IMG/VR virus record: IMGVR_UViG_3300031857_000010
Coordinates: 124,001-188,000 of that record
Length of the DNA: 64,000 nt
Reading direction: 5' to 3' (one strand)
Made by a program: the position numbers and the translations under genes. The notes beneath the pieces were generated by a model. It ran no database searches. It saw only the letters and a program-made list of their open reading frames with translations, and was not told where the DNA came from. Positions 1 through 64,000 of the stretch are shown piece after piece (position 1 is the first letter of the stretch; the number at the start of each line of letters is the position of its first letter).

Positions 1-481
1 AAGCACACAATGGATGTAATTGAATATAATCGTCTAAATCAAAATTCCCTACTCCAATGAATGGGTAGTTGAATTCCGGACGCACAAAATTTCCAGAATA
101 AGATTGAGCAAGCATTACATTGGAACAAAATTGTTCAAAATTTAATAGCTCAGTGTTTACAAATAAAAGTTCAACAGTCTTAGTTATTTCGATTTTATTA
201 TTTTGTTTATCATCCTCATAAATAAAATATGAATCATAAACATAGCAATTCAATGTATCACTTAATTTATGATTTATTTTAAGATCGTTGTAGCAAACAA
301 ATTGATCATTGTCTAATAGTGCTGTAATTTCTTTGAGAAGCTTTTTGTCTTTTCTGTCTTTTGAATTATAAAATTGTTTAGCAAGTATGTTTCCATCTGG
401 TGCTACATTAACATTAAATATGTCAGCAACCGGAACCTCCAATTCAAGACCACTTCTTATATTAATACCTGTTAATATCAT
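1..481 (-). CDS. hypothetical protein, runs off the left edge of the window
   Basis: Manually read open frame from ATG at 481 (MILTGINIRSGLELEVPVADIF...) with no stop before position 1; overlaps the end of the 462..809 ORF. Confidence 0.6.
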   Translation of the reverse strand, partial: MILTGINIRSGLELEVPVADIFNVNVAPDGNILAKQFYNSKDRKDKKLLKEITALLDNDQFVCYNDLKINHKLSDTLNCYVYDSYFIYEDDKQNNKIEITKTVELLFVNTELLNFEQFCSNVMLAQSYSGNFVRPEFNYPFIGVGNFDLDDYIQLHPLCA

Positions 482-809
482 TTTTATTTAAGTTATTATA
501 AAGTTCTTTTTTGAAATTCTTAATTAAGAATTTCTTTTTCCCACCTTCAAATCTCAGGCAATTATCAGAATTGTCAGGATGAAAAACTATTTTGTATTTG
601 GTTCCAATCATTCCAGTGTTCTTATCAAAATAAACTATACTGTTGAAAATATCAAAATATTTTTTTGGAGACTCAATCAGTATTGGACTTTCTTTGATAT
701 TAAACCTTTCTACGAACTCATTTAATTTATAGATTAATGTTTTGTTCCAATCTGTCTGAGTGCTATACAAACAGTTTTCTTTTTTAAAACTAAAATCCCA
801 GTTATACAT
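462..809 (-). CDS. hypothetical protein
   Basis: 115 aa ORF tiling with neighbours on the minus strand. Confidence 0.6.
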   Translation of the reverse strand: MYNWDFSFKKENCLYSTQTDWNKTLIYKLNEFVERFNIKESPILIESPKKYFDIFNSIVYFDKNTGMIGTKYKIVFHPDNSDNCLRFEGGKKKFLIKNFKKELYNNLNKNDINRY

Positions 810-814
810 GTGTC

Positions 815-1096
815 TTAGAAAATATCGTCGACAAATATAGGAGTTTTTTCTCCCATATAAGCACCTTTTATATTATAGTAAAAATGTTCCAAAGCATCTT
901 CATATTCCATTTCATCATCTTCCATTAAAATGGATAAAACCTTTTTTGTAGAATATATTATAATCATTTTATCATCATCAACACCTAGTATCGCTCTCTC
1001 AAAACCATCTGCAGAAAGAAATTCTTCGTCTGGATATTTATCATAAATAGCTTGTAAATTGATGCTATCGGATAAAAGTTCATTTAAAAATGGCAT
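815..1096 (-). CDS. phage hypothetical protein
   Basis: 93 aa; ADGFERAILG...YNIKGAYMGEKTPIF resembles a recurrent small phage protein (recognition from memory). Confidence 0.6.
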   Translation of the reverse strand: MPFLNELLSDSINLQAIYDKYPDEEFLSADGFERAILGVDDDKMIIIYSTKKVLSILMEDDEMEYEDALEHFYYNIKGAYMGEKTPIFVDDIF

Positions 1097-1154
1097 AAAT
1101 AAATTTTTGAAAAATAAAGATAAGTAAAAATGTTTTGAAAAACAAAACCCCCAA

Positions 1155-1694
1155 TTATTTGGGGGTTATAATTACAAACATATTTTTACCTTCTAATTTA
1201 GGTAAGCTTTCTGGTTTACCTATATCGCTTAACGATTCTATGAATTTAAGTAGAATAAGTTCTCCTTGTTCTTTATAAACTATTTCCCTTCCTTTAAATT
1301 GTATATAAGCTTTAACTTTATCACCGTGTTCTAGAAATTTTCTTGTATTTTTTAATTTAAAATCAACATCATGTTGTTGAATGTGGGCACCAAGCTTTAC
1401 TTCTTTTAAAGTATGTTTGTTAGAGTTTTTCTTTTCTTTATCTTTTTTCTTTTTTTCATAAAGAAATTTAGAATAGTCACATACTTTACAAATTACTGGA
1501 TTAGAAGTGCTGTTGATTTCAACTAGATCAAGACCAAGTTGTTCTGATATGTTTAAAGCTTCTTGTAATGACACTATTTTACTTTCAATGTCATCACCTA
1601 TTATTCTTACTGTTTGTGAGGTAATAGCCCGGTTTATTTTAAAAAGAGGCTCTTTTGTAAATCTTTTTCTTTGAAAATTGGGATTTTGACTCAT
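1155..1694 (-). CDS. infC: translation initiation factor IF-3
   Basis: INRAI...VRII, LDLVEI...PVICKVCDYSKFLYE, KEVKLG...HDVDFK, GDKVK...FKGRE, PKLEGKNM motifs. Confidence 0.97.
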   Translation of the reverse strand: MSQNPNFQRKRFTKEPLFKINRAITSQTVRIIGDDIESKIVSLQEALNISEQLGLDLVEINSTSNPVICKVCDYSKFLYEKKKKDKEKKNSNKHTLKEVKLGAHIQQHDVDFKLKNTRKFLEHGDKVKAYIQFKGREIVYKEQGELILLKFIESLSDIGKPESLPKLEGKNMFVIITPK

Positions 1695-2104
1695 CGATTA
1701 TATTTATTTTCTTTCAATATTTCTTCATGCATAATTTCTGCAACCTCTTCGTTTATCTGCCCAATCAATGATTCAATATTAGTAGAAAATTTGTAAAATA
1801 AAAAAAGATCATCATAATCGGTTTTATAGTCATAATCGATTTCATTGTGATTAAAATCATGAAACCTTGCTTTATAAACCTTACAGATAAATACGTTTGG
1901 ATAGTTTTTGATAAAATATTCAACCTGAGTACCATTTTGGTACTGTTCCAGAACATCTTGGAGAATATTTTCATCATTGTCTTCAAAAAGACATTCCCAG
2001 TCTTCTTTGTCAAGTTGGGATAGAAATTTATTCAATTGTAAAGTATTTTTCTGTAAAAGTGTAGAATAAATTTCAGAAATATAAACCCCTTCAATAATTT
2101 TCAT
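1691..2104 (-). CDS. hypothetical protein
   Basis: 137 aa ORF directly downstream of a TGTAAC-N16-CGTT motif. Confidence 0.6.
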   Translation of the reverse strand: MKIIEGVYISEIYSTLLQKNTLQLNKFLSQLDKEDWECLFEDNDENILQDVLEQYQNGTQVEYFIKNYPNVFICKVYKARFHDFNHNEIDYDYKTDYDDLFLFYKFSTNIESLIGQINEEVAEIMHEEILKENKYNR

Positions 2105-2122
2105 ATCTTTTTTTTAAATTTA

Positions 2123-2148
2123 AACGAATTTTCTATGAAAAAGTTACA
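2123..2148 (-). promoter_or_regulatory. ECF-sigma-type promoter motif TGTAAC-N16-CGTT (copy 1)
   Basis: Plus strand aacg 2123-2126 and gttaca 2143-2148; intergenic, upstream of the 2104 start; recurs at three other gene starts. Confidence 0.65.
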
Positions 2149-2162
2149 TTTTAAATTAAAAA

Positions 2163-2693
2163 TTAGACTAAATCCCATCCAAATATTTTGCCATCTGGAC
2201 CACAATAAATTACATGGGGTTCCGGCTCAATAGTTCTTTCACCATTGATATTTCCTGTACAAATTTCCAATAATTCTTCACTAGATATTTTTTGAATTAC
2301 TACCAAGTTAAGAAATAAATTAGCTTTATAACCCCATAACTCAATTATCTCTTTTTTGCCATCTGAATACTTCTGGTTGGTTAAATTATTGAGAGATAAA
2401 AGAACAACCCCACTCTTTCTTAAGAGATAGAGTAGATTGTTTTTAAATTCAAAATCATTGATAATTTTTTTGCCTTCTAAAATGATTGTTTTTTTTCCTA
2501 ATTTTTTTATGTTCCAATCAAAAAATTCTGGGACATCATTTTTATTATCATTAGTTATTAAAGGTGATGCTGTCAAATAAGATCTATAAATTACTTTTTT
2601 TCTTATGTCTTTGAGTAATTCATTTATGTGATTGGAGAAAAAAAATTTATTCTTTCTGAAGTTTGTAAATCTATTTTTTTTGGTAAATTTCAT
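2163..2693 (-). CDS. hypothetical protein
   Basis: 176 aa ORF, start overlaps the upstream stop. Confidence 0.55.
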   Translation of the reverse strand: MKFTKKNRFTNFRKNKFFFSNHINELLKDIRKKVIYRSYLTASPLITNDNKNDVPEFFDWNIKKLGKKTIILEGKKIINDFEFKNNLLYLLRKSGVVLLSLNNLTNQKYSDGKKEIIELWGYKANLFLNLVVIQKISSEELLEICTGNINGERTIEPEPHVIYCGPDGKIFGWDLV

Positions 2694-3148
2694 TTTCTTG
2701 TCTTTTTCAAATTACAAAACCTCAGAGCTTGAGTGCTAATATCTTTGACTTTCAATCCTATTTCAATATCATAAAGAATATTTGTCATTACATAATATTT
2801 TGCTCTTTCATGAACCTCTTTATATTCTAATGGATATTGTTGTTTAATACCTATTTTTCTTAACTGAGATAAAGCATAAGATTCAGCTTGAAGTTCTTGT
2901 AGGTAATTCCATTTTTTATCATCATGATTATGTCTTATGTGACCTATTTCATGAAAAATTATATATATAGATTCGATGTCGTAAATAAATGGAATTTTTA
3001 CCAAATTCAGATGTACCCAAGCTCTTCCAACATTAGTTCTAAATTTTTTCTTATGAATTCTAATGTTATATTTTTTAATTTGCTTTTGTATTTCCTGATT
3101 AGCTTTTTTATAAATCCTTAAATCATATGTGAATAACTTAATTGACAT
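2690..3148 (-). CDS. putative zinc metallopeptidase-like protein (ImmA/IrrE-like HEXXH)
   Basis: IFHEIGH followed by ELQAESYA (HEXXH...E..A pattern). Confidence 0.55.
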   Translation of the reverse strand: MSIKLFTYDLRIYKKANQEIQKQIKKYNIRIHKKKFRTNVGRAWVHLNLVKIPFIYDIESIYIIFHEIGHIRHNHDDKKWNYLQELQAESYALSQLRKIGIKQQYPLEYKEVHERAKYYVMTNILYDIEIGLKVKDISTQALRFCNLKKTRK

Positions 3149-3149
3149 T

Positions 3150-3353
3150 TTAATCTTTGAATTTCCATATAAACCAATAAGATTTTTTTTGCTTTCCTTT
3201 ACAACATCTTAATATTGCATTTCTATCAAAACCTAACTCTCTTTGAATGACGTGTGAGTTTTTCCATTCTTTAATAAACTCTCCATTCATTTTAAATTGA
3301 AGTATTGGTTTTCTATCATAATAATTACTGTGTTTCCTAGTATATTGTGGCAC
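3150..3353 (-). CDS. NUMOD1-type small DNA-binding protein (homing-endonuclease-associated module)
   Basis: KPILQF..GEFIKEW.NS......LG.....I..CC.GK.K....F.WKF pattern. Confidence 0.75.
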   Translation of the reverse strand: MPQYTRKHSNYYDRKPILQFKMNGEFIKEWKNSHVIQRELGFDRNAILRCCKGKQKKSYWFIWKFKD

Positions 3354-3612
3354 TTTTTAATCTTTGAGTAATGATTTTTTTTGCTGATCAGAATCATTGA
3401 TTATTTCTACTTCTGATTCAAATTCAGTTGAGAAAAGTCTAATGTAAGACTTAAATCTGTTGTATTGATCTTCAGTTTTAAATTTAAATTTAATTAATTC
3501 GAAATTGATATCCAGTATTACGGTGTAGTCATCATCTTCAAGAGTCATAGAACTAATCATATGAATATTGAATGATTTATTGCCTAATTTGATAAATGGT
3601 TTGTTGTTCATT

Positions 3613-5298
3613 TTAAAATGGTAGAATTTCGTTGTTGTTCAAATCGTTGAGGAAATCAAAGGATTCATTATTATTTTTTGGACTGTTTTTCTTTTTACTT
3701 TCTTTTAAAACTTTGTGTTGTTTTTTTGCCATCTCGAAATTCGGAAAAATGTTATTTCTTAATAAAATTCCATAAATCTCGAATAAAATATGTGATTCTG
3801 GATTAGCATTAAATTTACCTTTGATTTGGTTTAAAATGAATACTAGCTTATCAGTTTCATCATATCTTTTTTGTATTTCAAGAGTATACCTTTTATTGTC
3901 TCTATGATCTAAAAAACTGTATATACAGCATCTTCCTGAATTTATTGAATTAGAGTAAGTCTTGACACAATGTTTTTGTATTTCAGATTCTATTATTAAT
4001 CTTTTTTTATCAGATATTTTTTCAATTTCGAAATTTCCTTCTGATTTAATATCGGGGTATTTCTTGAAAACTTTTATTTCTGGGATGTTTTTTGCTGTGA
4101 TATTAAAAGCAATCCTGTCATGTTCTTGGGTCAATCTATTCACTGATTTTATTTTGAGATTCAATTTTAAATTCTGCATCTCACACATATTTACATAATC
4201 ATGAATAATTTGAGAATTGGACATAGTTGGAGTAAGTTGAATTTGATTCAAAAAACTTCTATTTTCAATGTATGGGTTGATGAATTCTTTTTTGTTTTTA
4301 TCTGGGATTAGACTGCCAAACTTTACACACAAATAATCTGTAATTATAGACCTAATTGTGTTTTCAAAATATACAGGGTCTTTGCTTCTTATATCATTTC
4401 TTTTGTTTCTCTCCTCTTTTTCATTGTAAATTTCTAGATTTTCATAAATGAATTTTATTATTTTGTCTACCTCATCGTAATCTATAATATTATATAAGTA
4501 TACTACCTCACTTTTTGGAAATTTATCTAATAAAATTTTCGGTACAGGTCTATTTTTTGTTATTTTGTTTATAACATCATCAAAAGTATTTGAGTTAAAC
4601 ATAAATTTATTACTGATGTACTTTATGTCTAAAACGCTTTTTAAGAAGTTTTTATCATTATATACTTTGGATTTTTGGTGAATGGATAAAAGCATTCTGT
4701 TTATTTTATAAACATATTTTTGATAATCTCCTAAATTATAATTATATCTACTATAAGGGTTTAGAAACGCAGCGTTCTTATTTGAGACATATCTTGGCAT
4801 ATTATTATTAATGTAGAAAAGAACAAAGTTTTTTTCATTAATCATAAAATACTTATGTTTTATATGTTGAACTAAACACAAATCTCTTTTTTTGACACAT
4901 CTTATAGAACTTATGTTCGTATAATACTCTAATTTATTGTATTTTTTGGAGTACCTGAGAAAAAATTCACGTCTCCCAAGATTAAAATTACCGTTAAAAA
5001 TTTTTGATAATTCTTTTTCGCTTTTTACCTCTATTGTAAGTTTTGCTATACCTTCAAAGGTATTAAGGTCAAATTCCTTTTCGTTGATATTAAAAATAAA
5101 AGGTTTTTTATCATATTGAAGGAATCCGAAATTGTCTCTTAAAACTTTTTCTTCCTTATGGAACCAATAATAAAAATGTTCTGTCTCGTCGAAAGAATTT
5201 AAACCTTCATTTTGAATAAGAAATTCAATTAGTTCAGATTTAGAATCATCAATCCCCAATCTGGAAATAGATTGTTTACTAAAATTATTAACTGTCAT
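3613..5298 (-). CDS. PcfJ-like domain protein
   Basis: C-terminal ESEIQKHCVKTY...IYSF...RYTLEI...QIKGKFN. Confidence 0.75.
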   Translation of the reverse strand: MTVNNFSKQSISRLGIDDSKSELIEFLIQNEGLNSFDETEHFYYWFHKEEKVLRDNFGFLQYDKKPFIFNINEKEFDLNTFEGIAKLTIEVKSEKELSKIFNGNFNLGRREFFLRYSKKYNKLEYYTNISSIRCVKKRDLCLVQHIKHKYFMINEKNFVLFYINNNMPRYVSNKNAAFLNPYSRYNYNLGDYQKYVYKINRMLLSIHQKSKVYNDKNFLKSVLDIKYISNKFMFNSNTFDDVINKITKNRPVPKILLDKFPKSEVVYLYNIIDYDEVDKIIKFIYENLEIYNEKEERNKRNDIRSKDPVYFENTIRSIITDYLCVKFGSLIPDKNKKEFINPYIENRSFLNQIQLTPTMSNSQIIHDYVNMCEMQNLKLNLKIKSVNRLTQEHDRIAFNITAKNIPEIKVFKKYPDIKSEGNFEIEKISDKKRLIIESEIQKHCVKTYSNSINSGRCCIYSFLDHRDNKRYTLEIQKRYDETDKLVFILNQIKGKFNANPESHILFEIYGILLRNNIFPNFEMAKKQHKVLKESKKKNSPKNNNESFDFLNDLNNNEILPF

Positions 5299-5299
5299 A

Positions 5300-5950
5300 T
5301 TATTTCTTTTTAATTAAAATTTGATTCTTTTTATTTAAAAATCTTTTGTAAACAATTATTTGTGCTTTCCAGTCCTCTAGATCTTTTATTTCTTCAACAG
5401 TAGACCAGTAATGTCCGGAATTAATTTTATATCCAATGGTCACATCTCTCTTTACTTGCCTCAGTTTATCAACAGCTACTCCGAAAAGGTGACAAAATTC
5501 ACTCATTTTAGAGGATACTAAACATTTGCCAAGATATTCTATCTCATCAATACCAACAATAAATCCTGATTGTTTTTTCACTTCATTTATAACCAATTCT
5601 CTGATGTCATTCACATATTCATTGTTAATTGAACTAGTGAAAGCTTTTATGATAGATTTATTTATACTTGGTTGATGATCATAAGCCAAGCCTATTCTTT
5701 TTTCATCGTCAATGTTTCTAGCAAACAATACAAATGCAAAAGAGTCAATGTTTTTTCTTTCTGTATAAAAAAAATTATTTATTTTTTTCAAAGACAAAAA
5801 TTCTCCTTGAAGAACTAATTCAGAATCTTTATTATTTTCTGAAATGTGCTTTATCAGACCATCTTCACTGATGTGATTAGTTCTGAGGTTAAAATCAGTT
5901 ACATCTCTCTGTTCTGATTCAGAACCTATTAAAATACCATCGTTATTCAT
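5300..5950 (-). CDS. NUDIX-fold protein with degenerate Nudix box
   Basis: Layout like ADP-ribose pyrophosphatases (RELVINEVKKQSGF...LGKCLVSSKMSEFCHLF) but the REUXEEXG glutamates are missing. Confidence 0.45.
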   Translation of the reverse strand: MNNDGILIGSESEQRDVTDFNLRTNHISEDGLIKHISENNKDSELVLQGEFLSLKKINNFFYTERKNIDSFAFVLFARNIDDEKRIGLAYDHQPSINKSIIKAFTSSINNEYVNDIRELVINEVKKQSGFIVGIDEIEYLGKCLVSSKMSEFCHLFGVAVDKLRQVKRDVTIGYKINSGHYWSTVEEIKDLEDWKAQIIVYKRFLNKKNQILIKKK

Positions 5951-6003
5951 ATTTAATTAAATATTTGATTTGTAAAAATAATAAAAAAAAATAATAAAAA
6001 AAA

Positions 6004-6027
6004 GTCCCTCTAAAAAAATAGAGGGAC
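6004..6027. terminator. intrinsic terminator hairpin
   Basis: GTCCCTCTA-aaaaaa-TAGAGGGAC flanked by A/T runs, just past the OmpA gene end. Confidence 0.8.
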
Positions 6028-6047
6028 CTTTAATTTTAATTAAAATA

Positions 6048-7193
6048 TTATTTAATTAAGTATACGATTGATTTTCTATTCTCTGCATCTGTAGGCATTA
6101 TTGCATCATTTTCATCGTGAAGCTTGATATCAATTAATTCTTTGGGTACTCCAATATTTATTAAATATTCCATGATTTGATTGGAACGTCTCTCAACAAT
6201 AATTCTATTGTTTTCTGGGCTTCCTATTGTGTCTGTAAAAGATTCAATTACTAATCTTGTATTTTTTCTATTTATGGCTTCTAAAGATATATTTTGTAAT
6301 TTGTAATGATATAGAATGGGTAATTTATGTTTATTGAAATCATAATAGATTGTAACTTTTGCATTAGAGAATGTAATTGAATCCATTTTAATGGAATCAT
6401 TCATTAAATTAGAGATTGTATTTTGTGATTCTAATTTAGTAGAATCTGTAGTTGGAATTTTTTGCACGATTACGACAGTATCAACTCTATTTGGAATTCT
6501 TGAAGGAGTTGGTCTGGGATCATGCCATTCAAGCTCTCTATGAAAACTCTTTCCAATTGAATAACTAATACCAATTGAAAATCTAGAGTAATTATCATAG
6601 TTAGTCAAACTATTTTCATAACCATCTAATTTATCTCCATTAACACTATTGTAAGAGTATTCTAAATTAGCAGTAAAATCAGGAGCGATATGATATTTTA
6701 TACCTACTCCAACTGGAATTACTTGATAATTACCTTTGAAGGATGTGTTTAATTCTGGTCGCAATGAATTTTGTGATTGAGATGTGTAATTAAGCACACC
6801 ATATCCTAAATACCCATAAAGTTGAAAGTTTTTTAATTCATCAAAATATCTTACATTGCCAGTTTGAGCAATAAGTAAAATTGAGGGTTGATAGTTTATT
6901 TTACTTTCATAACTCCACTTTCCATCATCTCCAGATAGTTTGGAATTATACAAGTCAAATGCTACTACAAAATTGTTTGAAATAAATTTATTTAATCTTA
7001 ATCCATATCCTAAATTCATGGATGTTTTAGAATAAAATGGAGTATTTTTTGCAATATCTCCGTTCCCAATATTGGAATTAATGTTTCCTTGAACAGACCA
7101 AGTTTTAAAATCTTTTAAGGTGAGCTTTCTTGTTTGAGCAATACCTGCTAAACAAAATAAAGTTAGAGCAAGTGTAATAATAGTTTTTTTCAT
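6048..7193 (-). CDS. OmpA-family outer membrane protein (N-terminal beta-barrel, C-terminal OmpA-like domain)
   Basis: Signal peptide; alternating aromatic beta strands and DKLDG motif; C-terminal IYYDFNK...FTDTIGSPENNRIIVERRS. Confidence 0.8.
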   Translation of the reverse strand: MKKTIITLALTLFCLAGIAQTRKLTLKDFKTWSVQGNINSNIGNGDIAKNTPFYSKTSMNLGYGLRLNKFISNNFVVAFDLYNSKLSGDDGKWSYESKINYQPSILLIAQTGNVRYFDELKNFQLYGYLGYGVLNYTSQSQNSLRPELNTSFKGNYQVIPVGVGIKYHIAPDFTANLEYSYNSVNGDKLDGYENSLTNYDNYSRFSIGISYSIGKSFHRELEWHDPRPTPSRIPNRVDTVVIVQKIPTTDSTKLESQNTISNLMNDSIKMDSITFSNAKVTIYYDFNKHKLPILYHYKLQNISLEAINRKNTRLVIESFTDTIGSPENNRIIVERRSNQIMEYLINIGVPKELIDIKLHDENDAIMPTDAENRKSIVYLIK

Positions 7194-7195
7194 GA

Positions 7196-7603
7196 TTAAA
7201 GTTTTATAAATGCGTATGGTTTGGTTTTATTTTTTAAGCAACTTTCGTTTGTATGTAAACAATTTTCAAGATCTCTAGAATTCTTTTCACAAGCAGGACA
7301 TATAGTCGAAAACTCTAGTTTATCTCTCGAAATTTCCATTTTATTCTCTAATTCTAAATTGACGTTGTAAACCTCAATAATAGGAAAAAAACAGTTTTCA
7401 ACTTTTACATCTATAATTTGATTTTTATGAATAACCTTAACAAATTGATTATCACTACTAAAATTATCAACAATTCCCTCTAATATTGTGTTATCAGAAC
7501 CATCTTCGAAAAATATTTTATCATCTAAAAATATATTTCTAGAACACAAATAAGGAGTCATATTATCTCCTATAAAATGTTTTATTATTATAAACTTTTC
7601 CAT
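7196..7603 (-). CDS. hypothetical protein
   Basis: 135 aa ORF with C-terminal CPAC motif. Confidence 0.55.
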   Translation of the reverse strand: MEKFIIIKHFIGDNMTPYLCSRNIFLDDKIFFEDGSDNTILEGIVDNFSSDNQFVKVIHKNQIIDVKVENCFFPIIEVYNVNLELENKMEISRDKLEFSTICPACEKNSRDLENCLHTNESCLKNKTKPYAFIKL

Positions 7604-7665
7604 ATTTTAAAGCAGAAACGAAAATAATAAAAAAAATTAAATTATAAAATTATAATTATTATTTT

Positions 7666-8079
7666 TTATTTTATTAGAAAATAATACATTAAAAACAATT
7701 GAGCAAAATGGAGTAATTGATCAAATCCAATTACAACAAAAAAATCATGAGTTTTTTCTTCTTGCCATAATTTTTTGGTTAATCGACTTGTAAAATAATC
7801 TGTAAAAAAATGAAATATAAAAGTTAAAACAAAAACATCAATTGCATTTATTTTACCGGCAGGTATATTAGCAATCAAAGGGAAAGCCAGAACACAATCG
7901 AATAAAAAAACCCAACAAATTGTTGTAAGAAGAGAGTAGTTAAATACATGTTCTGCAAGATATTTATTACTTGTACTTTTATTTGTTGCTTGATCTTGTG
8001 TTTGCAAGATAAAATCTGAAACAAAATGAACCGAAAGTATTGAAAATATTATTTGAAGATTGAAAATTTGATCATTCAT
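7666..8079 (-). CDS. DUF3307-family membrane protein
   Basis: HFVSDFILQ...HFFTD...GFDQLLH with hydrophobic helices. Confidence 0.85.
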   Translation of the reverse strand: MNDQIFNLQIIFSILSVHFVSDFILQTQDQATNKSTSNKYLAEHVFNYSLLTTICWVFLFDCVLAFPLIANIPAGKINAIDVFVLTFIFHFFTDYFTSRLTKKLWQEEKTHDFFVVIGFDQLLHFAQLFLMYYFLIK

Positions 8080-8642
8080 TTTTCGACTCTTTTAAATCAT
8101 TTCCTTTATTAAAATACTTTTCCCAATAGATATCAAAAAAATAATCAAAGCTGTTTCTTAATTCTTTGTATTTCTCTTCGTTTCCTTCTTCAAAAATTTT
8201 ATCTGATATTTTATTAAGTATTGAATGCGAAAGTTTCAATTCCTTAAGGTAAGTTTCACAATAGTGGCCTTCCGGACTTTGTTTACATACTGTTGCAGAA
8301 CAACATCCATCTTCGCCACAACCACTACAAACTGGACAATATGGAGAATGTTCTTTTTCTATATTTTGTAAATCTAAATTCATACTAATCTATCACATAT
8401 TTTGAGTAAAATATTTTCTTCTTCAACAGTAAGTTGGTGTCTATTAATTTTCAATTTATCTAAAGAATTTTCCCATTCATTATCTTTAGTTGATTTTTTG
8501 TTATCAATAACGTTCTGATCTAAATGTCCATCCTCTCTCAAACATTGTATAATGTAATCAACATCCCTTTTACTGCAATTCGATAAAAACTCATCAATAT
8601 CAATGTCAACATCTAAGGTGATCCAGCTCATATTATTTTTTT

Positions 8643-9641
8643 TTATACTGTTAAGGGACTTTTACTAAACTCTATTTTAATTCCTTCACCTTCTAATTCA
8701 GAAATTAAATACATACAGAAATCTTCTGAAGAGGCAAATTTTTTCAAACTACCTTTGTAATTTAGTTTAAAGATACCTATTTCCTCTAATATATCTAATT
8801 TGTTTATTATTAAATGATTTACTCCATTAATTTTCATCCCCATTTTAACAACATCAAGATCCATCCAATTTATTTGTCTTGGTCTTCCGGTTGTTGCACC
8901 ATATTCATTGCCCAATTCTCTAATATTTTCAAATATTTCTTCATCACCTTCAAAGTTTTTGCTTCCAACATATGTTGCATAAACTTTAGCAATTCCTATT
9001 GTGTTGCGTATGTATTTAGGTGGAACTCCATTTAATATTGCACCTCCAACAGTACAATGAGAACTAGTTACATAAGGATAATCCCCCCAATCAATATCTA
9101 ATTCAAAACCTTGAGCTCCTTCAAAAAGAATTTTTACTTCCTTATCTCCGTAAAATTCTTTATAAGTATCAATCACAAATTCTTGAAGTTCGGGGATATC
9201 TCCAGCCCTTGTTCCTTTGCGAGAATACTTATCACGATATGCAGGACCATTTCCTTTTTTGGTGGTTCCTATTTTATTTTCAGATAATTCTTCAAACAAA
9301 TGTTCATCAGTAATTACATGTGTCCTTTTGTCAATACGAAGATATTTTCTTACTTCCAATCCTTTTGATTCTATTTCTTGAATTTCTTTAAATAGGTCTT
9401 TGACATTTACTACACATCCAACCCCTATAACACTTTTTAAACCATATGCAAATCCAATAGGAATATAATGTGTTACAATTTTTTGGCCTTTATGGTAAAC
9501 TGTATGTCCAGCATTTCCTCCTCCGTTATATCTAACAACGTGAGTGTATTCATCTTCTTTTGAAGCAAGAAAATGTGCAACTTTTCCTTTACCAGTATCA
9601 CCAGCTTGAAGGTCTACAATAATATCTGCGTATTTTATCAT
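8643..9641 (-). CDS. purA: adenylosuccinate synthetase (short form)
   Basis: GDTGKGK, RYNGGGNAGHT, GTTKKGNGPAY.DK, FEGAQG, YPYVTSS, GATTGRPR, NKLD. Confidence 0.92.
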   Translation of the reverse strand: MIKYADIIVDLQAGDTGKGKVAHFLASKEDEYTHVVRYNGGGNAGHTVYHKGQKIVTHYIPIGFAYGLKSVIGVGCVVNVKDLFKEIQEIESKGLEVRKYLRIDKRTHVITDEHLFEELSENKIGTTKKGNGPAYRDKYSRKGTRAGDIPELQEFVIDTYKEFYGDKEVKILFEGAQGFELDIDWGDYPYVTSSHCTVGGAILNGVPPKYIRNTIGIAKVYATYVGSKNFEGDEEIFENIRELGNEYGATTGRPRQINWMDLDVVKMGMKINGVNHLIINKLDILEEIGIFKLNYKGSLKKFASSEDFCMYLISELEGEGIKIEFSKSPLTV

Positions 9642-9647
9642 ATTTTT

Positions 9648-10346
9648 TTAATTATATTCTTCGTAAAATTCATCTATATCTAGAAGAATGTGTTTAGTAT
9701 CGTTTATGTATTCGGTATTAGGAAAATGAAAATGACCATACAAATGTAATTTTATTTTGTTTCCATTTTCATTTAATTGTTTCCACATGAGATCAACAAA
9801 ATTTCGCTCCTTATCTAACTCTTCAATCAACGTATCATCTTTCATAGCATATGAATAAACTAAGCCATTGAAAAAAGTTGGTTTGTTGAAGCTCATGCAT
9901 GTATGAGTTACAAGAACATCTATTTCATTTATGTTTTTTAATTTTTCTTCATCATAAATAAAAATTTCATCTTTCCAATAACTTATTCCTTCTTGTCTGA
10001 GTTTCCTATCAATGCTTACGGCACCACCAACAAATAAGTGATTATAACCATTTAGATTCATGGTGGTATAATCCGGTAAGAATTTAATATTATCATAATC
10101 GTGATTACCATCAAAATAATCTGGATTATCATGATTGCCTCTTATGACTAATATTGTATGATTTTTCTTTTTTAATTTTTTACTTATGTTTTTTAATTCA
10201 TGGTGTTCGTAGTTAGGTTTAAATCCAATTCCAAAATCACCAACTTGAATTATGTTACAATTTTCACGATCTTTATTGTGATGCATCCAACCAATCAATT
10301 GATTGAAATTGCCATGTATGTCCCCTAAGTAAATTGTATCTTTCAT
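9648..10346 (-). CDS. calcineurin-like metallophosphoesterase
   Basis: GDIHG, GDFG, RGNHD, THT, GHFH motifs. Confidence 0.9.
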   Translation of the reverse strand: MKDTIYLGDIHGNFNQLIGWMHHNKDRENCNIIQVGDFGIGFKPNYEHHELKNISKKLKKKNHTILVIRGNHDNPDYFDGNHDYDNIKFLPDYTTMNLNGYNHLFVGGAVSIDRKLRQEGISYWKDEIFIYDEEKLKNINEIDVLVTHTCMSFNKPTFFNGLVYSYAMKDDTLIEELDKERNFVDLMWKQLNENGNKIKLHLYGHFHFPNTEYINDTKHILLDIDEFYEEYN

Positions 10347-10375
10347 AATAAGTTTTTGTAAAAATATAAAAAAAA

Positions 10376-10942
10376 TTATAATATCTCGTCAATTACGGAT
10401 AATTTAAGAGCTTCCTCGGCAGTCATAAACCAGTCAATTTTCTTTTCATAAACTTCTTTCAATCTTTCTTTAGATATTTTTGTTTTTTCTAAAGTAATTT
10501 TTTCAATTAATTTCTGTAATCTTTTTGTTTCTTGGACATCCTCTTCAATACTTTTAATTGTACCCATGGTAATGCTACTGGCTTGATGATAAAGAGGTGT
10601 AGAATATTTATAAGCAAATCTTTTATGTCCGGAAATCAAAATTATAAAACCACAAGACATTGCAGCACCCATACAAATTGTGTGAATTGGAATCTCTGAT
10701 TTCTCCATTACAGAAATTAAACTCATACATTGGTAAATACTTCCACCATAAGAATCTATGTATAATTTAATTGGTTGTGGATCGTATTTAAAACCGAAAT
10801 ATTCAGCTTGTTTAACTAGAAATTGATCGTCCTCATTTATTTCTATAATTTTTTTTGTCAATGAAGAAACTGAAGATTGATCAACCTGTTCTGAAAAAAA
10901 TAAATTTCTATCCTTGGGCAATCTTAAAACGCTATTTTCCAT
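10376..10942 (-). CDS. clpP: ClpP-like serine protease
   Basis: LYIDSYGGS, GAAMSCG (catalytic Ser), YHQ (His), DWFMTAEEALKLSVIDEI. Confidence 0.88.
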   Translation of the reverse strand: MENSVLRLPKDRNLFFSEQVDQSSVSSLTKKIIEINEDDQFLVKQAEYFGFKYDPQPIKLYIDSYGGSIYQCMSLISVMEKSEIPIHTICMGAAMSCGFIILISGHKRFAYKYSTPLYHQASSITMGTIKSIEEDVQETKRLQKLIEKITLEKTKISKERLKEVYEKKIDWFMTAEEALKLSVIDEIL

Positions 10943-10990
10943 ATATTTTTTTATTTAATTATAAAATTAGAAAAAAAATATGTTAAATCA

Positions 10991-11019
10991 AAAAGGCCCC
11001 AAAAAAATGGAGCCTTTTT
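10991..11019. terminator. intrinsic terminator hairpin
   Basis: AAAAGGC-CCC...GG-AGCCTTTTT between the 602 aa gene and clpP. Confidence 0.6.
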
Positions 11020-11041
11020 ATTATAGATTAATCTAAATTAA

Positions 11042-12850
11042 TTAAATTAAATTTCTTTTATGAAGTTGATTAAATAAAACTTTAAAAGCTTCATTTAGAT
11101 TTCTATTAAAACCTATTCTATTTCTTTTGTAATCTGTTCCAGTAGTTTCCTCTCCGGGTTTTGCAGTTACTACTTTTTGTTTAGATCCAGTTTGTGCAGC
11201 CATTTCAGGTTCCTTTTTTGCTGTTTTTTTAGATGCAGGTTTCTTCTTAGTTACTTTTGCACCTGTAGAAGTGGCTTTCTTAGCTTTTGTTGGCTCTGCT
11301 TTTGCTGTTTGTTGTGTTGTAGTTGCATCAGCATTTCCAAATGTTGGAACATTTCCTGATACAGTATAACTTGATGTGGATTTATCTGAGCCGGGCTGAG
11401 TGTAATTAATTTGAGTTTCCCCTTTTTTATTTTTAGTTACTTTACTCTTTTTAGTGTCAGCTACTGGTTCTTCTTTTGTTTTAGTTTTTTTGACTGTTTT
11501 TGGAACTGCTAAATCATTCATACTAACCAGTAAATCTTTTAAAGTCTTCATTCTAGAAGATTTTAAACCTTTATATCTAAGACCTTTTACCAAAGCTCCG
11601 GCAGCTACGAGTCCTATTCCTAATGGACCCAAAACACCACCTAAACCTTTAGCAGCTGCATAGCCAGCACCAGTTTTTATAACTGTCATCATAGCAATTT
11701 TTGGAACCATACTAGTAATTGCTCCTACAATAACACCTCCGGGTTTTGTAACTAAAACATCTCCTATTTCTTTTCCAGTTCCTGCTATTTTACCTTTAAA
11801 AATTTCTCCTAAAGTGTCACCTTGACCATGAGGATTTTTTACAATGTCTGTCAAAGCCATTTTTGCTCCAGCAGCATCAGGAAACAAACCGCCTTTTTGT
11901 GTCAAAAGATCAATACCTTTTTGAGCGTTACCATTTCCAAGTTTTTCTAATCCTTTTATAAAATCTTCTGGTGAAGAAGCAGCAGTTAATTTGCTACCTA
12001 GAGTAGCATTCAAAGTCTGTGTTAATCCATTTCCCGGTTGAACTGAACCTAATACTTTTGTGGTATCTTGGGACATCCAATCAGTAACTGGAACTTGGGA
12101 TTTAGCAGCAAAAAGATTTTTGAACCAATCTGTATTAACTAACCAACTAAATGCACCTAAAGCTGTTCCAATACCTAAAAGAGTTAAAGGTGCTTTATTG
12201 CTCTTGTATACTTTTTCTGTTTCCGTCTCTTTAGAACCAGTTAATGGACCTGCTACTGCTTTAGCTTCTAGTAAAATGTGTTGATTTTCTTGATAAAATT
12301 TTTCATCATTCTCATTAAACATTCTATAAACTGAAGCCAAATCATAATCTACAGTCTTTTGAATATACATTCTCAAAGATTTGATTATGTTATTTGCTTT
12401 TTTTGGACTTAAATAACCTTTGGAATCTGGTGGTAATTTTGTTGCTGCTACTACACTCTCATAAACTTGTCCTATGGCTTGAACTCCTGCAATGAATTGT
12501 TCTTTGTCTTTGACGTTAGGAAAACCCGGAAATTGGGATTTTAAGGTTTTATCTAAATCTCTAATCATTTTGTTGCCTCTTTTACTCATTTCTGAGTCAA
12601 TCTGAGTTTGAGCTGCTGCTTTAGCTTTACTTTGACCAAAATATTTTCCCCCTGCAGTTATTGTTCCTAATTTACTTGCACCATATTTAGCTTTTGTAAA
12701 TAAATTTGACAAACCTTGTTTTATTTTACTAAAAAGCCCTTCGTTTAACATTTTTTCTGCTTCTTGTTGGTCAGAGGCAATTTTATTATTAATAAGATAA
12801 TTAACAATATTTTGTCTTAATTGTATTTCGCTTAATAATTTATTTTCCAT
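11042..12850 (-). CDS. large Gly/Ala/Thr/Lys-rich protein, probable virion (head-internal) protein
   Basis: 602 aa, low-complexity K/A/T tail, hydrophobic Gly-rich segments, several L-x-E motifs (MLNEG, ILLEA, NLNEA), upstream TATTTAT. Confidence 0.55.
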   Translation of the reverse strand: MENKLLSEIQLRQNIVNYLINNKIASDQQEAEKMLNEGLFSKIKQGLSNLFTKAKYGASKLGTITAGGKYFGQSKAKAAAQTQIDSEMSKRGNKMIRDLDKTLKSQFPGFPNVKDKEQFIAGVQAIGQVYESVVAATKLPPDSKGYLSPKKANNIIKSLRMYIQKTVDYDLASVYRMFNENDEKFYQENQHILLEAKAVAGPLTGSKETETEKVYKSNKAPLTLLGIGTALGAFSWLVNTDWFKNLFAAKSQVPVTDWMSQDTTKVLGSVQPGNGLTQTLNATLGSKLTAASSPEDFIKGLEKLGNGNAQKGIDLLTQKGGLFPDAAGAKMALTDIVKNPHGQGDTLGEIFKGKIAGTGKEIGDVLVTKPGGVIVGAITSMVPKIAMMTVIKTGAGYAAAKGLGGVLGPLGIGLVAAGALVKGLRYKGLKSSRMKTLKDLLVSMNDLAVPKTVKKTKTKEEPVADTKKSKVTKNKKGETQINYTQPGSDKSTSSYTVSGNVPTFGNADATTTQQTAKAEPTKAKKATSTGAKVTKKKPASKKTAKKEPEMAAQTGSKQKVVTAKPGEETTGTDYKRNRIGFNRNLNEAFKVLFNQLHKRNLI

Positions 12851-12924
12851 TTAAAAGAGTGTATAATATATCAAATAAATAGTATAAAATCTTAAAAATT
12901 ATTCTATTTATTTTAAAAAATAAG

Positions 12925-14418
12925 ATGTTAAGGGATTTAGTAAGAAAAATATTAATTAATGAGGTTTTTGATAGTTTATTACTTGAAGGACCAGAGGAAA
13001 TTCAAAAAATAAAGGATACATATTATCCTAATTTGAAAATTAAGGAAGATACTATTAACTCCATATATAATTCACTGAAAGACAATCAAATACTTAAAAA
13101 AAGTTATATTAATTGGATTTTCTTACTTATTAAAAATAGAGTCCCTAGAGTTGTCGAAGACCTTGACACAATAGCAAAAAATTTAAAAATTTTTAATTCA
13201 AAATCCTCTCAGATTGCAGCTGACGGTATTCCCACAATGCTTTATAAACAGAATGGGGATTTGGTTTATTCTAAACAACAAGATCTTTATGATGTTGTAG
13301 CAAAATATGCTAAAACAGAGGAGGGTGGCGAAAAAAACCTGATAACAAAAGGTGAATATTTAGTTTCTAAAGGTCAAGCAAGAAAAATTTATGAAGATTC
13401 AAATTATGTAGTCTTTTCACCTGATACATACGATGCTTCAAAGGAATTGGCTTGTCTTTCTCAATGGTGTACAAGATTTCCTGATATGTATAAACATTAT
13501 TCTAGTCAAGGGCCTTTATATATTATTTTAGATAAAAATACATTAGGTACTCAGGATAAGAATAGAATGATTCAATTCCATATCCCTTCAAAACAATTTA
13601 AGGATGTTAATGATAGGGAAGTTCCAAATAGAAGAGAATTTATGAATAATCTAAAAGGATTATTTAATACGATGTTTCCATCTGCCTTGAAAGAATTTCA
13701 ACTAGTTCAAGATGGAAAGAGAGAGATTGATGATTTGACAGATTCAACAAAACAATCAAGGTATATAATGCCTTCAGAATATTGGGATGAATTAGATATA
13801 CCTTGTGATGAAATACAAGAAAAAGTTGCAAGAGAATTAGGGGTGGACTGTAAAGATGTTGAAGAAGGTGATTATGGATATGTAGTAGATGATAAGGTTT
13901 ATAGAGTGGAATCAGTATCAGATGCTACTGATGGTGCAATAGATTCAATGTTAAATTCTGGAATGGAAGATGAATGGTTTATTGATTGGGTATTATCTGA
14001 TTATACTTGGGAAAATGTGTATCCAAAAGGAGAAATAGACATATCTAGAGCAGTGGAGAATGAATTTGGTGATGATTGGAAAAATGTTTATAATACTTTT
14101 GAAAATGGTCTCAAAGATCGTGATTTAGAGTACACAGAAGAACAAATAGAAAATGGTGATTTCATTGAAGATATAACCTACAATATGTTCTTAGATGTCA
14201 TGGAAGCATATCGTGGAGATAATCCCGTAAAATATTATACCTCTGAGATGGGAATGAAATTAAGTGATTTGAATTTCATTGATCTAGATGAAGATGCCAA
14301 AAGATATTTTGAAAATTGTTATGATGATTGCTTGGCAAGTTGGGTGAGTGGATATGACGGCTCTGCTTATTATTTTGATATAGATGGAGTTGATCACATA
14401 ATGTACAGAACTGATTAA
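12925..14418 (+). CDS. hypothetical protein, probable virion-associated
   Basis: 497 aa; N-terminal ILINE...LLLEG leader, SQWCT motif, acidic C-terminal half. Confidence 0.6.
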   Translation: MLRDLVRKILINEVFDSLLLEGPEEIQKIKDTYYPNLKIKEDTINSIYNSLKDNQILKKSYINWIFLLIKNRVPRVVEDLDTIAKNLKIFNSKSSQIAADGIPTMLYKQNGDLVYSKQQDLYDVVAKYAKTEEGGEKNLITKGEYLVSKGQARKIYEDSNYVVFSPDTYDASKELACLSQWCTRFPDMYKHYSSQGPLYIILDKNTLGTQDKNRMIQFHIPSKQFKDVNDREVPNRREFMNNLKGLFNTMFPSALKEFQLVQDGKREIDDLTDSTKQSRYIMPSEYWDELDIPCDEIQEKVARELGVDCKDVEEGDYGYVVDDKVYRVESVSDATDGAIDSMLNSGMEDEWFIDWVLSDYTWENVYPKGEIDISRAVENEFGDDWKNVYNTFENGLKDRDLEYTEEQIENGDFIEDITYNMFLDVMEAYRGDNPVKYYTSEMGMKLSDLNFIDLDEDAKRYFENCYDDCLASWVSGYDGSAYYFDIDGVDHIMYRTD

Positions 14419-15665
14419 AATAAATCATTATCGTTCTCTACATCTTTTAAAAATTCCAACATATATTCTTTTAATTCTTCTAATTGACTTTCTTTAAGTT
14501 TTATGGGTTTTTTCTTTATTTTTTTTTCAGATAGAGACAATTCACCATCTTTTCCAACATAATAATTTGAATTAATAATTATTTCGTGTTCTAAAGAATA
14601 ATGTAGTCTAACCCTGTCAATACAAGAATCAATATCTTCTTTTATTTCTGTATATGTAAATCTTAATCCATCGAAATCGCATATTTCAAAAATTTGATCA
14701 TCTTTATAAACATCTCCAGACTCTGAAGACCAGAATGTATACCAGTAGGAGCTAAACCAACGAGAATAACTCATAAATTATTTTTTTTGGATACCTATGA
14801 TTTTTCTTAAAAAACTTTTTACTTTTTTATCGTCCATTTTTACCCAGATTTGATTACCAATCAATTGAATTCTGTTTGTTATAAACCAATTATAAACCGT
14901 GGGATTTCTTCCAATAAAAGCTAAATTATCATTTGATACAGAATCTAACATTTCAGTATCCGGCATTTGATTAAAAGGAGTCATAAAATTCTCCTTAATT
15001 AAATCTCTAATTATTTCTCTTATTTTTTTTCGGTCAGACATCAAAAGTAAATAGTTTACATTTTATCTTTTTTGTCTATGAATTTCAAATACGGAATTTT
15101 TGAATGAGGTGTAAGCCTACTATATTTTTCATCCTTTTCATAAAATGTTCCTATTTCATTTGGGTGAAATAAGATTATTTTGAGATTTATATTTGGAATA
15201 TCGTTTTCTTCTGAGTCTATAGGTTCTACTAACAATCCAGTCAAAACAACATCTCCTATTTCTATTTTTTGTCCACTAGTGTATTTCTTGTTTCCTAATT
15301 TTTTATGACGATCATGATCTAATGGTATGGATTTTTTCACCATATCAAATAACCAATCGGGTATCATTTCATTTATCATGTTTGTTCTAAATTATAAGAT
15401 CATCAACATTAATGTTTTGGTCATTATATAATTCTGAAATTTGCTCAAAAATAATTTCAAATGCTTCCCAAGGATCAATTTGATCGTCTTTCTCCGTTTT
15501 CGCTTCAATTATATGTTCACACTTTTTCTTTAAGTTAGTTTGTATTTCCCATAAAACAATTGCCATGTCAGTAGATTTAACACATCTAAGATGCTCTCTT
15601 CTGTCATCTGGATCATTAAGATTAAATTCTAATGTTGCTTTCATAAAATAAATATTTTTTTTCAA
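14415..15665 (-). other. run of four small hypothetical ORFs
   Basis: ORFs 14415..14774, 14778..15044, 15056..15379, 15387..15665 tile tightly. Confidence 0.55.
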
Positions 15666-15689
15666 ATATAGTTATTTTTTAAAAAATAA

Positions 15690-15715
15690 AAAAGGGAAGA
15701 TATTTCTTCCCTTTT
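15690..15715. terminator. intrinsic terminator hairpin
   Basis: AAAAGGGAAGA-tatt-TCTTCCCTTTT. Confidence 0.8.
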
Positions 15716-15738
15716 AATTTTTTATTTATTTGTTTTTT

Positions 15739-16200
15739 TTATAATCCTTGGTCCAATCTACCAATCATTTCTTGGACAAACAGAATGCCTTTGATTATCT
15801 CAGATTTATCAGAATAGGGGATAATTTCATTAAGATTTTCATTTACTGTGCTGTTGTAGTTCTCTGCTTTCTCAGACACCCTGTTTCTCTTTGCATTTGT
15901 GTACTTGCTTTTTGGAATATCAATTTGTTTTACTCCGGAAGCTTGACCCTTAATGTTAAATGAAGCATAAGGAAGAATGTTGTTTAATGACTGGACTTGT
16001 TCAAGATAAATTTTTGTCAAATCCAATTTATTCATTTTTGACAAAGAGTCTTGCGAGTAAACTACACGACCATTTTGATTGTTTGCTAGTTTTGAAAACG
16101 AGCCAAGATTTGAAGTTTGACCAAAACACGCAGAAGATATGGTCAAAATTGCGATGAGTGAAAGGATTTTGTTTTTCATTTTGTTTTTAGGTTTGTTCAT
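15739..16200 (-). CDS. secreted hypothetical protein
   Basis: Signal-peptide-like MKNKILSLIAILTISSACFGQ. Confidence 0.6.
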   Translation of the reverse strand: MNKPKNKMKNKILSLIAILTISSACFGQTSNLGSFSKLANNQNGRVVYSQDSLSKMNKLDLTKIYLEQVQSLNNILPYASFNIKGQASGVKQIDIPKSKYTNAKRNRVSEKAENYNSTVNENLNEIIPYSDKSEIIKGILFVQEMIGRLDQGL

Positions 16201-16210
16201 TTTTAAAGTT

Positions 16211-16630
16211 TTAATTATTGTTTATTGAATTTAAGTTGTTGTATGTTGCTTTGGGATAAAAATAAAAATTATAGTATCCCTCTTTGAAATCTGATTTTAC
16301 AATATTATCGAGACTCTCCCAATTATTATTATTAATTTTCGTAAAATGCTTATCAATTAATTTTTTTAGTGGTTTTACCTTTTTTGGGTTCAGAACAGTA
16401 ATTTTATAAAGATAACACACGTTAAATTCAACATACCACCTTTTAATATAATCTTTTTCATTATGGATAAAAACTGTATTGGATTTAACATTATATTGAA
16501 CAGTATAATCTATATCATTTTCTTTGAGAGTTTCTTTAAGCTCTTCTAAAGGGCAATAATTACAAATTTGTGCATTAGCCTCAAAATTAAGGCAAAACAG
16601 CGTAAATATAAGAAATTTAACAATATCCAT
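16211..16630 (-). CDS. secreted hypothetical protein
   Basis: Signal-peptide-like N-terminus ending ANAQ; downstream of ECF-type motif copy 2. Confidence 0.6.
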   Translation of the reverse strand: MDIVKFLIFTLFCLNFEANAQICNYCPLEELKETLKENDIDYTVQYNVKSNTVFIHNEKDYIKRWYVEFNVCYLYKITVLNPKKVKPLKKLIDKHFTKINNNNWESLDNIVKSDFKEGYYNFYFYPKATYNNLNSINNN

Positions 16631-16650
16631 ATCGCTAATTTTCGAATTTA

Positions 16651-16676
16651 AACGAAATTAATTATAAAAAGTTACA
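16651..16676 (-). promoter_or_regulatory. ECF-sigma-type promoter motif TGTAAC-N16-CGTT (copy 2)
   Basis: aacg 16651-16654, gttaca 16671-16676; upstream of the 16630 start. Confidence 0.65.
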
Positions 16677-16684
16677 ATTTTAAA

Positions 16685-18796
16685 TTAAAAATCGATATCC
16701 AGTTGCAAAGTAAGCCATCTAATGTTACTTTTCAGTATGGGATAGGTAGGTTTTCCGGCTGCTACAACGTTGCCTAATTCGTCTAAAACCGCTATTTCTG
16801 TTATGTAGGTTGCAGTGTCGATTTCTGGGTCAAAAGTTGGATTGTTTGAGCCATTCAGTTCAGAATCATCTAAATATGCTTGAATCCTTGTTTTATAAAC
16901 GACTGCAGCAATTCCAGTTTTGATTGTTCCGTAAACAAAACATTCATCACCAAAATTTAAATAACTCTGATTTGCTGTCAATCCTGAATTTATTGTATAT
17001 GTAGACCCTGTATTAAAATCTTCTTCAGAAATAACAAATTCATATGAATTAAAAACTTTTGGATCGATTGTGTTTAATCCATAATCTGATGCCCTATAAA
17101 CTCCGTTCCCACCAACTGAGGAATCAGATACTCTTTTCCAATCTTGGTAAGGGACATTTCCAATATCATAATTTTTATAACTTAACTGTTTGTTTACCAA
17201 AAGTTGAACAGTGTTTGCATTCCAACCAGTACCATTATATAAGATATTAAGTAATTCTGAGTCATCTCTCATATATGGAAATGAATTTGAATTTGGAAAT
17301 CTAACTTTTAAATATTGTTTGTTTCCATTAGAATCTGTAAAGCCTGTTATTTTTTTTATATATCCACATGGAAGTGCAGGAGCATGTCCCATACTGACTG
17401 AGCTACTATATGTGCTATTTTCAGCTATATAAGTTACAAAATAATCATAACCATTTTCAACCAAACCATTCGCTGTATATCCAGACATTGTTGTTGCAGA
17501 ATAACCATTAGCAGGATATAAACCTATTTGTGGAGTTCTACTTAAACTAACTTCAAAATCAGGCAAAGTGTAGTTCCTGTTAGATTTATAAGTAAGGGCA
17601 GTTAAAAGTTCTTGATCAGTGACCACAATCAATTGTAATTTGTGATATACTCTACCGACAGAAAATGAATTAATACTTCTTCCATCTCTTAATTCTCTAT
17701 AAGTAGATTTTACAACTGGATCATAATAAGTATCACCTGCGAAATCAGATAAATATAAACCCCAAGTTTCTCCTGACGAATTAAAAGATGTAAAACTTGA
17801 ACTTAAAATATTGTTATAATAAGCATTCAAATTATGATGCCACATGATCCCGGGCAAATTCATTTCAAATGTTTTCTCTACGAATTGTTCTCCGTAGGTA
17901 TTTCCAGTCCATTTGTTTGTATAGTGAATCACTCCAAAAATTGGTAAATTATCACTGAAGCCAAAATACTTTTTTGTACCATTGTATTCTATGGAACCAT
18001 AAGTTGTATAGCCAGAAACTTTATTAGGAACACTAAGTTGAGTTCCCATAACAGTTTTTGTTCTGACTATATTCATATTCCAAACACCCGGATCAGATGT
18101 TTTACCAGAACCATAAAAAGATTCAATCATGTTGTCTCTGAAAAATTGACAAGTTAAAGTGGGAAAAGCACCCGTTGCAAAATTGGGAATTGGTCTATCT
18201 ACTAAATATACTGAACCTGCCGTAACTGCTGAAATTATTTTGTAAAAAGAAAGAACACAAGGATCATTTTGTGGCATTGTTGTGGGATTATAAGAACCTG
18301 ATGAATAATCAGGAGAAACCCAAGGTATTGTAACAACATCATTGACAACAGGCGAATAGCCACCACCAGCAAACGTTATTTTGTTTGTTCCCCAGTTTGA
18401 AGAATTGGAACTATAAGCTAAAGTTTTTGTTCCTTTAACAAAATTTGAAATTGTAGTGCTAGAACTTGATCCAGTTATGGTTATTTTTTCAGTCCCGACA
18501 TTAAAATTGGTAGTTGCATTGTAAATTAAACCATCACCTTGAGGTTGGAAAACAGTGCTTGTTGGAGGAATATTGCCAAAATTTTCACCCGGAACATCTG
18601 GATAGAATTCAGATAAATCCAATACTCTATTATTGAAAATATTGTAATTTCCATCCCTATCAATCGAATAATCGATTTCTCTATCACTCAAAATTATTTT
18701 GCTAAAGGTAATTTTACCTTGTGAAGCAGCCCTTCTACCATGATCGGTAAATTTAATATTGAAAAAAGTAAATGGTTCGGGTTGTATAAACGGCAT
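16685..18796 (-). CDS. tail/baseplate-associated structural protein
   Basis: 703 aa, S/T/G/N-rich; N-terminal TDHGRRAASQG and C-terminal ITEIAVLDELGNVVAAGK resemble baseplate/tail-fibre attachment modules; upstream TATTTAT. Confidence 0.6.
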   Translation of the reverse strand: MPFIQPEPFTFFNIKFTDHGRRAASQGKITFSKIILSDREIDYSIDRDGNYNIFNNRVLDLSEFYPDVPGENFGNIPPTSTVFQPQGDGLIYNATTNFNVGTEKITITGSSSSTTISNFVKGTKTLAYSSNSSNWGTNKITFAGGGYSPVVNDVVTIPWVSPDYSSGSYNPTTMPQNDPCVLSFYKIISAVTAGSVYLVDRPIPNFATGAFPTLTCQFFRDNMIESFYGSGKTSDPGVWNMNIVRTKTVMGTQLSVPNKVSGYTTYGSIEYNGTKKYFGFSDNLPIFGVIHYTNKWTGNTYGEQFVEKTFEMNLPGIMWHHNLNAYYNNILSSSFTSFNSSGETWGLYLSDFAGDTYYDPVVKSTYRELRDGRSINSFSVGRVYHKLQLIVVTDQELLTALTYKSNRNYTLPDFEVSLSRTPQIGLYPANGYSATTMSGYTANGLVENGYDYFVTYIAENSTYSSSVSMGHAPALPCGYIKKITGFTDSNGNKQYLKVRFPNSNSFPYMRDDSELLNILYNGTGWNANTVQLLVNKQLSYKNYDIGNVPYQDWKRVSDSSVGGNGVYRASDYGLNTIDPKVFNSYEFVISEEDFNTGSTYTINSGLTANQSYLNFGDECFVYGTIKTGIAAVVYKTRIQAYLDDSELNGSNNPTFDPEIDTATYITEIAVLDELGNVVAAGKPTYPILKSNIRWLTLQLDIDF

Positions 18797-18855
18797 TATA
18801 TTTATTTATTCTTCTAAATCATAAATATATGACGTTTATTTTTTTTATGAATAAT

Positions 18856-19608
18856 TCAATCCCACCAAGCCTCAATTTTTTGGGTTAATATCAAAAATAG
18901 TATTTTTATTGCTTTTTGATGTCTCATGGTGGACATCACAACGCAAATTGAACTTCTACTTTCTTCATTTTCTGCATAATCAGAAACATCGCAATTTCTG
19001 TATTTTTTTAAATAATTAATCGCTTTATCTCTGTCTAATGGATATTTATTTATAAAATCTACTCTATTATCAGTGATGTACTCTGTTTCCATTCTGTAAA
19101 GTTTTTTACTTTCAGAATTTGAAATTATTTCATGATAATCAGATTCATTTTCTTCAGTGATTTCTACGAAATCGTGTTTGGAATCTTGGTATTCAAAATA
19201 TTCTACCTCATAATGACTCTTTTGTATTCTCTCGATTAAATTTAAACAAACTGTCATCCAATGATTGTCCTGTGGAATATTTGTGTGTCTATTATTTCTA
19301 ACTAGATAATTCCTCTGTTGTAGAATTTTTTGTTTTAAAATTTCAAAAATAAAATAATCATCATAATCTCTGTCTTTCCAAATTATTGGTATCCATACAT
19401 ATAATTTCTTAAAAAAACTGAAAAAGTTTATAAGCCAATTTTTTAAGTTAAAGTATGGATCAAAAAAATATTTCTCTAACCATTGGGGATATTCTTTTTC
19501 TTTATCTTTTAAATGATATAGCCATCTAATTGGATCATAATGTTTTTTATCCCATGCATTTTTTTCTGGCATTGGATATTTTTTAAATTCTTTTATCTCA
19601 GACCACAT
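18856..19608 (-). CDS. phage hypothetical protein
   Basis: 250 aa with WIPIIWKDRDYD...IFEIL..K...AWWD pattern. Confidence 0.6.
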   Translation of the reverse strand: MWSEIKEFKKYPMPEKNAWDKKHYDPIRWLYHLKDKEKEYPQWLEKYFFDPYFNLKNWLINFFSFFKKLYVWIPIIWKDRDYDDYFIFEILKQKILQQRNYLVRNNRHTNIPQDNHWMTVCLNLIERIQKSHYEVEYFEYQDSKHDFVEITEENESDYHEIISNSESKKLYRMETEYITDNRVDFINKYPLDRDKAINYLKKYRNCDVSDYAENEESRSSICVVMSTMRHQKAIKILFLILTQKIEAWWD

Positions 19609-19610
19609 AA

Positions 19611-19973
19611 CTAAATTCCTTTATTACGTAATAATAATTTTTTTATTAATTCATCTTGCTCCTCTTGATCTATTTCGTCTTGGGATTTGACAAGATTATT
19701 TGCAATTTTGTTTTTATCACTATTTTCTTTCATGAATACTGATATTTTTTGATCGGAAATAATATCCCTAAAGTCTTTGACTTTTAAAATGGGACCTTCA
19801 TTCATCTCATCATATTCACTACCATCAGTTGCAACAATTATATCGACATCAAGATTGATGTGATTTTTCAAATCAACAACAACTCTTTTTTTAATGTGAT
19901 CTACTCTAGAAATGATTACTTCACCATCTTTTTTTTTCAAAAAGAAGAAATCATCAGGTTCTAATTTTGACAT
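19611..19973 (-). CDS. hypothetical protein
   Basis: 120 aa ORF. Confidence 0.55.
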   Translation of the reverse strand: MSKLEPDDFFFLKKKDGEVIISRVDHIKKRVVVDLKNHINLDVDIIVATDGSEYDEMNEGPILKVKDFRDIISDQKISVFMKENSDKNKIANNLVKSQDEIDQEEQDELIKKLLLRNKGI

Positions 19974-19995
19974 ATTCTTATTTTTTATTTTAAAT

Positions 19996-20220
19996 AAACC
20001 GAACTCACAGCACTAATCTTAAGTTCAGAAGGTCATCTAGATATTCCACATTAGTATATTACAATTGGTAGAAATTTTACGACATTGTAGTTTCGTGTTT
20101 TATGCTCGGACTTATACACGTTATCAACCATTAAAGAAGCAGGTCTATCGTAAACTCTTACTCAAAGGATGGACTTCTCCGGAGCCTAATCCCCAGTGGG
20201 TTTAACCATGAGCCGGTTTT
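19996..20220 (-). ncRNA. structured ~225 nt ncRNA, 6S-RNA-like candidate
   Basis: ORF-free, GC-richer island; ends pair (AACCGGCUCAUGG / CUGUGAGUUCGGUU, G-U pairs only on the minus strand); internal helices AGAAG/CUUCU, CAUC/GAUG, UUUACGAUA/UGUCGUAAA, UUCUAC/GUGGAA; promoter directly upstream. Confidence 0.65.
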
Positions 20221-20225
20221 GAATA

Positions 20226-20255
20226 CAAAAATAACTTAAATAATTTAAAATCAAA
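20226..20255 (-). promoter_or_regulatory. Bacteroidota sigma-A-type promoter for the ncRNA
   Basis: TTTG (20252-20255) - 18 nt - TATTTTTG (20226-20233, matches TAnnTTTG), ending 5 nt before the terminal stem. Confidence 0.65.
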
Positions 20256-22716
20256 ATTTATACCTTAAGTTAACTGAAAAATCTTGACCCAACCTATAGT
20301 AGTTTGAAACAACATAACCAGAATCAGAATTTTGAATAAATTCATATTTTGCATTTAATAAATTATTGATTCTCAATGAAATAGAGTACTTATTTTTTTC
20401 AATATTATAGATTAAATTTAAAAAGTTTTGTGGTATTTGATAAATATCACCGAGTCCAAAAACACCTACTGCGTTAAGTTTTTTACCTATGAAATTATAA
20501 GTTATTCCAATGTTGTTGTTTTCATTAATTGAATAAAATAAATCAGCATTAGATAGTATTGGCGAAGATCCTTGCAATGGTCTTTTTAAATTACTTACAA
20601 CAACTGTAGAATTACCTTCATTAGAAATAATTATTTGAGACCATAAGACGGATAAATTATAGTCTATTATAAACTTATTAATTCTCTTTTTTATTTCAAT
20701 TTCTCCACCAAAAACATTTGATCTTTCACTATTTTGAAAAGTTTCCAATCTACCACTTGCGGTAGCGATATTAACTCTTTCTATTGGATTATCTATTGTT
20801 TTACTAAATAAAGCTATTGAATAAATTTGGTTATTAGATGGATAAAACTCATAACCTAAATCAAAATTAATGACTTTAGAAACTGTAAGATTTGGATTGC
20901 CTTGAATTTTAGAACCTGCAAAAACTTCAGTATATATAAAAGGAACAGTTTCTCTAAATCTTGGTCTTATATTAGTGATTGAAGCGACAAACTTTAATTG
21001 TTTTTTGTCATTTATTCTATATTTTATTGATAAGAATGGAAGTAAATCTAAATTATCTATTTTATTATTTTTCAAAAATACTGGTGAAAGTTGATCTCTG
21101 TAATTTACTACTTGTTCTACATCTTCAACTCTTAATCCATAACTTAAATCAGTTTTATTACTGTTAAAATTAGATTTAATAAAAAAACCATTAATATTTG
21201 TGTATCCTTCTGTTTTTGAAGCTGGATTATTAACCCATAATTCTGTAGTTTGATCACTATTAAGATATTGATTTGGATTGGAAGGATCAATGTATCCATA
21301 AATTGAATTTATTTTTCCTAAATCATAATATTTTTGTTTATAATCAAATAAATTTCTAGAACTTAAATAACTGTATCCAAAATAGTGATCTAATTTTTTT
21401 CCTTTATGAGAAATTGTAAAATTAAAATTTATCGTGTTTTCTCTGTTTGTGTTCCAGAAAATGTGATTGTCGAGTTTATCTATGTTATTAAATGAATATT
21501 GACCATCATATAGGTAAACAAACTGTTCTCTTGCACTTTCTCCACTTTCCACTAAAGAAAATCCTCCTATACCATCTATTGTCCAATTTCCTAATCTATA
21601 ATTTGCATTTATTTGATCGGTAAATAAAGAATGTGAAAATGGTGTGTTTCTGGTTGTAAAAATATCTTTACTATAATCAAAATGAGTTCCAAATGTTTCT
21701 CTGTAAAGTGTGTTTTTTTGATTTATATATAATGAGGTATTTTTTATACTAAAATTTTTTGATTCATGGTGTAAAACAAAAATACCAGAGGGAGTAAATT
21801 GGTTTATCCTGTCTTTAAATTTATAGTCGAGAACATAATTTCCTTGTTTATTTATTAATCTTAGTATTCCATCTAAATTTTGATTATCATTTATTAAGTT
21901 TAAATTGAGATAGTAGCTTAATTTTTTGTTTTCTTTTCCTATCTGAAAATTAAAATTGTAATTAGGGGTGGGTGTCAATGAGTTTAAAGAACCCCTTAAA
22001 GAAACACTTTTTATTGTTTTTATTTCACTAGTTAAAATATCAATTTGAGCACCACAAACATTTCCCCATTGATCTGAAGAATATGTTTTCCTAATCTTCA
22101 TATTATCCATAATTCCAACAGGTAAAATATTTAAATCAATATTCTTTTTATCTGCATTGTTGGATGGAATTGGAATTCCATTAAGGGTTACTTGATTATA
22201 TCTATCGTCAAGACCCCTAATATTTAATTTAGAATTTGTAAATGATATGCCCGACACCTTTTTTAACCCATCTTCTGCATTTGAAATCCCTTTTCTGGTC
22301 ATTTCTGAAGATCCTATTGAAGACTCAATGCCATTAGCATTTTTTTTATCCATTAAAAGTATAGTTTCTGAAGAATTATTCTTTTTAGCTGATATCTCAA
22401 CTTCATTCATAGAAACAGATTTCGATTTTAATATAATATTAAATTGATTGTTGTTTGCATTTATTTTCTGTTCTTCAAACCCAAGACAATAAAAAACAAT
22501 CAAAGATTCATTTGATTTTATTTTCAAATAAAAATTACCATCGAAATCTGTTTGAGTTCCGTTTTGAGTATTTTCTTCAATTATAGAAACAAAAGGTAGT
22601 GGTTGATTTGATTCATCCACTACCTTTCCTTTTATTTCTTGACTAAATGCTTGAGTAAAACTTACAAATAAGTAAATTAATATGATTATTGCTCTCATTC
22701 TATTTCGTCCAACCAT
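20251..22716 (-). CDS. TonB-dependent outer membrane receptor (likely start 22698)
   Basis: Signal peptide, carboxypeptidase-regulatory-like N-domain (GKVVDES..PLPFVSI..GTQTDFDGNF), plug (IRGLDDRYN...NG), barrel, terminal RYKF. Confidence 0.92.
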   Translation of the reverse strand: MVGRNRMRAIIILIYLFVSFTQAFSQEIKGKVVDESNQPLPFVSIIEENTQNGTQTDFDGNFYLKIKSNESLIVFYCLGFEEQKINANNNQFNIILKSKSVSMNEVEISAKKNNSSETILLMDKKNANGIESSIGSSEMTRKGISNAEDGLKKVSGISFTNSKLNIRGLDDRYNQVTLNGIPIPSNNADKKNIDLNILPVGIMDNMKIRKTYSSDQWGNVCGAQIDILTSEIKTIKSVSLRGSLNSLTPTPNYNFNFQIGKENKKLSYYLNLNLINDNQNLDGILRLINKQGNYVLDYKFKDRINQFTPSGIFVLHHESKNFSIKNTSLYINQKNTLYRETFGTHFDYSKDIFTTRNTPFSHSLFTDQINANYRLGNWTIDGIGGFSLVESGESAREQFVYLYDGQYSFNNIDKLDNHIFWNTNRENTINFNFTISHKGKKLDHYFGYSYLSSRNLFDYKQKYYDLGKINSIYGYIDPSNPNQYLNSDQTTELWVNNPASKTEGYTNINGFFIKSNFNSNKTDLSYGLRVEDVEQVVNYRDQLSPVFLKNNKIDNLDLLPFLSIKYRINDKKQLKFVASITNIRPRFRETVPFIYTEVFAGSKIQGNPNLTVSKVINFDLGYEFYPSNNQIYSIALFSKTIDNPIERVNIATASGRLETFQNSERSNVFGGEIEIKKRINKFIIDYNLSVLWSQIIISNEGNSTVVVSNLKRPLQGSSPILSNADLFYSINENNNIGITYNFIGKKLNAVGVFGLGDIYQIPQNFLNLIYNIEKNKYSISLRINNLLNAKYEFIQNSDSGYVVSNYYRLGQDFSVNLRYKF

Positions 22717-23851
22717 TCATCCAAGCATTACCTGATCCAACATTTGAATCTTGAATGAACCAAGAATCGTTTAAAGTGGCTGTTAAACCAGCAAAAGAAT
22801 TACAATCTTTAAAATCAGTACCATTTCCTGATATGATAGAATTTGCAACAAATAATTCACCAGTTGTAATGTGATTAAGGGTTGTTTGCTCGCTAACTCT
22901 TACTCCATATTTAGCAAAACCAGTAACATTTGCATAAAATATTTTACCCTTTGTTCCTTCTCTTAGTCTAATTCCTTCATTTAATCCATCTCCATCATTA
23001 ACACCATTTAATGTTATATTTGATAATGTTGGTTCTGAATAAGGAGAAGCTGTATTATCATCTCCATTATTATCCGCTTCAATACCTCTATCACCACCAT
23101 CTATACCTTGTTGCACAAACCAATATTGACCTTTTCCTCTCCATCCATGAGTCCAATCAAAAGAATCATCTTGATTCTCCGTTGAAACTGCATATCTTAT
23201 ATTTAATGTTCCTCCAAACAATTCGATTCCATCATCAGAACCCCTATATGCCTGTATGTATTCAACAATTGTACTTGATCCAACCCCATTAAAAGAAAAT
23301 CCATTTAATTCATTATCTGTTCCAAGTATTTTACCAGCATATTCGACTCTTATATATTTTAAAATTCCGGAATTGTCTTGATCGTTACTTCCTCCATAAA
23401 CACCTGTACCCCCTTCGCCTTCTGCAGTTAGACCAGTGTTTATGTCAGCATATCCATTGACAATTATTCCTCCCCAATCACCATAGGTAGGATTGCTTTT
23501 TAATGGTGTGAAAATTATAGGATTAGTACTAGAACCTTCTGCGAAAATTTTTGCACCTTGTTTTATTGATAAAAAGGTTGTTACAGATGGATCAGCGTAT
23601 ATTGTTTGTCCACCATTTATATAAAGTGAATAACCCTCTTCAATAAATACACCACCAGAAAGAAGCCATTTTTTAGACGAATCCAAAGTAAAATTTTCAT
23701 TTATGACACCCTCTATTTTTTGAAATAAATCTCCATTTATATTTACTTCTGTAACTATAAATGATTTATTTTCTGGAATTTGATTATCGTCTTTTTTGCA
23801 AGACGTAACAAGTACAGCGAATGCTGTAATAATAAATAATAGTTTTTTCAT
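22700..23851 (-). CDS. Bacteroidota lipoprotein with beta-helix-like repeats, partner of the TBDR
   Basis: Lipobox VTSC; GDWGGIIVNG, DNSGILKYIRVEYAG, ELNGFSFNGVGS, DDGIELFGGT, DDSFDWT.GW, RGIEADN. Confidence 0.8.
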   Translation of the reverse strand: MKKLLFIITAFAVLVTSCKKDDNQIPENKSFIVTEVNINGDLFQKIEGVINENFTLDSSKKWLLSGGVFIEEGYSLYINGGQTIYADPSVTTFLSIKQGAKIFAEGSSTNPIIFTPLKSNPTYGDWGGIIVNGYADINTGLTAEGEGGTGVYGGSNDQDNSGILKYIRVEYAGKILGTDNELNGFSFNGVGSSTIVEYIQAYRGSDDGIELFGGTLNIRYAVSTENQDDSFDWTHGWRGKGQYWFVQQGIDGGDRGIEADNNGDDNTASPYSEPTLSNITLNGVNDGDGLNEGIRLREGTKGKIFYANVTGFAKYGVRVSEQTTLNHITTGELFVANSIISGNGTDFKDCNSFAGLTATLNDSWFIQDSNVGSGNAWMNGWTK

Positions 23852-23900
23852 CTTATTGTTTTTGCCAATAATTAGAAGTCAAAAAAGACAAAAACAAAAA

Positions 23901-23938
23901 TTAACTATTTGTTACTAAAAAGTTAACAAAAACATAAT
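23901..23938 (-). promoter_or_regulatory. 11-bp phased direct repeats (OmpR/PhoB-type box candidate)
   Basis: Plus strand TTAAC at 23901, TTACT at 23912, TTAAC at 23923, ATAAT at 23934, upstream of the lipoprotein-TBDR pair. Confidence 0.4.
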
Positions 23939-23969
23939 AACTTAAATTTAAAGCTATTTTAAATAAAAA

Positions 23970-24114
23970 TGGGATCGGGACGGGATTCGAACCCGCATAC
24001 CAACACTTGTTATGATACTGGAATTTTCATCTTCCGTTGGGGGGGAATCCCGATACAAGTATAAGGGACCCCATTGCCGACGATGAGAGCCTACCAATTC
24101 AGCCACACCGATCC
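23970..24114 (-). ncRNA. tRNA-like RNA with greatly enlarged anticodon arm and long variable arm
   Basis: GGATCGG/CCGATCC ends, D-like GCTGAATTGGTAGGC, T-arm GCGGG-TTCGAAT-CCCGT; about 145 nt, no 7-nt anticodon loop. Confidence 0.7.
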
Positions 24115-24679
24115 TTAATAATAAATATATAATATTTTAACGAAATATCAACCAACAAAATCAGTACGATAAACAATAAATCTTTCTATGTATTTATTGC
24201 CATCATCAGTTGTTATCTCATAATTATATGAGCCCAAAAGTTCTTCTGATTGTTCTAGTGTATTTGGTTGAAAACCTATGAATTCGACTAATTCATCTTC
24301 TTCGTACAAACCAGTCAAATCGTCTAACATACTTTTTAGTGTTTCTAGATCAGTTGAAGATGCCACTGGTTTATGTTCCAATTCACTAACTGCTATATTT
24401 ATTGAGCTGTAAATCATTTTTTTAATTTGACAATTCTTTTATATGATTTAGATAATTTTCTTTTATGAATTTTCCAAGATAACAAATTGCCACGTATGCA
24501 ACTGGTCCAATAATAAGCCAGATCCCAAATACTTTCCATAGCCAAATCCCAAGACCAATTGCAGCAATGATCATTGAACCAACAAATATGTTGTTGAGAT
24601 TCGTGATTGTTGATTTGAATTCTTCTTTGTTGAGGTTGTATTTCATGTTTTGTTTTTTTTCTGGATTTATCATTTTTTT

Positions 24680-25492
24680 TTATTTTATGGACTTCATGAG
24701 AGTTACCGGAACCTGATTACCATAAAGAGCAGTTTTTCCATCCCACTTATCAATGAACTGTTTTGTTAGAATTTGCTCAGTGAGTCCTTCAGAAATAATT
24801 TTATTGTATTCAGTTTGTAGACGTGCCAATTCATTCTTTTTCTTTTGCTCGATTATTTGTTGATCAAGAACAGAAACGTTTGTGTTGACTTCATTTCTTG
24901 TATCAATTTTCTGTTTTACTTTGTCTGAGAAATCTAGGTTTGCACTAAATGTAAGAAGCTCAAGTCCTTTTTCTTCGAATGCTTTCCTTACGAGTTGCTC
25001 TATTGTCTTCTCAAATTTAAGTGAACCACCAGATGCCATGAGAGTATCAGTAATATATTTTCTTGATTCTTCTTTGATCAAATCATAAATGTGAGGTTCA
25101 AGAACATTGTCTTCCAATGCAGTCATGAAATTATCAGCATTTCCCAAACGAGCATTTTGAAATACAAGATCTACAACACGGTTTTCGATTGCTTTATAAG
25201 AATAAAGTGGCTTTGCTGTGAACTCAGTGTTATCTGCAGCCTTGAGGTGTAAAACTTGTTCACCAAAATTTGCTCTTTGTTCATACAACGGAACTTGAAA
25301 CAATTCTGTTCCCGGACCCATTGTGTTTACTCTACCTTGAACACGAGAATAATCGGATTTACCGTCTTTTCCATAATTTTCCATCAATACTCCAGCAAAA
25401 TTAGGTGCAACCCTTTCACATGAAGTCATTGTGGTCATTGTTGTAATAATTGCAAGTGCTGCAATCAAATACGATAATTTGTTTTTTTTCAT
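24680..25492 (-). CDS. SPFH/band-7 (prohibitin-like) lipoprotein
   Basis: Lipobox MTSC; ERVAPNFAGVLMENYGK, ELFQVPLYEQR, coiled-coil C-terminus, FIDKWDG. Confidence 0.8.
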   Translation of the reverse strand: MKKNKLSYLIAALAIITTMTTMTSCERVAPNFAGVLMENYGKDGKSDYSRVQGRVNTMGPGTELFQVPLYEQRANFGEQVLHLKAADNTEFTAKPLYSYKAIENRVVDLVFQNARLGNADNFMTALEDNVLEPHIYDLIKEESRKYITDTLMASGGSLKFEKTIEQLVRKAFEEKGLELLTFSANLDFSDKVKQKIDTRNEVNTNVSVLDQQIIEQKKKNELARLQTEYNKIISEGLTEQILTKQFIDKWDGKTALYGNQVPVTLMKSIK

Positions 25493-25677
25493 TTTTTTTG
25501 ATTTTTATTTTTTATAGATTTTTTCAATTATAACTAGACTAAAATAACCAATCATGAAAGTTGCAAATATTGCAATCCAAGGATTTATGTGGTTAAATGT
25601 CCAAATACATCCGTATATCAAAACGGAATATATTAGAATGTAAATTAAAATTTTAGATGGTTTCATTTTATAATTTA

Positions 25678-26253
25678 TTAAGGTATGTACAGAATTGTAG
25701 GATTGTTTTTATGTATATCAATTTCAGGAAATTTAAATTCCCTGAGGTCGAATGGTAAAGATATTAAATGATAACCATTTTTCGTAGGAATTTGACAAAT
25801 TATTTTCATTCCTTCTGGTGGACAGTTATTAATATTACGTTCAACATCTTCAATGAATTCTTCATCGATTGTATCAATATCAATAACCCAAGATTTATTT
25901 TTTCCTGCACCAAACTCTCCACAAACAGAATCATAAGCTGACATTACGGATTTGAAATCTCTGTTCATTATTATATCAGATATTTTCTTCATTGTATGAA
26001 ATGCAGTTTTCTCAAAAGATCTTACATTTAAATTTATACAAGCCCTTGCATTGTGAAAATTACAAATAGCAATTATCTCCGGCATCAAGAACTCTAATTG
26101 ATCTTGTGAACGAATGTAATACGTTTTAATAACTATTGAATTGCTACCTACTTCTGGATTATCTTTTTTTCTTTTTATAATTTGAAGAAAATAAAAATCA
26201 TCTGTAGAATCAAATTTTAAAATTGGATTAATTGCGTAAATGTTATTTATCAT
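25678..26253 (-). CDS. phage hypothetical protein with DxD and TKNGYH motifs
   Basis: FYFLQIIKRKKDNP, WVIDID, IPTKNGYHLI. Confidence 0.55.
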   Translation of the reverse strand: MINNIYAINPILKFDSTDDFYFLQIIKRKKDNPEVGSNSIVIKTYYIRSQDQLEFLMPEIIAICNFHNARACINLNVRSFEKTAFHTMKKISDIIMNRDFKSVMSAYDSVCGEFGAGKNKSWVIDIDTIDEEFIEDVERNINNCPPEGMKIICQIPTKNGYHLISLPFDLREFKFPEIDIHKNNPTILYIP

Positions 26254-26596
26254 TTTGTTTTTTTTCTAAATCGTCAAGTTCTTCTTTTAATCTTCTCAAG
26301 AAACTTTCTTCTCCGTCATCCCCCGACACAAGCCAATCAATGCGTTGGGCATATATCTCTGCTTTGCGAAGAATTACAATTGCTTCTTTGAATTTTTCTA
26401 TTACTTCATCAGGATACTTGTGATGATGTAACTCTTCCGGAAACCTTTCATACCAATCATTGCCGTACCAACGCATGTTTTCCTTCATTAGCTCCTCAGA
26501 TATTTTCTGCCCGTTTTTTTCAACGAGCTTTTCTATCTGGTCTGCTATTTGACCGATTTTGTATTGATTGTAATCAAAAAATCCTCCACTACACAT
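26243..26596 (-). CDS. hypothetical protein
   Basis: 117 aa, SGGFFDY...RIDWLVSGDDGEESF. Confidence 0.6.
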   Translation of the reverse strand: MCSGGFFDYNQYKIGQIADQIEKLVEKNGQKISEELMKENMRWYGNDWYERFPEELHHHKYPDEVIEKFKEAIVILRKAEIYAQRIDWLVSGDDGEESFLRRLKEELDDLEKKQNDK

Positions 26597-26605
26597 AATT
26601 TTTTT

Positions 26606-27343
26606 TTATTTTTTAGTTTTTATATAATTATCATCATTAATGATTCTACAAATATGAGATTGATGGACATTGAAAATTTTTGCAATTTCTGATTTTGATA
26701 AACCTGAATTATGTAATTCTTTTATTTTATCATAATCTGAAATCTCTAATTTTACATATAATTTTTGGCTTTTACTGAGATTAATATCCTTTCCTATTGA
26801 ACTATAAGTTTTACCTATATTAATGTTGTTGATTATTTTTCTTGATACACCATATAAATCACCAATTTGTTTTTGAGTTAATTCGTTTTCAATTAATAAA
26901 TTTTTTATTTCTACAACTTCTTTTATGGTCAATTTTTTTAATTTTGATTCATAAAAATTGTGTTTTTTTCCTATATTTTTAATTTTATTGCTTTCTCCAA
27001 TTTTTCTTTTTGTTTCCTCTGACATATAAATATAGTGTTCACCTGATTTTGGCAATCTACAATTTAATCCCTTTTTTTTGTCTAAAACTTCAAATAAAAT
27101 GCCATAATATAGTTCTCTTTCAAGTAAAATTTTTACATCACACTCTTCAATGATTTCAAATTTATGTTCTTCAAATCCATATTTTTTTAATGAGTTGAAT
27201 AATTTGGATTGGTTTTCGCATTTTAAATTTTTATATTTACAAAAACGATTTTCGATGTCATTTGAAGAACCAATGTAGATTTTACCATTAGGTGAAGTTA
27301 TTTTGTATATGCCAATCATACATATAAATATGTAGATTTTCAT
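26606..27343 (-). CDS. GIY-YIG homing endonuclease with NUMOD/HTH C-terminus
   Basis: MIGIYKITSPNGKIYIGSS...R...LERE; MSEETKRKIG (NUMOD3-like); two HTH repeats. Confidence 0.9.
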   Translation of the reverse strand: MKIYIFICMIGIYKITSPNGKIYIGSSNDIENRFCKYKNLKCENQSKLFNSLKKYGFEEHKFEIIEECDVKILLERELYYGILFEVLDKKKGLNCRLPKSGEHYIYMSEETKRKIGESNKIKNIGKKHNFYESKLKKLTIKEVVEIKNLLIENELTQKQIGDLYGVSRKIINNINIGKTYSSIGKDINLSKSQKLYVKLEISDYDKIKELHNSGLSKSEIAKIFNVHQSHICRIINDDNYIKTKK

Positions 27344-27358
27344 TAAAATGTCCTCCGC

Positions 27359-27982
27359 TCATATTTTATTTTTATTTTTTACAAATTCGATCAATTTTTT
27401 AATACAAGCAAGTTCTGCTTCTTCGTAGGTATTATATCCTTGTTTAAAATGTCTTTCTTCATACACTCCATATTCATGTAATATATCCCATCTGTATGAA
27501 TAGCCACCATCAGCTACTCCATGTCTGCATACACTACCATCGCATAATTTCTTTTCTCTAAACCAACGGAATGCTTGTTGGTTTAGAATGGCAGGTATTG
27601 TTTTGCCTTCTTTGATTGAATCATTATCATAAACTCTGGTTTGATCATATTCAGAATAAACTGCATAACATGGTTCGTTAAAACCCAATTCCTCACAAAG
27701 GATAAAAGATTCTTGATATGGTAAAAAATCGCTCATATTTTATTTGTTATTAAACTCTTCAAAAAATGGATTTTCTAATTCTTTAAAACCTTCTTCTCTG
27801 TTATCGTACATATAAGCCAAGGTTACAATGCACTGACGCATAACTTCCATATTACCTTCAATATCGTAAGTTTCAACCGTTGTAGTGGTTTTATCTTCTG
27901 ACAATCCTTTATTAAGTTTTCTGGTGAGTGCATTATAATTACTTAATAGTTGCAATCTCAAGCCATCCATCGATACTTTCAT
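27359..27982 (-). other. two small hypothetical ORFs
   Basis: 27359..27736 and 27740..27982. Confidence 0.55.
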
Positions 27983-28001
27983 ATTTGGTTTTTTGTATTT
28001 A

Positions 28002-28028
28002 AACGTAAAATTCCACTTTTAAGTTACA
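28002..28028 (-). promoter_or_regulatory. ECF-sigma-type promoter motif TGTAAC-N17-CGTT (copy 3)
   Basis: aacg 28002-28005, gttaca 28023-28028; upstream of the 27982 start. Confidence 0.6.
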
Positions 28029-28073
28029 TATTTATTTAAAAGAACAATTTCTAATATAAAGAAAATCAAAAAA

Positions 28074-28628
28074 TTGACACAAGGGCTTGAAAATAATGAA
28101 AAAAGTCATAAAAATTTAGAAATCAATGACTTAAATGAGCAAATCTGGGTTAAAAGACTAGATATGGTTTTTGATTTGTCTAATTTTAAAGGACTAAAAT
28201 TAAATGAAAAAGAAATTTCTGAATATGTCAATTTTAATAAAAAATATCTGGATAAAATAGAAAAATTGTTAGATAACGTAAAAAAACTAGGTTACTTATT
28301 TGTTTGCGAACCTCAACAAATTGTTTTTGAAAGTGAAAGTTTTTATGAAGAAAAAACTTTTAAATCTGATATTATTTTGACCAAATTAAATAAAATAGAT
28401 TTTCTTGATGTAAACATCTTAAATTATGGATACGGTGATCCAAATAAAATTCATGACATTTACGAATTAGAGTTAACCTCTAATAAAGGAAAAGTTTATA
28501 ACTATGAATTTACTGGCACTGACATGGTGAGATTCTATCATCAAGGTTCAATTATTGATAAGAATGGAGACATAATTGCAATCAATGTTCAAAAAGTCAT
28601 GGATGCGTTGAATAAATATTATTCATGA
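28074..28628 (+). CDS. hypothetical protein
   Basis: 184 aa, plus strand, preceded by TATTTAT. Confidence 0.55.
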   Translation: MTQGLENNEKSHKNLEINDLNEQIWVKRLDMVFDLSNFKGLKLNEKEISEYVNFNKKYLDKIEKLLDNVKKLGYLFVCEPQQIVFESESFYEEKTFKSDIILTKLNKIDFLDVNILNYGYGDPNKIHDIYELELTSNKGKVYNYEFTGTDMVRFYHQGSIIDKNGDIIAINVQKVMDALNKYYS

Positions 28629-28658
28629 AAATTTTCATATTTATATACAAAAACTAAA

Positions 28659-28970
28659 ATGGCAAAAAATAAACTAAACATCAACGAATTAAGAAATCTT
28701 GTAAATAAAATCATAAATGAAAATGATATGTTTGTTCGTCCAAAGCGTTTAGATATTTATTCTTTACTTGAGGATCATCTTAAGAATAAAGGTGGAGAAT
28801 TTGCAATTGTATATCAAATCCTTACTACAAGTGACGGTTGGAAAGAGTATAGGAATTTGACTGAAGAACAATATCAAGAAATATTAAACGAGTTAAGGGA
28901 AGATCATCGAAAAAATCATGATGTTGATATTGTAAGAAAAGAGGGATCCGAGATTGTTTTAGGTTTTTAA
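28659..28970 (+). CDS. hypothetical protein with INE leader
   Basis: MAKNKLNINELRNLVNKIINE; TATTTAT at 28638-28644. Confidence 0.6.
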   Translation: MAKNKLNINELRNLVNKIINENDMFVRPKRLDIYSLLEDHLKNKGGEFAIVYQILTTSDGWKEYRNLTEEQYQEILNELREDHRKNHDVDIVRKEGSEIVLGF

Positions 28971-29042
28971 TTACCCTATAACTTTTTTTATATCATTTTA
29001 GTCAGGTTGAAGCTGACTACTTAACTATAAAACATAGTTTTT

Positions 29043-29120
29043 GTACTCCCAAAGGGAATCGAACCCTTATGTGACCAATTACCCTTTCTACTGTGTATAA
29101 GACAGAGGGGATATGGGAGC
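29043..29120 (-). ncRNA. non-canonical tRNA-like RNA, UAU (Ile) loop, D-loop motif 3' of the anticodon arm
   Basis: GCTCCCA/TGGGAGT acceptor, CTGT-CTTATAC-ACAG, GAAAGGGTAATTGGTCACAT, T-arm AAGGG-TTCGATT-CCCTT. Confidence 0.7.
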
Positions 29121-29774
29121 AATTATGTTTTCAATTAATTTATCATCAAAATTTTTACCTCTTATAAAAATCAAATTTATTTTATTTTGAGATGTGACTA
29201 AGTTCAATTTTATTTTATCTTCATCGCTAAAATATCCTTTAATTTCTAAATATCTGTTAAAATCCGGTAAATAAAAATCAGGAGTATAAGTCTTTTTAAC
29301 CCCGTTATTATCAACATAAGAAATATATATTTTTCTTTTCCAAATTATTTTATTCTCATTTAAAATATTTGCTACTTTCAATTCCCACGTACCCCTAACA
29401 ATAAATTTTTCATTATTTATATTGCTAACTTTATACCATTTTATATTTTTAAATCCACCTACACCTAATTCTTCCAAGTTTTTAGACCTAGCCAAAGAAA
29501 GTTTTTCTTTTTGTTCATTGGAAATTTTTTTACCCTTATGCTTTAATCCTATTTTTTTCTTAATTTCATCAGTTAAAATATAATCGACTCCTTTTTTTCT
29601 TGTTTTATCCCATTGGTTTACTGGTTTTTTTATTATTCCATCTTTTACTTTTTGATTATAAATTTCAAAATTACTTTTACGAATTACTCTATTTGGGTTT
29701 AATTTACATGTTTTTTGGTGTGAAATTAAAGAACCTTTATTCGTTATTTCTCTATCACAAAAAATACAATTCAT
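29088..29774 (-). CDS. PD-(D/E)XK-type putative homing endonuclease inside the tRNA array
   Basis: N-terminal CxxC..H..C, NUMOD3-like linker, RGTWE..., YTPDFYLP...YLEIKGY; its last codons overlap the tRNA-like gene. Confidence 0.75.
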   Translation of the reverse strand: MNCIFCDREITNKGSLISHQKTCKLNPNRVIRKSNFEIYNQKVKDGIIKKPVNQWDKTRKKGVDYILTDEIKKKIGLKHKGKKISNEQKEKLSLARSKNLEELGVGGFKNIKWYKVSNINNEKFIVRGTWELKVANILNENKIIWKRKIYISYVDNNGVKKTYTPDFYLPDFNRYLEIKGYFSDEDKIKLNLVTSQNKINLIFIRGKNFDDKLIENIIAPISPLSYTQ

Positions 29775-29810
29775 CTTTTTTAATTATAAATATTTTATAT
29801 AATTAAATTT

Positions 29811-29892
29811 TGAGCCGATGGAGGGACTCGAACCCCCGGTGTTTGTGTTCCAGTTTACAAAACTGGTGCTGTCGCCACTGAGCCACATCGGC
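29811..29892 (-). tRNA. tRNA-Thr(UGU)
   Basis: GCCGATG/CATCGGC; CCAGT-TTTGTAA-ACTGG. Confidence 0.9.
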
Positions 29893-29900
29893 AATAATAA

Positions 29901-29974
29901 GTTCATCCAGAGGAAGTCGAATTCCCATCTTCTGGTTCGTAGCCAGATATTCTCTCCGTTAAACTACAGGTGAA
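29901..29974 (-). tRNA. tRNA-Arg(ACG)
   Basis: TCTGG-CTACGAA-CCAGA; imperfect acceptor stem. Confidence 0.8.
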
Positions 29975-29979
29975 TTTTT

Positions 29980-30054
29980 GTACCCCCAGTGGAAGTCGAA
30001 TCCACAAACACCAGATCCTAAGTCTAGCCGCTTTGCCAGTTTGCGTACAGGGGC
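29980..30054 (-). tRNA. tRNA-Leu(UAG), short variable region
   Basis: GCCCCTG/TGGGGGT; CTAGA-CTTAGGA-TCTGG. Confidence 0.85.
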
Positions 30055-30060
30055 ATTTTA

Positions 30061-30134
30061 TGGAGGTAGGAGATGGGATCAAACCATCGTAGAAGGTTTT
30101 GCAGACCTCCACCTAGTCACTCGGTCATCCTACC
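30061..30134 (-). tRNA. tRNA-Cys(GCA)
   Basis: GGTAGGA/TCCTACC TCCA; GAGGT-CTGCAAA-ACCTT. Confidence 0.9.
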
Positions 30135-30143
30135 TTACATTAT

Positions 30144-30223
30144 TGTTGGGATGGAGGGGATCGAACCCACATGTCACCAATTACTCTTTCAACACGTTAT
30201 CAGCGTGAGGAGATACAACCCAA
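30144..30223 (-). ncRNA. non-canonical tRNA-like RNA, GAU (Ile) loop, D-loop motif 3' of the anticodon arm
   Basis: CACG-CTGATAA-CGTG, GAAAGAGTAATTGGTGACAT, T-arm GTGGG-TTCGATC-CCCTC; same architecture as 29043..29120. Confidence 0.7.
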
Positions 30224-30281
30224 TAAAGAAATATTTTGCGTAAAGTATCAGAAATTAATACTTTCTGCAAAAAATTTATTT

Positions 30282-30356
30282 TGATGTCCCAGCTGGAATC
30301 GAACCAACATCATCAGAGTCAAATTCTGATATAATTAACCGTTATACTATAGGACA
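30282..30356 (-). tRNA. tRNA-Gln(UUG)
   Basis: TGTCCTA/TGGGACA; TCAGA-ATTTGAC-TCTGA. Confidence 0.85.
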
Positions 30357-30368
30357 ATATAATATTAG

Positions 30369-30441
30369 AGTGGGATAGGAAGTAATCGAAACTTCGCACC
30401 TATGATTTACAGTCATTGTGAACTCCCCGGTCTCTATCCCA
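30369..30441 (-). tRNA. atypical tRNA-Tyr(GUA)
   Basis: GGGATAG/CTATCCC; ATGA-CTGTAAA-TCAT; aberrant D region, no long variable arm. Confidence 0.6.
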
Positions 30442-30448
30442 GATATTT

Positions 30449-30524
30449 GTACTCCCGACGGGACTCGAACCCGCAATGACCACCTTGAAAGGGTGGTGAC
30501 TTAAACCAATTTGTCCACAGGAGC
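30449..30524 (-). tRNA. tRNA-Glu(UUC)
   Basis: CCACC-CTTTCAA-GGTGG; canonical T-arm. Confidence 0.92.
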
Positions 30525-30529
30525 ATTAA

Positions 30530-30611
30530 GAGCGAGTAGAGAGAATCGAACTCTCATCTCTGGTTTGGAAGACCAGCATAATTTACTTTCGTTCCACTAT
30601 ACGATACTCGC
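30530..30611 (-). tRNA. tRNA-Gly(UCC), enlarged D-loop
   Basis: GCGAGTA/TACTCGC; CTGGT-CTTCCAA-ACCAG. Confidence 0.85.
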
Positions 30612-30661
30612 AATTGTGCCAACATGTCAAAGAACAACAACAGATACTCATGTTGTTTTAT

Positions 30662-30738
30662 TGTTGCGGGAATGGGAATCGAACCCATGTGATTCAGCTT
30701 ATGAGACTGAGCTGGAACCATCTCCAGTCCATCCCGCA
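30662..30738 (-). tRNA. tRNA-Met(CAU), initiator-like acceptor
   Basis: TGCGGGA/TCCCGCA; TCAGT-CTCATAA-GCTGA. Confidence 0.85.
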
Positions 30739-30745
30739 ATTTTTA

Positions 30746-30820
30746 GGAGGAGCTACCGAGCTTTGAACTCGGGACTTAACATTGCAAATGTTATGTGTTC
30801 GCCATCTATACCATAGCCCC
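30746..30820 (-). tRNA. tRNA-Ala(UGC)
   Basis: GGGGCTA/TAGCTCC with G3-U70; TAACA-TTTGCAA-TGTTA. Confidence 0.9.
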
Positions 30821-30822
30821 AT

Positions 30823-30900
30823 TGTCTGGTAAGCCGGACTCGAACCGACATCAGCTCCTACTTCCAAGGTAGGCGAGGCAACCAATTCCTCCATTACCAG
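30823..30900 (-). tRNA. tRNA-Pro(UGG)
   Basis: CCTAC-CTTGGAA-GTAGG. Confidence 0.88.
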
Positions 30901-30903
30901 TTT

Positions 30904-30978
30904 AGCGGTCTATGAGAGAATCGAACTCTCACCACCCGATAGACAGTCGGGTATCCTTAGCCGTTGGACCAATAGACC
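30904..30978 (-). tRNA. tRNA-Asp(GUC)
   Basis: GGTCTAT/ATAGACC G; CCCGA-CTGTCTA-TCGGG. Confidence 0.92.
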
Positions 30979-30988
30979 TTTTTTACTT

Positions 30989-31065
30989 TGTGTACCCGGA
31001 GAGATTCGAACTCTCGACTCCTGCATTAAAAGTGCAGTACTCTAATCCAGCTGAGTTACGGATAC
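30989..31065 (-). tRNA. tRNA-Lys(UUU)
   Basis: CTGCA-CTTTTAA-TGCAG. Confidence 0.92.
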
Positions 31066-31094
31066 ATTTTGAATGCACCCGTAGGCACATTCAG

Positions 31095-31133
31095 TTATTT
31101 ACGTTTTCGTTTTAATTTATTTTTTGTTTTCAT
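31095..31133 (-). CDS. 12-codon Lys/Arg-rich mini-ORF (MKTKNKLKRKRK) inside the tRNA array
   Basis: Read manually; six AAA codons; lies between two hairpins directly upstream of tRNA-Lys(UUU). Confidence 0.35.
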   Translation of the reverse strand: MKTKNKLKRKRK

Positions 31134-31203
31134 TTCATTTCCAGTTTTCTGGGGACTGAGCCCAGCAGGTATTTGACTCAGCCCCCAACATCATCATTTT
31201 TTT

Positions 31204-31278
31204 TGCGGGGAATGTGGGCAACGATCCCACACCCTTCTGCTTAACAGGCAGTTGCTCTTCCACTTGAGCTTCTTCCCC
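31204..31278 (-). tRNA. tRNA-Asn(GUU)
   Basis: CTGC-CTGTTAA-GCAG; non-standard T-loop ATCGTTG. Confidence 0.85.
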
Positions 31279-31282
31279 CCTT

Positions 31283-31357
31283 TGTGGAACCGGAGGCTTT
31301 CGAGTCCTCGACCTTTGGATTTTCAGTCCAACGCTCTTCCATCTGAGCTACGGTTCC
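31283..31357 (-). tRNA. tRNA-Phe(GAA), first gene of the array
   Basis: GGAACCG/CGGTTCC; TTGGA-CTGAAAA-TCCAA. Confidence 0.9.
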
Positions 31358-31393
31358 AAAACAAAAAACCCCTGAACTTTTTGGGTTCAGGGG
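31358..31393 (-). terminator. intrinsic terminator (attenuator) in front of the tRNA array
   Basis: CCCCTGAAC-CCAAAAA-GTTCAGGGG followed by TTTTTTGTTTT on the minus strand, ending at the tRNA-Phe 5' end. Confidence 0.88.
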
Positions 31394-31422
31394 CTTCCTT
31401 TATTTTTTTGGTTTTGTGTTTT

Positions 31423-31602
31423 TTACATCACCTTATTTTTAAAGTTATTTGTTCCCCTGAACCCGGTTGGTTTCTCGCTTTGTGTATTATACCCAAAATC
31501 AAATGAACGAGAATCCACTACGGGTAGACATATTGACGCAATAGGCGTACTTATGGCTGCCTGCCAGTTATTCTTGTTAATATGATTATGAAGCGTGTTC
31601 AT
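31423..31602 (-). CDS. 59-aa leader peptide of the tRNA operon (contains all 20 amino acids)
   Basis: MNTLHNHINKNNWQAAISTPIASICLPVVDSRSFDFGYNTQSEKPTGFRGTNNFKNKVM; below the ORF-track cutoff; A-rich context before ATG. Confidence 0.75.
   Translation of the reverse strand: MNTLHNHINKNNWQAAISTPIASICLPVVDSRSFDFGYNTQSEKPTGFRGTNNFKNKVM
31454..31464 (-). promoter_or_regulatory. antiterminator strand within the leader ORF
   Basis: GGGTTCAGGGG (codons 47-50) is the perfect 11-nt complement of the terminator 5' arm CCCCTGAACCC (31383-31393). Confidence 0.8.
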
Positions 31603-31672
31603 TTTTGAAGACTTTATAACTTTTTTTATTCTTGTTTATTAAATAGTAAGAAATTTTATTTTTTCTTGAATG

Positions 31673-31703
31673 CAAATTTAGTCATTATTTATTTAAAAAC
31701 AAA
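31673..31703 (-). promoter_or_regulatory. Bacteroidota sigma-A-type promoter of the leader/tRNA operon
   Basis: TTTG (31700-31703) - 19 nt - TAAATTTG (31673-31680) matches TTTG-N19-21-TAnnTTTG. Confidence 0.8.
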
Positions 31704-31760
31704 TTTCTATATTAATAAATTCATAAGTAATTGAAAATCAATTTAAAAAATTATATATAA

Positions 31761-32210
31761 TTAGAAAAATTGATTATTACTTTTTGCCAAAAATATATTA
31801 GAGTATTTTTTTTGGCCTGTAATTTCTTCTCCGCAGTAATCAGGAATATCATTTAAAAATTCATCAAACTCTATTTCAACAATACTTAGACCAGAAGGAT
31901 AAATGTCAATATCCACTTTATGATTATTAAAGACAGTAACAAAACGATTTTTTTCGAGTTTGAATTCTGAAAGATCATATAATTTAAACCCTTCTTCTTT
32001 TGGTATTAAGTATTCGAATTCATATTTAGAATAATTATTAATTTTCTGTTTATAACAAATGTGGCAATAAAAATTATTAGTAATTCTAATTCTTAATTGT
32101 TTCTTCTTATCAAGAATTAAATATCCCTGCTTGATCAATTTTGGTTCATTAAAATATGAGCCTAGATCCGGCATATATTTTAAAAGAAATTTTCTTTCTT
32201 TTTCAATCAT
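31761..32210 (-). CDS. CYTH-domain protein (triphosphate tunnel metalloenzyme)
   Basis: EKERKFL, IKQGYL, LRIRI, EFEY.I, EKNRF, VDID....L.IVEIEF, KYSN. Confidence 0.9.
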   Translation of the reverse strand: MIEKERKFLLKYMPDLGSYFNEPKLIKQGYLILDKKKQLRIRITNNFYCHICYKQKINNYSKYEFEYLIPKEEGFKLYDLSEFKLEKNRFVTVFNNHKVDIDIYPSGLSIVEIEFDEFLNDIPDYCGEEITGQKKYSNIFLAKSNNQFF

Positions 32211-34126
32211 GTTAAATAATCAAACTTTTCTCCTAAGGAATTAAATTTTTCGTGTATCTCTAAATTTTTATCAATATTTGAAATCAGGAATTTGAGAGTA
32301 AAATTTTTCCCTGTTTCTTTACTTTCAAAATATAATTCTTCATGTAGAAGTGGTATCTGTCCTTGGTATTTTCTAAGAACAATTATATCACCTTTTTTTA
32401 AATTATCATTGTGTTTTTTTACAATGAATGATTTGATTAATTTAATGTTGTCCATTTTAATTAATTTTATTTATTGATTGTTTATGACAAATCTATAAAA
32501 AAAAATAATAACTATCAATCAAAAAATCTTTTATAAAGTATATATGGTAAGACTAAAGGCCAAAAAATACATGCAAACATGCTCAATAATAAATAAACTA
32601 ATTGTAAATTATCAGTGTTGAAATTACCTAAAACTTCGTGAAGTTCATCGATTGAATTTTTGGTTCCATCATCTAATTTATTATAAACACTCTCTTCGAA
32701 AACTAGAAATGCTAAAATTCCCCACCATATTATCATTAAAATCAGACCAATTAAATATATATAATATAGCATAATTTATAGATTAAAAACAAAAGTAGGA
32801 GTGCCATTTATTTCTACAAGTGAAATATAAATTATACCTCCATTACCTGTATAATATTTCCATTTAGTATCATCAATAACAACATATTGTTTATTGAATA
32901 TTTCTACCATATAATTTAGGGTGCCACTATTTAGTGGAGTTGCAGAGCATAAATTACATACACCCTTTGAATCGAAGAAATACATTGAAATGATTCTTTC
33001 GTCTTTAAAATAAATGTATTTTGCTCCTTGTTCAGTTTTTCCAGTGTAGAAATATTCTTTTGAAAAATCTTTTCTTATTTCGTACTCCGTGTAACCTAAT
33101 CTAGATTGACTAAAACCACATAAAGAAAATAAGATAAATAATAGAGATAATATTGTTTTTTTCATTCTATTAAATTAGAAAAATAAAATGAAAAAGAAAA
33201 GTATAATTTTATTTATCGTCTATCAATTCGGCATTGAAAATGAAATTTTCTACATATAATTCCATAGTATCGCATCCTCTGGAATAAACAATGTTACCAT
33301 CATCTTTTATGTCAATGACTTTTACATAATATTCTACAGAAACTTCTGGCTCAGGATGATTATTATCAAACGGAATAACGTTTTGTCTAATGATCCACGT
33401 TTGTCCAATATGAACCGGAAAGGGTTTTCTAGAAGAATTAAATGAATAGATTAAAATTACAAGTAAAATGAAACCTATTATTATAAAATATTTTTTTCTT
33501 TTTGAATCTTTGATGTTGATCATGATTTCAAAGAATTAATAAATTCAAGAACAAATTTTTCTTTTTCATACGAAGTTGTGAGATCCCTACTTAAATTTAT
33601 CAAAAGAGATTGAATTTTATCTGCGTCACTTTTTACGTCAAGTTTTTCAATATCCTCTATTGTGTTTTTTCTCTTTTCATTTCGAGAAACCTCTTCTTCT
33701 TGAACAAGTTTTGCTAAGCACTCATTCATGTGTTCATAGGATGAAGCACCTATCAATCTATAAAAATATTTCATATGTAAATTATTTAAGTGTATATACA
33801 GTTTGAATTTCTTTTTTCATTAGTCCTTTTTCAACCCAATATTCTGCCCAATAAGATTCCGGACTTTCGAAAGGAGTTCTGTTTTTGTAGTTCACATACC
33901 ACTCAAAAGCAATTAATGATAGATCGTGAAAACTCTCTATTTCATCAACTGTTTCATATCTTGTTTCACAAATTATTTTCCCTTTGCTGATATATAATGT
34001 GGCAATACCAGATTTAGAGAAACCGCTAACTTCATAACAAATCTTACCTGAACTATCTTTTGTTATAGAAACAGGAATGTTGTGTTTGACACAATCTTCA
34101 ATGATTTGATCGATTATTTTTTTCAT
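32207..34126 (-). other. run of small hypothetical ORFs including membrane/secreted proteins
   Basis: 32207..32455, 32515..32772 (two TM helices), 32776..33165 (signal peptide), 33209..33523, 33520..33774, 33782..34126. Confidence 0.55.
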
Positions 34127-34149
34127 GATTGCTAAATTTCAGCAATTAT

Positions 34150-34175
34150 AACGAAAAAAAATAATAAAAGTTACA
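34150..34175 (-). promoter_or_regulatory. ECF-sigma-type promoter motif TGTAAC-N16-CGTT (copy 4)
   Basis: aacg 34150-34153, gttaca 34170-34175; upstream of the 34126 start. Confidence 0.65.
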
Positions 34176-34605
34176 ATTTTAAATTTAAAAATTAATTAAC
34201 GGGGGTTTCTATCAAATCTTTTACAAAGTGATTCCACTTATCCTCAGCGAATTGCTGAGCAGAATCTATGGACAAAAAAGTACCCAAATTTTTAGAATTT
34301 GTTGAATTATTGAAGGTTTCATTTCTGAATGCCCAACTTTGTAGGATCCATTGACCTGAATTTTTTCCAACAGGTTTTATTGTAAAAACTTCTTGACCCT
34401 CAAAAACTCCTTGTATCTCAGTAGGAAATTCGGAGTGGTTTTTCCAAAGTATGTTTTTTATTTTATACATTTTTTTATATTATTTTAGACACTAAGTACA
34501 CTATTAATTTATTCAATAAAGAAAAAAAAGTTGCCATTAAACTAAATGCTATAAAAAGCATTAGCGTAAAATTGAAACAATAATTAAATTTTTCTTTAAT
34601 CTTAT

Positions 34606-35334
34606 TCATTTTCTAAACCACCAAATTTTACCATCATTAAGTGCATCACCCCAATTAATCATATCATTATCGTAATACTCTTTAGTGTTTTCTTGGAACA
34701 ATTCATAATCAGCTTCATATTCTTCTTGATCTAACTCATCCTCAAATTCTTCAAAACTTTTCTCTTCATGATTCGAGTTGAAAAAATCATATCTCTTCCA
34801 CCATAATTCTTTGCTAATAGATGAATAATCCGGTTCAATTTTGATTTCACCAACTTCATAGCCTCTATGTACAAAAGCAGGTAAGCCACAAAAAAATATT
34901 TTTCTCCCATCATCTTTTTCCGGTTCAAGTAGATTGTATGGATGAGATATTATTTCACCAACTAATGTTTGAACACGAGCCATTGCGTACATAAGATCTG
35001 ATGTGTGAAATTTATATACATCCCTTCCATTTGCTTTTAAATTACAAACACCAGAATCCCTTATATCAGCTTCATCCCACTTATATTTAATTCTATTCGT
35101 TTGTTTGTAATTTATTTCCCAGCAAATCCTATGAACACCCCTATCAATATATGGTATAAGATTAGGATTTTCATCCATTTCATTGAGAAATTTTATTGAA
35201 CTGGTATCTTCTTCATAATGCAACCACCAATTTGCAGGACATCCATTGTTAATACCTAAACTGTGTTCCTTACCTTCTATACTATAGACAGTATATGGTT
35301 TATCGTTGATTAAAATATCAAATACCTTTCTCAT
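34606..35334 (-). CDS. hypothetical protein
   Basis: 242 aa ORF. Confidence 0.6.
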   Translation of the reverse strand: MRKVFDILINDKPYTVYSIEGKEHSLGINNGCPANWWLHYEEDTSSIKFLNEMDENPNLIPYIDRGVHRICWEINYKQTNRIKYKWDEADIRDSGVCNLKANGRDVYKFHTSDLMYAMARVQTLVGEIISHPYNLLEPEKDDGRKIFFCGLPAFVHRGYEVGEIKIEPDYSSISKELWWKRYDFFNSNHEEKSFEEFEDELDQEEYEADYELFQENTKEYYDNDMINWGDALNDGKIWWFRK

Positions 35335-35615
35335 TTTTAAATAATCGATAATACAGTATTCTCAACAGGAAAAAAAACTTGTTTAATTTTTAATTTATGA
35401 TGTTCATCAATATCGAAAACATATCTATTTTCAACAATTGAAAACATTTTAACTTTAAAAGTAACTCTATCGATTATTGTAGTCAAATTGTCTCGATAAT
35501 GAAGTTCTTTTTTTTCTCTATCAAATGTTATAAATTCCATAAATTAAATATTTATTACTATTCTCTATAAATTTAATAAATTAAAATTATATTTACAAAC
35601 ATATTAAGAATAAAA

Positions 35616-36236
35616 ATGAAAGAAGAGGAACTGCTTTTTGAATTAAATAAATTAGAGAATTTCACAAAAAAAATAAATTTTTTGAATGATCATTTGAAAA
35701 GATTGTCTTATGGATCAGCTAGGATTGTATATATTCTAGATAATTCAAGAGTTTTAAAACTAGCAAAAAATAAAAAAGGTTTGGTCCAAAATAGAAAAGA
35801 ATATGATTTATACGATAATGGTAACGAAATTCTAGCTAAAATACTAAGGAGTGATGAAAAATATTTTTGGATTATAGTGGAAAAAGCTGATGTAATAAAT
35901 GAATCTGAATTTGAAAAAATAACTGGATTGAATTACGAATGTTATTGTGATTATTTGACTTACATTAGGAGAAAAATTGATCCAAGAAAATATATGAACT
36001 TAGGTAATAAATTAGATGAAATAATTATTACTCAGATGATAAATCATACTTTTGTGAGTAAGCTCGTTGATTTTATTAAAGTCAGTGATATTGATATAAA
36101 AGACTTATACAAAGTAAGTTCATATGGTTTAACATATAGAGAAAATGAAGAAAAAATAGTATTAATAGATTATGGAATTACTAATGAAATATATTTTAAA
36201 TACTATAAAAACTATGAAAAAAGATTATTAAGATGA
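35616..36236 (+). CDS. protein-kinase-like fold protein
   Basis: YGSARIVY (Gly-loop-like), VLKLAK, QNRKE (helix C Glu), DL...SYG, VLIDYG. Confidence 0.6.
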   Translation: MKEEELLFELNKLENFTKKINFLNDHLKRLSYGSARIVYILDNSRVLKLAKNKKGLVQNRKEYDLYDNGNEILAKILRSDEKYFWIIVEKADVINESEFEKITGLNYECYCDYLTYIRRKIDPRKYMNLGNKLDEIIITQMINHTFVSKLVDFIKVSDIDIKDLYKVSSYGLTYRENEEKIVLIDYGITNEIYFKYYKNYEKRLLR

Positions 36237-36562
36237 TTTAATTTTTCATCTAAAATTCTTTTTATTATATCTCCGTGACAACTTTTTGGTTTGCAAAAAC
36301 AAACTAGATTTATATCTTGTTTAAGTGCTAAATAAAAAATTCTATTTAATTCTTTGCAAATTTCTTGATCTTTATTTTCTATTTTAGAAATTATATATTT
36401 TTCATAAGAAAATATGGATTCTTCTCTTGAAGAACAATGGAATTCTGCTTTTGTTTTATCTATTTCCAAATGAGTAAACGGATTTCCTAAAACAGACCCT
36501 CTACCGATATATATATCGTTTTTTTCTGGTTTTGATTTGCGTTTGTTTTTTACTCTAATCAT
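36212..36562 (-). CDS. DUF4326-family protein
   Basis: DIYIGRGSVLGNPF...LVCFCKPKSCHGDII. Confidence 0.9.
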   Translation of the reverse strand: MIRVKNKRKSKPEKNDIYIGRGSVLGNPFTHLEIDKTKAEFHCSSREESIFSYEKYIISKIENKDQEICKELNRIFYLALKQDINLVCFCKPKSCHGDIIKRILDEKLNHLNNLFS

Positions 36563-36703
36563 TTTTTAAAGCAAACATTATCATATTAGCTTTATATAAA
36601 CTGTCATAATCCGCAACATTGATCCATTTAAAAAATAGAAATCTTCTTTGCACGAAATACTTATTTTTTGATTTTTTGATTCTGTATTTTGTAAACATAT
36701 CTT

Positions 36704-37129
36704 TTAGTAATGTAGGTCAAGATATAGGTTTTTATCTCCTTCATAAACTACAGGACACCATATTGGATGATATTGTTCTTTTGAATTTTCCATTTCTTCC
36801 TCACTTATTTTATTTAAAAAAGGTTCATCTCCTTTTATTTTAGGATATTGTTCTTTGTTCAAATAATGACCATCTTCTATTTTATTATTATGGTTTAAAC
36901 AATAGTGATAATGCTCACCTTCTTTTTTAACAACACCCCATCCATTTTTTTCAAAATAAACATCTTCTATCCTTTGGGATAAGACCAAAGAATCATGAGT
37001 CAATTCACCGGAGGCAATTTTTGTTTGAATGTACTCTAGTAATTGACCAACAGTATAATAGCCATTAAAAGCGTATCTTTTTAAATCTTCCTGATTTATT
37101 TCTTCCGGTTTATTTTTTAAGATATCCAT
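36704..37129 (-). CDS. hypothetical protein
   Basis: 141 aa ORF. Confidence 0.55.
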   Translation of the reverse strand: MDILKNKPEEINQEDLKRYAFNGYYTVGQLLEYIQTKIASGELTHDSLVLSQRIEDVYFEKNGWGVVKKEGEHYHYCLNHNNKIEDGHYLNKEQYPKIKGDEPFLNKISEEEMENSKEQYHPIWCPVVYEGDKNLYLDLHY

Positions 37130-37130
37130 A

Positions 37131-37418
37131 TTATTTTTTATTATTATATCTTGATGAACCGAATAAAATACCTGAACCTAAAACAAATCCAAAGTCATAC
37201 CAGCCACCATTGTTATTTAATGCATACATTGCAATATCATCCCATATAAGACTCCCAATAAAGGACCAAGGAGAAATAAACCCATGCCATAAACCACCCC
37301 AAAAACCATATGGTTCATCTTTTATACATTCGTTTACGATTGTTACATCTGCACAAGACGATAATGCAAATATAATAATAAATAAAATAAATAATTTTAT
37401 GTTCATTGCTTTTTTCAT
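37131..37418 (-). CDS. small membrane lipoprotein
   Basis: Lipobox LSSC; PYGFWGGLWHG...NNGGWYDFGF. Confidence 0.7.
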   Translation of the reverse strand: MKKAMNIKLFILFIIIFALSSCADVTIVNECIKDEPYGFWGGLWHGFISPWSFIGSLIWDDIAMYALNNNGGWYDFGFVLGSGILFGSSRYNNKK

Positions 37419-38524
37419 ATTTTATCTAAGAATTTTGTAAATTTTTCATAGGGTACAGATACACATATTCTAGAGTAAGAAGACCATATATCTTTATCGT
37501 GATAAACAAATTTATCTAAACCGACAGCACCAATTTTATTTTGAAATAGAAAATCTTCCGATTTGTTTATAACAGCAAATATTCCTAAAGGCTTTTCAAT
37601 CTCTCCATAAATTTCTTTAACCAACAAGCCTCTATCATATAAATAATTAATATTCATTTCTATGTGTTTTGTTGTTTCATTTCTGAAATCATCCAAAACT
37701 TGTCTTCCTCCTTTAGTTTCTAATATTCTTTCAATAATCAATTGGGGTGGAGATGAAACAGCATTAAATTCATAAAGCAATCTAATGTTTAATTCAGCAT
37801 TAAAATCTTTATTGTTACAAAAAATGAAACCCATTCTAAGTCCGGATAATCCTATCCATTTTGAAAAAGATTCAGTTATAATTACATTATCTAAACTTGA
37901 CAATATATTAAACATTCTATCATCAGAAAAAAGTTTTCTATACGGACTATCAAATATAATTATCGCACCTGTTGAGTTTATTTTATAGATACTCTCATAA
38001 AGAAAATCATCTTCTAATTTTATTCCTGTAGGATTATTTGGATCGCAAATAAAAATACAGGACGATTCATTTAATTTTGAAATATCTAAATCATTTAAAG
38101 AGTCATAGAATGAAAATTTTTTATTTCTTATAGTGGCCATTTTTGAGTAAGAACCCCAATAGAATTTTGGAAAATAAATATTTTCTACATTTAAAATTTG
38201 AATTGCTAAGTCTATTGCTGGCATTCCACCGGGAGTAATAGCAATTTTATTTAAAATATCTTCTTCCCTGTATCTGGTAGGAAAATATTCTTTTGCTATG
38301 GCCTGTCTAAAAGATTCAATTCCTAAATTAGGTGCATACACTTGAAATTCTTTTGAATTATAATTTATTGTAGGATATATACATGATAAATTAATTTCTG
38401 TTACTGCATTAACACCACGATTAAGCTCCAAATATTCTTTCCCTGAATCCTTAGATGCTTTTTTAACTTTTTGACCAATACCCACTATTGAAGAAAATGT
38501 AGCATTTGAGATGTTAATTTTCAT
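37415..38524 (-). CDS. PLP-dependent aminotransferase class I/II
   Basis: TPGG, DPNNPTG, IIFDSPY, SFSKWIGLSGLRMG (PLP-lysine), RICV. Confidence 0.9.
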   Translation of the reverse strand: MKINISNATFSSIVGIGQKVKKASKDSGKEYLELNRGVNAVTEINLSCIYPTINYNSKEFQVYAPNLGIESFRQAIAKEYFPTRYREEDILNKIAITPGGMPAIDLAIQILNVENIYFPKFYWGSYSKMATIRNKKFSFYDSLNDLDISKLNESSCIFICDPNNPTGIKLEDDFLYESIYKINSTGAIIIFDSPYRKLFSDDRMFNILSSLDNVIITESFSKWIGLSGLRMGFIFCNNKDFNAELNIRLLYEFNAVSSPPQLIIERILETKGGRQVLDDFRNETTKHIEMNINYLYDRGLLVKEIYGEIEKPLGIFAVINKSEDFLFQNKIGAVGLDKFVYHDKDIWSSYSRICVSVPYEKFTKFLDKI

Positions 38525-38638
38525 AATTTTATGAAATCATATGTTAATGAAACAAAGATATAAAAATATTTTAAAATTTAAAAAATTAAATTTATAAAAA
38601 GTGTGCTATATTTATACAAAATTTAAAAATTTATAAAA

Positions 38639-39685
38639 ATGAAAAAAATTTTTTCTACTATCTTACTCGTCTTTATTATGAGTATTAATTTATTGGCTCA
38701 AAACCATAACAATGTAAAAATTTTACCAAAACAAGATACGGTTTGTTTTGGGACTACAGCAAGTCTTTGGACTGCCGGAAACAGTTTTATCCCCATCAGT
38801 TATTTTTGGAGTAATGGAGAAACTACACCTACTATTTCAATTAATTCTAGTGGTACATATACTTTAACGGTTACAGGTTATTTAGGTCAGTCAAATCAAC
38901 AAGTAATTATTAATAAATCAAAAAATTTTATAGTTCTAGATAAACCTAAAATAAACCCTTTGACACCTATTTGGGTTTGTAAATTTGATACTGTTAAACT
39001 TGAAGCAGATGCAGGATATAATAATTACTTATGGATGAATGGAACAACAAATCAAATATTCAGTAGACAAATGACTGGATCTGGTGGTGGTCCTATATTA
39101 GATACAGTTTCAGTTTGGTATACTGCATCTATTAACAATCTTTGTCAAGTAAATTCTGATACTGTTGTCATAAGAGGAATTAGATTGCCAAATGGTGTTG
39201 GTGTAAATTATGAAGGAAGAACAAATTTAAATTTGAGTGATTCTGTTCCAGCTGGTTTGGTATTAACTTACATATATCCTCCCCAGTATGAAATGGAATT
39301 TACAAAAGTAAATGATCCTAATTACGTTGTGACTTGGATTACCCCAACAACCTCGAGAAAGGCACCTTTAAATATTTTGGATCCGGGTAACAATTACTAT
39401 GTTAGAACTAGACCAATAATTAATGGTATAACATATTGCTGGGGTAGTAATTCTTTAATTGGTATTTTACCTAGTCCATCCAATAGAATTTCATTAGATA
39501 ATGTTGATAACGATAATTCAATAAAAAACTTTCAATTTTATGATTTAAGTGGAAGGCTGATTTTTGAAAAACAAGATTTTCAATTTAATGATCAATGGTT
39601 AAATGATTATCCTAATCAAACTTTTATTGTAATTGATAAAAACAATATTCAAGGAGGATATAAATTAAAAATGAATTTAAGATAA
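38639..39685 (+). CDS. secreted Ig-like adhesin-type protein with T9SS-CTD-like tail
   Basis: Signal peptide; YFWSNGETT...SGTYTLTV and YLWMNGTT repeats; C-terminal FQFYDLSGRLIF...K.K. Confidence 0.65.
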   Translation: MKKIFSTILLVFIMSINLLAQNHNNVKILPKQDTVCFGTTASLWTAGNSFIPISYFWSNGETTPTISINSSGTYTLTVTGYLGQSNQQVIINKSKNFIVLDKPKINPLTPIWVCKFDTVKLEADAGYNNYLWMNGTTNQIFSRQMTGSGGGPILDTVSVWYTASINNLCQVNSDTVVIRGIRLPNGVGVNYEGRTNLNLSDSVPAGLVLTYIYPPQYEMEFTKVNDPNYVVTWITPTTSRKAPLNILDPGNNYYVRTRPIINGITYCWGSNSLIGILPSPSNRISLDNVDNDNSIKNFQFYDLSGRLIFEKQDFQFNDQWLNDYPNQTFIVIDKNNIQGGYKLKMNLR

Positions 39686-39706
39686 AAAAAATTATTATTA
39701 ATGTAG

Positions 39707-39730
39707 AAAGGCATCTTAATGATGCCTTTT
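39707..39730. terminator. bidirectional terminator between convergent genes
   Basis: AAAGGCATC-ttaat-GATGCCTTT. Confidence 0.8.
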
Positions 39731-40368
39731 TAATTTTTAATAAATTCTCCTTTTAATTCAGTTAATTCTCTTTCTATGTCTGGAAAATAACTTACATTTT
39801 CTAAATTAAATATTCTTTCGTTATAGAAAAATTTATCATGAATAATTTTAGTTTCAGGATCAGTCAAATAATTATAGTAAAGATCCCAAATTTCATTGTG
39901 TAATTGAGCTGATGTTTTTATTTTTAAATCATTTATCTCAATTAATAATTGATTTTTAGACATATACTCTTCAACTATTAAAATCCTTTTATCTTTCTTT
40001 ACTTGAGTAACAAAGTCTAAAACATTTTTATCATATAGTTTACTGGGTGTTGAAAAACAATAAATTTTCTCCACATTAGCTGCATGTATATTAATATCTA
40101 TTTCACTTCTAAATTCAGTATTTGTTAGAAGATAATCATCGAAAATCACTATTTTGAAACTTCTACCCATTATTTTTGAGCTAAAATTTTCATAGTGAAA
40201 AATCCTATCCAAAAACTTATCAGGAATTACCTTTTTATCTAAAATATTTTTTATTTGTTTATTATCATAAACAATTAAGAGGCTATTATCTGGATCTTTC
40301 ATAAACTCATAAATTGCCAAATGAGTTTTTCCAGATTGTCTATTGCTTATAAAAAAATATTTTTTCAT
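39730..40368 (-). CDS. P-loop NTPase-like protein (terminase/helicase-like Walker A)
   Basis: RQSGKT; GRSFKIVIFDDY (Walker B-like); STP. Confidence 0.5.
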   Translation of the reverse strand: MKKYFFISNRQSGKTHLAIYEFMKDPDNSLLIVYDNKQIKNILDKKVIPDKFLDRIFHYENFSSKIMGRSFKIVIFDDYLLTNTEFRSEIDINIHAANVEKIYCFSTPSKLYDKNVLDFVTQVKKDKRILIVEEYMSKNQLLIEINDLKIKTSAQLHNEIWDLYYNYLTDPETKIIHDKFFYNERIFNLENVSYFPDIERELTELKGEFIKN

Positions 40369-40372
40369 TTTT

Positions 40373-40963
40373 TTAATTACGTGTCAAAAAATCAATTATT
40401 TTATTCTTGATACTGCATTGTTTTATGCCTTCATTGTATTTTGAAGTCCAAACAAAATTTTCTAAACCCCAATCTCTTACTTCGATTATTTCAGATTTTT
40501 TATTAGATAAGAACTTTCTTAAATCCATATCATCAACTGCAACCCAATTCTTAATTATTGGATTAGAATTTAAATATTGAATTATTTCAAGACTTCTTGT
40601 TTGTTCGGACTCAAATTTTGATTGCCAATTAAAATTATCTGGTATTTCTAATCCGTCGATGGTTGTGTAATCAAAAGGTAATTTTAAAATGCCTCTTTTT
40701 AAGTACAATTCTTGCATGAGATCTATTTTGCAATGAAATCTCCAGTCTGAACTAATTACAATCTCACAATTTGTTTTCTCTATTATTTCATTTAAAATTT
40801 TAATTGATTTTTTATCGAATTTATCAAAATATTTATCAATTTCTAATGAACCTTCACTTCTTCTACCCCATTGATCGGGAAGACAAATTACTCCATCATG
40901 ATCTAAAAATAGTACATTTATCTTTTCACCCATTTTAATTCTTTTTTTAGATCGTTGTAACAA
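40373..40963 (-). CDS. HAD-family phosphatase (RNA-repair-associated HAD_SAK type)
   Basis: FLDHDGVI, IVISSDWR, R..EI, WVAVDD. Confidence 0.85.
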   Translation of the reverse strand: MLQRSKKRIKMGEKINVLFLDHDGVICLPDQWGRRSEGSLEIDKYFDKFDKKSIKILNEIIEKTNCEIVISSDWRFHCKIDLMQELYLKRGILKLPFDYTTIDGLEIPDNFNWQSKFESEQTRSLEIIQYLNSNPIIKNWVAVDDMDLRKFLSNKKSEIIEVRDWGLENFVWTSKYNEGIKQCSIKNKIIDFLTRN

Positions 40964-41337
40964 TCTTTTTTTCTTTCCTGTGCTATTCTTTCAGCTTCAG
41001 CCTCATATGGGTGGTCATAATAATTTCTATGTCTAGGTAATTTTATTTCTATCTCTTCATATTTTGAAAAATCTTGTTGAAAATGTATATATTCATGAAT
41101 TATAGTAACAACCAAATCAAGATGATTCTTGATCTTATTTGGATTTATAAAAATGCAATTTTTTTCTATATCAAAAACACCAACAAAATAATTTAAGTTG
41201 GATTGAAATCTTATTTGAAGACTCCTTATTGAAAAGTACTTTGACCTTCCTATGTTTTTTTTACACCAGCCAAGAATTGCGATTAAATCTTTTCTTGTTA
41301 TTTGCTTTCCATTTTCCAGACTATATTTTTTTGACAT
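40918..41337 (-). CDS. putative zinc metallopeptidase-like protein
   Basis: IIHEYIHFQQ...PYEAEA. Confidence 0.6.
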   Translation of the reverse strand: MSKKYSLENGKQITRKDLIAILGWCKKNIGRSKYFSIRSLQIRFQSNLNYFVGVFDIEKNCIFINPNKIKNHLDLVVTIIHEYIHFQQDFSKYEEIEIKLPRHRNYYDHPYEAEAERIAQERKKDCYNDLKKELKWVKR

Positions 41338-41348
41338 TTTAATTAAAA

Positions 41349-43258
41349 TTATTTACTGTTGTTTTCGAGTATAATACTCTCGATTATTTTTTTAATAAAT
41401 AATAATCCATTTTTTTCTTTCTCAACAATTTTACAAAATTCTAATAAATTAATCAAATTATTGTTATAATCTCTTTTTATTTCATTAATGATAGAACTCC
41501 TTAATTGTTCTTTGAGTGGAGTTGAATTGAGGCCAAATGTTTTAAAATTATCATCTAATAATTTTTCAATTTTAAATTCTAAATTTTTCATCTTAATTTA
41601 TTACAACGACAGTGTCCTGCGTGGGTTAAACTGATATTATTTTTACTTTTAAGTATTATATAAGTATGGTTTTTGTAAACCCATTCATAAGTAGATATCT
41701 TTTCATAATAGCCATCAATGTTTATTTCCTGATTTATACTTTTAACATTGGGCTCTTTACACCCGAAACAACTAAGGATAAAAATAAAAGATAATATTTT
41801 TTTCATTTTTTAAAAGTGAATTGAAGAAATATAAAAACCGGTTTTATAAAAAACCGGTTTGTGAATTTTGTTTTTTAAATTAATATTACAAAATAACGTT
41901 AACAAGTTCCATCACACTTTCCAGATTCTCTACAGTATTCAGAACAATGACCTGTTATATCACCTCTAGTGTTTATGTATTCAGAACATTTACAACAAAC
42001 ATTATTGTAAATCCTGTTAAACTTTTTAGAAACTTTATCAGCAGGAAATTTTTGTTCGCAACACTCACATTTAACAGAGTTAATCTCTTTGTTTTCCATT
42101 TTTAGATTTAATTAATTTTATTAGTTCTGATTTTAGTTTTTTTTATAATGATAATATGTTTACAAAACGAAAATATTGAAAAAAAATAGTTATTGATATC
42201 AAACCAAGATCAAATTTATTAACAATCAAATGTTAATTAATTTAAGAAGACTAAAGATTTTGTTTTGATCTTTGAGCATTCTCAATAATTTCTTGTTTTT
42301 TATCTTCCATCTCTTGTTTGATTTTATCAACTTCAGGAAATAAACTTTCTTCAATTTTGAAAGCTAAGTTAGCTAATTCGTCTAATTGCTCATCAGTTAA
42401 GTTATCAACATTATCCTCTAAAAATTTTATTCTATCATCTATCCTTTTTTGTAATTCGATAGCATTTTTTAATTTTTCTTCAAGATTATCCATAATGTTA
42501 TTTTTTTATATTAAAGTGAAATTTAAAATTATTTTTATTATTTAGAAATTTAAAGAGTTTTTCATAACCATAAAACAACATGTAAACTTTAAATTGATTA
42601 ATTAATTTGCTAGGCTTACTTTTTTTATTTCCACCTAATATATTAAACCAATAATTTAGAAACATTCTAAGATTTCTTTTTGAAATCATCCCGGATTCAG
42701 CCAAGATGATAAATTCAGTTAACTTATCAAAATATTCATCAAATGAATTTCTTAAGAAAATTTCAGTTTTATCAAATTTGTGCTTTATATCATGTGTTTG
42801 TAATGCTTCAAATAAAATATCATCATCTATTAAATAATTTTCTTGACCGTCATTTATTTTTATTTTATTCCAATCAAGAACTAATTGAATGTTCTTGGTA
42901 TTTGTATCATTAAAAAAAACCTCAAGTCTGTCAATCAAAAATTTATTTTTTTCCCAATTTAATTTATTTGAGTATTCATAAACCCATTTAATGCTAGTGA
43001 TGATAGCTGTTATGTATAAAAAATTATCTTTAATAAATTCTATCATTTAAATGGTGATTTGGATTTTGTTTCTTCACCTCTTTGTCTTTTTTTTCTTGCA
43101 GCACAATGTGCTTTCTGGGAAAAACCTTTTGGATTTGAACAATTTATTGTTTTCTTATAATTTTTAGACCATTTTTCATCTAAAATATCTTCTTCATTTT
43201 TAAAAACAATAGATATTTGATCTCTCACTATTTGCAATAAATCTAAATTATTTTCCAT
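41349..43258 (-). other. run of small hypothetical ORFs
   Basis: Includes lipoprotein 41588..41806, Cys-rich 41899..42099, 42251..42493, 42498..43046, and 43043..43258 (DEKWSKNYKK.INC.NPKGFSQKAHC). Confidence 0.55.
41833..41860. terminator. intrinsic terminator hairpin
   Basis: AAAAACCGGTTTT-ata-AAAAACCGGTTT inverted repeat. Confidence 0.6.
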
Positions 43259-43283
43259 GATAATAAATATATCTATAAAAACA

Positions 43284-43991
43284 TTAATTTTCTAAAGCTT
43301 TTATCAAATTTTCAGTGTTGTCGACATTTATTATTTCATCAAAACCTTCATCAGATGTTACTTCACGATAAGAAGCAAACATTTTATCAAATACTTCTGG
43401 ACCTATTGTTTTTGATTTTCCCTCTGATTTAGCAATTTCAGCTCTCTTAGCAGCAACTCTTTTAATTAATTCTTCTATACCTTCAAAATTAAAAACAACT
43501 GCTATTTTTTTATATTCGCTCTCTCTTCCAGAAATTGCATCAAGAGCTCTCTTTCTAGAATTTGCATTCATGTTAGTCATGTCAACTACAATATTATCTT
43601 GACCCTTTGCTTTTTGAACCCTACTACTAAATATATTTTGAACTTTATTATTAGCTTCTAGAACTTTTGAATATGAAAGTGGTTGCCACGTCATAAATGA
43701 CGGTGATTTTACTACTTCGCCATATTTTGAATTAAAATCACCTAGTGAAGAACCTACGGGCGGTGACATAAACATATCGTCATAAGTCCAACCATATTGA
43801 GATGCAACACTTTCAGCGATGTCATCTCTATTTATGATAAAAGGACTAACATCACTAAAAAAATTATTAATCCAAGTGGATTTACCGACAGAAGGGGGAC
43901 CTATAAGTACAAATATTTTTTTTGTTTTAATGGTTTCATCGTCGTTTGACAAACCAGCAAGTTCTTTCATTCTTTTTAATTCTTCTTTCAT
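43284..43991 (-). CDS. P-loop kinase (AAA_33 / polynucleotide-kinase-like)
   Basis: LIGPPSVGKSTW, INRDDI, IVVDMTN...R, K.I...V...M....E.....EGFDEI. Confidence 0.8.
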   Translation of the reverse strand: MKEELKRMKELAGLSNDDETIKTKKIFVLIGPPSVGKSTWINNFFSDVSPFIINRDDIAESVASQYGWTYDDMFMSPPVGSSLGDFNSKYGEVVKSPSFMTWQPLSYSKVLEANNKVQNIFSSRVQKAKGQDNIVVDMTNMNANSRKRALDAISGRESEYKKIAVVFNFEGIEELIKRVAAKRAEIAKSEGKSKTIGPEVFDKMFASYREVTSDEGFDEIINVDNTENLIKALEN

Positions 43992-44015
43992 AATTATATT
44001 TTATAATAAATAGTT

Positions 44016-47000
44016 TCATTTACTTTCAGGCTTCCAATTTAAAGACCATTTTGCTGAAGTGCTAAAAACATAATCATATTTTTCTTTTTCCAGATCTTTT
44101 ATAATTGATTCTGCCCTTCCAAGAATCTGTTGAAGAGTGTCTATTACGACTAGCATTTCTGTTCTCTCTGTACTGAGATTTTTAATTTCTTTTCTTAATT
44201 CTTTTTCTTCCATTTTATAATTTTTTATAAAATTAACTAAAATTAACTTAATTTATAGTTTTTTTAAAAAAGATTCATTAAATTTGGATTTAATATGAAT
44301 AATTATATGTATGGTCAACTATAACTCTATAGATTATTATGAAAATTTTGATAAAAATATCAGAGTTTCTGACTGTGAATCAATATTATTAAAAAGATTA
44401 CCTGACAACACGGTTATGATTTCCTATTTAGACGCACTTGTAGGATCAACCACCAAACTAGCATTCTACAATTCTGGAAGATGGTCTGGGTATAATTCTG
44501 TAAACTTCAATAAGTTATTTGTGCTATTCAGAAGACACAAAAACCTGAAACCTAATTTAATTAGATTTCTTACACCAAACGATCATTTGCCCGAAATAAA
44601 AAGATTCGAGAGAGTGATAGTTTGTTTCAGAAAAAGATTCCATATTACAATTAGAAAAACAAAGAAAAATTTAGATAATCTAGATATCCTTAATAAGTTT
44701 ACCTAGCTGCTTTTTTATAGATGTGTATTAAAAAGGATAAATCATTACTTTTCCACTCTTTAATATAACTTTTGTTTTTCCTTCACCCCATGCTACATTT
44801 TGATATTCTTCAGGATTTGTGAACTCATCTTTACACAGAACATAACAGTCACCTTTACTAGATAATATTTTGTTTAAGAAAAAATGTCTATCATCATCAA
44901 AAATATCAAAACACTTTTTTTGCTCAACTTTATAATTCAAATGAGAATCTTTTTCTGTTAGTGCTATTTGATCCGGTGTGGCTACTATCATTTTTACATT
45001 TTCAATTTCATGGCCAAGTAAATCATCAAAATTTGCAGCAACAGGCTCACTACCGTTGTTGAAATCGAACAGAAATAAACTGTCTACTTCAGATTCAAAA
45101 TTATCATACTCATCAACTAGGTACGGTAAAACAGGTTGGTGTTGATTGGATTTATTTGAAAGGTCTAAAGCTTCTGTCAACCTATAATAGTCAGTTGGAT
45201 TTTCCCCATCTCTATTAGGATAACAAATCATTCCCGGTAATAATTTCTCAGGATGGTCTTTTACAAAAACCAATTTAACTTTTTTTAAAATCATAATTAC
45301 ATTTCTTTCATAAATTCTTCGTTGAAATAATCATCAAAATTGTTATAAGTCAATGTTTCGTTATTGAAAATATCGTCCCATACTTTACTAGCTGTTAAGT
45401 ATCTTTCCTGACCAATCAAAAAATCAAACATTAAATCAATTGTTCCAACTTCATTAAGCAATACTTCTGTAGTATCGCCATCTAAATTGAGATATTTTAA
45501 TTTCTCAACTATCTCTTCAAATATTTTTGCTTTTTCTTCACAGTCTAATTGCGGTGATAAGTTAAGGTATTTGCTCATAATATATTTATATTTTATATTC
45601 TCTAATTTTTTTGCCACAATCATTGCATTTATCGCTGTAAAAATCATAATGAGAGTCATTTCCAGTTAAAATGTCTTCAGTTATTGATGTGTGTTCGCAA
45701 TGAACGTATTTTTCTAATTCATAAATTTCTTGAACCAGAACATCTTTGATTAGTCTAGCTTTACTAGACAACTGATAGAGATCAAAATCATCAATGTGGA
45801 ATTCCTGATCACATATATCCATTATTTGATCCAGTTTATTAATTTTGACCTTATACTGTAATTTTTTAATAGATAATAATTCTAAATCTTCCTTTGCCAT
45901 ATTTATAAAGTATAATATTTAATTGAAGGATATTCCTTTATCATAACAGCATCTAAACTTAGTCCATAATGTTGTTTTACAACATCCTCCAATAATATTT
46001 TTTTGTCCTTATTAAAATAATTGTTTTTTTGAATTTGACCTTGAATCTCAAATGTCATTTGAATGTATTCCCATCCAAACATGGTTTTTGTCTGAATATA
46101 GAAACCACCAGATCTTTCAATAAATCTAATTTTGATTAACTTACTCATTTTTACTTATTGAAATTATTGAAGTCATGTTGGCAGGGAATCCACAAATCAA
46201 TTCACCTTCTGAGTCATAAAAGAATAGATAGTTGCTGGTTAAATTAAAACTAGCTGCAACTATTGATGTGTTTATATTCCCGTTCGATGAGAATATTGTG
46301 AGACTGTATTTTTTCATATTTTTTATATCCAATCTGGAGGATCTGAGTCAAAGTATGCGTATAAGTATAAAATTATTATTAATAGAATAGTTATTCCCAA
46401 TGTAATCCAAGAACCAAAAGATAATAACAAGCAGATTACTACCCAAAACCAAGAATTACTATATACTTTATTTCTTATATAGATCAATAGAATAGAACTT
46501 AAAACAACACCAATAAAATAAATTATAATTTTAGAGATCATAATTAATTAATAAACTATCTAAAGAATCATTTTCATGTTTTATTTCCTCCTCCAATATT
46601 TTAATTTTTTTATCTATTGAATCTAATATTTTTTTCTCATCTTCTAATTGCTTATACTCTTCATTTAGACAAGAACAAAATATCAATAAAAATAAAAAAA
46701 AATAATTCTTTTTCACAAAAACAAATATAATAAAAATTTTAATTATTGTGTAAAAGAAATAAAAATAATTGAAACTGATAGACTTATTGATAAAATGACA
46801 TTTTTTAACTTTAATTTTTTAGTTTCCTTTTTTCTTTTGTCCTCTATGTAATTAAATTTATCCAACATAGAATAAACTATACTATCTCGTAATATTTGAC
46901 TGTTTTTTCTATACATTTTCAGCTCTACATTCTTGAGACTGTCAATCTTGAATTGACTAACTATAAACCTGTCTTTCATTTCATTAAGGGATTTATAGAA

Positions 47001-48198
47001 GTTCAAATCCCTTTCATAAGATTTATCTAAAGATATAGAATCATTATCCAGAGAATACACCATTAATGGCAATGTATTAATTACGATGAATAAAAACATA
47101 ATTTTTCTCATGCTATAAATTTAAAATAAAAATCAATAAAAAACAAAAACCACCCCCTGAATACAGAAGGTGGTCTTTTACATGAGATATTATTTATAAG
47201 CTTAAATCTCTGTTATTTTTATAGATGAATTTGAATATCTTTTTCAGATCTCTGGAAAAGGTTGTTTTGTTCACTTTGGAATCATGGTCGATATCACACG
47301 AATCCATTATATGATAAATAAAATTTGATATGTGTTCATAAAAAATGTCAAAATCCATCTCTGAATCTGGATCAATTATTTCCTGAAGATACATAGACCC
47401 TCCAATGAAACTCAATGCGTCTATGTTGGACATTATCCAGTCCTTGTAAACCGCTAATTTTTTTCCTTGGTGAATTGCAGGATTGTACTTGTAAAAATTT
47501 GAGAACTCTTTACTGAACACATCAATGTCAAGGGAATGAAAATGCATCCCTGACAATCCGTCCAAACTACAAGCTAACTCATCCCTAAGTGATAGGACGG
47601 CATCCATCTCGTTATATATGCCGTCACAAGCAATGAAGTTAAAAATGTCTTCTGGATCAGGTGAAAATTTTATACTATCTGAAGCACAATCCATAAATTC
47701 ATTGAATTCGCTCATAATAATTTCTGTAATTTCACCCATTGGTATTTTTTCGCTAATGGGCTTACCTTCGTATTTTACTCTCAAATAAAATGCATTTGCA
47801 TAAATAAATCTTGTTACCTCATCATCCGTAGAGAAAGCCTCCACGAAATCTTTAATAAATTTTTTGTTTTTGTAGAATTTGTAAAGTCTTCTACTGCTCC
47901 AAGCCGTCGATGTTTCTACTATAATTTCCATATTTACAAATTTAAAGAATGAATCATATAAAACGTAAAAACCCGCGTTCAAGTTACACGGGCTTTTCAA
48001 CATACTGTTCAAATGTTAGTATCTTAATATATTATAATGAACGGTAAGTATCCATCCATTATTGTTAGCAACCATGTGTGAGTTAATAATGTCTATACTA
48101 TTGTTACCGAAACTTTTTTTCCAATCTTCGATCTGTTGATTTAATTCATTTGCAGCATTTTCAGCTACAACTGAAGAGGAGCCAAATATTTTAATCAT
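44016..48198 (-). other. run of hypothetical ORFs (one plus-strand ORF at 44311..44706)
   Basis: Tiling small ORFs incl. 44728..45294, lipoprotein-like 46531..46716, secreted-like 46743..47111, 47194..48012. Confidence 0.5.
47146..47179. terminator. intrinsic terminator hairpin
   Basis: AAAACCACC...GGTGGTCTTTT. Confidence 0.7.
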
Positions 48199-48203
48199 AT
48201 TTT

Positions 48204-48590
48204 TTATTTGAATAAATTAATAATGTTCTGTGTTCCAGCAGGATTCATCGAATGTACAAACATTTGTGGATAATCAATATGATTTGTATCATAAAGTTGT
48301 TTCATAAACTTGGCAGCATCATAACCTGTCTTTGAGGATCCTTCTATAGCGTTGTAGTATGCTTCAATGGACTCATACATTTCTCCAACATAATGTTCTT
48401 CAGCAAGATCGTGGTCATAAGAAATGTGGGTAATTTGTTTAATGTTTTTTTCTAAAACTTCAACAAATTGTTCGTAATTCCTTACAACAATCCATTCCTT
48501 CAAATATATTTCCTGTAAGTTACCTATTCTGGCAAACATATATCCAAAACAATCTTTTGGTTCTCTAACATCATCTAAAAATAACTTCAT
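48204..48590 (-). CDS. cyclic-phosphate-processing receiver-domain protein
   Basis: KLFLDDVREP, WIVVRNYEQF, ISYDHDL, TGYD.AK, VHSMNPAG. Confidence 0.8.
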   Translation of the reverse strand: MKLFLDDVREPKDCFGYMFARIGNLQEIYLKEWIVVRNYEQFVEVLEKNIKQITHISYDHDLAEEHYVGEMYESIEAYYNAIEGSSKTGYDAAKFMKQLYDTNHIDYPQMFVHSMNPAGTQNIINLFK

Positions 48591-48940
48591 AATTTTTTGC
48601 TTCTTTTTGTTTTGGGGTCAATTATATTACCCACATGAGCAGGGTAGTGTCCAATAAGTTTAAGATTATCTGTAAACAAAACAAAATGTTCTGCCTCCTC
48701 TCTTTTGTCTGTATAATAAATTACAGTGTCAGCATTAGAAATATGATCCACAAAGTACCAGTGATGCGGTTCACTTCTTTTTTGGTAATCATTTGTTTTC
48801 TTTATGACCCAATCTGCTTCACTAAAATATCGCACTTTATAAACTAAAAAATGAGCGTATTTTTTATTGTCAGCGACAAATATTTTTTGTCCTAATCCCA
48901 AACTAGGAATCAGTAACAAAATAAAAAATATCTTATTCAT
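48587..48940 (-). CDS. secreted hypothetical protein (repeat-containing)
   Basis: Signal peptide; repeated V...AD/..Y.V....AD/..W.F pattern. Confidence 0.55.
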   Translation of the reverse strand: MNKIFFILLLIPSLGLGQKIFVADNKKYAHFLVYKVRYFSEADWVIKKTNDYQKRSEPHHWYFVDHISNADTVIYYTDKREEAEHFVLFTDNLKLIGHYPAHVGNIIDPKTKRSKKL

Positions 48941-49289
48941 TTTTTTGTTTTCTTAGAAGCTTTGAAATTATCTAAAATTTCTTTTACTGTCCACGGATGA
49001 GCTAAATAATCGTTTTTGAAAGGTATCAAATTAAAATTTTTTTTAATTAAAAAACTTCTTAACTCCTCCTCCTTCAATGAATTTTGTCTGGCAACAGTTT
49101 TAATACTCCTGAGCATTTTTATTTTTTAGGTTTCATTTGCTTGGTAGGCTTTTTTCTAACACGGTGACTGGTGTTTTTTGGATTGGTATCGAAATTCTCC
49201 TCGACCCATTCATCTTTACCCAACTTTTTGTTCGGTCTTGATCCAAGCGAATCTTTTTCTGAGTGAATGTTATTTGACATTTTTTTAAT

Positions 49290-49655
49290 TTAAAATCTAT
49301 AATTAAATATTTTACAAAACTTATTTAGATTGGTTAGATCCGGAAAAGTCACGTTTCCTATACTATTATCATCAATATGTGATATGTGAAGTTCAGTAAA
49401 CATATGACAGTATTTTTCATAGGTTTTTTTGCCACCAATACACCAATCAACATCAGTAATAAATTCACCTCTGATGTCCTGAATAAGCTGTCTGCCTTTT
49501 AACGTAGGTAGACTTTGAAAAGTTACATATCCGGCCAGTAATCTGCTATTGTAAGTTAAATTCTTAAAATGTTTTAGGTCTTCACTGTTATGCCATAACA
49601 ATTTATCATCAATTCCGATGAATCCTAAATTATTAATCGCTAGGATGGCTTTCAT
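49290..49655 (-). CDS. dihydrofolate reductase, short form
   Basis: AINNLGFIG...LLWHNSEDLKHFKNLT, G..TF.SLP.L.GR, IGG...YE, SHI....G...FP. Confidence 0.75.
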   Translation of the reverse strand: MKAILAINNLGFIGIDDKLLWHNSEDLKHFKNLTYNSRLLAGYVTFQSLPTLKGRQLIQDIRGEFITDVDWCIGGKKTYEKYCHMFTELHISHIDDNSIGNVTFPDLTNLNKFCKIFNYRF

Positions 49656-50053
49656 ACTATTTCTATACAGATTTTTTTTTCTTCGGTTAAATTTAATTTA
49701 GGTCTAAAATCATCAAGAACCATGACAATTAATGCATCACGAAAATCTGGTTCCATATCTTTCCAATACAAACAATGTTGAGTTCTGTAAAATACTATTC
49801 TTTTTTCAGATAATTTTAAGTCAAGAATTTCTGCACAGTCTTTAATCGTACAAATATCAAAAAACTCTTTATTAAACATTTTTTTAAGAGAATTTATTAC
49901 ACCCTCTATTTTTAAATTTGGAGGTATGTTTCCCTCAGATATCATGAATTTTTCAATTAGGATATCTACTTCCTCATAAAGAGTTTTGAACTCTTTATTT
50001 TTATTTGAACCTCCTAAGTGTTTTAGAAAAATATTTAATAATGACATATATAA

Positions 50054-50611
50054 TTAAATTATTTTTTTTAATTGTTCTATGTTGTTGAAATGTATCAAAT
50101 GCTCAAAACCATAGAATCCTGTTTTGGTTCCTCTTTCTCTTAGTTTAGGATCCATGATCAAATCATCTGATTGATACTTATTTAATATTTCTTTTTTTGC
50201 TAAACCACACACATAAACATATCTACTCTGCCATCTTATCATAATTATTTCATGATTGTAACTCTTCTTGAATATTACTGGAAACTGCCCATATCTCACG
50301 GTTTTTATTCCAACATTTAAACCTATTTTCTTCAAATCAGATTTATGAAAATCTTTAGAATCTCCAACATCCCAATTAACTATTCCCTCTACTCCAAGAA
50401 ACTTCTCTAAAGCCAATTCACCCAAAGTGCCGGTGAAAAATCTTTGATATAAAGATGAATTATCTATCTTGTGATTATTTTCTGATGGTTTAACTCGCTT
50501 GATTTCTTTTATAAAACGGTCTATTTTTTTTATGTCTTCCAAATCAATTTTAATTAATTTAAAATTTGAAGAATAAGGTTTTATAAAATTATCATAATTA
50601 ATTTCAATCAT
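50054..50611 (-). CDS. hypothetical protein, possible restriction-endonuclease-like fold
   Basis: GTLGELA...D...SDL...VGIKT. Confidence 0.4.
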   Translation of the reverse strand: MIEINYDNFIKPYSSNFKLIKIDLEDIKKIDRFIKEIKRVKPSENNHKIDNSSLYQRFFTGTLGELALEKFLGVEGIVNWDVGDSKDFHKSDLKKIGLNVGIKTVRYGQFPVIFKKSYNHEIIMIRWQSRYVYVCGLAKKEILNKYQSDDLIMDPKLRERGTKTGFYGFEHLIHFNNIEQLKKII

Positions 50612-50848
50612 ATAAAATACTATTAATCTATTAATTCGTAAAAAGAATTTTTTGTTTCTGCTAATTTAGTTTCAAAATCAATTCTAATTATTCTTGAAGT
50701 TATCAACACTTCACCTTCATAAAAACCCTCTCTTTTTCCAATTAGTTTTCCCATTAAACAATAACTTGTTCCAATGTCATTTAATTTCCAATCAACCAAT
50801 TGATATTTTGGTTTATTAATTATTTCATCTATCATTTTTTTAAAACTA

Positions 50849-51631
50849 TTAATAATTATTTTTGTATATGTGTATAGAGTTAAAGATATTAAAAATAGTA
50901 AATTCTATTTTGAATGATGGTGTATGTTCTGAAACAAATCTATCCCAGTTTATATCGAAATTAAAAAATGTAATTCCATCCTTGAAGCTTCTTACTATTG
51001 CGAATAATTGAATTTCCCAAAAAATTCTTTTTTTATTAGAAATTGCACCATTTCTGCAAAGTCCCAATCTTAAATTTAATTCATTTCCACCTGTCTCTTC
51101 AAAATCAAATTCTGGCATTGAAAGGTTCTCTATATTTTCATAATCATAGAGGTCTGTAAAATAAACAAAAACAACTTGTTCTTCGACACCTTGGTCTTCT
51201 ACTACCTCAGAATAAACTATTTTACCGATCAATTGACTTCCGTCATCTTGATCTGATTCTTCCCAAGAAATTCTCTTGGAGGAATTGTTGTATTTATCAC
51301 AGGCTCCAAAATAATTATCTGTAGCTTTTAATAAATTTGTAATATTAGAAGCAGATACAATTGGATTGTTTTCCCATACTGAAACATAAACTACCTTATT
51401 TTTATTCATTTTTATTTTTTTTATTTCTTTAAAATTATTATCATTATAAATGTTGTAAAGTTTCTCTGTAATTTTTGACATTTGTTCAAGAAAAAACTTT
51501 TGCTGTTCCTTCTCATCAAAAATTTCTATAATAAGTCCCTTGTCTGAATTTTTTTTGTGCTTTTCAAACAAAGAATCTATTTTATAATAATTATCTCTTA
51601 TTGTGCTCATTCCTTTTAAATAAAAACACAA
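50849..51631 (-). CDS. hypothetical protein
   Basis: 260 aa ORF. Confidence 0.55.
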   Translation of the reverse strand: MCFYLKGMSTIRDNYYKIDSLFEKHKKNSDKGLIIEIFDEKEQQKFFLEQMSKITEKLYNIYNDNNFKEIKKIKMNKNKVVYVSVWENNPIVSASNITNLLKATDNYFGACDKYNNSSKRISWEESDQDDGSQLIGKIVYSEVVEDQGVEEQVVFVYFTDLYDYENIENLSMPEFDFEETGGNELNLRLGLCRNGAISNKKRIFWEIQLFAIVRSFKDGITFFNFDINWDRFVSEHTPSFKIEFTIFNIFNSIHIYKNNY

Positions 51632-51956
51632 TAAAATCTACAGTGAAAAGAAATATATATATAAAAACAGAGGACACAAGAGCACATATTACAAATATTA
51701 CAATAAACAAAAAATATAGAGATGATTTTATTTTTTCTAACATATTCTATTGCCATTTAAAAGGATTTCTTTTTCCTCTGATATCCATTTCATCTGATAA
51801 TCCACGTATCCCGTAATACAAAAGACCTGAAATAAATGCTAATAACAAATATAGATAACTTAATGGATTATACGGATTTATCCTATGTCTTAAAAATCCG
51901 TTTTCATTTTTCTTTTCTTGAAGTATGTAAATTTTTGTCAGAATTTTTCTCATATT

Positions 51957-54356
51957 TTATTTACTTAATATTTTTAAAACTTTTAATATTGAATCTGGTG
52001 TCACAGAAATACTATCTATACCCTCTTCAACCAGAAACTTTGCAAATTCAGGAAAATCAGATGGTGCTTGACCGCAAATTCCAACTTTAGTGCCGGTTTT
52101 TTTACCAACTTTTATAAGATGAGATATAGCTCTTTTTACTGCAATATTCCTTTCATCATAAATGTGAGCGACTAATGCAGAATCCCTATCCAACCCTAAA
52201 ATTAATTGAGTTAAATCATTAGACCCTATTGAAAAACCATCTATATGTTCGGCAAATTCCTCAGCCATAAATATATTAGATGGAAGTTCAGCCATTAAAT
52301 AAATCTCTAGACCCCTTTCACCTCTTTTAAGCCCATACGATTCCATTACCTTATAAACTTTTAGTAATTCCTCTACTGTTCTACAAAATGGGATCATAAT
52401 TACAACATTGGTTAAACCCATTTTTTCCCTTACTCTTTTTAGGGCTTTTAATTCCATACCAAATGCCTCTTTGTATTCAGTGGAATAGTATCTTGAAGCA
52501 CCTCTCCAACCTATCATAGGGTTTTCTTCTTTCGGCTCAAAATAAGTACCTCCTAATAAGTTTTCATATTCATTGGATTTAAAATCTGATAATCTTACAA
52601 TTACTTTATTCGGATAAAATGCTGTAGCAATTTTTGCTATACCATAAGATAATCTTTTAACAAAAAAAGTTTCTTCATCATCATACCCCCTTATTGTTTT
52701 TTCAATTTCATTTGTAAGATTTTCATCACCAATTTGCTTATGTTTTAGAAGAGCAAGTGGATGTACCTTTATATAATTATTAATTATAAATTCTTCTCTG
52801 GCAAGTCCTACACCTGAATTTGGTAGATGTGAAAATTTAAAAGCTATATCCGGAGATGCAACATTTAGCATTATGGGTGTCTTAACCTTGGGCAGATCAT
52901 CAAGGTTTGTTTCTATTTTTTCATAATCTAAAAACCCTTCGTAAACAAATCCAGTATCACCCTCACTACATGATACAGTGACCTTTTGATTATTTTTAAT
53001 TATATCTGTGGCATTTCTACACCCTACTATTGCAGGTAAACCTAACTCTCTGGCAACTATTGCAGCATGACAAGTTCTACCACCTTTGTTAGTAATGATT
53101 GCAGAAGCTTTTTTCATAATTGGCTCCCAATCAGGATCTGTCATATCTGTTACCAAAACTGAACCCTCAACAAATTCAGAAGCATCAAAAGAACCATCTC
53201 TACCATCTAATGAGAACATAATTGTTGCTTCTCCAGAGGCAACCCCGTCTCCAACTGCTATGCCTTTTATTAATGGATTTTGACCTTCTGAATTAATATT
53301 ATATTCTACTAAAGTTCTATTTCTTTTTTGAGAATGAATTGTCTCTGGTCTTGCCTGAACTATATAAAGTTCCCCCGTTAATCCATCTATAGCCCATTCA
53401 ACATCAACAGGACACCATTTATTTTTCAATTTTGAATAGTATCTTTCTATTGAACTAACCCACTTTGCTATCTCTAATACTTGTTTATCAGTTATGCAAA
53501 AATTGTTTTTTTGATCATCGCTTACTTGTATTGTTTTTGTAAGTTTACCATGATCTTCACCATAAATCATTTTTTTATCCTTAAATCCAAGTTTCTTTTC
53601 TATGATTGAAGAATATCCCTTTTCCAACAAAGGTTTAAAAACAATAAATTCATCAGGTGATATTGCACCTTGAACAACCATTTCACCTAGACCATATGAA
53701 CCATTAATTAGTATCACATCTTTAAAACCACTTTCTGTATCTAATGAAAATGCAACACCAGATGAAGCTAAATCTGAACGAACCATTTTTTGTACACAAA
53801 CAGAAAGACCTACATTAAAATGATCATATCCAAAAGTGTTTCTGTAAGATATTGCTCTATCTGTGAATAAAGATGCAAAACAATTTCTTACAGCCTCTAT
53901 TATTGATTCTATTCCTCTAACATTTAAAAATGTTTCTTGTTGACCCGCAAAAGAAGCATCGGGTAAATCCTCAGCTGTTGCGGATGATCTGACTGCAACA
54001 TCTGTCATTTCTTGATCATATTGCTTTGACAACTCTAAATATTTTTCTTTTATTTCATTTTTTAATTCCTCCGGAAATTCTCCATTTCTTATTATTTGTC
54101 TAACCTGAGATCCAACTTTTCTTAACTCTATTATATCTGAGTCATTTAAATTTGAAACTAAATCTTTTATCTTTTTATCCAGTTTATTATGTGTAATATA
54201 ATCAAAATAACCTTTAACATTAATTGCAAAACCATTAGGTACTTTTATATTCATAGAATTAAGGTTTTGCAACATCTCTCCTAAAGAAGCATTTTTGCCA
54301 CCAACTAAATTAATGTCGCCTAATGAAACTTTGTTCAAATCAATAGTGTATTTCAT
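51957..54356 (-). CDS. ppsA: phosphoenolpyruvate synthase (pyruvate,water dikinase)
   Basis: VGGKNASLGEM, VAVRSSATAEDLPDASFAGQQETFLNV, VQARPET, GGRTCHAAIVARELG, GLAREEF, NPMIGWRGASRY, DGFSIGSNDLTQ, GICGQAPSD. Confidence 0.98.
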   Translation of the reverse strand: MKYTIDLNKVSLGDINLVGGKNASLGEMLQNLNSMNIKVPNGFAINVKGYFDYITHNKLDKKIKDLVSNLNDSDIIELRKVGSQVRQIIRNGEFPEELKNEIKEKYLELSKQYDQEMTDVAVRSSATAEDLPDASFAGQQETFLNVRGIESIIEAVRNCFASLFTDRAISYRNTFGYDHFNVGLSVCVQKMVRSDLASSGVAFSLDTESGFKDVILINGSYGLGEMVVQGAISPDEFIVFKPLLEKGYSSIIEKKLGFKDKKMIYGEDHGKLTKTIQVSDDQKNNFCITDKQVLEIAKWVSSIERYYSKLKNKWCPVDVEWAIDGLTGELYIVQARPETIHSQKRNRTLVEYNINSEGQNPLIKGIAVGDGVASGEATIMFSLDGRDGSFDASEFVEGSVLVTDMTDPDWEPIMKKASAIITNKGGRTCHAAIVARELGLPAIVGCRNATDIIKNNQKVTVSCSEGDTGFVYEGFLDYEKIETNLDDLPKVKTPIMLNVASPDIAFKFSHLPNSGVGLAREEFIINNYIKVHPLALLKHKQIGDENLTNEIEKTIRGYDDEETFFVKRLSYGIAKIATAFYPNKVIVRLSDFKSNEYENLLGGTYFEPKEENPMIGWRGASRYYSTEYKEAFGMELKALKRVREKMGLTNVVIMIPFCRTVEELLKVYKVMESYGLKRGERGLEIYLMAELPSNIFMAEEFAEHIDGFSIGSNDLTQLILGLDRDSALVAHIYDERNIAVKRAISHLIKVGKKTGTKVGICGQAPSDFPEFAKFLVEEGIDSISVTPDSILKVLKILSK

Positions 54357-54405
54357 TTTATAAAATTTTATGGAATAAAAATAAACTTAAAAATTATAGA
54401 AAACA

Positions 54406-54437
54406 AAAATCCCGACCATTTATTTGATCGGGATTTT
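54406..54437. terminator. intrinsic terminator hairpin
   Basis: AAAATCCCGA...TCGGGATTTT. Confidence 0.75.
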
Positions 54438-54456
54438 ATGAAATGATTTAAATTTA

Positions 54457-55017
54457 TTAATTATCTATTTGAACTTTGATATTACTGTTTTTTGAATTAA
54501 TGTGAACAGATGAATCAACTGTAATGGAAGACCTGTTAGGGTTTGCCTTCCAGAATTCATGCCTGATAACTTGAACTAAATCGTAAGCATCTCTAGCACT
54601 TTGATCAACTTTTGGATTATAAATTCCCATGTTTCCATGTGTTCCAAAATTTTCACCAGAAACTATTTTCTTTAATTCATTACATTTTTTTCTGAATTCA
54701 TCTCTATCAAAATGTACAGAATTCCAATCTGGAGACAATTTGACATTTTCAACATCAGTCCAAGTTTTAATTTCTTCTCCTTTGCCCCAAGATCCTTTTG
54801 TTTTAATTTTTTTCTTGGTCATTTCAACTATTTCACCCCTCATAGTTTTGTCTCCAATTTCTAAATCTTTCTTAGTTGTATTACGATTAATTATAAGATC
54901 TTCAATTGTTGGATGTTCTAATATCATATCAAATTGAAGTATTCCTATTCTAGAATAAAGATCTAAAGCTTTCTGAATTAATCTTAACTGTTCATTATTA
55001 AGTTCTAGTGTTGCCAT
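54457..55017 (-). CDS. hypothetical protein
   Basis: 186 aa ORF. Confidence 0.6.
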   Translation of the reverse strand: MATLELNNEQLRLIQKALDLYSRIGILQFDMILEHPTIEDLIINRNTTKKDLEIGDKTMRGEIVEMTKKKIKTKGSWGKGEEIKTWTDVENVKLSPDWNSVHFDRDEFRKKCNELKKIVSGENFGTHGNMGIYNPKVDQSARDAYDLVQVIRHEFWKANPNRSSITVDSSVHINSKNSNIKVQIDN

Positions 55018-55021
55018 GTTT

Positions 55022-55438
55022 TTAATTTATTTTAACCCATTTATTAGATGAATTCAACCTTACAGTAAAAATAAATTCTTTTTTCCATTGACTTGGTTCG
55101 ATTAAAGATAAAAAATAATTTTCATCTTCTTTTTTATATAAATGATAAGTGTGACCAACAACTGGTATAAAATTATACTCTACTTTAGAATAAATGAATT
55201 GATTTAAATCATATTCTAAAATTAATTTTTCGTACTCAGCCTTTATCTCATTAAACTTGGATTCGAAAACGTGATTTGCGTTAACTACCTCTCTTTGTCT
55301 CCAACCCTTAACATCATCAACTTTTATTGCTGGTGCTCCAAGGTCTGATGCATAAGGAAGATTTTTTGCGTAATATCCCTTTTCCTCATCCCAAACTACG
55401 ATGTCAGGTTTTTTTTCTTTCTCCATTTTGTTTATCAA
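55022..55438 (-). CDS. DUF2452-family protein
   Basis: PYASDLGAP.I, YNFIPVVGHTYHLY, FLSLIEPSQW. Confidence 0.75.
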   Translation of the reverse strand: MINKMEKEKKPDIVVWDEEKGYYAKNLPYASDLGAPAIKVDDVKGWRQREVVNANHVFESKFNEIKAEYEKLILEYDLNQFIYSKVEYNFIPVVGHTYHLYKKEDENYFLSLIEPSQWKKEFIFTVRLNSSNKWVKIN

Positions 55439-55441
55439 GTT

Positions 55442-55927
55442 TTAACAGAAAATCATTTCACTAGCTTTTAAATTCGCCATAATCTGATCAAACTTAATTT
55501 TAAATTTTTTATCTACTTCGAGCCAATTATTTACAGTTTTGCAATGATAAATTACTGTAGCATGATTTTTAGACATCAATCTTCCTATAAAAGAAACAGA
55601 AAAATTTAATTTTTTACACATAATATAAGAAGTCACTCTTCTCATTTGACAATATCTTCCATTTCTGCTTTGGATAAAAATTTCATCAGAAAGATCTTCT
55701 CCATTATAAACTAAAGAAACAACCCGAGCAATGTCTTTCATTAGTTTTAAAACATCTTTATTTTGACCTACCATTATATCACTAATCTCATCAAAAGTAA
55801 TTTCGGGCTTGTGATTAAAATTAATAATATAAGCTTTTATAAACCACTTCTTAAAAAGAACAGGATCATTTATAATTTCTTTGCTTAAATCTTCGAAAGA
55901 AACTATTTTTTTTTCTGAATTTATCAT
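55442..55927 (-). CDS. DnaA domain IV-like (DnaA C-terminal HTH) protein without AAA+ domain
   Basis: SRN...RR...Y......S...IG..M.KNHATVIY..K.V. Confidence 0.7.
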   Translation of the reverse strand: MINSEKKIVSFEDLSKEIINDPVLFKKWFIKAYIINFNHKPEITFDEISDIMVGQNKDVLKLMKDIARVVSLVYNGEDLSDEIFIQSRNGRYCQMRRVTSYIMCKKLNFSVSFIGRLMSKNHATVIYHCKTVNNWLEVDKKFKIKFDQIMANLKASEMIFC

Positions 55928-57320
55928 TTGCTATGAATTACCAAACAGTGAATATATTAACAAACAAGTTCCAATCCAAACAAGAATAAAAAAATAACCT
56001 GCCAAATTTTGTTTATTTGATTTTAATTTTAAAAATATTTGTTTCATATTTTAATTCTCTAAAAAAAATTTTAAATCTTTTTCTAATGCAACTATTTTTC
56101 TTGTTGGTATCTTGAGTTTATTAAGTAAAATTTTCATGTTTCTTGTACCCATGAAAATGAGAGTAGCTATCCTCTCTTCTTTGTCTGGATAGGCAATCTG
56201 AAGTCTCTCGTCTAATCCCAAAGGTTTAGTCAATTTTTTTCCATATGATCTATTAAAATTAGAATCAATTCTTAATTTATTGAGAAACTCTTCCCTGCTT
56301 ATTGGTATTTCATTTTCAGATAAATCAGTAAGATATTCTCTGTATCTTGATTCTAATCTAGCCATTTTATTTTTTTCTTAAAGATGCTTTTATAGAGTCG
56401 TATTTCATTCCCCAGTAAGAAACCTCGTCTTCCCTGAGCTGAAGTTCATTTTCTAGAATATTAACTTGATCATCCAAGTTTTTTACCTGTTCAACCAGTT
56501 CCGCTTTTTCTGCCTTTAAGGATTTATTTTTTTTAATAAAATTATAATTGATAAATCCTGAGAAAATAACGTAAAATAATAATGTTATTATTACCAGTTT
56601 ATAAATCGTTTCATTTTTCATATGATAAAATTATTTCACAAAAATATACAAAATAAATCTAATAAATTAAAAATTTAATGCAATTATTTTAACAATAAAA
56701 TGTTTAAATCTTTTTTTAAATTTAAACTATATTCCCAAACAACTCAACCTGTATCTTTTCGCCTCTTTTTAAGGGAGTTTCTATGTTTAAAACCTTGAGA
56801 ATCAAATCGCAAAAATTTCTCATTCCTACGGGTTCTCCGGGTACAATATAAGCATCTTCAAAATCACGACCATCAACCTTTGTGAAGATTGGTTCTTTGA
56901 CGGTGAGCATATATAACCCATTCCGTTGCCTTGTTAACCATAATTTCATTTATTTATGTTTTTATAAGTGATAAATACTTTTCTTTATTATTATCTAAAA
57001 TAATTTATTTTTTTATAAAAACCAAAAAAAATTCATATTTCAAACAATTATTCATTTAGTATCCATTTTTTATTGATTGTTTTCGTAAATTGGATTAAAT
57101 GTATCTGGATCGTAACCTATTATCTTATTGCTGATTATCAATCCATCAAAAGGTTCTGGCTTTTTTTCTTCTTCTCTTTTACTTCTAATATATTCTTTAA
57201 TACTTTCAGGTGTGTTGGGATCAACCAACAAAGAAGAATCAAACTCCTCAGCTTTTCTTAACAACTCATCACCTTTTTCTTTTAATTCTCTTAACTTTTG
57301 TTCTAAATTTTCCATTATGT

Positions 57321-57641
57321 TTAATAAATATATTTTTTTAAAAAAACCTCAATTGAATTTATTACTTTCTTTTTTCTTTTTAGAATTGCCTCTGGACTTG
57401 TTCCTTCACCTTTCAAACATTTGAAACAATGCCAAGGTAAATATAAAAAATTACCATTTTTTTTTATGGCGAACTTATACATATTTACATAATAAACCTT
57501 ATAACAACCTTCCCGACTATGAAGATGAATATAATCTCCGGGTAAACAAGGTTTTTTCTTCTTGATTAACTCATAATAATAATAATAGTACCAAGGATTG
57601 TATCCAAGTTTATTATGCTCATCAGGATAAAATGTTTCCAT
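57321..57641 (-). CDS. hypothetical protein (start moved out of the tRNA-like element)
   Basis: METFYPDEHNKLG...; the track start at 57704 lies inside the tRNA-like RNA. Confidence 0.5.
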   Translation of the reverse strand: METFYPDEHNKLGYNPWYYYYYYELIKKKKPCLPGDYIHLHSREGCYKVYYVNMYKFAIKKNGNFLYLPWHCFKCLKGEGTSPEAILKRKKKVINSIEVFLKKYIY

Positions 57642-57653
57642 AATAATTTGTTT

Positions 57654-57763
57654 TGTAGTCAGGACAGGATTCGAACCTGTATGATATCCGCAGATATCTT
57701 TCACTTGCGTTCACTACCTCATCAGGTTTCCGTGATTAGCGTCTACCATTCCGCCACCTGACC
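57654..57763 (-). ncRNA. tRNA-like RNA A (Leu-type D-arm, no canonical anticodon arm)
   Basis: GGTCAGG-TG-GCGGAATGGTAGACGC ... GATATC-TGCG-GATATC ... ACAGG-TTCGAAT-CCTGT-CCTGACT-ACA. Confidence 0.75.
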
Positions 57764-57773
57764 GTTATTAATT

Positions 57774-58502
57774 TTATTTTATATCATAGTAATTCCAAAT
57801 CTCTTCCAACTGTTTAGGATCAACAATAAAAGATTCCCAATCATCTTTGGCAACCTCCACGTCCCTAACGTCAACATAAAAAGTCTTAGGTGTAAATGGA
57901 AATGATTTTATATATCCTTTTTTGCCGACCATTTTACTTCTATCTCCATTCTTATAATCTTCTTCGCTTAACCAAGCAAATCCACTCCAACATACATTAT
58001 TTTGATCCCTTTTAATTATTGCATCTATATAATAAGGTTTACCATCTTTTCCATCTTTAAATAACGCTGAACACCTTTTGTTTTGATACCATGAATTACC
58101 ATCACCAAATTCTCTTACATCACCCCATTCATCATCCATACCAGTTATAGGTGCAATAGGATGAAACAATAGTAGATTATTAATCGACTCAATCAAATGA
58201 TCAAAATCATTAATTGATTTTGTCTTAATCACTTCAACTATTGAATTGATTTCCTCTGTGAATTCATAAGTTAAAGAATCCGGATCTTTAGCTATTTCTA
58301 AAACTATATTACTAGAAATTTTATTTTTTATTTCATGAATTATGGAACCAGCAGTATATGGTGCTGAACCACCACTTTGTCCTGAATCTCTAAATTTTTT
58401 GCAGAGATTTAATATTTCATTTTTGATTGATAAAATATCAAAATCTGGATTTATTTTAGATATAATATCTAATTCTATTTCAGCAAAAGTCCTATTATTC
58501 AT
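57774..58502 (-). CDS. phage hypothetical protein
   Basis: SGQSGGSA, HPIAPITGMDDEW, QNKRCSALFKDG. Confidence 0.65.
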   Translation of the reverse strand: MNNRTFAEIELDIISKINPDFDILSIKNEILNLCKKFRDSGQSGGSAPYTAGSIIHEIKNKISSNIVLEIAKDPDSLTYEFTEEINSIVEVIKTKSINDFDHLIESINNLLLFHPIAPITGMDDEWGDVREFGDGNSWYQNKRCSALFKDGKDGKPYYIDAIIKRDQNNVCWSGFAWLSEEDYKNGDRSKMVGKKGYIKSFPFTPKTFYVDVRDVEVAKDDWESFIVDPKQLEEIWNYYDIK

Positions 58503-60030
58503 AATTGTTAATATTAATTTTAAATATTTCCTCTTTAACCTGATTCCAATAAGTCAAATACATAGGGTGTGGTGTATAATATACCGATGAAGTTGAATTC
58601 AAAGTATCATCAAATCGACTATCATCTTTCCTACTTTCTATAATCTGATCACAAACATATTCAGCAGCATTTTTTGCAGTTGCTACATTTTTATGATGAG
58701 ACAGCTCATAGCACCAACGCATCATTGCATCCCTGTATAGTTGTTCTGCTTTTTCCTTGGGTGTCATTTCATGAATTATTTTATTTTTTATTTATGAATT
58801 CAATACTATCGTCAAATGATTGTGACATACCTTCTTTTAGTTTTTTTAAATCATCAATTGCATCAGATTGTACACGAATGATAAAAAAGGGATTTGACAT
58901 CAGAATTTCAACGTTCATATTATAGAAGTTTCCAAAAACATTTTGCTCTGGATAATCTTCTTTTAATTTGTACCAAAGCTGTTTATATATTTCTAAGCGT
59001 TCAGATTCTGTGTTGCTATATCTCCTTAAAAGGAACATAAATAATTTTTTCATATCTGTTATTCAAATAATAATTTTTTTAGATTAAAATTTAAGAAACA
59101 TCTCCATAAATTTCGTTATAATATTTTTTACAACTGTTTCCATGTACAGGAACATCTTGACCCCCATCCCAATAAGCTTCCTCAACTTGCTCTTGGAACA
59201 ATTCTTTTGCCTTGATTAAAGTATCACTATATCCGTTGTTAATAGAATTTCTTAATCTCTCCGGCAAATTTTCCATAAACCAATCAATTGCAGTTTTTTT
59301 ATTTTCCATATTAGATATTTACAATATTAATCACAACAAAAATTTTAACCTCTCATGTCAACACAATTATCCCTGCCCCATGAAAGTATTTTTTCGTATG
59401 CTTTTTTCATATCAGGTGTTGCCTCATCATAAACTTCTGCATTCTCGTAGCAACTACGACTCAATCCGCAGAGTATACGATAAAGACCCTCTGCAGTCTC
59501 TTTATCAAATTTCAATTTTTCATTCCTGTCACTTGAAAGTAAATCAGAATCCGGTTGATTAGGTAAAGGAAAATTGATAATTGCATCAATTCTTTGATTT
59601 ACGATTTTTATTCTTTCATGATCTGAATCTTTTTGAAATTCATTAAATCTTTGATTGAATTTATTTATATCATCCCAACCACGCATTCCATTGACCCATT
59701 GTTCTTTCTGAAGTAATTTTCCCTCTAATTTGGATTTGAGTAAAATCAAATCTGATAAGGACATTTTATCTAAAATTGAGTTCATATGTTATTTTTTTTA
59801 AAATTAAAACTCTCTAATAACTCTTGTTTGAGTTGCTCGAATTCAGTTTCATCATGAGGTGAATTTAAACACTGAAATTCTAATTCATCTCTTCTGTTAT
59901 CCATAAGATACAATACATGATAATCAGTTAATTGTTCAGAAATTCTATCGCCAGATTCTTTCATTTCTAATATCTGCGATTGAGATTCGGTGTGTGGAAA
60001 TTTTATTATTAATATTGGCTTGCTCATTTT

Positions 60031-60444
60031 TTATTTTATTAATTCTCTCAAAAAACCAACTCGGTCTTTTTTGAATTCTTTATACTGAGATTCACTGAAA
60101 ACATCACTCTTATCATTATTGCAGAAATAACAAGTCAATTCACAGTTTTCTCTTGAATAAATTCCTTTAGGATTCTTCTTGTCCACTTCTAGCCAATATC
60201 CACGATTAACTCCGGCTCTAGTTTCTCCATGAATGGGAAATCTATTAGAAGTTAATAATCCCCTATGAACAATCATTTGACTTTCCTTCTCCGTCAAACC
60301 ACAGTAGTGACAAAACTTGGGTTTGTTATCATACCAATCACGGAAATCCTCATAACTCAAGAATCCGGATTTCTTTTCTCTGACCTTTGACTTGTACCAA
60401 TCAGATAATTGTTTATCCGTTTTTGGTTTATAGATCCATTCCAT
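60031..60444 (-). CDS. HNH-like endonuclease
   Basis: CHYCG...LEVDKKNPKGIYSRENCELTCYFCNNDKS. Confidence 0.7.
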   Translation of the reverse strand: MEWIYKPKTDKQLSDWYKSKVREKKSGFLSYEDFRDWYDNKPKFCHYCGLTEKESQMIVHRGLLTSNRFPIHGETRAGVNRGYWLEVDKKNPKGIYSRENCELTCYFCNNDKSDVFSESQYKEFKKDRVGFLRELIK

Positions 60445-61263
60445 GGTTTTTATTTTTTTGTTTTATCAACACCTAATTCAAGAGTTGGTCCACTGATATC
60501 AACCCACATTTTACAAACAATTAAATTTAAACCCAACATATATCCCCTTACGTGGTTATCATCGCTAAAAATAAATTTTAAAGTGCCTTTGGCATTACCA
60601 ACAGCCTTATATGTTTTTAACCACAAACCGAGTTCGTAGTTGTTTCTCATTCTGAATGATTCATAATGCTCAAGTTTTTTCTCCCAGCGGTGCCGGAAAA
60701 CAAATCTTAACTTGAACCATTTTGTTCTAAAGTTTAATATCATTATTTTATTTATTTTAATTTTGCGTAAGCCTGAACTTGGTTTGTGTGAGAATCAATA
60801 TATTCTTTTATAATTTCAAACTCAACATCTTTACCTTCCCAATCAACGGAATAATCACCGTAATCATTACAGGTTTTAACATCTGTTGGATGTAATGGTA
60901 AAGATAATTTTTCTTCTTTATAATTCAAAGGGGGAAAATTATAGTGAATGTAATTCACAAACCAACCACGATCTGTTTTATTTAAAGTTCCTTTCATAAA
61001 TTAACAAAAATTATAAGAGTATTTTTTGTAAATATACAAATTTCCCAACACTTGCATCTCGCCATGTCCTGTGTATTTATTTATTAAATATTTTTCTGCT
61101 TCTTCTTGGGTTGCAAAAGATATTCTCTCTGAAGATATTTCTTTTCTCCGTATTTCTTCCCATTTTAAAAATATTTTTTTTTCAATTATAAATTCTGTTT
61201 TGCAATTTTTACCTGCAACATCGTGAATTATTTTTTTTATTCTAAATTTCATTTGATCTTTTT

Positions 61264-61611
61264 TTAATATAAATCTTCACTGAATAAACCTATCATGGGA
61301 TTTGACAAGAAATTTCTATAAACCTGCCCAGCTTTTATTGCTATTTCCATCGCTTCTAATCTATTAACAAATCTGTTCTGTGATGTCATAAACCCCTGCT
61401 CAGTTTCTCCAACACCATCTGGTGAAAATCTAACAGTTCTTAATTCAGAAAGGGATTTGACTATATCTATGCAATTTGCATGTCTATGACCACAAACCAC
61501 AATACCCTTATCAATATTTTTCGGTGGATAAACTTGATTGGGTAAATCCTTATACCATATTGCAGCACAGGTTATGTACTCCTCAGGCTTAAATGGTTTG
61601 TTGGGATTCAT
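61264..61611 (-). CDS. phage hypothetical protein
   Basis: CAAIWY, GHRH, QGFMTSQNRFVNRLEA, LFSEDLY. Confidence 0.65.
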   Translation of the reverse strand: MNPNKPFKPEEYITCAAIWYKDLPNQVYPPKNIDKGIVVCGHRHANCIDIVKSLSELRTVRFSPDGVGETEQGFMTSQNRFVNRLEAMEIAIKAGQVYRNFLSNPMIGLFSEDLY

Positions 61612-61950
61612 TGACAGTGGTGAAATAATTTAAATATTAAATATAAAAATAATACACCTACTACAAATCCTTTAAAAAAATCTCCGGGCCTTTTCATAAC
61701 TTTTCTATTTCTTGTTTGACTTGTTTCCAATATTCTCTTGTATCACAATCTTCATAAGACCATTCATCATTACAATCAAACACATCTAATTTGATTATCT
61801 CATCCACAGCTATCAATGCACATTCTTCAGCTAGTTCTTCAATTACAAATCCATCAATGCGATACTTTCCCCTTAGTATTTCTCTTTTATATCTGCTTAC
61901 TAACTCTTCAGCTTTTTCTTTTGGTGTCATAGTGTGTCTGATTTAATGTT

Positions 61951-62053
61951 TGTAGTCAGGACAGGATTCGAACCTGTACGCCTTTCATCCTGAATACCGC
62001 GACAATACGCTGAAAGACCTCGGATAGTGCGTCTACCATTCCGCCACCTGACT
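61951..62053 (-). ncRNA. tRNA-like RNA B (same ends as A, unrelated centre)
   Basis: AGTCAGG-TG-GCGGAATGGTAGACGC ... CTTTCA/TGAAAG helix ... ACAGG-TTCGAAT-CCTGT-CCTGACT-ACA. Confidence 0.75.
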
Positions 62054-63593
62054 ATTTTATTTATAATTTTTATTACACCGGGAACATTTTGCTTTAGAAG
62101 ATATTCTGCCGTTTTCAGGAACAGCTCCGAATTCATCTATGTAATCTTGTAATGAAGCAACCCATTTATGCCAGCCAAAAAAACATAATATCTTTTTCAT
62201 TTTTCTTATTTGGTAGAGTTGAAATAATAAAATAGTCCCCAAAGAATCGCAGCGATCAAAACATGCCAAGTCGTTTTGTTGAGCTGTAATTGATTGCGGT
62301 TCATTATTCCAGTGATGGTGTTCGTCACTGCTATAAACGAGATATATAAAGCAAAAATTAACAAAATGCTTGTAAATATTGGCAAGACAAAATGCATCAT
62401 GTTGAATGTTGAGCAATTATTTTCCATAGATTTCGTTATAATATTCTTCATCTGTTAAATATGTAGTAACTCTACCCCTGCAATCTCCAAATGATACTGC
62501 TTCCATTATCTGCTCCTTCTCCATTTCTTTGGCTTTATATTTATATTCAGTAGCTCTAATACCATAGAGTGCTGCCGATATATTGCCTTCAGTAAAATCA
62601 ATTAATAAGTCATTTGTCTTTTCAAATAGCCATTCAACTGCGGTCTGTTTTTTTTCCATAGGTTATTTTTTTAGTTGTTTTTGCATCCATTTAGCACCTC
62701 TGAAGTAAGCATCTATTTCTGCATCACAGCCACTACCATACATTTCTTCCATTGCTAAGATAGATTGGTTGAATAGTTCCTCATCAGTTGGTAGTTCAAT
62801 GGCGGTTACATATTCATCAATATAATTGATAATATGTTTAGCATCTATCATTGATACTTCGCATTTTTCTGCTGCAATTAAAAACATTTCTTTAGTATAT
62901 AGTTTCATAACTTTTCTATTTCTTCTTTTACTTTTATCCAATAGTCATGTTTAGATTCATCAGTATTATTCCTGAATATCTCATCTACTGCTATTAAGGC
63001 ACATTTTTTACCTCCTTCATATCCTATTTCACAAGTTTTATAATTTGCACCCGCATACTCTTGATATTTATAAGTCTGTATGCTCATTTTATCAAGCAAC
63101 TCTTCAGCTTTTTCTTTTGGTGTCATAGCGGTCTGTTTCTTTTCCATACGTTTCGTTGTAGTATTGTTCAAATTCTTCTTTGTGGAACTTCAGTGAATGT
63201 TCTCCATTAACATAATTCTTTTTAATGTAGTCAAACATCTGCTCCTTCTCCATCTGCTTGGCTTGGTCAATTACTTGCATCCATTCACTTGCGGATAATG
63301 CTTTTTGTTTTTGGTCACTTTTAATTTGCTCTGTGAGCCAATTAACTGCGGTTTGTTTGGTTTCCATAGGTTATTTAAATGTTACGTTAATAATGTTTTT
63401 AGTCACTATACTATTACCATCTTTGTAAATGGTATCACCTTTTCCAGTTCTATTGTTCTCTTTCGAAGTTCAATAATTTCGTCTTTTTCCTTTAATTCCG
63501 CTTCCTGTATTTTGACAATATTATTGAGCAAGTCGATAACTTCTTTCTGTAAGTCAAATAACTTTTGGAATTCCTCTTGTTCCATTTAAAATC

Positions 63594-63806
63594 CTATTTT
63601 GTATGATTTTTACAATTTCCCTTATGTGTCAATACCGTTGCATTTCCCCAAGGACCATACAAGTACTCACAACTATCTATGATCACTATCTCGACATGAT
63701 TACCACCTTCTAAAATATATTTTGTTTTTTGAACCGGAACATTAGGTTCACTACACGAAATGAAACAGATCAATAGTAGACTTATTGCAATAAATATTTT
63801 TTTCAT
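63594..63806 (-). CDS. small lipoprotein, paralog of 41588..41806
   Basis: Lipobox ISC, EPNV..., THKGNC vs THAGHC; start taken at MKKIFI (63806). Confidence 0.6.
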   Translation of the reverse strand: MKKIFIAISLLLICFISCSEPNVPVQKTKYILEGGNHVEIVIIDSCEYLYGPWGNATVLTHKGNCKNHTK

Positions 63807-64000
63807 ATTTCTTCTTTTTTGAATATTAATATTGCCAACGAAATAAAAATATGTAAAATCAAAGAAAAAGCTCCGGAAATAATTAAAAGCCACCAAGTTT
63901 TGTAAGGTGTACTTCCGAAGTTTGATAATAAAAAATAAAATAGCCACGCTAAAACAATACTTCTTTTGTGTGAAAGTAAAATTTCCTTGAATAATTTGAA

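What the first reader, a model, noticed from the sequence alone, without database searches (positions are those of the whole stretch)
19996..20255. Unannotated ~225 nt structured RNA with its own host-type promoter: possible phage 6S RNA
Seen: an ORF-free GC-richer island whose two ends pair over about 13 bp, with G-U pairs that work only on the minus strand. Further long-range helices (AGAAG/CUUCU, CAUC/GAUG, UUUACGAUA/UGUCGUAAA) give a rod with an unpaired middle and a 3'-side hairpin (UUCUAC...GUGGAA). A TTTG-N18-TATTTTTG promoter ends 5 nt before the stem. Known: 6S RNAs are rods of roughly this size with a central bubble that sequester sigma-70-type holoenzyme. Inference: a phage 6S mimic could titrate host sigma-A polymerase to switch to ECF/late promoters. 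It lacks tmRNA, RNase P and group I signatures.
Basis: partly seen in the sequence, partly recalled or inferred. Interest (0 to 1): 0.75.

Follow-up and report, generated by a model that had tools for sequence, protein, structure and literature searches.

The report
Novel phage tRNA-island structured RNA
The flagged gap encodes a real, abundant, about 226-nt folded RNA that is conserved in a small group of freshwater giant phages, usually sits among their tRNA genes (twice directly after a GOLLD RNA), matches no known RNA family, and shows no specific sign of being a 6S RNA.

Summary
Window 19995-20220 (minus strand) is a structured RNA gene, and its two ends pair in a 16-bp stem.

- **Homologs:** Found in 9 further phage lineages, 67-92% identical to the window copy. 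They give 19 of 49 base pairs with compensatory changes and 98% pairing, against 35-42% in slid controls.
- **Expression:** Three independent freshwater metatranscriptomes hold contigs of this RNA only. None covers the 3.5 kb laid around it.
The two long-range helices and the 3' hairpin fail the covariation test. Covariation supports a different fold: terminal stem, large invariant internal loop, long irregular helix, three-way junction.
- **Family searches:** Rfam gives no hit to 6S, 6S-Flavo, RNase P or tmRNA, even at E<=10.
- **Context:** In distant relatives the RNA sits inside tRNA arrays on the tRNA strand. It is 6 nt from tRNAs on both sides in one lineage. It lies 18-27 nt after a GOLLD RNA in two lineages.
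- **Distribution:** Not found in 151 Bacteroidota genomes.

Best reading: a new family of stable phage "tRNA-island" RNA, matured with the tRNAs and acting in trans through its invariant loop. A 6S-like role is not excluded but has no specific support (about 10%).

The parts
19995..20220 (-). The whole RNA (226 nt), from AAAACCGG... to ...CGGUUUA
   Evidence: Conservation edges are sharp in alignments A2, A3 and A5. The covariance model R1 matches its full length at 246.9 bits. Metatranscriptome contigs cover 20037-20207 only.
20226..20255 (-). Bacteroidota-type promoter-like site, TTTG-N18-TATTTTTG, ending 5 nt before the RNA
   Evidence: Exact match, but not conserved in homologs. A second copy at 31703-31673 (-) precedes the tRNA array.
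20205..20220 (-). P1, 5' strand of the terminal stem
   Evidence: Pairs with 19996-20011. 7 of its 12 pairs show compensatory changes across homologs (helices 1-2).
19996..20011 (-). P1, 3' strand of the terminal stem
20188..20204 (-). 5' strand of the large internal loop (UAAA-CCCACUGGGG-AUU), nearly invariant, with a mini-hairpin CCC/GGG at 20191-20200
   Evidence: Invariant columns in A5 and A8. A 5-nt insertion in L058 lengthens the mini-hairpin by two A-U pairs. Kept in the short variant L073.
20012..20029 (-). 3' strand of the large internal loop (UCUGAACUUAAGAUUAGU), largely invariant
   Evidence: The CUUCU...AGUGCU frame is kept in L073.
20184..20187 (-). H2, 5' strand (AGGC)
   Evidence: Pairs with 20030-20034 (G-A-CCU). 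G-C changes to A-U in L062/L063 and again in L073.
20030..20034 (-). H2, 3' strand (GACCU)
20169..20173 (-). H3, 5' strand (UCCAU)
   Evidence: Pairs with 20045-20049 (GUGGA). 100% paired, 2 pairs with compensatory changes.
20045..20049 (-). H3, 3' strand (GUGGA).
20160..20168 (-). H4, 5' strand (CCUUUGAGU)
   Evidence: Pairs with 20062-20069. 3 pairs with compensatory changes (helix 7).
20062..20069 (-). H4, 3' strand (ACCAAUUG)
20148..20153 (-). H5, 5' strand (UUACGA)
   Evidence: Pairs with 20077-20082 (UCGUAA). 3 pairs with compensatory changes (helix 8).
20077..20082 (-). H5, 3' strand (UCGUAA)
   Evidence: In a metatranscriptome variant, position 20081 changes G-C to G-U.
20126..20145 (-). 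H6 hairpin (GACC, 12-nt loop, GGUU)
   Evidence: 2 of 4 pairs change on both sides, e.g. GACC/GGUU to GGUC/GACU.
20094..20120 (-). H7 hairpin, within an almost invariant 28-nt block (only L061 differs, by one compensated pair)
   Evidence: The 18-mer TAAGTCCGAGCATAAAAC retrieves only family members from IMG/VR.
20050..20061 (-). Variable bulge between H4 and H3 on the 3' side
   Evidence: Poorly conserved columns. Natural variants in run X17 cluster here.

Best explanation
**What it is**
Window 19995-20220 (-) is the gene of a previously undescribed family of stable, structured, trans-acting RNA. The family is carried by a small group of large freshwater phages, probably of Bacteroidota.

**Shown**
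- The RNA folds into a terminal stem P1, then a large internal loop whose two strands are almost invariant. Next comes a long irregular helix (H2-H5), which ends in a three-way junction with two hairpins (H6, H7).
- It accumulates as a discrete species far above its neighbouring mRNAs.
- Its ancestral-looking position is a slot inside phage tRNA arrays, sometimes just 3' of a GOLLD RNA.

**Inferred**
- In most phages the RNA is co-transcribed with the tRNAs and cut out by the tRNA-maturing nucleases. These would be RNase P at the next tRNA's 5' end, and RNase Z or RNase E type cuts after the preceding tRNA. P1 then protects its ends.
- In this phage the gene has moved out of the array and picked up a host-type promoter.
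- The working part is P1 + invariant loop + H2/H3, the only part kept in the 133-nt variant L073.
- That core binds a conserved host component rather than a phage protein. Given the company it keeps, the component is most likely part of the tRNA or translation apparatus.
- The target and the effect on it are not known.
For: - **Structure:** 98.3% of cells are paired, against 35-42% in slid controls. 19 pairs have double changes, against 1-5 in the controls. No shuffle of 500 reached the observed score.
- **Strand:** 60 G-U cells.
- **Conservation above the protein level:** 112 of 236 columns are invariant at 67-92% pairwise identity. The neighbouring 250-aa and 120-aa proteins are only 60-66% identical.
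- **Expression:** In X15, X16 and X17, contigs cover 20019-20207 only, with zero depth over the rest of 18500-22000. 15 RNA runs hold its words. For X15, all words held in the 1.2-kb query lie in the RNA.
- **tRNA context, same strand:** L056, L057 and L059 have 6-nt spacers on both sides. L058 has tRNA-Phe 21 nt upstream. L060 and L061 lie inside arrays.
- **GOLLD directly upstream:** L060 and L062/L063.
- **No conserved protein neighbour across lineages**.
- **Core kept in L073**.
- **Not found in 151 Bacteroidota genomes**.
Against: - No experiment or strand-specific read shows the mature ends. The contigs stop 13-40 nt short of the predicted ends.
- In the window's own phage and its close relatives the RNA is not in the tRNA array. 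Co-processing with tRNAs is therefore inferred only for the distant lineages.
- The proposed host partner rests on association alone.
- The 120-aa gene downstream is linked to the RNA in five loci, so a phage partner is not excluded in that clade.
Confidence: 0.6

Rival explanations
1. It is a 6S-like RNA. The terminal stem, the two-stranded loop and the long helix mimic an open promoter and sequester host sigma-A RNA polymerase. That would favour polymerase carrying phage sigma factors.
For: - The topology is stem, large two-sided loop, long helix.
- The size is ~226 nt, and abundance in RNA libraries is high.
- This phage encodes three sigma-70-family proteins. G159, the record of L060, encodes one.
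Against: - No 6S or 6S-Flavo match at E<=10.
- The loop strands are invariant, and one holds a hairpin, unlike 6S bubbles.
- P1 is only 16 bp. There is a second 10+10-nt internal loop and a three-way junction.
- L073 lacks H4-H7.
- The niche is tRNA and GOLLD islands.
- The 94%-complete record G001 has the RNA but no Sigma70_r2.
Confidence: 0.1
2. It is a small relative in function, not in sequence, of GOLLD and ROOL: an RNA that self-assembles into an RNA-only complex or works together with GOLLD.
For: - Same niche and strand, 18-27 nt after GOLLD in two lineages.
- GOLLD and ROOL are phage tRNA-island RNAs that form homo-oligomeric cages (10.1101/2024.12.08.627333).
- Many invariant unpaired bases.
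- GGUUAAACC and CAAUUG are (near-)self-complementary. This is read directly from the sequence.
Against: - Most carriers, including this phage, have no GOLLD in the sequence held.
- No similarity to the GOLLD model.
- CAAUUG is already used in the intramolecular helix H4.
- Oligomerisation was not tested.
Confidence: 0.12
3. It is a tRNA-directed RNA. It would bind tRNAs, for example through the invariant UGGU next to P1 pairing with a 3'-ACCA end as in T-boxes and RNase P. Alternatively it would act as a ribozyme or decoy in tRNA processing or in defence against tRNA-cleaving host systems.
For: - It occupies a tRNA slot in arrays.
- UGGU and AGUGCU are invariant while the rest of P1 covaries freely.
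- It abuts a multi-copy tRNA-like gene family.
Against: - No RNase P, T-box or ribozyme model matches.
- No P4-type pseudoknot or CR-I to CR-V arrangement could be placed.
- UGGU is predicted to be paired with GCU.
- Nothing was tested biochemically.
Confidence: 0.12
4. It is a cis-acting leader or processing element of the downstream 120-aa gene's mRNA, not an independent RNA.
For: - The RNA lies 24 nt upstream of the 120-aa ORF here.
- The same pair occurs in L041, L048, L052 and L053.
- No terminator-like site follows it.
Against: - The downstream neighbour is a tRNA, another gene or a GIY-YIG ORF in other lineages.
- RNA libraries hold the RNA but not the ORF.
- The relative L031 has neither the RNA nor the ORF.
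Confidence: 0.03

Closest known systems
GOLLD and ROOL RNAs (large ornate RNAs of phages and prophages)
   Same: - Encoded by phages, on the tRNA strand in or beside tRNA islands.
- Highly structured, with many conserved unpaired bases, and of unknown function.
- In L060 and L062/L063 the new RNA starts 27 and 18 nt after the 3' end of a GOLLD RNA.
   Different: - 226 nt, against about 580 to over 800 nt.
- No match to either Rfam model.
- Much simpler fold: one rod with one three-way junction and no demonstrated pseudoknot.
- Occurs without GOLLD in most carriers.
Phage T4 species 1 and species 2 stable RNAs (rnaC, rnaD)
   Same: - Small stable RNAs of unknown function placed at the end of a phage tRNA cluster with tRNA-like 1-6-nt spacers.
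- A GIY-YIG homing endonuclease gene sits in the cluster.
- L048 has a GIY-YIG ORF abutting the new RNA.
   Different: - No homology: model R1 gives only noise, 8.8 bits.
- rnaC carries a tRNA-like T arm. The new RNA does not.
- Sizes are 139 and 119 nt, against 226 nt.
6S RNA, including the 6S-Flavo motif of Bacteroidota
   Same: - Paired ends, a large internal loop flanked by helices, comparable size, high cellular abundance.
   Different: - No covariance-model match.
- Invariant loop sequence with an internal hairpin.
- Short closing stem, three-way junction at the tip, tRNA-array context.
- RNA polymerase binding and pRNA synthesis were not tested.

Membership tests
6S RNA (RF00013) / 6S-Flavo (RF01685) | Match to the family covariance model | tested here: not met
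   cmscan found no 6S-type hit. It was run at gathering threshold on the window, and at E<=10 on window 19900-20350, on loci L057, L063 and L053, and on L073.
6S RNA (RF00013) / 6S-Flavo (RF01685) | Rod of closing stem, central bubble and long internal stem ending in a loop | tested here: inconclusive
   A closing stem (16 bp), a two-sided loop of about 17-18 nt per strand and a long helix are present. However, the 5' loop strand forms a hairpin, there is a second 10+10-nt loop, and the tip is a three-way junction. L073 lacks the distal helix.
6S RNA (RF00013) / 6S-Flavo (RF01685) | Binds the housekeeping sigma holoenzyme and templates pRNA | not testable with these tools
   Needs biochemistry.
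Bacterial RNase P RNA (RF00010, RF00011) and type T | Model match, and P4 pseudoknot with conserved regions CR-I to CR-V | tested here: not met
   No hit at E<=10. AAGUCC-like strings exist, but their covariation-supported partners do not give a P4 arrangement.
tmRNA | tRNA-like domain with T arm, plus a tag reading frame | tested here: not met
   ARAGORN finds no tmRNA in the window or in the whole genome. Rfam gives no hit.
GOLLD RNA (RF02032) | Match to the conserved 3' domain model | tested here: not met
   The GOLLD hits end 18-27 nt before the new RNA begins. There is no GOLLD in the window or the rest of its genome.
GOLLD / ROOL kind (phage tRNA-island RNAs) | Phage-borne, beside tRNA genes, same strand | tested here: met
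   Described for GOLLD and ROOL.
T4 rnaC / rnaD | Sequence or structure homology to the T4 RNAs | tested here: not met
   Model R1 run with filters off on T4 70.9-71.2 kb gives 8.8 bits at best.
tRNA | Cloverleaf recognised by ARAGORN or RF00005 | tested here: not met
   No tRNA call on the element in any locus.

The most novel reading that the evidence does not exclude
It is a new compact class of phage RNA that belongs functionally with GOLLD and ROOL. Its invariant internal loop would dock a host tRNA or ribosome component, or other copies of itself. That would make it the smallest and most tractable member of the unexplained 'tRNA-island RNA' toolkit of large phages.
Probability: 0.3. Interest if true: 0.85.

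Novelty: categorically new. Interest (0 to 1): 0.7.

Why it matters
**Why it matters**
- Phage tRNA islands are already known to hide large RNAs, GOLLD and ROOL. Their structures are now solved, but their purpose is still unknown.
- The RNA found here shares their niche and sometimes sits right after GOLLD.
- It is only 226 nt long, with a natural 133-nt minimal form, and has 112 invariant positions. It is also abundant in environmental RNA libraries.
- That makes it an easy object for structure probing, cryo-EM and pull-downs. It could therefore open the question of what these island RNAs do.
- If the 6S idea proved right instead, this would be a phage-encoded polymerase decoy. I found no report of one in a single literature search.

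**Caveats**
- Novelty is at the level of RNA family.
- Pieces of it could already sit, unnamed, among the 8,495 IMG/VR candidate structured RNAs of PMC10690425. Those reach at most 151 nt, and I could not check them.

Tried and rejected
- **Single-sequence folding.** The z-score is about 0 on both strands, so it is not informative.
- **First patterns built around GGAGAAGTCC.** The 16-mer, the gapped pattern and the 20-mer in metagenome contigs found only identical copies plus chance hits in coding DNA (L029, L036, L039, L040). The reason became clear later: GGAG is AACG, AAUG or similar in relatives.
- **The genome-contig scan with the invariant 18-mer.** It gave 9 MAG hits that match only 17-30 nt locally and carry no related structure. 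I judged these to be chance, since about 17 such hits are expected by my own estimate.
- **L078.** A chance hit in GC-rich coding DNA.
- **Eye-level resemblance to RNase P.** I compared the sequence with RNase P CR-I/CR-IV and P4, recalled from memory. I dropped this because the covariation-supported partners place those segments in other structural contexts and no model matches.
- **Eye-level resemblance to rRNA and Y RNA motifs.** These were the 23S GTPase-centre sequence, the 16S 790 loop (GGAUUAG) and the Ro-binding GUCCGA motif of Y RNAs, again recalled from memory. I dropped them for the same reason. In addition, there is no TROVE gene in the phage.
- **Pseudoknot AGCAU (H7 loop) with GUGCU (before P1).** It cannot be tested because both sides are invariant. 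It cannot be the reason for GUGCU conservation, because L073 keeps GUGCU without H7.
- **A 3-bp helix inside the second internal loop.** The registers are inconsistent across lineages.
- **Hammerhead-like CUGAUGAG...GAAA in the insert of the tRNA-like gene at 57.7 kb.** No Rfam ribozyme hit.
- **Complex prediction of the RNA with the 120-aa protein.** The job was not folded by the tool, so it gives no evidence either way.
- **Supplements of PMC10690425.** Not held.

Full report
**Setting.** The window is bases 124001-188000 of a 216.7-kb IMG/VR virus record (GC 28.6%, estimated 83% complete) from fresh water. The finding lies in a 277-nt gap (19974-20250) between two minus-strand genes. Upstream is an 821-aa ORF with CarbopepD_reg_2 and Plug domains, a TonB-dependent-receptor-like protein typical of Bacteroidota. 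Downstream is a 120-aa ORF with no family match. The gap holds no ORF above 46 aa.

**Check of the observation.**
- The ends of the element do pair. In the minus-strand fold, 20205-20220 pairs with 19996-20011 in both the MFE and the centroid structure.
- The folding energy is no better than that of shuffled sequence (z = 0.05, and 0.11 on the plus strand). The single sequence therefore proves nothing.
- GC is moderately raised: 0.38 for the element, with a 100-nt peak of 0.45, against a genome mean of 0.286 (sd 0.065). Dozens of other stretches in the genome reach the same level.
- Rfam gives nothing at gathering thresholds for this region. It also gives nothing relevant at E<=10 on 19900-20350.

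**Expression.**
- Fifteen public RNA libraries from fresh and river water hold near-identical 31-mers of the 261-nt element.
- For run X15, the 18 words found in a 1.2-kb query are the same number as found in the element alone. All of them therefore lie in the RNA.
- I laid four runs on 18500-22000. X15 and X16, from different studies, each hold one 170-nt contig, at 20037-20206 and 20038-20207, with no mismatch. X17 holds 20094-20206 plus two variant contigs over 20019-20123.
- Depth is zero over the rest of the 3.5 kb in all three runs. DNA carry-over would cover the flanks too, so this is a discrete, abundant RNA.
- Contigs carry no strand. They also stop short of the predicted ends, so the mature ends are not shown.

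**Finding relatives.**
- IMG/VR and JGI contigs found with the neighbouring proteins, or with patterns around GGAGAAGTCC, were identical copies or chance hits.
- Homologues of the 250-aa and 120-aa neighbour proteins led to contigs that carry diverged copies of the element: L030, L041, L048-L050, L052 and L053.
- These contigs revealed an invariant 28-nt block. An 18-mer from that block retrieved eight more IMG/VR loci, all true members (L056-L063).
- A second conserved block added a shortened member, L073.
- Two further patterns found no new true member. The family is therefore rare: 11 IMG/VR contigs, not counting the window's own record, and some of these are copies of the same phage.
- The same 18-mer in 185,579 prokaryote genomes gave only short local matches without the structure.
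- The covariance model found nothing in 151 Bacteroidota genomes.

**Structure.**
- Conservation starts and stops sharply at AAAACCGG... and ...CGGUUU.
- On 11 distinct sequences (67-92% identical to the window copy, 112 of 236 columns invariant), RNAalifold and the model-based alignment agree on 49 pairs in ten helices.
- 98.3% of cells are standard pairs, against 35-42% when partners are slid by 1-3 columns. 19 pairs have changes on both sides, against 1-5 in the slid controls. No shuffle of 500 reaches the observed values.
- The fold, with window coordinates, is as follows:
  - P1 (ends, 16 bp, heavy covariation).
  - A large internal loop with nearly invariant strands: 5' UAAA-CCCannGGGG-AUU with a mini-hairpin, and 3' UCUnAACnUnAAGAUAAGU.
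  - H2 (AGGC/G-A-CCU).
  - A 10+10-nt internal loop.
  - H3 (UCCAY/RUGGA), H4 and H5.
  - A three-way junction with hairpins H6 and H7.
- 60 paired cells are G-U or U-G, which would be A-C on the other strand.

AGAAG/CUUCU, CAUC/GAUG and the 3' hairpin UUCUAC/GUGGAA are paired in only 62%, 75% and 76% of cells and never show compensation. Their 3' partners are claimed by the covariation-supported H2 and H3.

**Natural variants.** The variants seen in X17 fall in variable linkers or turn G-C into G-U, which agrees with this fold.

**The short variant.** L073 keeps P1, both loop strands, H2 (with the same G-C to A-U swap as L062) and an H3-like hairpin. It lacks H4-H7. The conserved core is therefore the P1-loop-H2-H3 end.

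**Context.**
- Gene neighbours are not conserved beyond close relatives.
- In the window's clade the RNA precedes the 120-aa gene. L048 has a GIY-YIG ORF wedged between them.
- In L030 the RNA sits between unrelated genes. In L031 the receptor-like gene runs straight into the 250-aa homologue, with neither the RNA nor the 120-aa gene.
- In the more distant phages the RNA is a unit of the tRNA array, always on the tRNA strand:
  - In L059 the order is tRNA-Leu 469-553, RNA 560-783, tRNA-like gene 790-905. L056 and L057 have the same arrangement.
  - In L058 tRNA-Phe ends 21 nt upstream.
  - L060 and L061 lie inside arrays.
- In L060 and L062/L063 a full GOLLD RNA ends 27 and 18 nt before it.
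- GOLLD is absent from this phage and from five other carriers as far as they are sequenced.
- GOLLD and ROOL are known to lie near tRNA islands of phages and to be of unknown function.
- T4 has the same layout on a smaller scale: tRNA-Arg, rnaD and rnaC with 1-6-nt spacers, and the GIY-YIG gene segB in the cluster. The model sees no homology to those RNAs.

**Promoter.**
- TTTG-N18-TATTTTTG is at 20255-20226 (-), ending 5 nt before P1.
- The motif is not enriched in the window (3 found, 4.5 expected). However, a second copy lies upstream of the tRNA array at 31703-31673 (-). Two of the three copies therefore precede stable-RNA genes on the right strand.
- Homologues have no room for a promoter. 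They follow a tRNA, a GOLLD RNA or a stop codon directly.
- I infer that in this phage the RNA is a primary transcript of a host-type promoter. Elsewhere it would be cut from a polycistronic RNA-island transcript.

**What it is not.**
- 6S and 6S-Flavo, RNase P RNA, tmRNA, SRP RNA, known ribozymes and riboswitches give no model match on four different members.
- ARAGORN sees no tmRNA.
- There is no TROVE (Ro) or CCA-adding-enzyme gene in the phage.
- For a 6S role: the stem-loop-helix topology and the phage's three sigma-70-family genes.
- Against a 6S role: the invariant, partly folded loop, the short closing stem, the junction at the tip, the truncated L073, the tRNA-island niche, and a 94%-complete carrier with no sigma gene. 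I put it at about 10%.

**Most likely mechanism.**
- Shown: a conserved fold, a discrete abundant RNA, a tRNA/GOLLD-island niche, and restriction to phages as far as searched.
- Inferred: maturation by the tRNA-processing nucleases, action in trans, and recognition of a conserved host component (most plausibly of the tRNA or translation apparatus) through the invariant P1-proximal loop.
- Rivals are self-assembly or cooperation with GOLLD, a tRNA-directed activity, a 6S-like decoy, and a cis-acting leader.

**Novelty.** Searches of the paper library turned up no description of this RNA. The IMG/VR catalogue of candidate structured RNAs (PMC10690425) holds unnamed models of at most 151 nt, and its supplements are not held. 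Partial overlap therefore cannot be ruled out.

Noticed in passing
L060:7256-7670 (+); L062:658-1053 (-); L063:2117-2188 (-): Full-length GOLLD RNAs (306 and 277 bits) lie directly upstream of the new RNA in two phage lineages. None is present in this window or in the rest of its genome.
   Followed up: yes
window 57656-57763 (-) and 61953-62053 (-). Also G000 204389-204505, L056, L057, L058, L059 (4 copies), L061 and L063.: A multi-copy family of tRNA-like genes, 93-126 nt long. Acceptor, class-II-type D arm and T arm are near-identical, but 42-47 nt or more of unrelated sequence replaces the anticodon arm. Rfam calls them tRNA at 38-42 bits. ARAGORN calls them only in intron mode. No ribozyme model hits the inserts. 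They abut the new RNA in several phages.
   Followed up: partly
window 31673-31703 (-) and 31358-31760: A second TTTG-N19-TAnnTTTG promoter-like site lies upstream of the tRNA array. Between it and the first tRNA is about 300 nt without an ORF or any recognised RNA.
   Followed up: no
window 20251-22716 (-) and 22700-23851 (-): The phage encodes an 821-aa TonB-dependent-receptor-like protein (CarbopepD_reg_2 + Plug). The gene before it is homologous to genes that carry Beta_helix_4 in relatives. The pair is conserved in related phages (L031, L048) and may be a virion or tail module rather than a transporter.
   Followed up: partly
G000 68303-68506 (-), 69269-69475 (-), 200087-200287 (+), all outside the window: Three sigma-70-family genes in the phage genome, two of them adjacent.
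   Followed up: partly
L048:3364-3837 (+): A GIY-YIG-type ORF starts inside the last bases of the RNA gene and separates it from the 119-aa gene. T4 has the GIY-YIG gene segB inside its tRNA / stable-RNA cluster.
   Followed up: partly
L031:519-3708: In a related phage the receptor-like gene is followed after 25 nt by the 250-aa homologue, with neither the RNA nor the 120-aa gene. The RNA + 120-aa pair therefore behaves as a movable module.
   Followed up: partly
L060:4571-4648 (+) and L060:6002-6189 (+): ARAGORN calls a suppressor-type tRNA with anticodon UUA (reads UAA), and Rfam calls a group I intron, both in the RNA island of that phage.
   Followed up: no
window 18856-19608 (-): The 250-aa protein has no Pfam hit itself. 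One distant homologue (P0037, 37% identity over 55% of the query) carries the RNase HII domain PF01351.
   Followed up: no
window 29812-31357 (-): An array of 14-16 tRNA genes lies on the same strand as the RNA, 9.6 kb away. In this phage the new RNA is therefore outside the array, unlike in distant relatives.
   Followed up: yes

What the first reader, a model, noticed from the sequence alone, without database searches (positions are those of the whole stretch)
20251..23938. TBDR plus lipoprotein uptake module with 11-bp phased repeats: candidate host Pho-regulated auxiliary operon
Seen: an intact lipoprotein-TBDR pair, with TTAAC/TTACT/TTAAC/ATAAT repeated exactly every 11 bp about 50-90 nt upstream. 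Known: PhoB/OmpR regulators bind 11-bp tandem repeats, and cyanophage pstS genes carry host Pho boxes. From recollection, this lipoprotein/TBDR type is linked to phosphate stress in Bacteroidota. Inference: a Bacteroidota-phage analogue of host-controlled phosphate scavenging.
Basis: partly seen in the sequence, partly recalled or inferred. Interest (0 to 1): 0.6.

Follow-up and report, generated by a model that had tools for sequence, protein, structure and literature searches.

The report
Phage-borne phosphate-stress outer-membrane uptake pair
A 217-kb phage of Bacteroidota carries its host's phosphate-starvation outer-membrane transporter and cap lipoprotein, together with the 11-bp-phased TTAAC repeat found before the bacterial copies, so the phage probably lets the host's phosphate sensor switch the genes on.

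Summary
An intact lipoprotein gene (22700-23851, minus strand) and a TonB-dependent receptor gene (20251-22716, minus strand) lie in an IMG/VR phage record of 216,699 bp. GTTAAC / AGTAAC / GTTAAT sit exactly 11 bp apart, 49-76 nt before the start codon.

- **Homology:** the pair matches the Fjoh_0545/0546, BT4055/4056 and ElpS module. The published Flavobacterium copy lies beside phoBR and is induced about 250- to 1000-fold on phosphate depletion.
- **Bacterial context:** in four of five genomes checked, the neighbouring regulator is that genome's best PhoB match.
- **Shared repeat:** Bacteroidota copies carry TTAAC-like units at 11-bp spacing upstream (40 observed, 3.6 expected).
- **Site in the phage:** a matrix built only from bacterial units puts its best hit in the whole phage genome at this site, in the right orientation.
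- **Conservation:** every close phage relative keeps both the pair and an array.
- **Regulator:** the phage record has no OmpR-type regulator of its own.

PhoB binding, phosphate-dependent induction and the transported substrate remain unproven. TTAAC arrays also precede other regulator-linked receptor genes in Flavobacterium, so PhoB specificity is inferred. I class this as a new variant of the cyanophage pstS/Pho-box theme.

The parts
23896..23928 (-). Three-unit direct-repeat array with an 11-bp period: GTTAAC (23927-23922), AGTAAC (23916-23911), GTTAAT (23905-23900). Candidate operator for a host OmpR/PhoB-family regulator.
   Evidence: Sequence read. Top hit of a bacterial-derived matrix over the whole phage genome. 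Arrays at -77 to -120 in all close phage relatives. Same motif and spacing before bacterial orthologs.
23933..23938 (-).
   Evidence: In register by 11 bp but a poor match to the unit consensus.
23866..23898 (-). Possible Bacteroidota-type core promoter: TTTG (23898-23895) abutting the last repeat, a 20-nt spacer, then TAATTATTG (23874-23866). This is inference only.
   Evidence: Read and compared with the TTTG / TAnnTTTG consensus (my own knowledge). The bacterial orthologs show (T)AnnTTTG-like boxes 25-35 nt before their ATG. The phage's own promoter class, GTAACTT-N14/15-CGTTTAAAT, is absent here.
22700..23851 (-). Surface lipoprotein, 383 aa, right-handed beta-helix (Pfam PF28492 Beta_helix_4). 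Member of the FII / BT4056 / ElpS family and presumed cap of the receptor.
   Evidence: precomputed Pfam. AlphaFold2 model with pLDDT 92.4, all beta-helix. Only generic beta-helix matches in PDB. 42 columns invariant across phyla are kept. Tree.
20251..22716 (-). TonB-dependent receptor, 821 aa: signal peptide, CarbopepD_reg_2, Plug and barrel. Start overlaps the lipoprotein stop, with an alternative ATG at 22698.
   Evidence: Homologs adjacent to the lipoprotein homolog in most loci. Barrel part folded at pLDDT 84 in the complex run. The only Plug-domain gene in the record.
23966..24110 (-). tRNA-like element that bounds the promoter region upstream (context only, not part of the module).
   Evidence: One search shows tRNA-like 5' and 3' halves. 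Not called by ARAGORN with or without introns, nor by Rfam. No fold signal.

Best explanation
This is a phage-carried copy of a two-gene outer-membrane uptake module that bacteria switch on when starved of phosphate. It consists of a TonB-dependent transporter and a surface-exposed beta-helix lipoprotein thought to sit on the transporter's outer face.

An ancestor of this clade of large aquatic Bacteroidota phages captured the genes from a Flavobacteriales- or Chitinophagales-like host. The clade has kept them since, together with the host-type operator: three TTAAC-like half-sites spaced one helical turn (11 bp) apart just upstream of the core promoter.

The phage has no regulator of this type. 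The likely mechanism is that in a phosphate-starved infected cell the host's phosphorylated PhoB, or a close paralog, binds the array and drives transcription of lipoprotein then receptor. The host's lipoprotein-export, Bam and TonB machinery install and power the products. The extra uptake capacity then supplies phosphorus for replicating a genome of more than 200 kb.

Shown: homology, pairing, synteny in phages, conservation and unique placement of the array, and absence of a phage OmpR-type regulator.

Inferred: PhoB binding, phosphate-dependent induction, the substrate, and the benefit to the phage.
For: - **Viral record and synteny:** the record is viral (216,699 bp, CheckV 83%). The pair is syntenic in related contigs up to 302 kb and also occurs in the 635-kb LR745206.
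- **Bacterial pairing:** bacterial homologs sit beside a TBDR homolog. An OmpR-family regulator lies within 4.5 kb in 33 of 79 loci, most of them Flavobacteriales. The best models are PhoB and PhoR, and the regulator is the genome's best PhoB match in 4 of 5 genomes. Each of 3 genomes has a single homolog, the one linked to phoBR.
- **Literature:** Fjoh_0545/0546 (PMC8115612); BT4055/4056 as transporter plus lid, adjacent in 621 genera (10.1101/2023.03.17.533168); ElpS (PMC2996285).
- **Array in bacteria:** spacing-11 count is 40 against 3.6 expected. TTAAC and GTAAC variants lead all 1024 pentamers for 11-bp phasing.
- **Array in the phage:** the matrix's top hit in the phage genome is this site. 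All close phage relatives have arrays although the spacers differ.
- **Independent Pho links:** arrays also lie before a PhoX gene (score 15.4), a PhoD-like gene, and in the Tenacibaculum phoB-phosphoesterase intergenic region (12.7). The expectation is 0.005 per window.
- **No phage regulator or phage promoter here:** no Trans_reg_C protein in the phage. The phage's own promoter motif is absent at this site.
- **Origin:** the phage clade is monophyletic (SH-aLRT 96) and nested in Bacteroidota.
- **Complex test:** score 0.60 with best control 0.00, rated weak support. The runs agree in at least 83% of contacts and partner pLDDT is at least 88. That mark was reached by 51 of 78 solved complexes and 2 of 108 mismatched pairs, but scores of 0.60 or under by only 5 of those 78 and by all 4 mismatches that passed.
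Against: - No experiment or expression data exist for the phage genes.
- No Bacteroidota Pho box has been described in the papers I could search, so the TTAAC consensus is my inference.
- In F. subsaxonicum, perfect TTAAC x3 arrays precede other CarbopepD_reg/Plug genes that sit beside other kinase/regulator pairs. The pattern is four times commoner than its reversed control (85 against 20), so the array type is not exclusive to PhoB.
- pstS loci and most phosphatase loci showed no strong array.
- Bacteroidales homologs lack TTAAC arrays.
- The regulators score below the curated PhoB cut-offs.
- Gene order in the phage (lipoprotein then receptor) is the reverse of its nearest bacterial relatives.
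- No terminator separates the operon from upstream phage genes, so read-through transcription is possible.
- The substrate is unknown even in bacteria.
Confidence: 0.55

Rival explanations
1. The array is real and binds a host OmpR-family regulator, but not PhoB. The signal would then be something other than phosphate, for example an envelope or other nutrient cue sensed by one of the paralogous two-component systems that sit beside similar receptors.
For: Perfect TTAAC x3 arrays lie before other CarbopepD_reg/Plug/OMP_b-brl_3 genes flanked by other HisKA/HATPase_c kinases and regulators in F. subsaxonicum. pstS loci lack arrays.
Against: The phage proteins' only homolog in three genomes is the phoBR-linked one. 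The phage units (GTTAAC-AGTAAC-GTTAAT) resemble the phoB-linked Flavobacterium array (GTTAAC-AGTAAT-AGTAAA), not the TTAACC type of the paralogs. The orthologous operon is phosphate-induced in Flavobacterium and Caulobacter.
Confidence: 0.15
2. The module serves the phage as envelope armour rather than as a nutrient gate. It would replace or cap an abundant host receptor that phages use for entry, giving superinfection exclusion or protecting progeny, as small lipoproteins of T5 and phi80 do for FhuA (my own knowledge).
For: - Other phage lineages carry stand-alone lipoproteins of the same family without a receptor.
- The receptor diverges faster than the lipoprotein among phage relatives (51-53% against 68-73% identity).
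- The phage also encodes an OmpA-like protein and a Band_7 lipoprotein.
Against: A full transporter with Plug and barrel is kept intact. The host-type nutrient-responsive operator is conserved. 42 residues invariant across phyla are kept in the lipoprotein. The known exclusion lipoproteins are small and unrelated.
Confidence: 0.12
3. The repeat is a relic or a chance feature of AT-rich DNA. The genes would then be transcribed only by read-through or from phage promoters, at times set by the phage.
For: Loose TTAAC triples are no commoner in the phage genome than in simulated sequence (7 against about 14). No terminator lies upstream. Unit-to-unit self-similarity is low.
Against: The site ranks first of 433,334 positions with an independently built matrix. 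Arrays recur at the same place in every close relative although the spacers have diverged. The phage promoter motif is absent here.
Confidence: 0.1
4. The genes are bacterial DNA wrongly joined to, or binned with, a viral contig.
For: Some short 'Bacteriophage sp.' records with homologs look bacterial. Some phage-like contigs sit in bacterial bins, for example L010 labelled Prochlorococcus.
Against: - The pair lies mid-contig, with phage promoters, a tRNA array and PHROG-matching genes on both sides.
- The same insertion occurs in many independent assemblies up to 302 kb.
- Gene order differs from bacteria, and GC matches the phage.
Confidence: 0.02

Closest known systems
Flavobacterium johnsoniae PUSIV cluster: Fjoh_0543/0544 (PhoR/PhoB), Fjoh_0545 (TBDT), Fjoh_0546 (lipoprotein FII) (Lidbury et al., PMC8115612)
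   Same: Same two protein families side by side. Flavobacterium homologs (L040, L045, L061) are 36-43% identical to the phage lipoprotein and have kinase and regulator divergently upstream. The TTAAC-type 11-bp array lies in the same place, and part of the unit series is nearly identical.
   Different: Gene order is reversed in the phage. There is no phoBR, OprP or other cluster genes. The phage lipoprotein lacks the N-terminal extension of its nearest bacterial relatives (383 aa against 410-450 aa). It sits in a viral genome.
Bacteroides thetaiotaomicron BT4055/BT4056, a non-SusC transporter with a putative non-SusD lid (Price et al., 10.1101/2023.03.17.533168)
   Same: Same family (pectin-lyase-fold lipoprotein beside a TBDT). 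A predicted contact on the outer face fits the weak support found here: 0.60 against a best control of 0.00.
   Different: Bacteroidales homologs are about 35-47% identical, show no TTAAC array and have no adjacent PhoB-like regulator in most loci.
Caulobacter crescentus ElpS (CC0170) and TBDR CC0171 (Le Blastier et al., PMC2996285)
   Same: Lipoprotein then receptor, the same order as in the phage. Made under phosphate starvation and surface-anchored. Alphaproteobacterial homologs here also sit beside type II secretion genes.
   Different: The proteobacterial lipoproteins are much longer (586-964 aa). They form the other main branch of the tree. Their upstream repeats are of the CTGTCA type.
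Cyanophage pstS / phoA with host Pho boxes, induced through the host PhoBR system (Sullivan 2010; Zeng and Chisholm 2012; my own knowledge)
   Same: The same logic: a host-derived phosphorus-acquisition gene on a phage, preceded by a host-type phased repeat and with no phage regulator. The cyanobacterial unit PyTTAAPyPy(T/A) (my own knowledge) even resembles the TTAAC unit.
   Different: A different host phylum. The genes are an outer-membrane TonB-dependent transporter plus a lipoprotein, not a periplasmic binding protein or phosphatase. No experimental support yet.
SusC/SusD glycan uptake pairs
   Same: General architecture of a TBDT with an N-terminal CarboxypepD_reg domain plus a surface lipoprotein partner.
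   Different: The SusC model TIGR04056 matches only residues 27-162 (75 bits against a cut-off of 368). The lipoprotein is a beta-helix, not the alpha-helical SusD fold. Not a member.

Membership tests
Pho-regulon TBDT + FII/BT4056/ElpS-family lipoprotein module | Beta-helix (pectin-lyase-fold) lipoprotein homologous to the family | tested here: met
   PF28492 Beta_helix_4 is precomputed for P0001 and all hits. Identity is 35-60% to bacterial members that lie beside phoBR. The model is a beta-helix with pLDDT 92. I had no Fjoh_0546 sequence, so that link runs through Flavobacterium loci with the published architecture.
Pho-regulon TBDT + FII/BT4056/ElpS-family lipoprotein module | Adjacent, co-oriented TonB-dependent transporter of the matching family | tested here: met
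   CarbopepD_reg_2 and Plug domains. The TBDR homolog is adjacent in most bacterial and all close phage loci.
Pho-regulon TBDT + FII/BT4056/ElpS-family lipoprotein module | Lipobox cysteine and surface-export signal | tested here: met
   LVTS-C18 followed by KKDDNQ. C18 is invariant in 38 sequences. The match to the export signal is judged by eye against the published K-(D/E)2 type (my own knowledge).
Pho-regulon TBDT + FII/BT4056/ElpS-family lipoprotein module | Lipoprotein binds the outer face of its transporter | tested here: inconclusive
   Complex score 0.60 with best control 0.00, rated 'weak support'. Runs agree in at least 83% of contacts and partner pLDDT is at least 88. No interface was given.
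Pho-regulon TBDT + FII/BT4056/ElpS-family lipoprotein module | Induced by phosphate starvation | not testable with these tools
   Shown for Fjoh_0545/0546 and ElpS in the literature.
Pho box (PhoB operator) | Two or more direct repeats with an 11-bp period on one face of the helix | tested here: met
   Three units at exactly 11 bp, plus a weak fourth.
Pho box (PhoB operator) | Match to the consensus used by the host group | tested here: inconclusive
   Best site in the genome for a matrix built from phoBR-linked Bacteroidota operons. That consensus is inferred here, is not published, and is shared with arrays beside other two-component systems. Only 3 of roughly 30 other Pho-type loci show strong or clear arrays.
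Pho box (PhoB operator) | Placed at or overlapping the upstream promoter element | tested here: inconclusive
   The last unit abuts a TTTG, 20 nt before a TAATTATTG box. No mapped transcription start.
Pho box (PhoB operator) | Bound by phosphorylated PhoB | not testable with these tools
   Needs EMSA or footprinting.
Phage auxiliary metabolic gene under host control (cyanophage pstS type) | Host-derived metabolic gene inside a genuine phage genome and retained across a phage lineage | tested here: met
   Neither protein has a PHROG family.
Phage auxiliary metabolic gene under host control (cyanophage pstS type) | No phage-encoded cognate regulator | tested here: met
   No Trans_reg_C match in the 217-kb record. 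The record is about 83% complete, so this is not absolute.
SusC/SusD | Full-length SusC/RagA signature and a SusD-fold partner | tested here: not met
   TIGR04056 scores 75 bits against a cut-off of 368 and covers the N-terminal part only. The partner is a beta-helix.
Phage tailspike / depolymerase beta-helix | Virion-attachment domain, trimeric beta-helix, no lipoprotein signal | tested here: not met
   Only generic fold matches (TM 0.2-0.4). Lipobox present. Orthologs are bacterial operon genes.

The most novel reading that the evidence does not exclude
A widespread clade of large aquatic Bacteroidota phages has carried, over a long period, a complete TonB-dependent phosphorus-scavenging gate (transporter plus cap) wired to the host's PhoB through a TTAAC-N6 phased operator. 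This would be the first outer-membrane active-transport system shown to work as a host-regulated phage auxiliary gene. The phage copy would also point to the still undescribed Pho box of Flavobacteriia and Chitinophagia.
Probability: 0.45. Interest if true: 0.75.

Novelty: new variant of a known kind. Interest (0 to 1): 0.62.

Why it matters
Phages that borrow the host's phosphate alarm to time their own phosphorus-acquisition genes are known only from cyanophages (pstS, phoA). This would extend the principle to Bacteroidota, which are major degraders of organic matter in water and soil. It would also extend it to a different kind of machine: an energised outer-membrane transporter with its surface cap.

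The substrate of this very common bacterial module (adjacent in 621 genera according to Price et al.) is unknown. Its retention by phages with genomes of 200-300 kb argues that it delivers usable phosphorus quickly.

The analysis also yields a concrete, testable candidate for the Bacteroidota PhoB operator: (G/A)(T)TAAC every 11 bp. A compact 113-bp promoter is available for testing it.

Tried and rejected
- **pstS loci:** five Bacteroidota genomes, no array above score 8.6 near true pstS genes. This neither helps nor refutes, since promoters may lie outside the 1.5-kb flanks.
- **Other Pho-type loci (PhoX, PhoD, EndA, Metallophos_2):** only L189, L195 and L212 show arrays.
- **Canonical TGTCA spacing in proteobacterial loci:** weak signal, 3 at 11 bp and 5 at 22 bp against 0.6 expected. 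Clear only in L046.
- **Sigma-70 promoter and terminator scan:** uninformative (36 found against 32.5 expected; no terminators).
- **Rfam on 19800-24300:** only sub-threshold chance hits.
- **ARAGORN with introns and folding of the tRNA-like element and the 277-nt spacer:** no call, z-scores near 0. No homologs in other loci.
- **PHROGs:** no family for either protein.
- **Foldseek against PDB:** generic beta-helix matches only.
- **Second-best matrix hit (genome 119723):** lies inside a 661-aa ORF, so I took it as chance.
- **Literature:** no described Bacteroidota Pho box found.
- **Reads and large searches:** The large representative protein search was not needed.
- **Complex prediction:** returned only weak support and is used as such.

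Full report
**What is there.** The window is bases 124001-188000 of an IMG/VR virus record of 216,699 bp, with a CheckV completeness estimate of 83%. It has 25-32% GC and genes almost all on the minus strand. It also carries a 14-gene tRNA array and a recurrent phage promoter motif.

Two overlapping minus-strand genes fill the reported interval. The first encodes a 383-aa lipoprotein (22700-23851) and the second an 821-aa TonB-dependent receptor (20251-22716).
- The lipoprotein has the lipobox LVTS-C18 followed by KKDDNQ. It carries the precomputed Pfam family PF28492 (Beta_helix_4) and folds as a right-handed beta-helix at pLDDT 92.4. PDB gives only generic beta-helix matches.
- The receptor has a signal peptide, CarbopepD_reg_2, Plug and a barrel that ends in an aromatic residue. 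It is the only Plug-domain gene in the record.

On the coding strand they read GTTAAC, AGTAAC and GTTAAT at 11-bp steps, 49-76 nt before the ATG, with a weak fourth unit.

**Is it more than chance?** Not on its own. Loose TTAAC triples at 11-bp spacing occur 7 times in the genome, against about 14 in simulated genomes. The signal comes from comparison with bacteria.

I took the upstream regions of bacterial homolog operons. In 17 Bacteroidota loci, TTAAC-like sites lie exactly 11 bp apart 40 times (3.6 expected) and 22 bp apart 15 times (3.2 expected). Among all 1024 pentamers, the TTAAC/GTAAC variants lead for 11-bp phasing, and they do so in 14 of 14 non-redundant loci.

An 11-nt matrix built from 63 bacterial units, with no phage sequence, was scored as three phased units over both strands of the whole phage genome. 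Its best hit was window 23896-23928 on the minus strand (17.09). The next was 16.82 inside an ORF, and the third 11.4.

Every close phage relative (60-100% lipoprotein identity, lipoprotein-then-receptor order) has an array scoring 11-20 at -77 to -120. The cores are conserved and the spacers differ.

**What the genes are.** The lipoprotein has thousands of relatives. The nearest 120 clusters (67-85% identity) lie, where I looked, on phage-like contigs of up to 302 kb. There the pair sits in conserved synteny with a sigma factor, an amidase, DUF5661, Hc1, DnaJ and a D12 methyltransferase. The 635-kb phage LR745206 also has the pair.

Bacterial relatives (35-60% identity) occur in Flavobacteriales, Chitinophagales, Cytophagales, Bacteroidales, Proteobacteria, Latescibacterota and other groups. 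Nearly all sit next to a homolog of the receptor.
- **Flavobacteriales:** the layout is kinase and regulator on one strand, receptor and lipoprotein on the other. The regulator has Response_reg and Trans_reg_C, with PhoB as its best NCBIfam model. The kinase's best models are PnpS and PhoR, and all of these score below the curated cut-offs. The regulator is the genome's best PhoB match in 4 of 5 genomes. The lipoprotein has no other homolog in three genomes.
- **Gammaproteobacteria:** a PhoB that passes TIGR02154 follows the pair.
- **Alphaproteobacteria:** type II secretion genes follow the pair.
- **Tenacibaculum:** a Porin_O_P protein lies alongside.

This is the published architecture. F. 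johnsoniae has Fjoh_0543/0544 (PhoR/PhoB), Fjoh_0545 (TBDT) and Fjoh_0546 (lipoprotein FII). The last two are induced by log2 8.0 and 9.9 on phosphate depletion (PMC8115612). BT4055/BT4056 are described as a transporter with a putative lid, adjacent in 621 genera (bioRxiv 10.1101/2023.03.17.533168). Caulobacter ElpS, beside the TBDR CC0171, is made only under phosphate starvation (PMC2996285).

A maximum-likelihood tree places nine phage sequences in one clade (SH-aLRT 96), nested among Flavobacteriales and Chitinophagales. The LR745206 copy branches separately.

**How it probably works.** The phage record has no OmpR-type regulator. The operon also lacks the phage's own promoter class, GTAACTT-N14/15-CGTTTAAAT, of which at least 14 copies exist. 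The array ends at a TTTG that lies 20 nt before a TAATTATTG box, a plausible Bacteroidota -33/-7 promoter (my reading of the sequence).

I therefore infer that host PhoB~P, or a close paralog, activates the operon in phosphate-starved infected cells. Host machinery would then install and energise the products. This parallels cyanophage pstS/phoA (my own knowledge).

A complex prediction for lipoprotein plus barrel gave 0.60 against a best control of 0.00. The tool rates this as weak support. The runs agree in at least 83% of contacts and partner pLDDT is at least 88.

**What weakens it.** TTAAC x3 arrays are four times commoner than a reversed control in F. subsaxonicum (85 against 20). The perfect ones precede other CarbopepD_reg/Plug genes that sit beside other kinase/regulator pairs. 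The array type therefore belongs to a regulator subfamily, not provably to PhoB.

pstS loci lack arrays. Strong or clear arrays were found at only three of the other Pho-type loci examined:
- before a PhoX gene (15.4),
- before a PhoD-like gene,
- in the Tenacibaculum phoB-phosphoesterase intergenic region (12.7).

The background expectation is 0.005 per window. No published Bacteroidota Pho box was found. No expression data could be obtained. Read-through from upstream phage genes is not excluded.

**Rivals.** Four alternatives remain:
- control by a non-Pho paralog,
- a role in superinfection exclusion or receptor masking, suggested by stand-alone lipoproteins of this family in other phages and by faster divergence of the receptor,
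- a relic repeat with no function,
- bacterial contamination of the contig, which is very unlikely given independent assemblies and phage genes on both sides.

**Verdict.** It is a new variant of a known kind: host-controlled phosphorus auxiliary genes, here as an outer-membrane TonB-dependent gate in Bacteroidota phages. It also gives a testable candidate for the Pho box of this phylum.

Noticed in passing
window minus strand, GTAACTT starting at 2147, 16675, 28027, 34174, 47987, 49526 (and others outside the window): A phage promoter class, GTAACTT-N14/15-CGTTTAAAT, lies about 20-30 nt before start codons, with at least 14 copies in the 217-kb genome. The 8-mers TGTAACTT and CGTTTAAA are 20-24 times enriched upstream of genes. 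It is possibly read by a phage sigma factor, which relatives encode.
   Followed up: partly
23966-24110 (-): A tRNA-like element directly upstream of the array. It has a tRNA-Leu-like acceptor and D-arm at the 5' end and a T-arm and acceptor at the 3' end, with about 70 extra nucleotides between. ARAGORN (with introns) and Rfam do not call it. The relative L010 also has a tRNA-like 3' end in the same place.
   Followed up: partly
29812-31357 (-); 57655-57763 (-); 61952-62053 (-): An array of 14 tRNA genes. Two further long tRNA matches are modelled by ARAGORN with 20- and 24-nt introns.
   Followed up: no
8643-9641 (-), 9648-10346 (-), 10376-10942 (-): A short adenylosuccinate-synthase-like gene (phrog_1211). 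PurA models score 272 bits against a 402 cut-off, and the PurZ model 129 against 300. It lies next to a metallophosphoesterase and a ClpP-like protease. Whether it is a PurZ-type enzyme for a modified base is open.
   Followed up: partly
6048-7193 (-); 24680-25492 (-): Further envelope proteins encoded by the phage: an OmpA-like outer-membrane protein, and a Band_7/SPFH protein matching phrog_200 'lipoprotein'. The latter is similar to genes of Bacteroides phages and LoVEphage.
   Followed up: no
26606-27343 (-): A GIY-YIG nuclease with helix-turn-helix domains, which looks like a homing endonuclease.
   Followed up: no
19974-20250: A 277-nt gene-free spacer downstream of the receptor, richer in GC than its surroundings. 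It has no homolog in related loci, no Rfam match and no fold signal.
   Followed up: partly
loci L145-L184 (IMG/VR contigs up to 258 kb): Other phage lineages carry stand-alone lipoproteins of the same beta-helix family (29-35% identity). They have no adjacent receptor and no TTAAC array.
   Followed up: partly
L096, L098, L103 (F. subsaxonicum): Perfect TTAAC x3 arrays lie before other CarbopepD_reg/Plug/OMP_b-brl_3 genes, each divergent from its own histidine kinase and regulator. This looks like a family of paralogous sensor-receptor modules sharing one operator type.
   Followed up: partly
L006-L008, 20095 onward: Related 300-kb phage contigs carry a second, longer TonB-dependent receptor (917 aa, with the TonB_dep_Rec_b-barrel domain) about 6 kb downstream of the pair. 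This window's phage has only one.
   Followed up: no
genome 58481-59095 (-), outside the window: A phoH gene, common in phages, with no TTAAC array near it.
   Followed up: no
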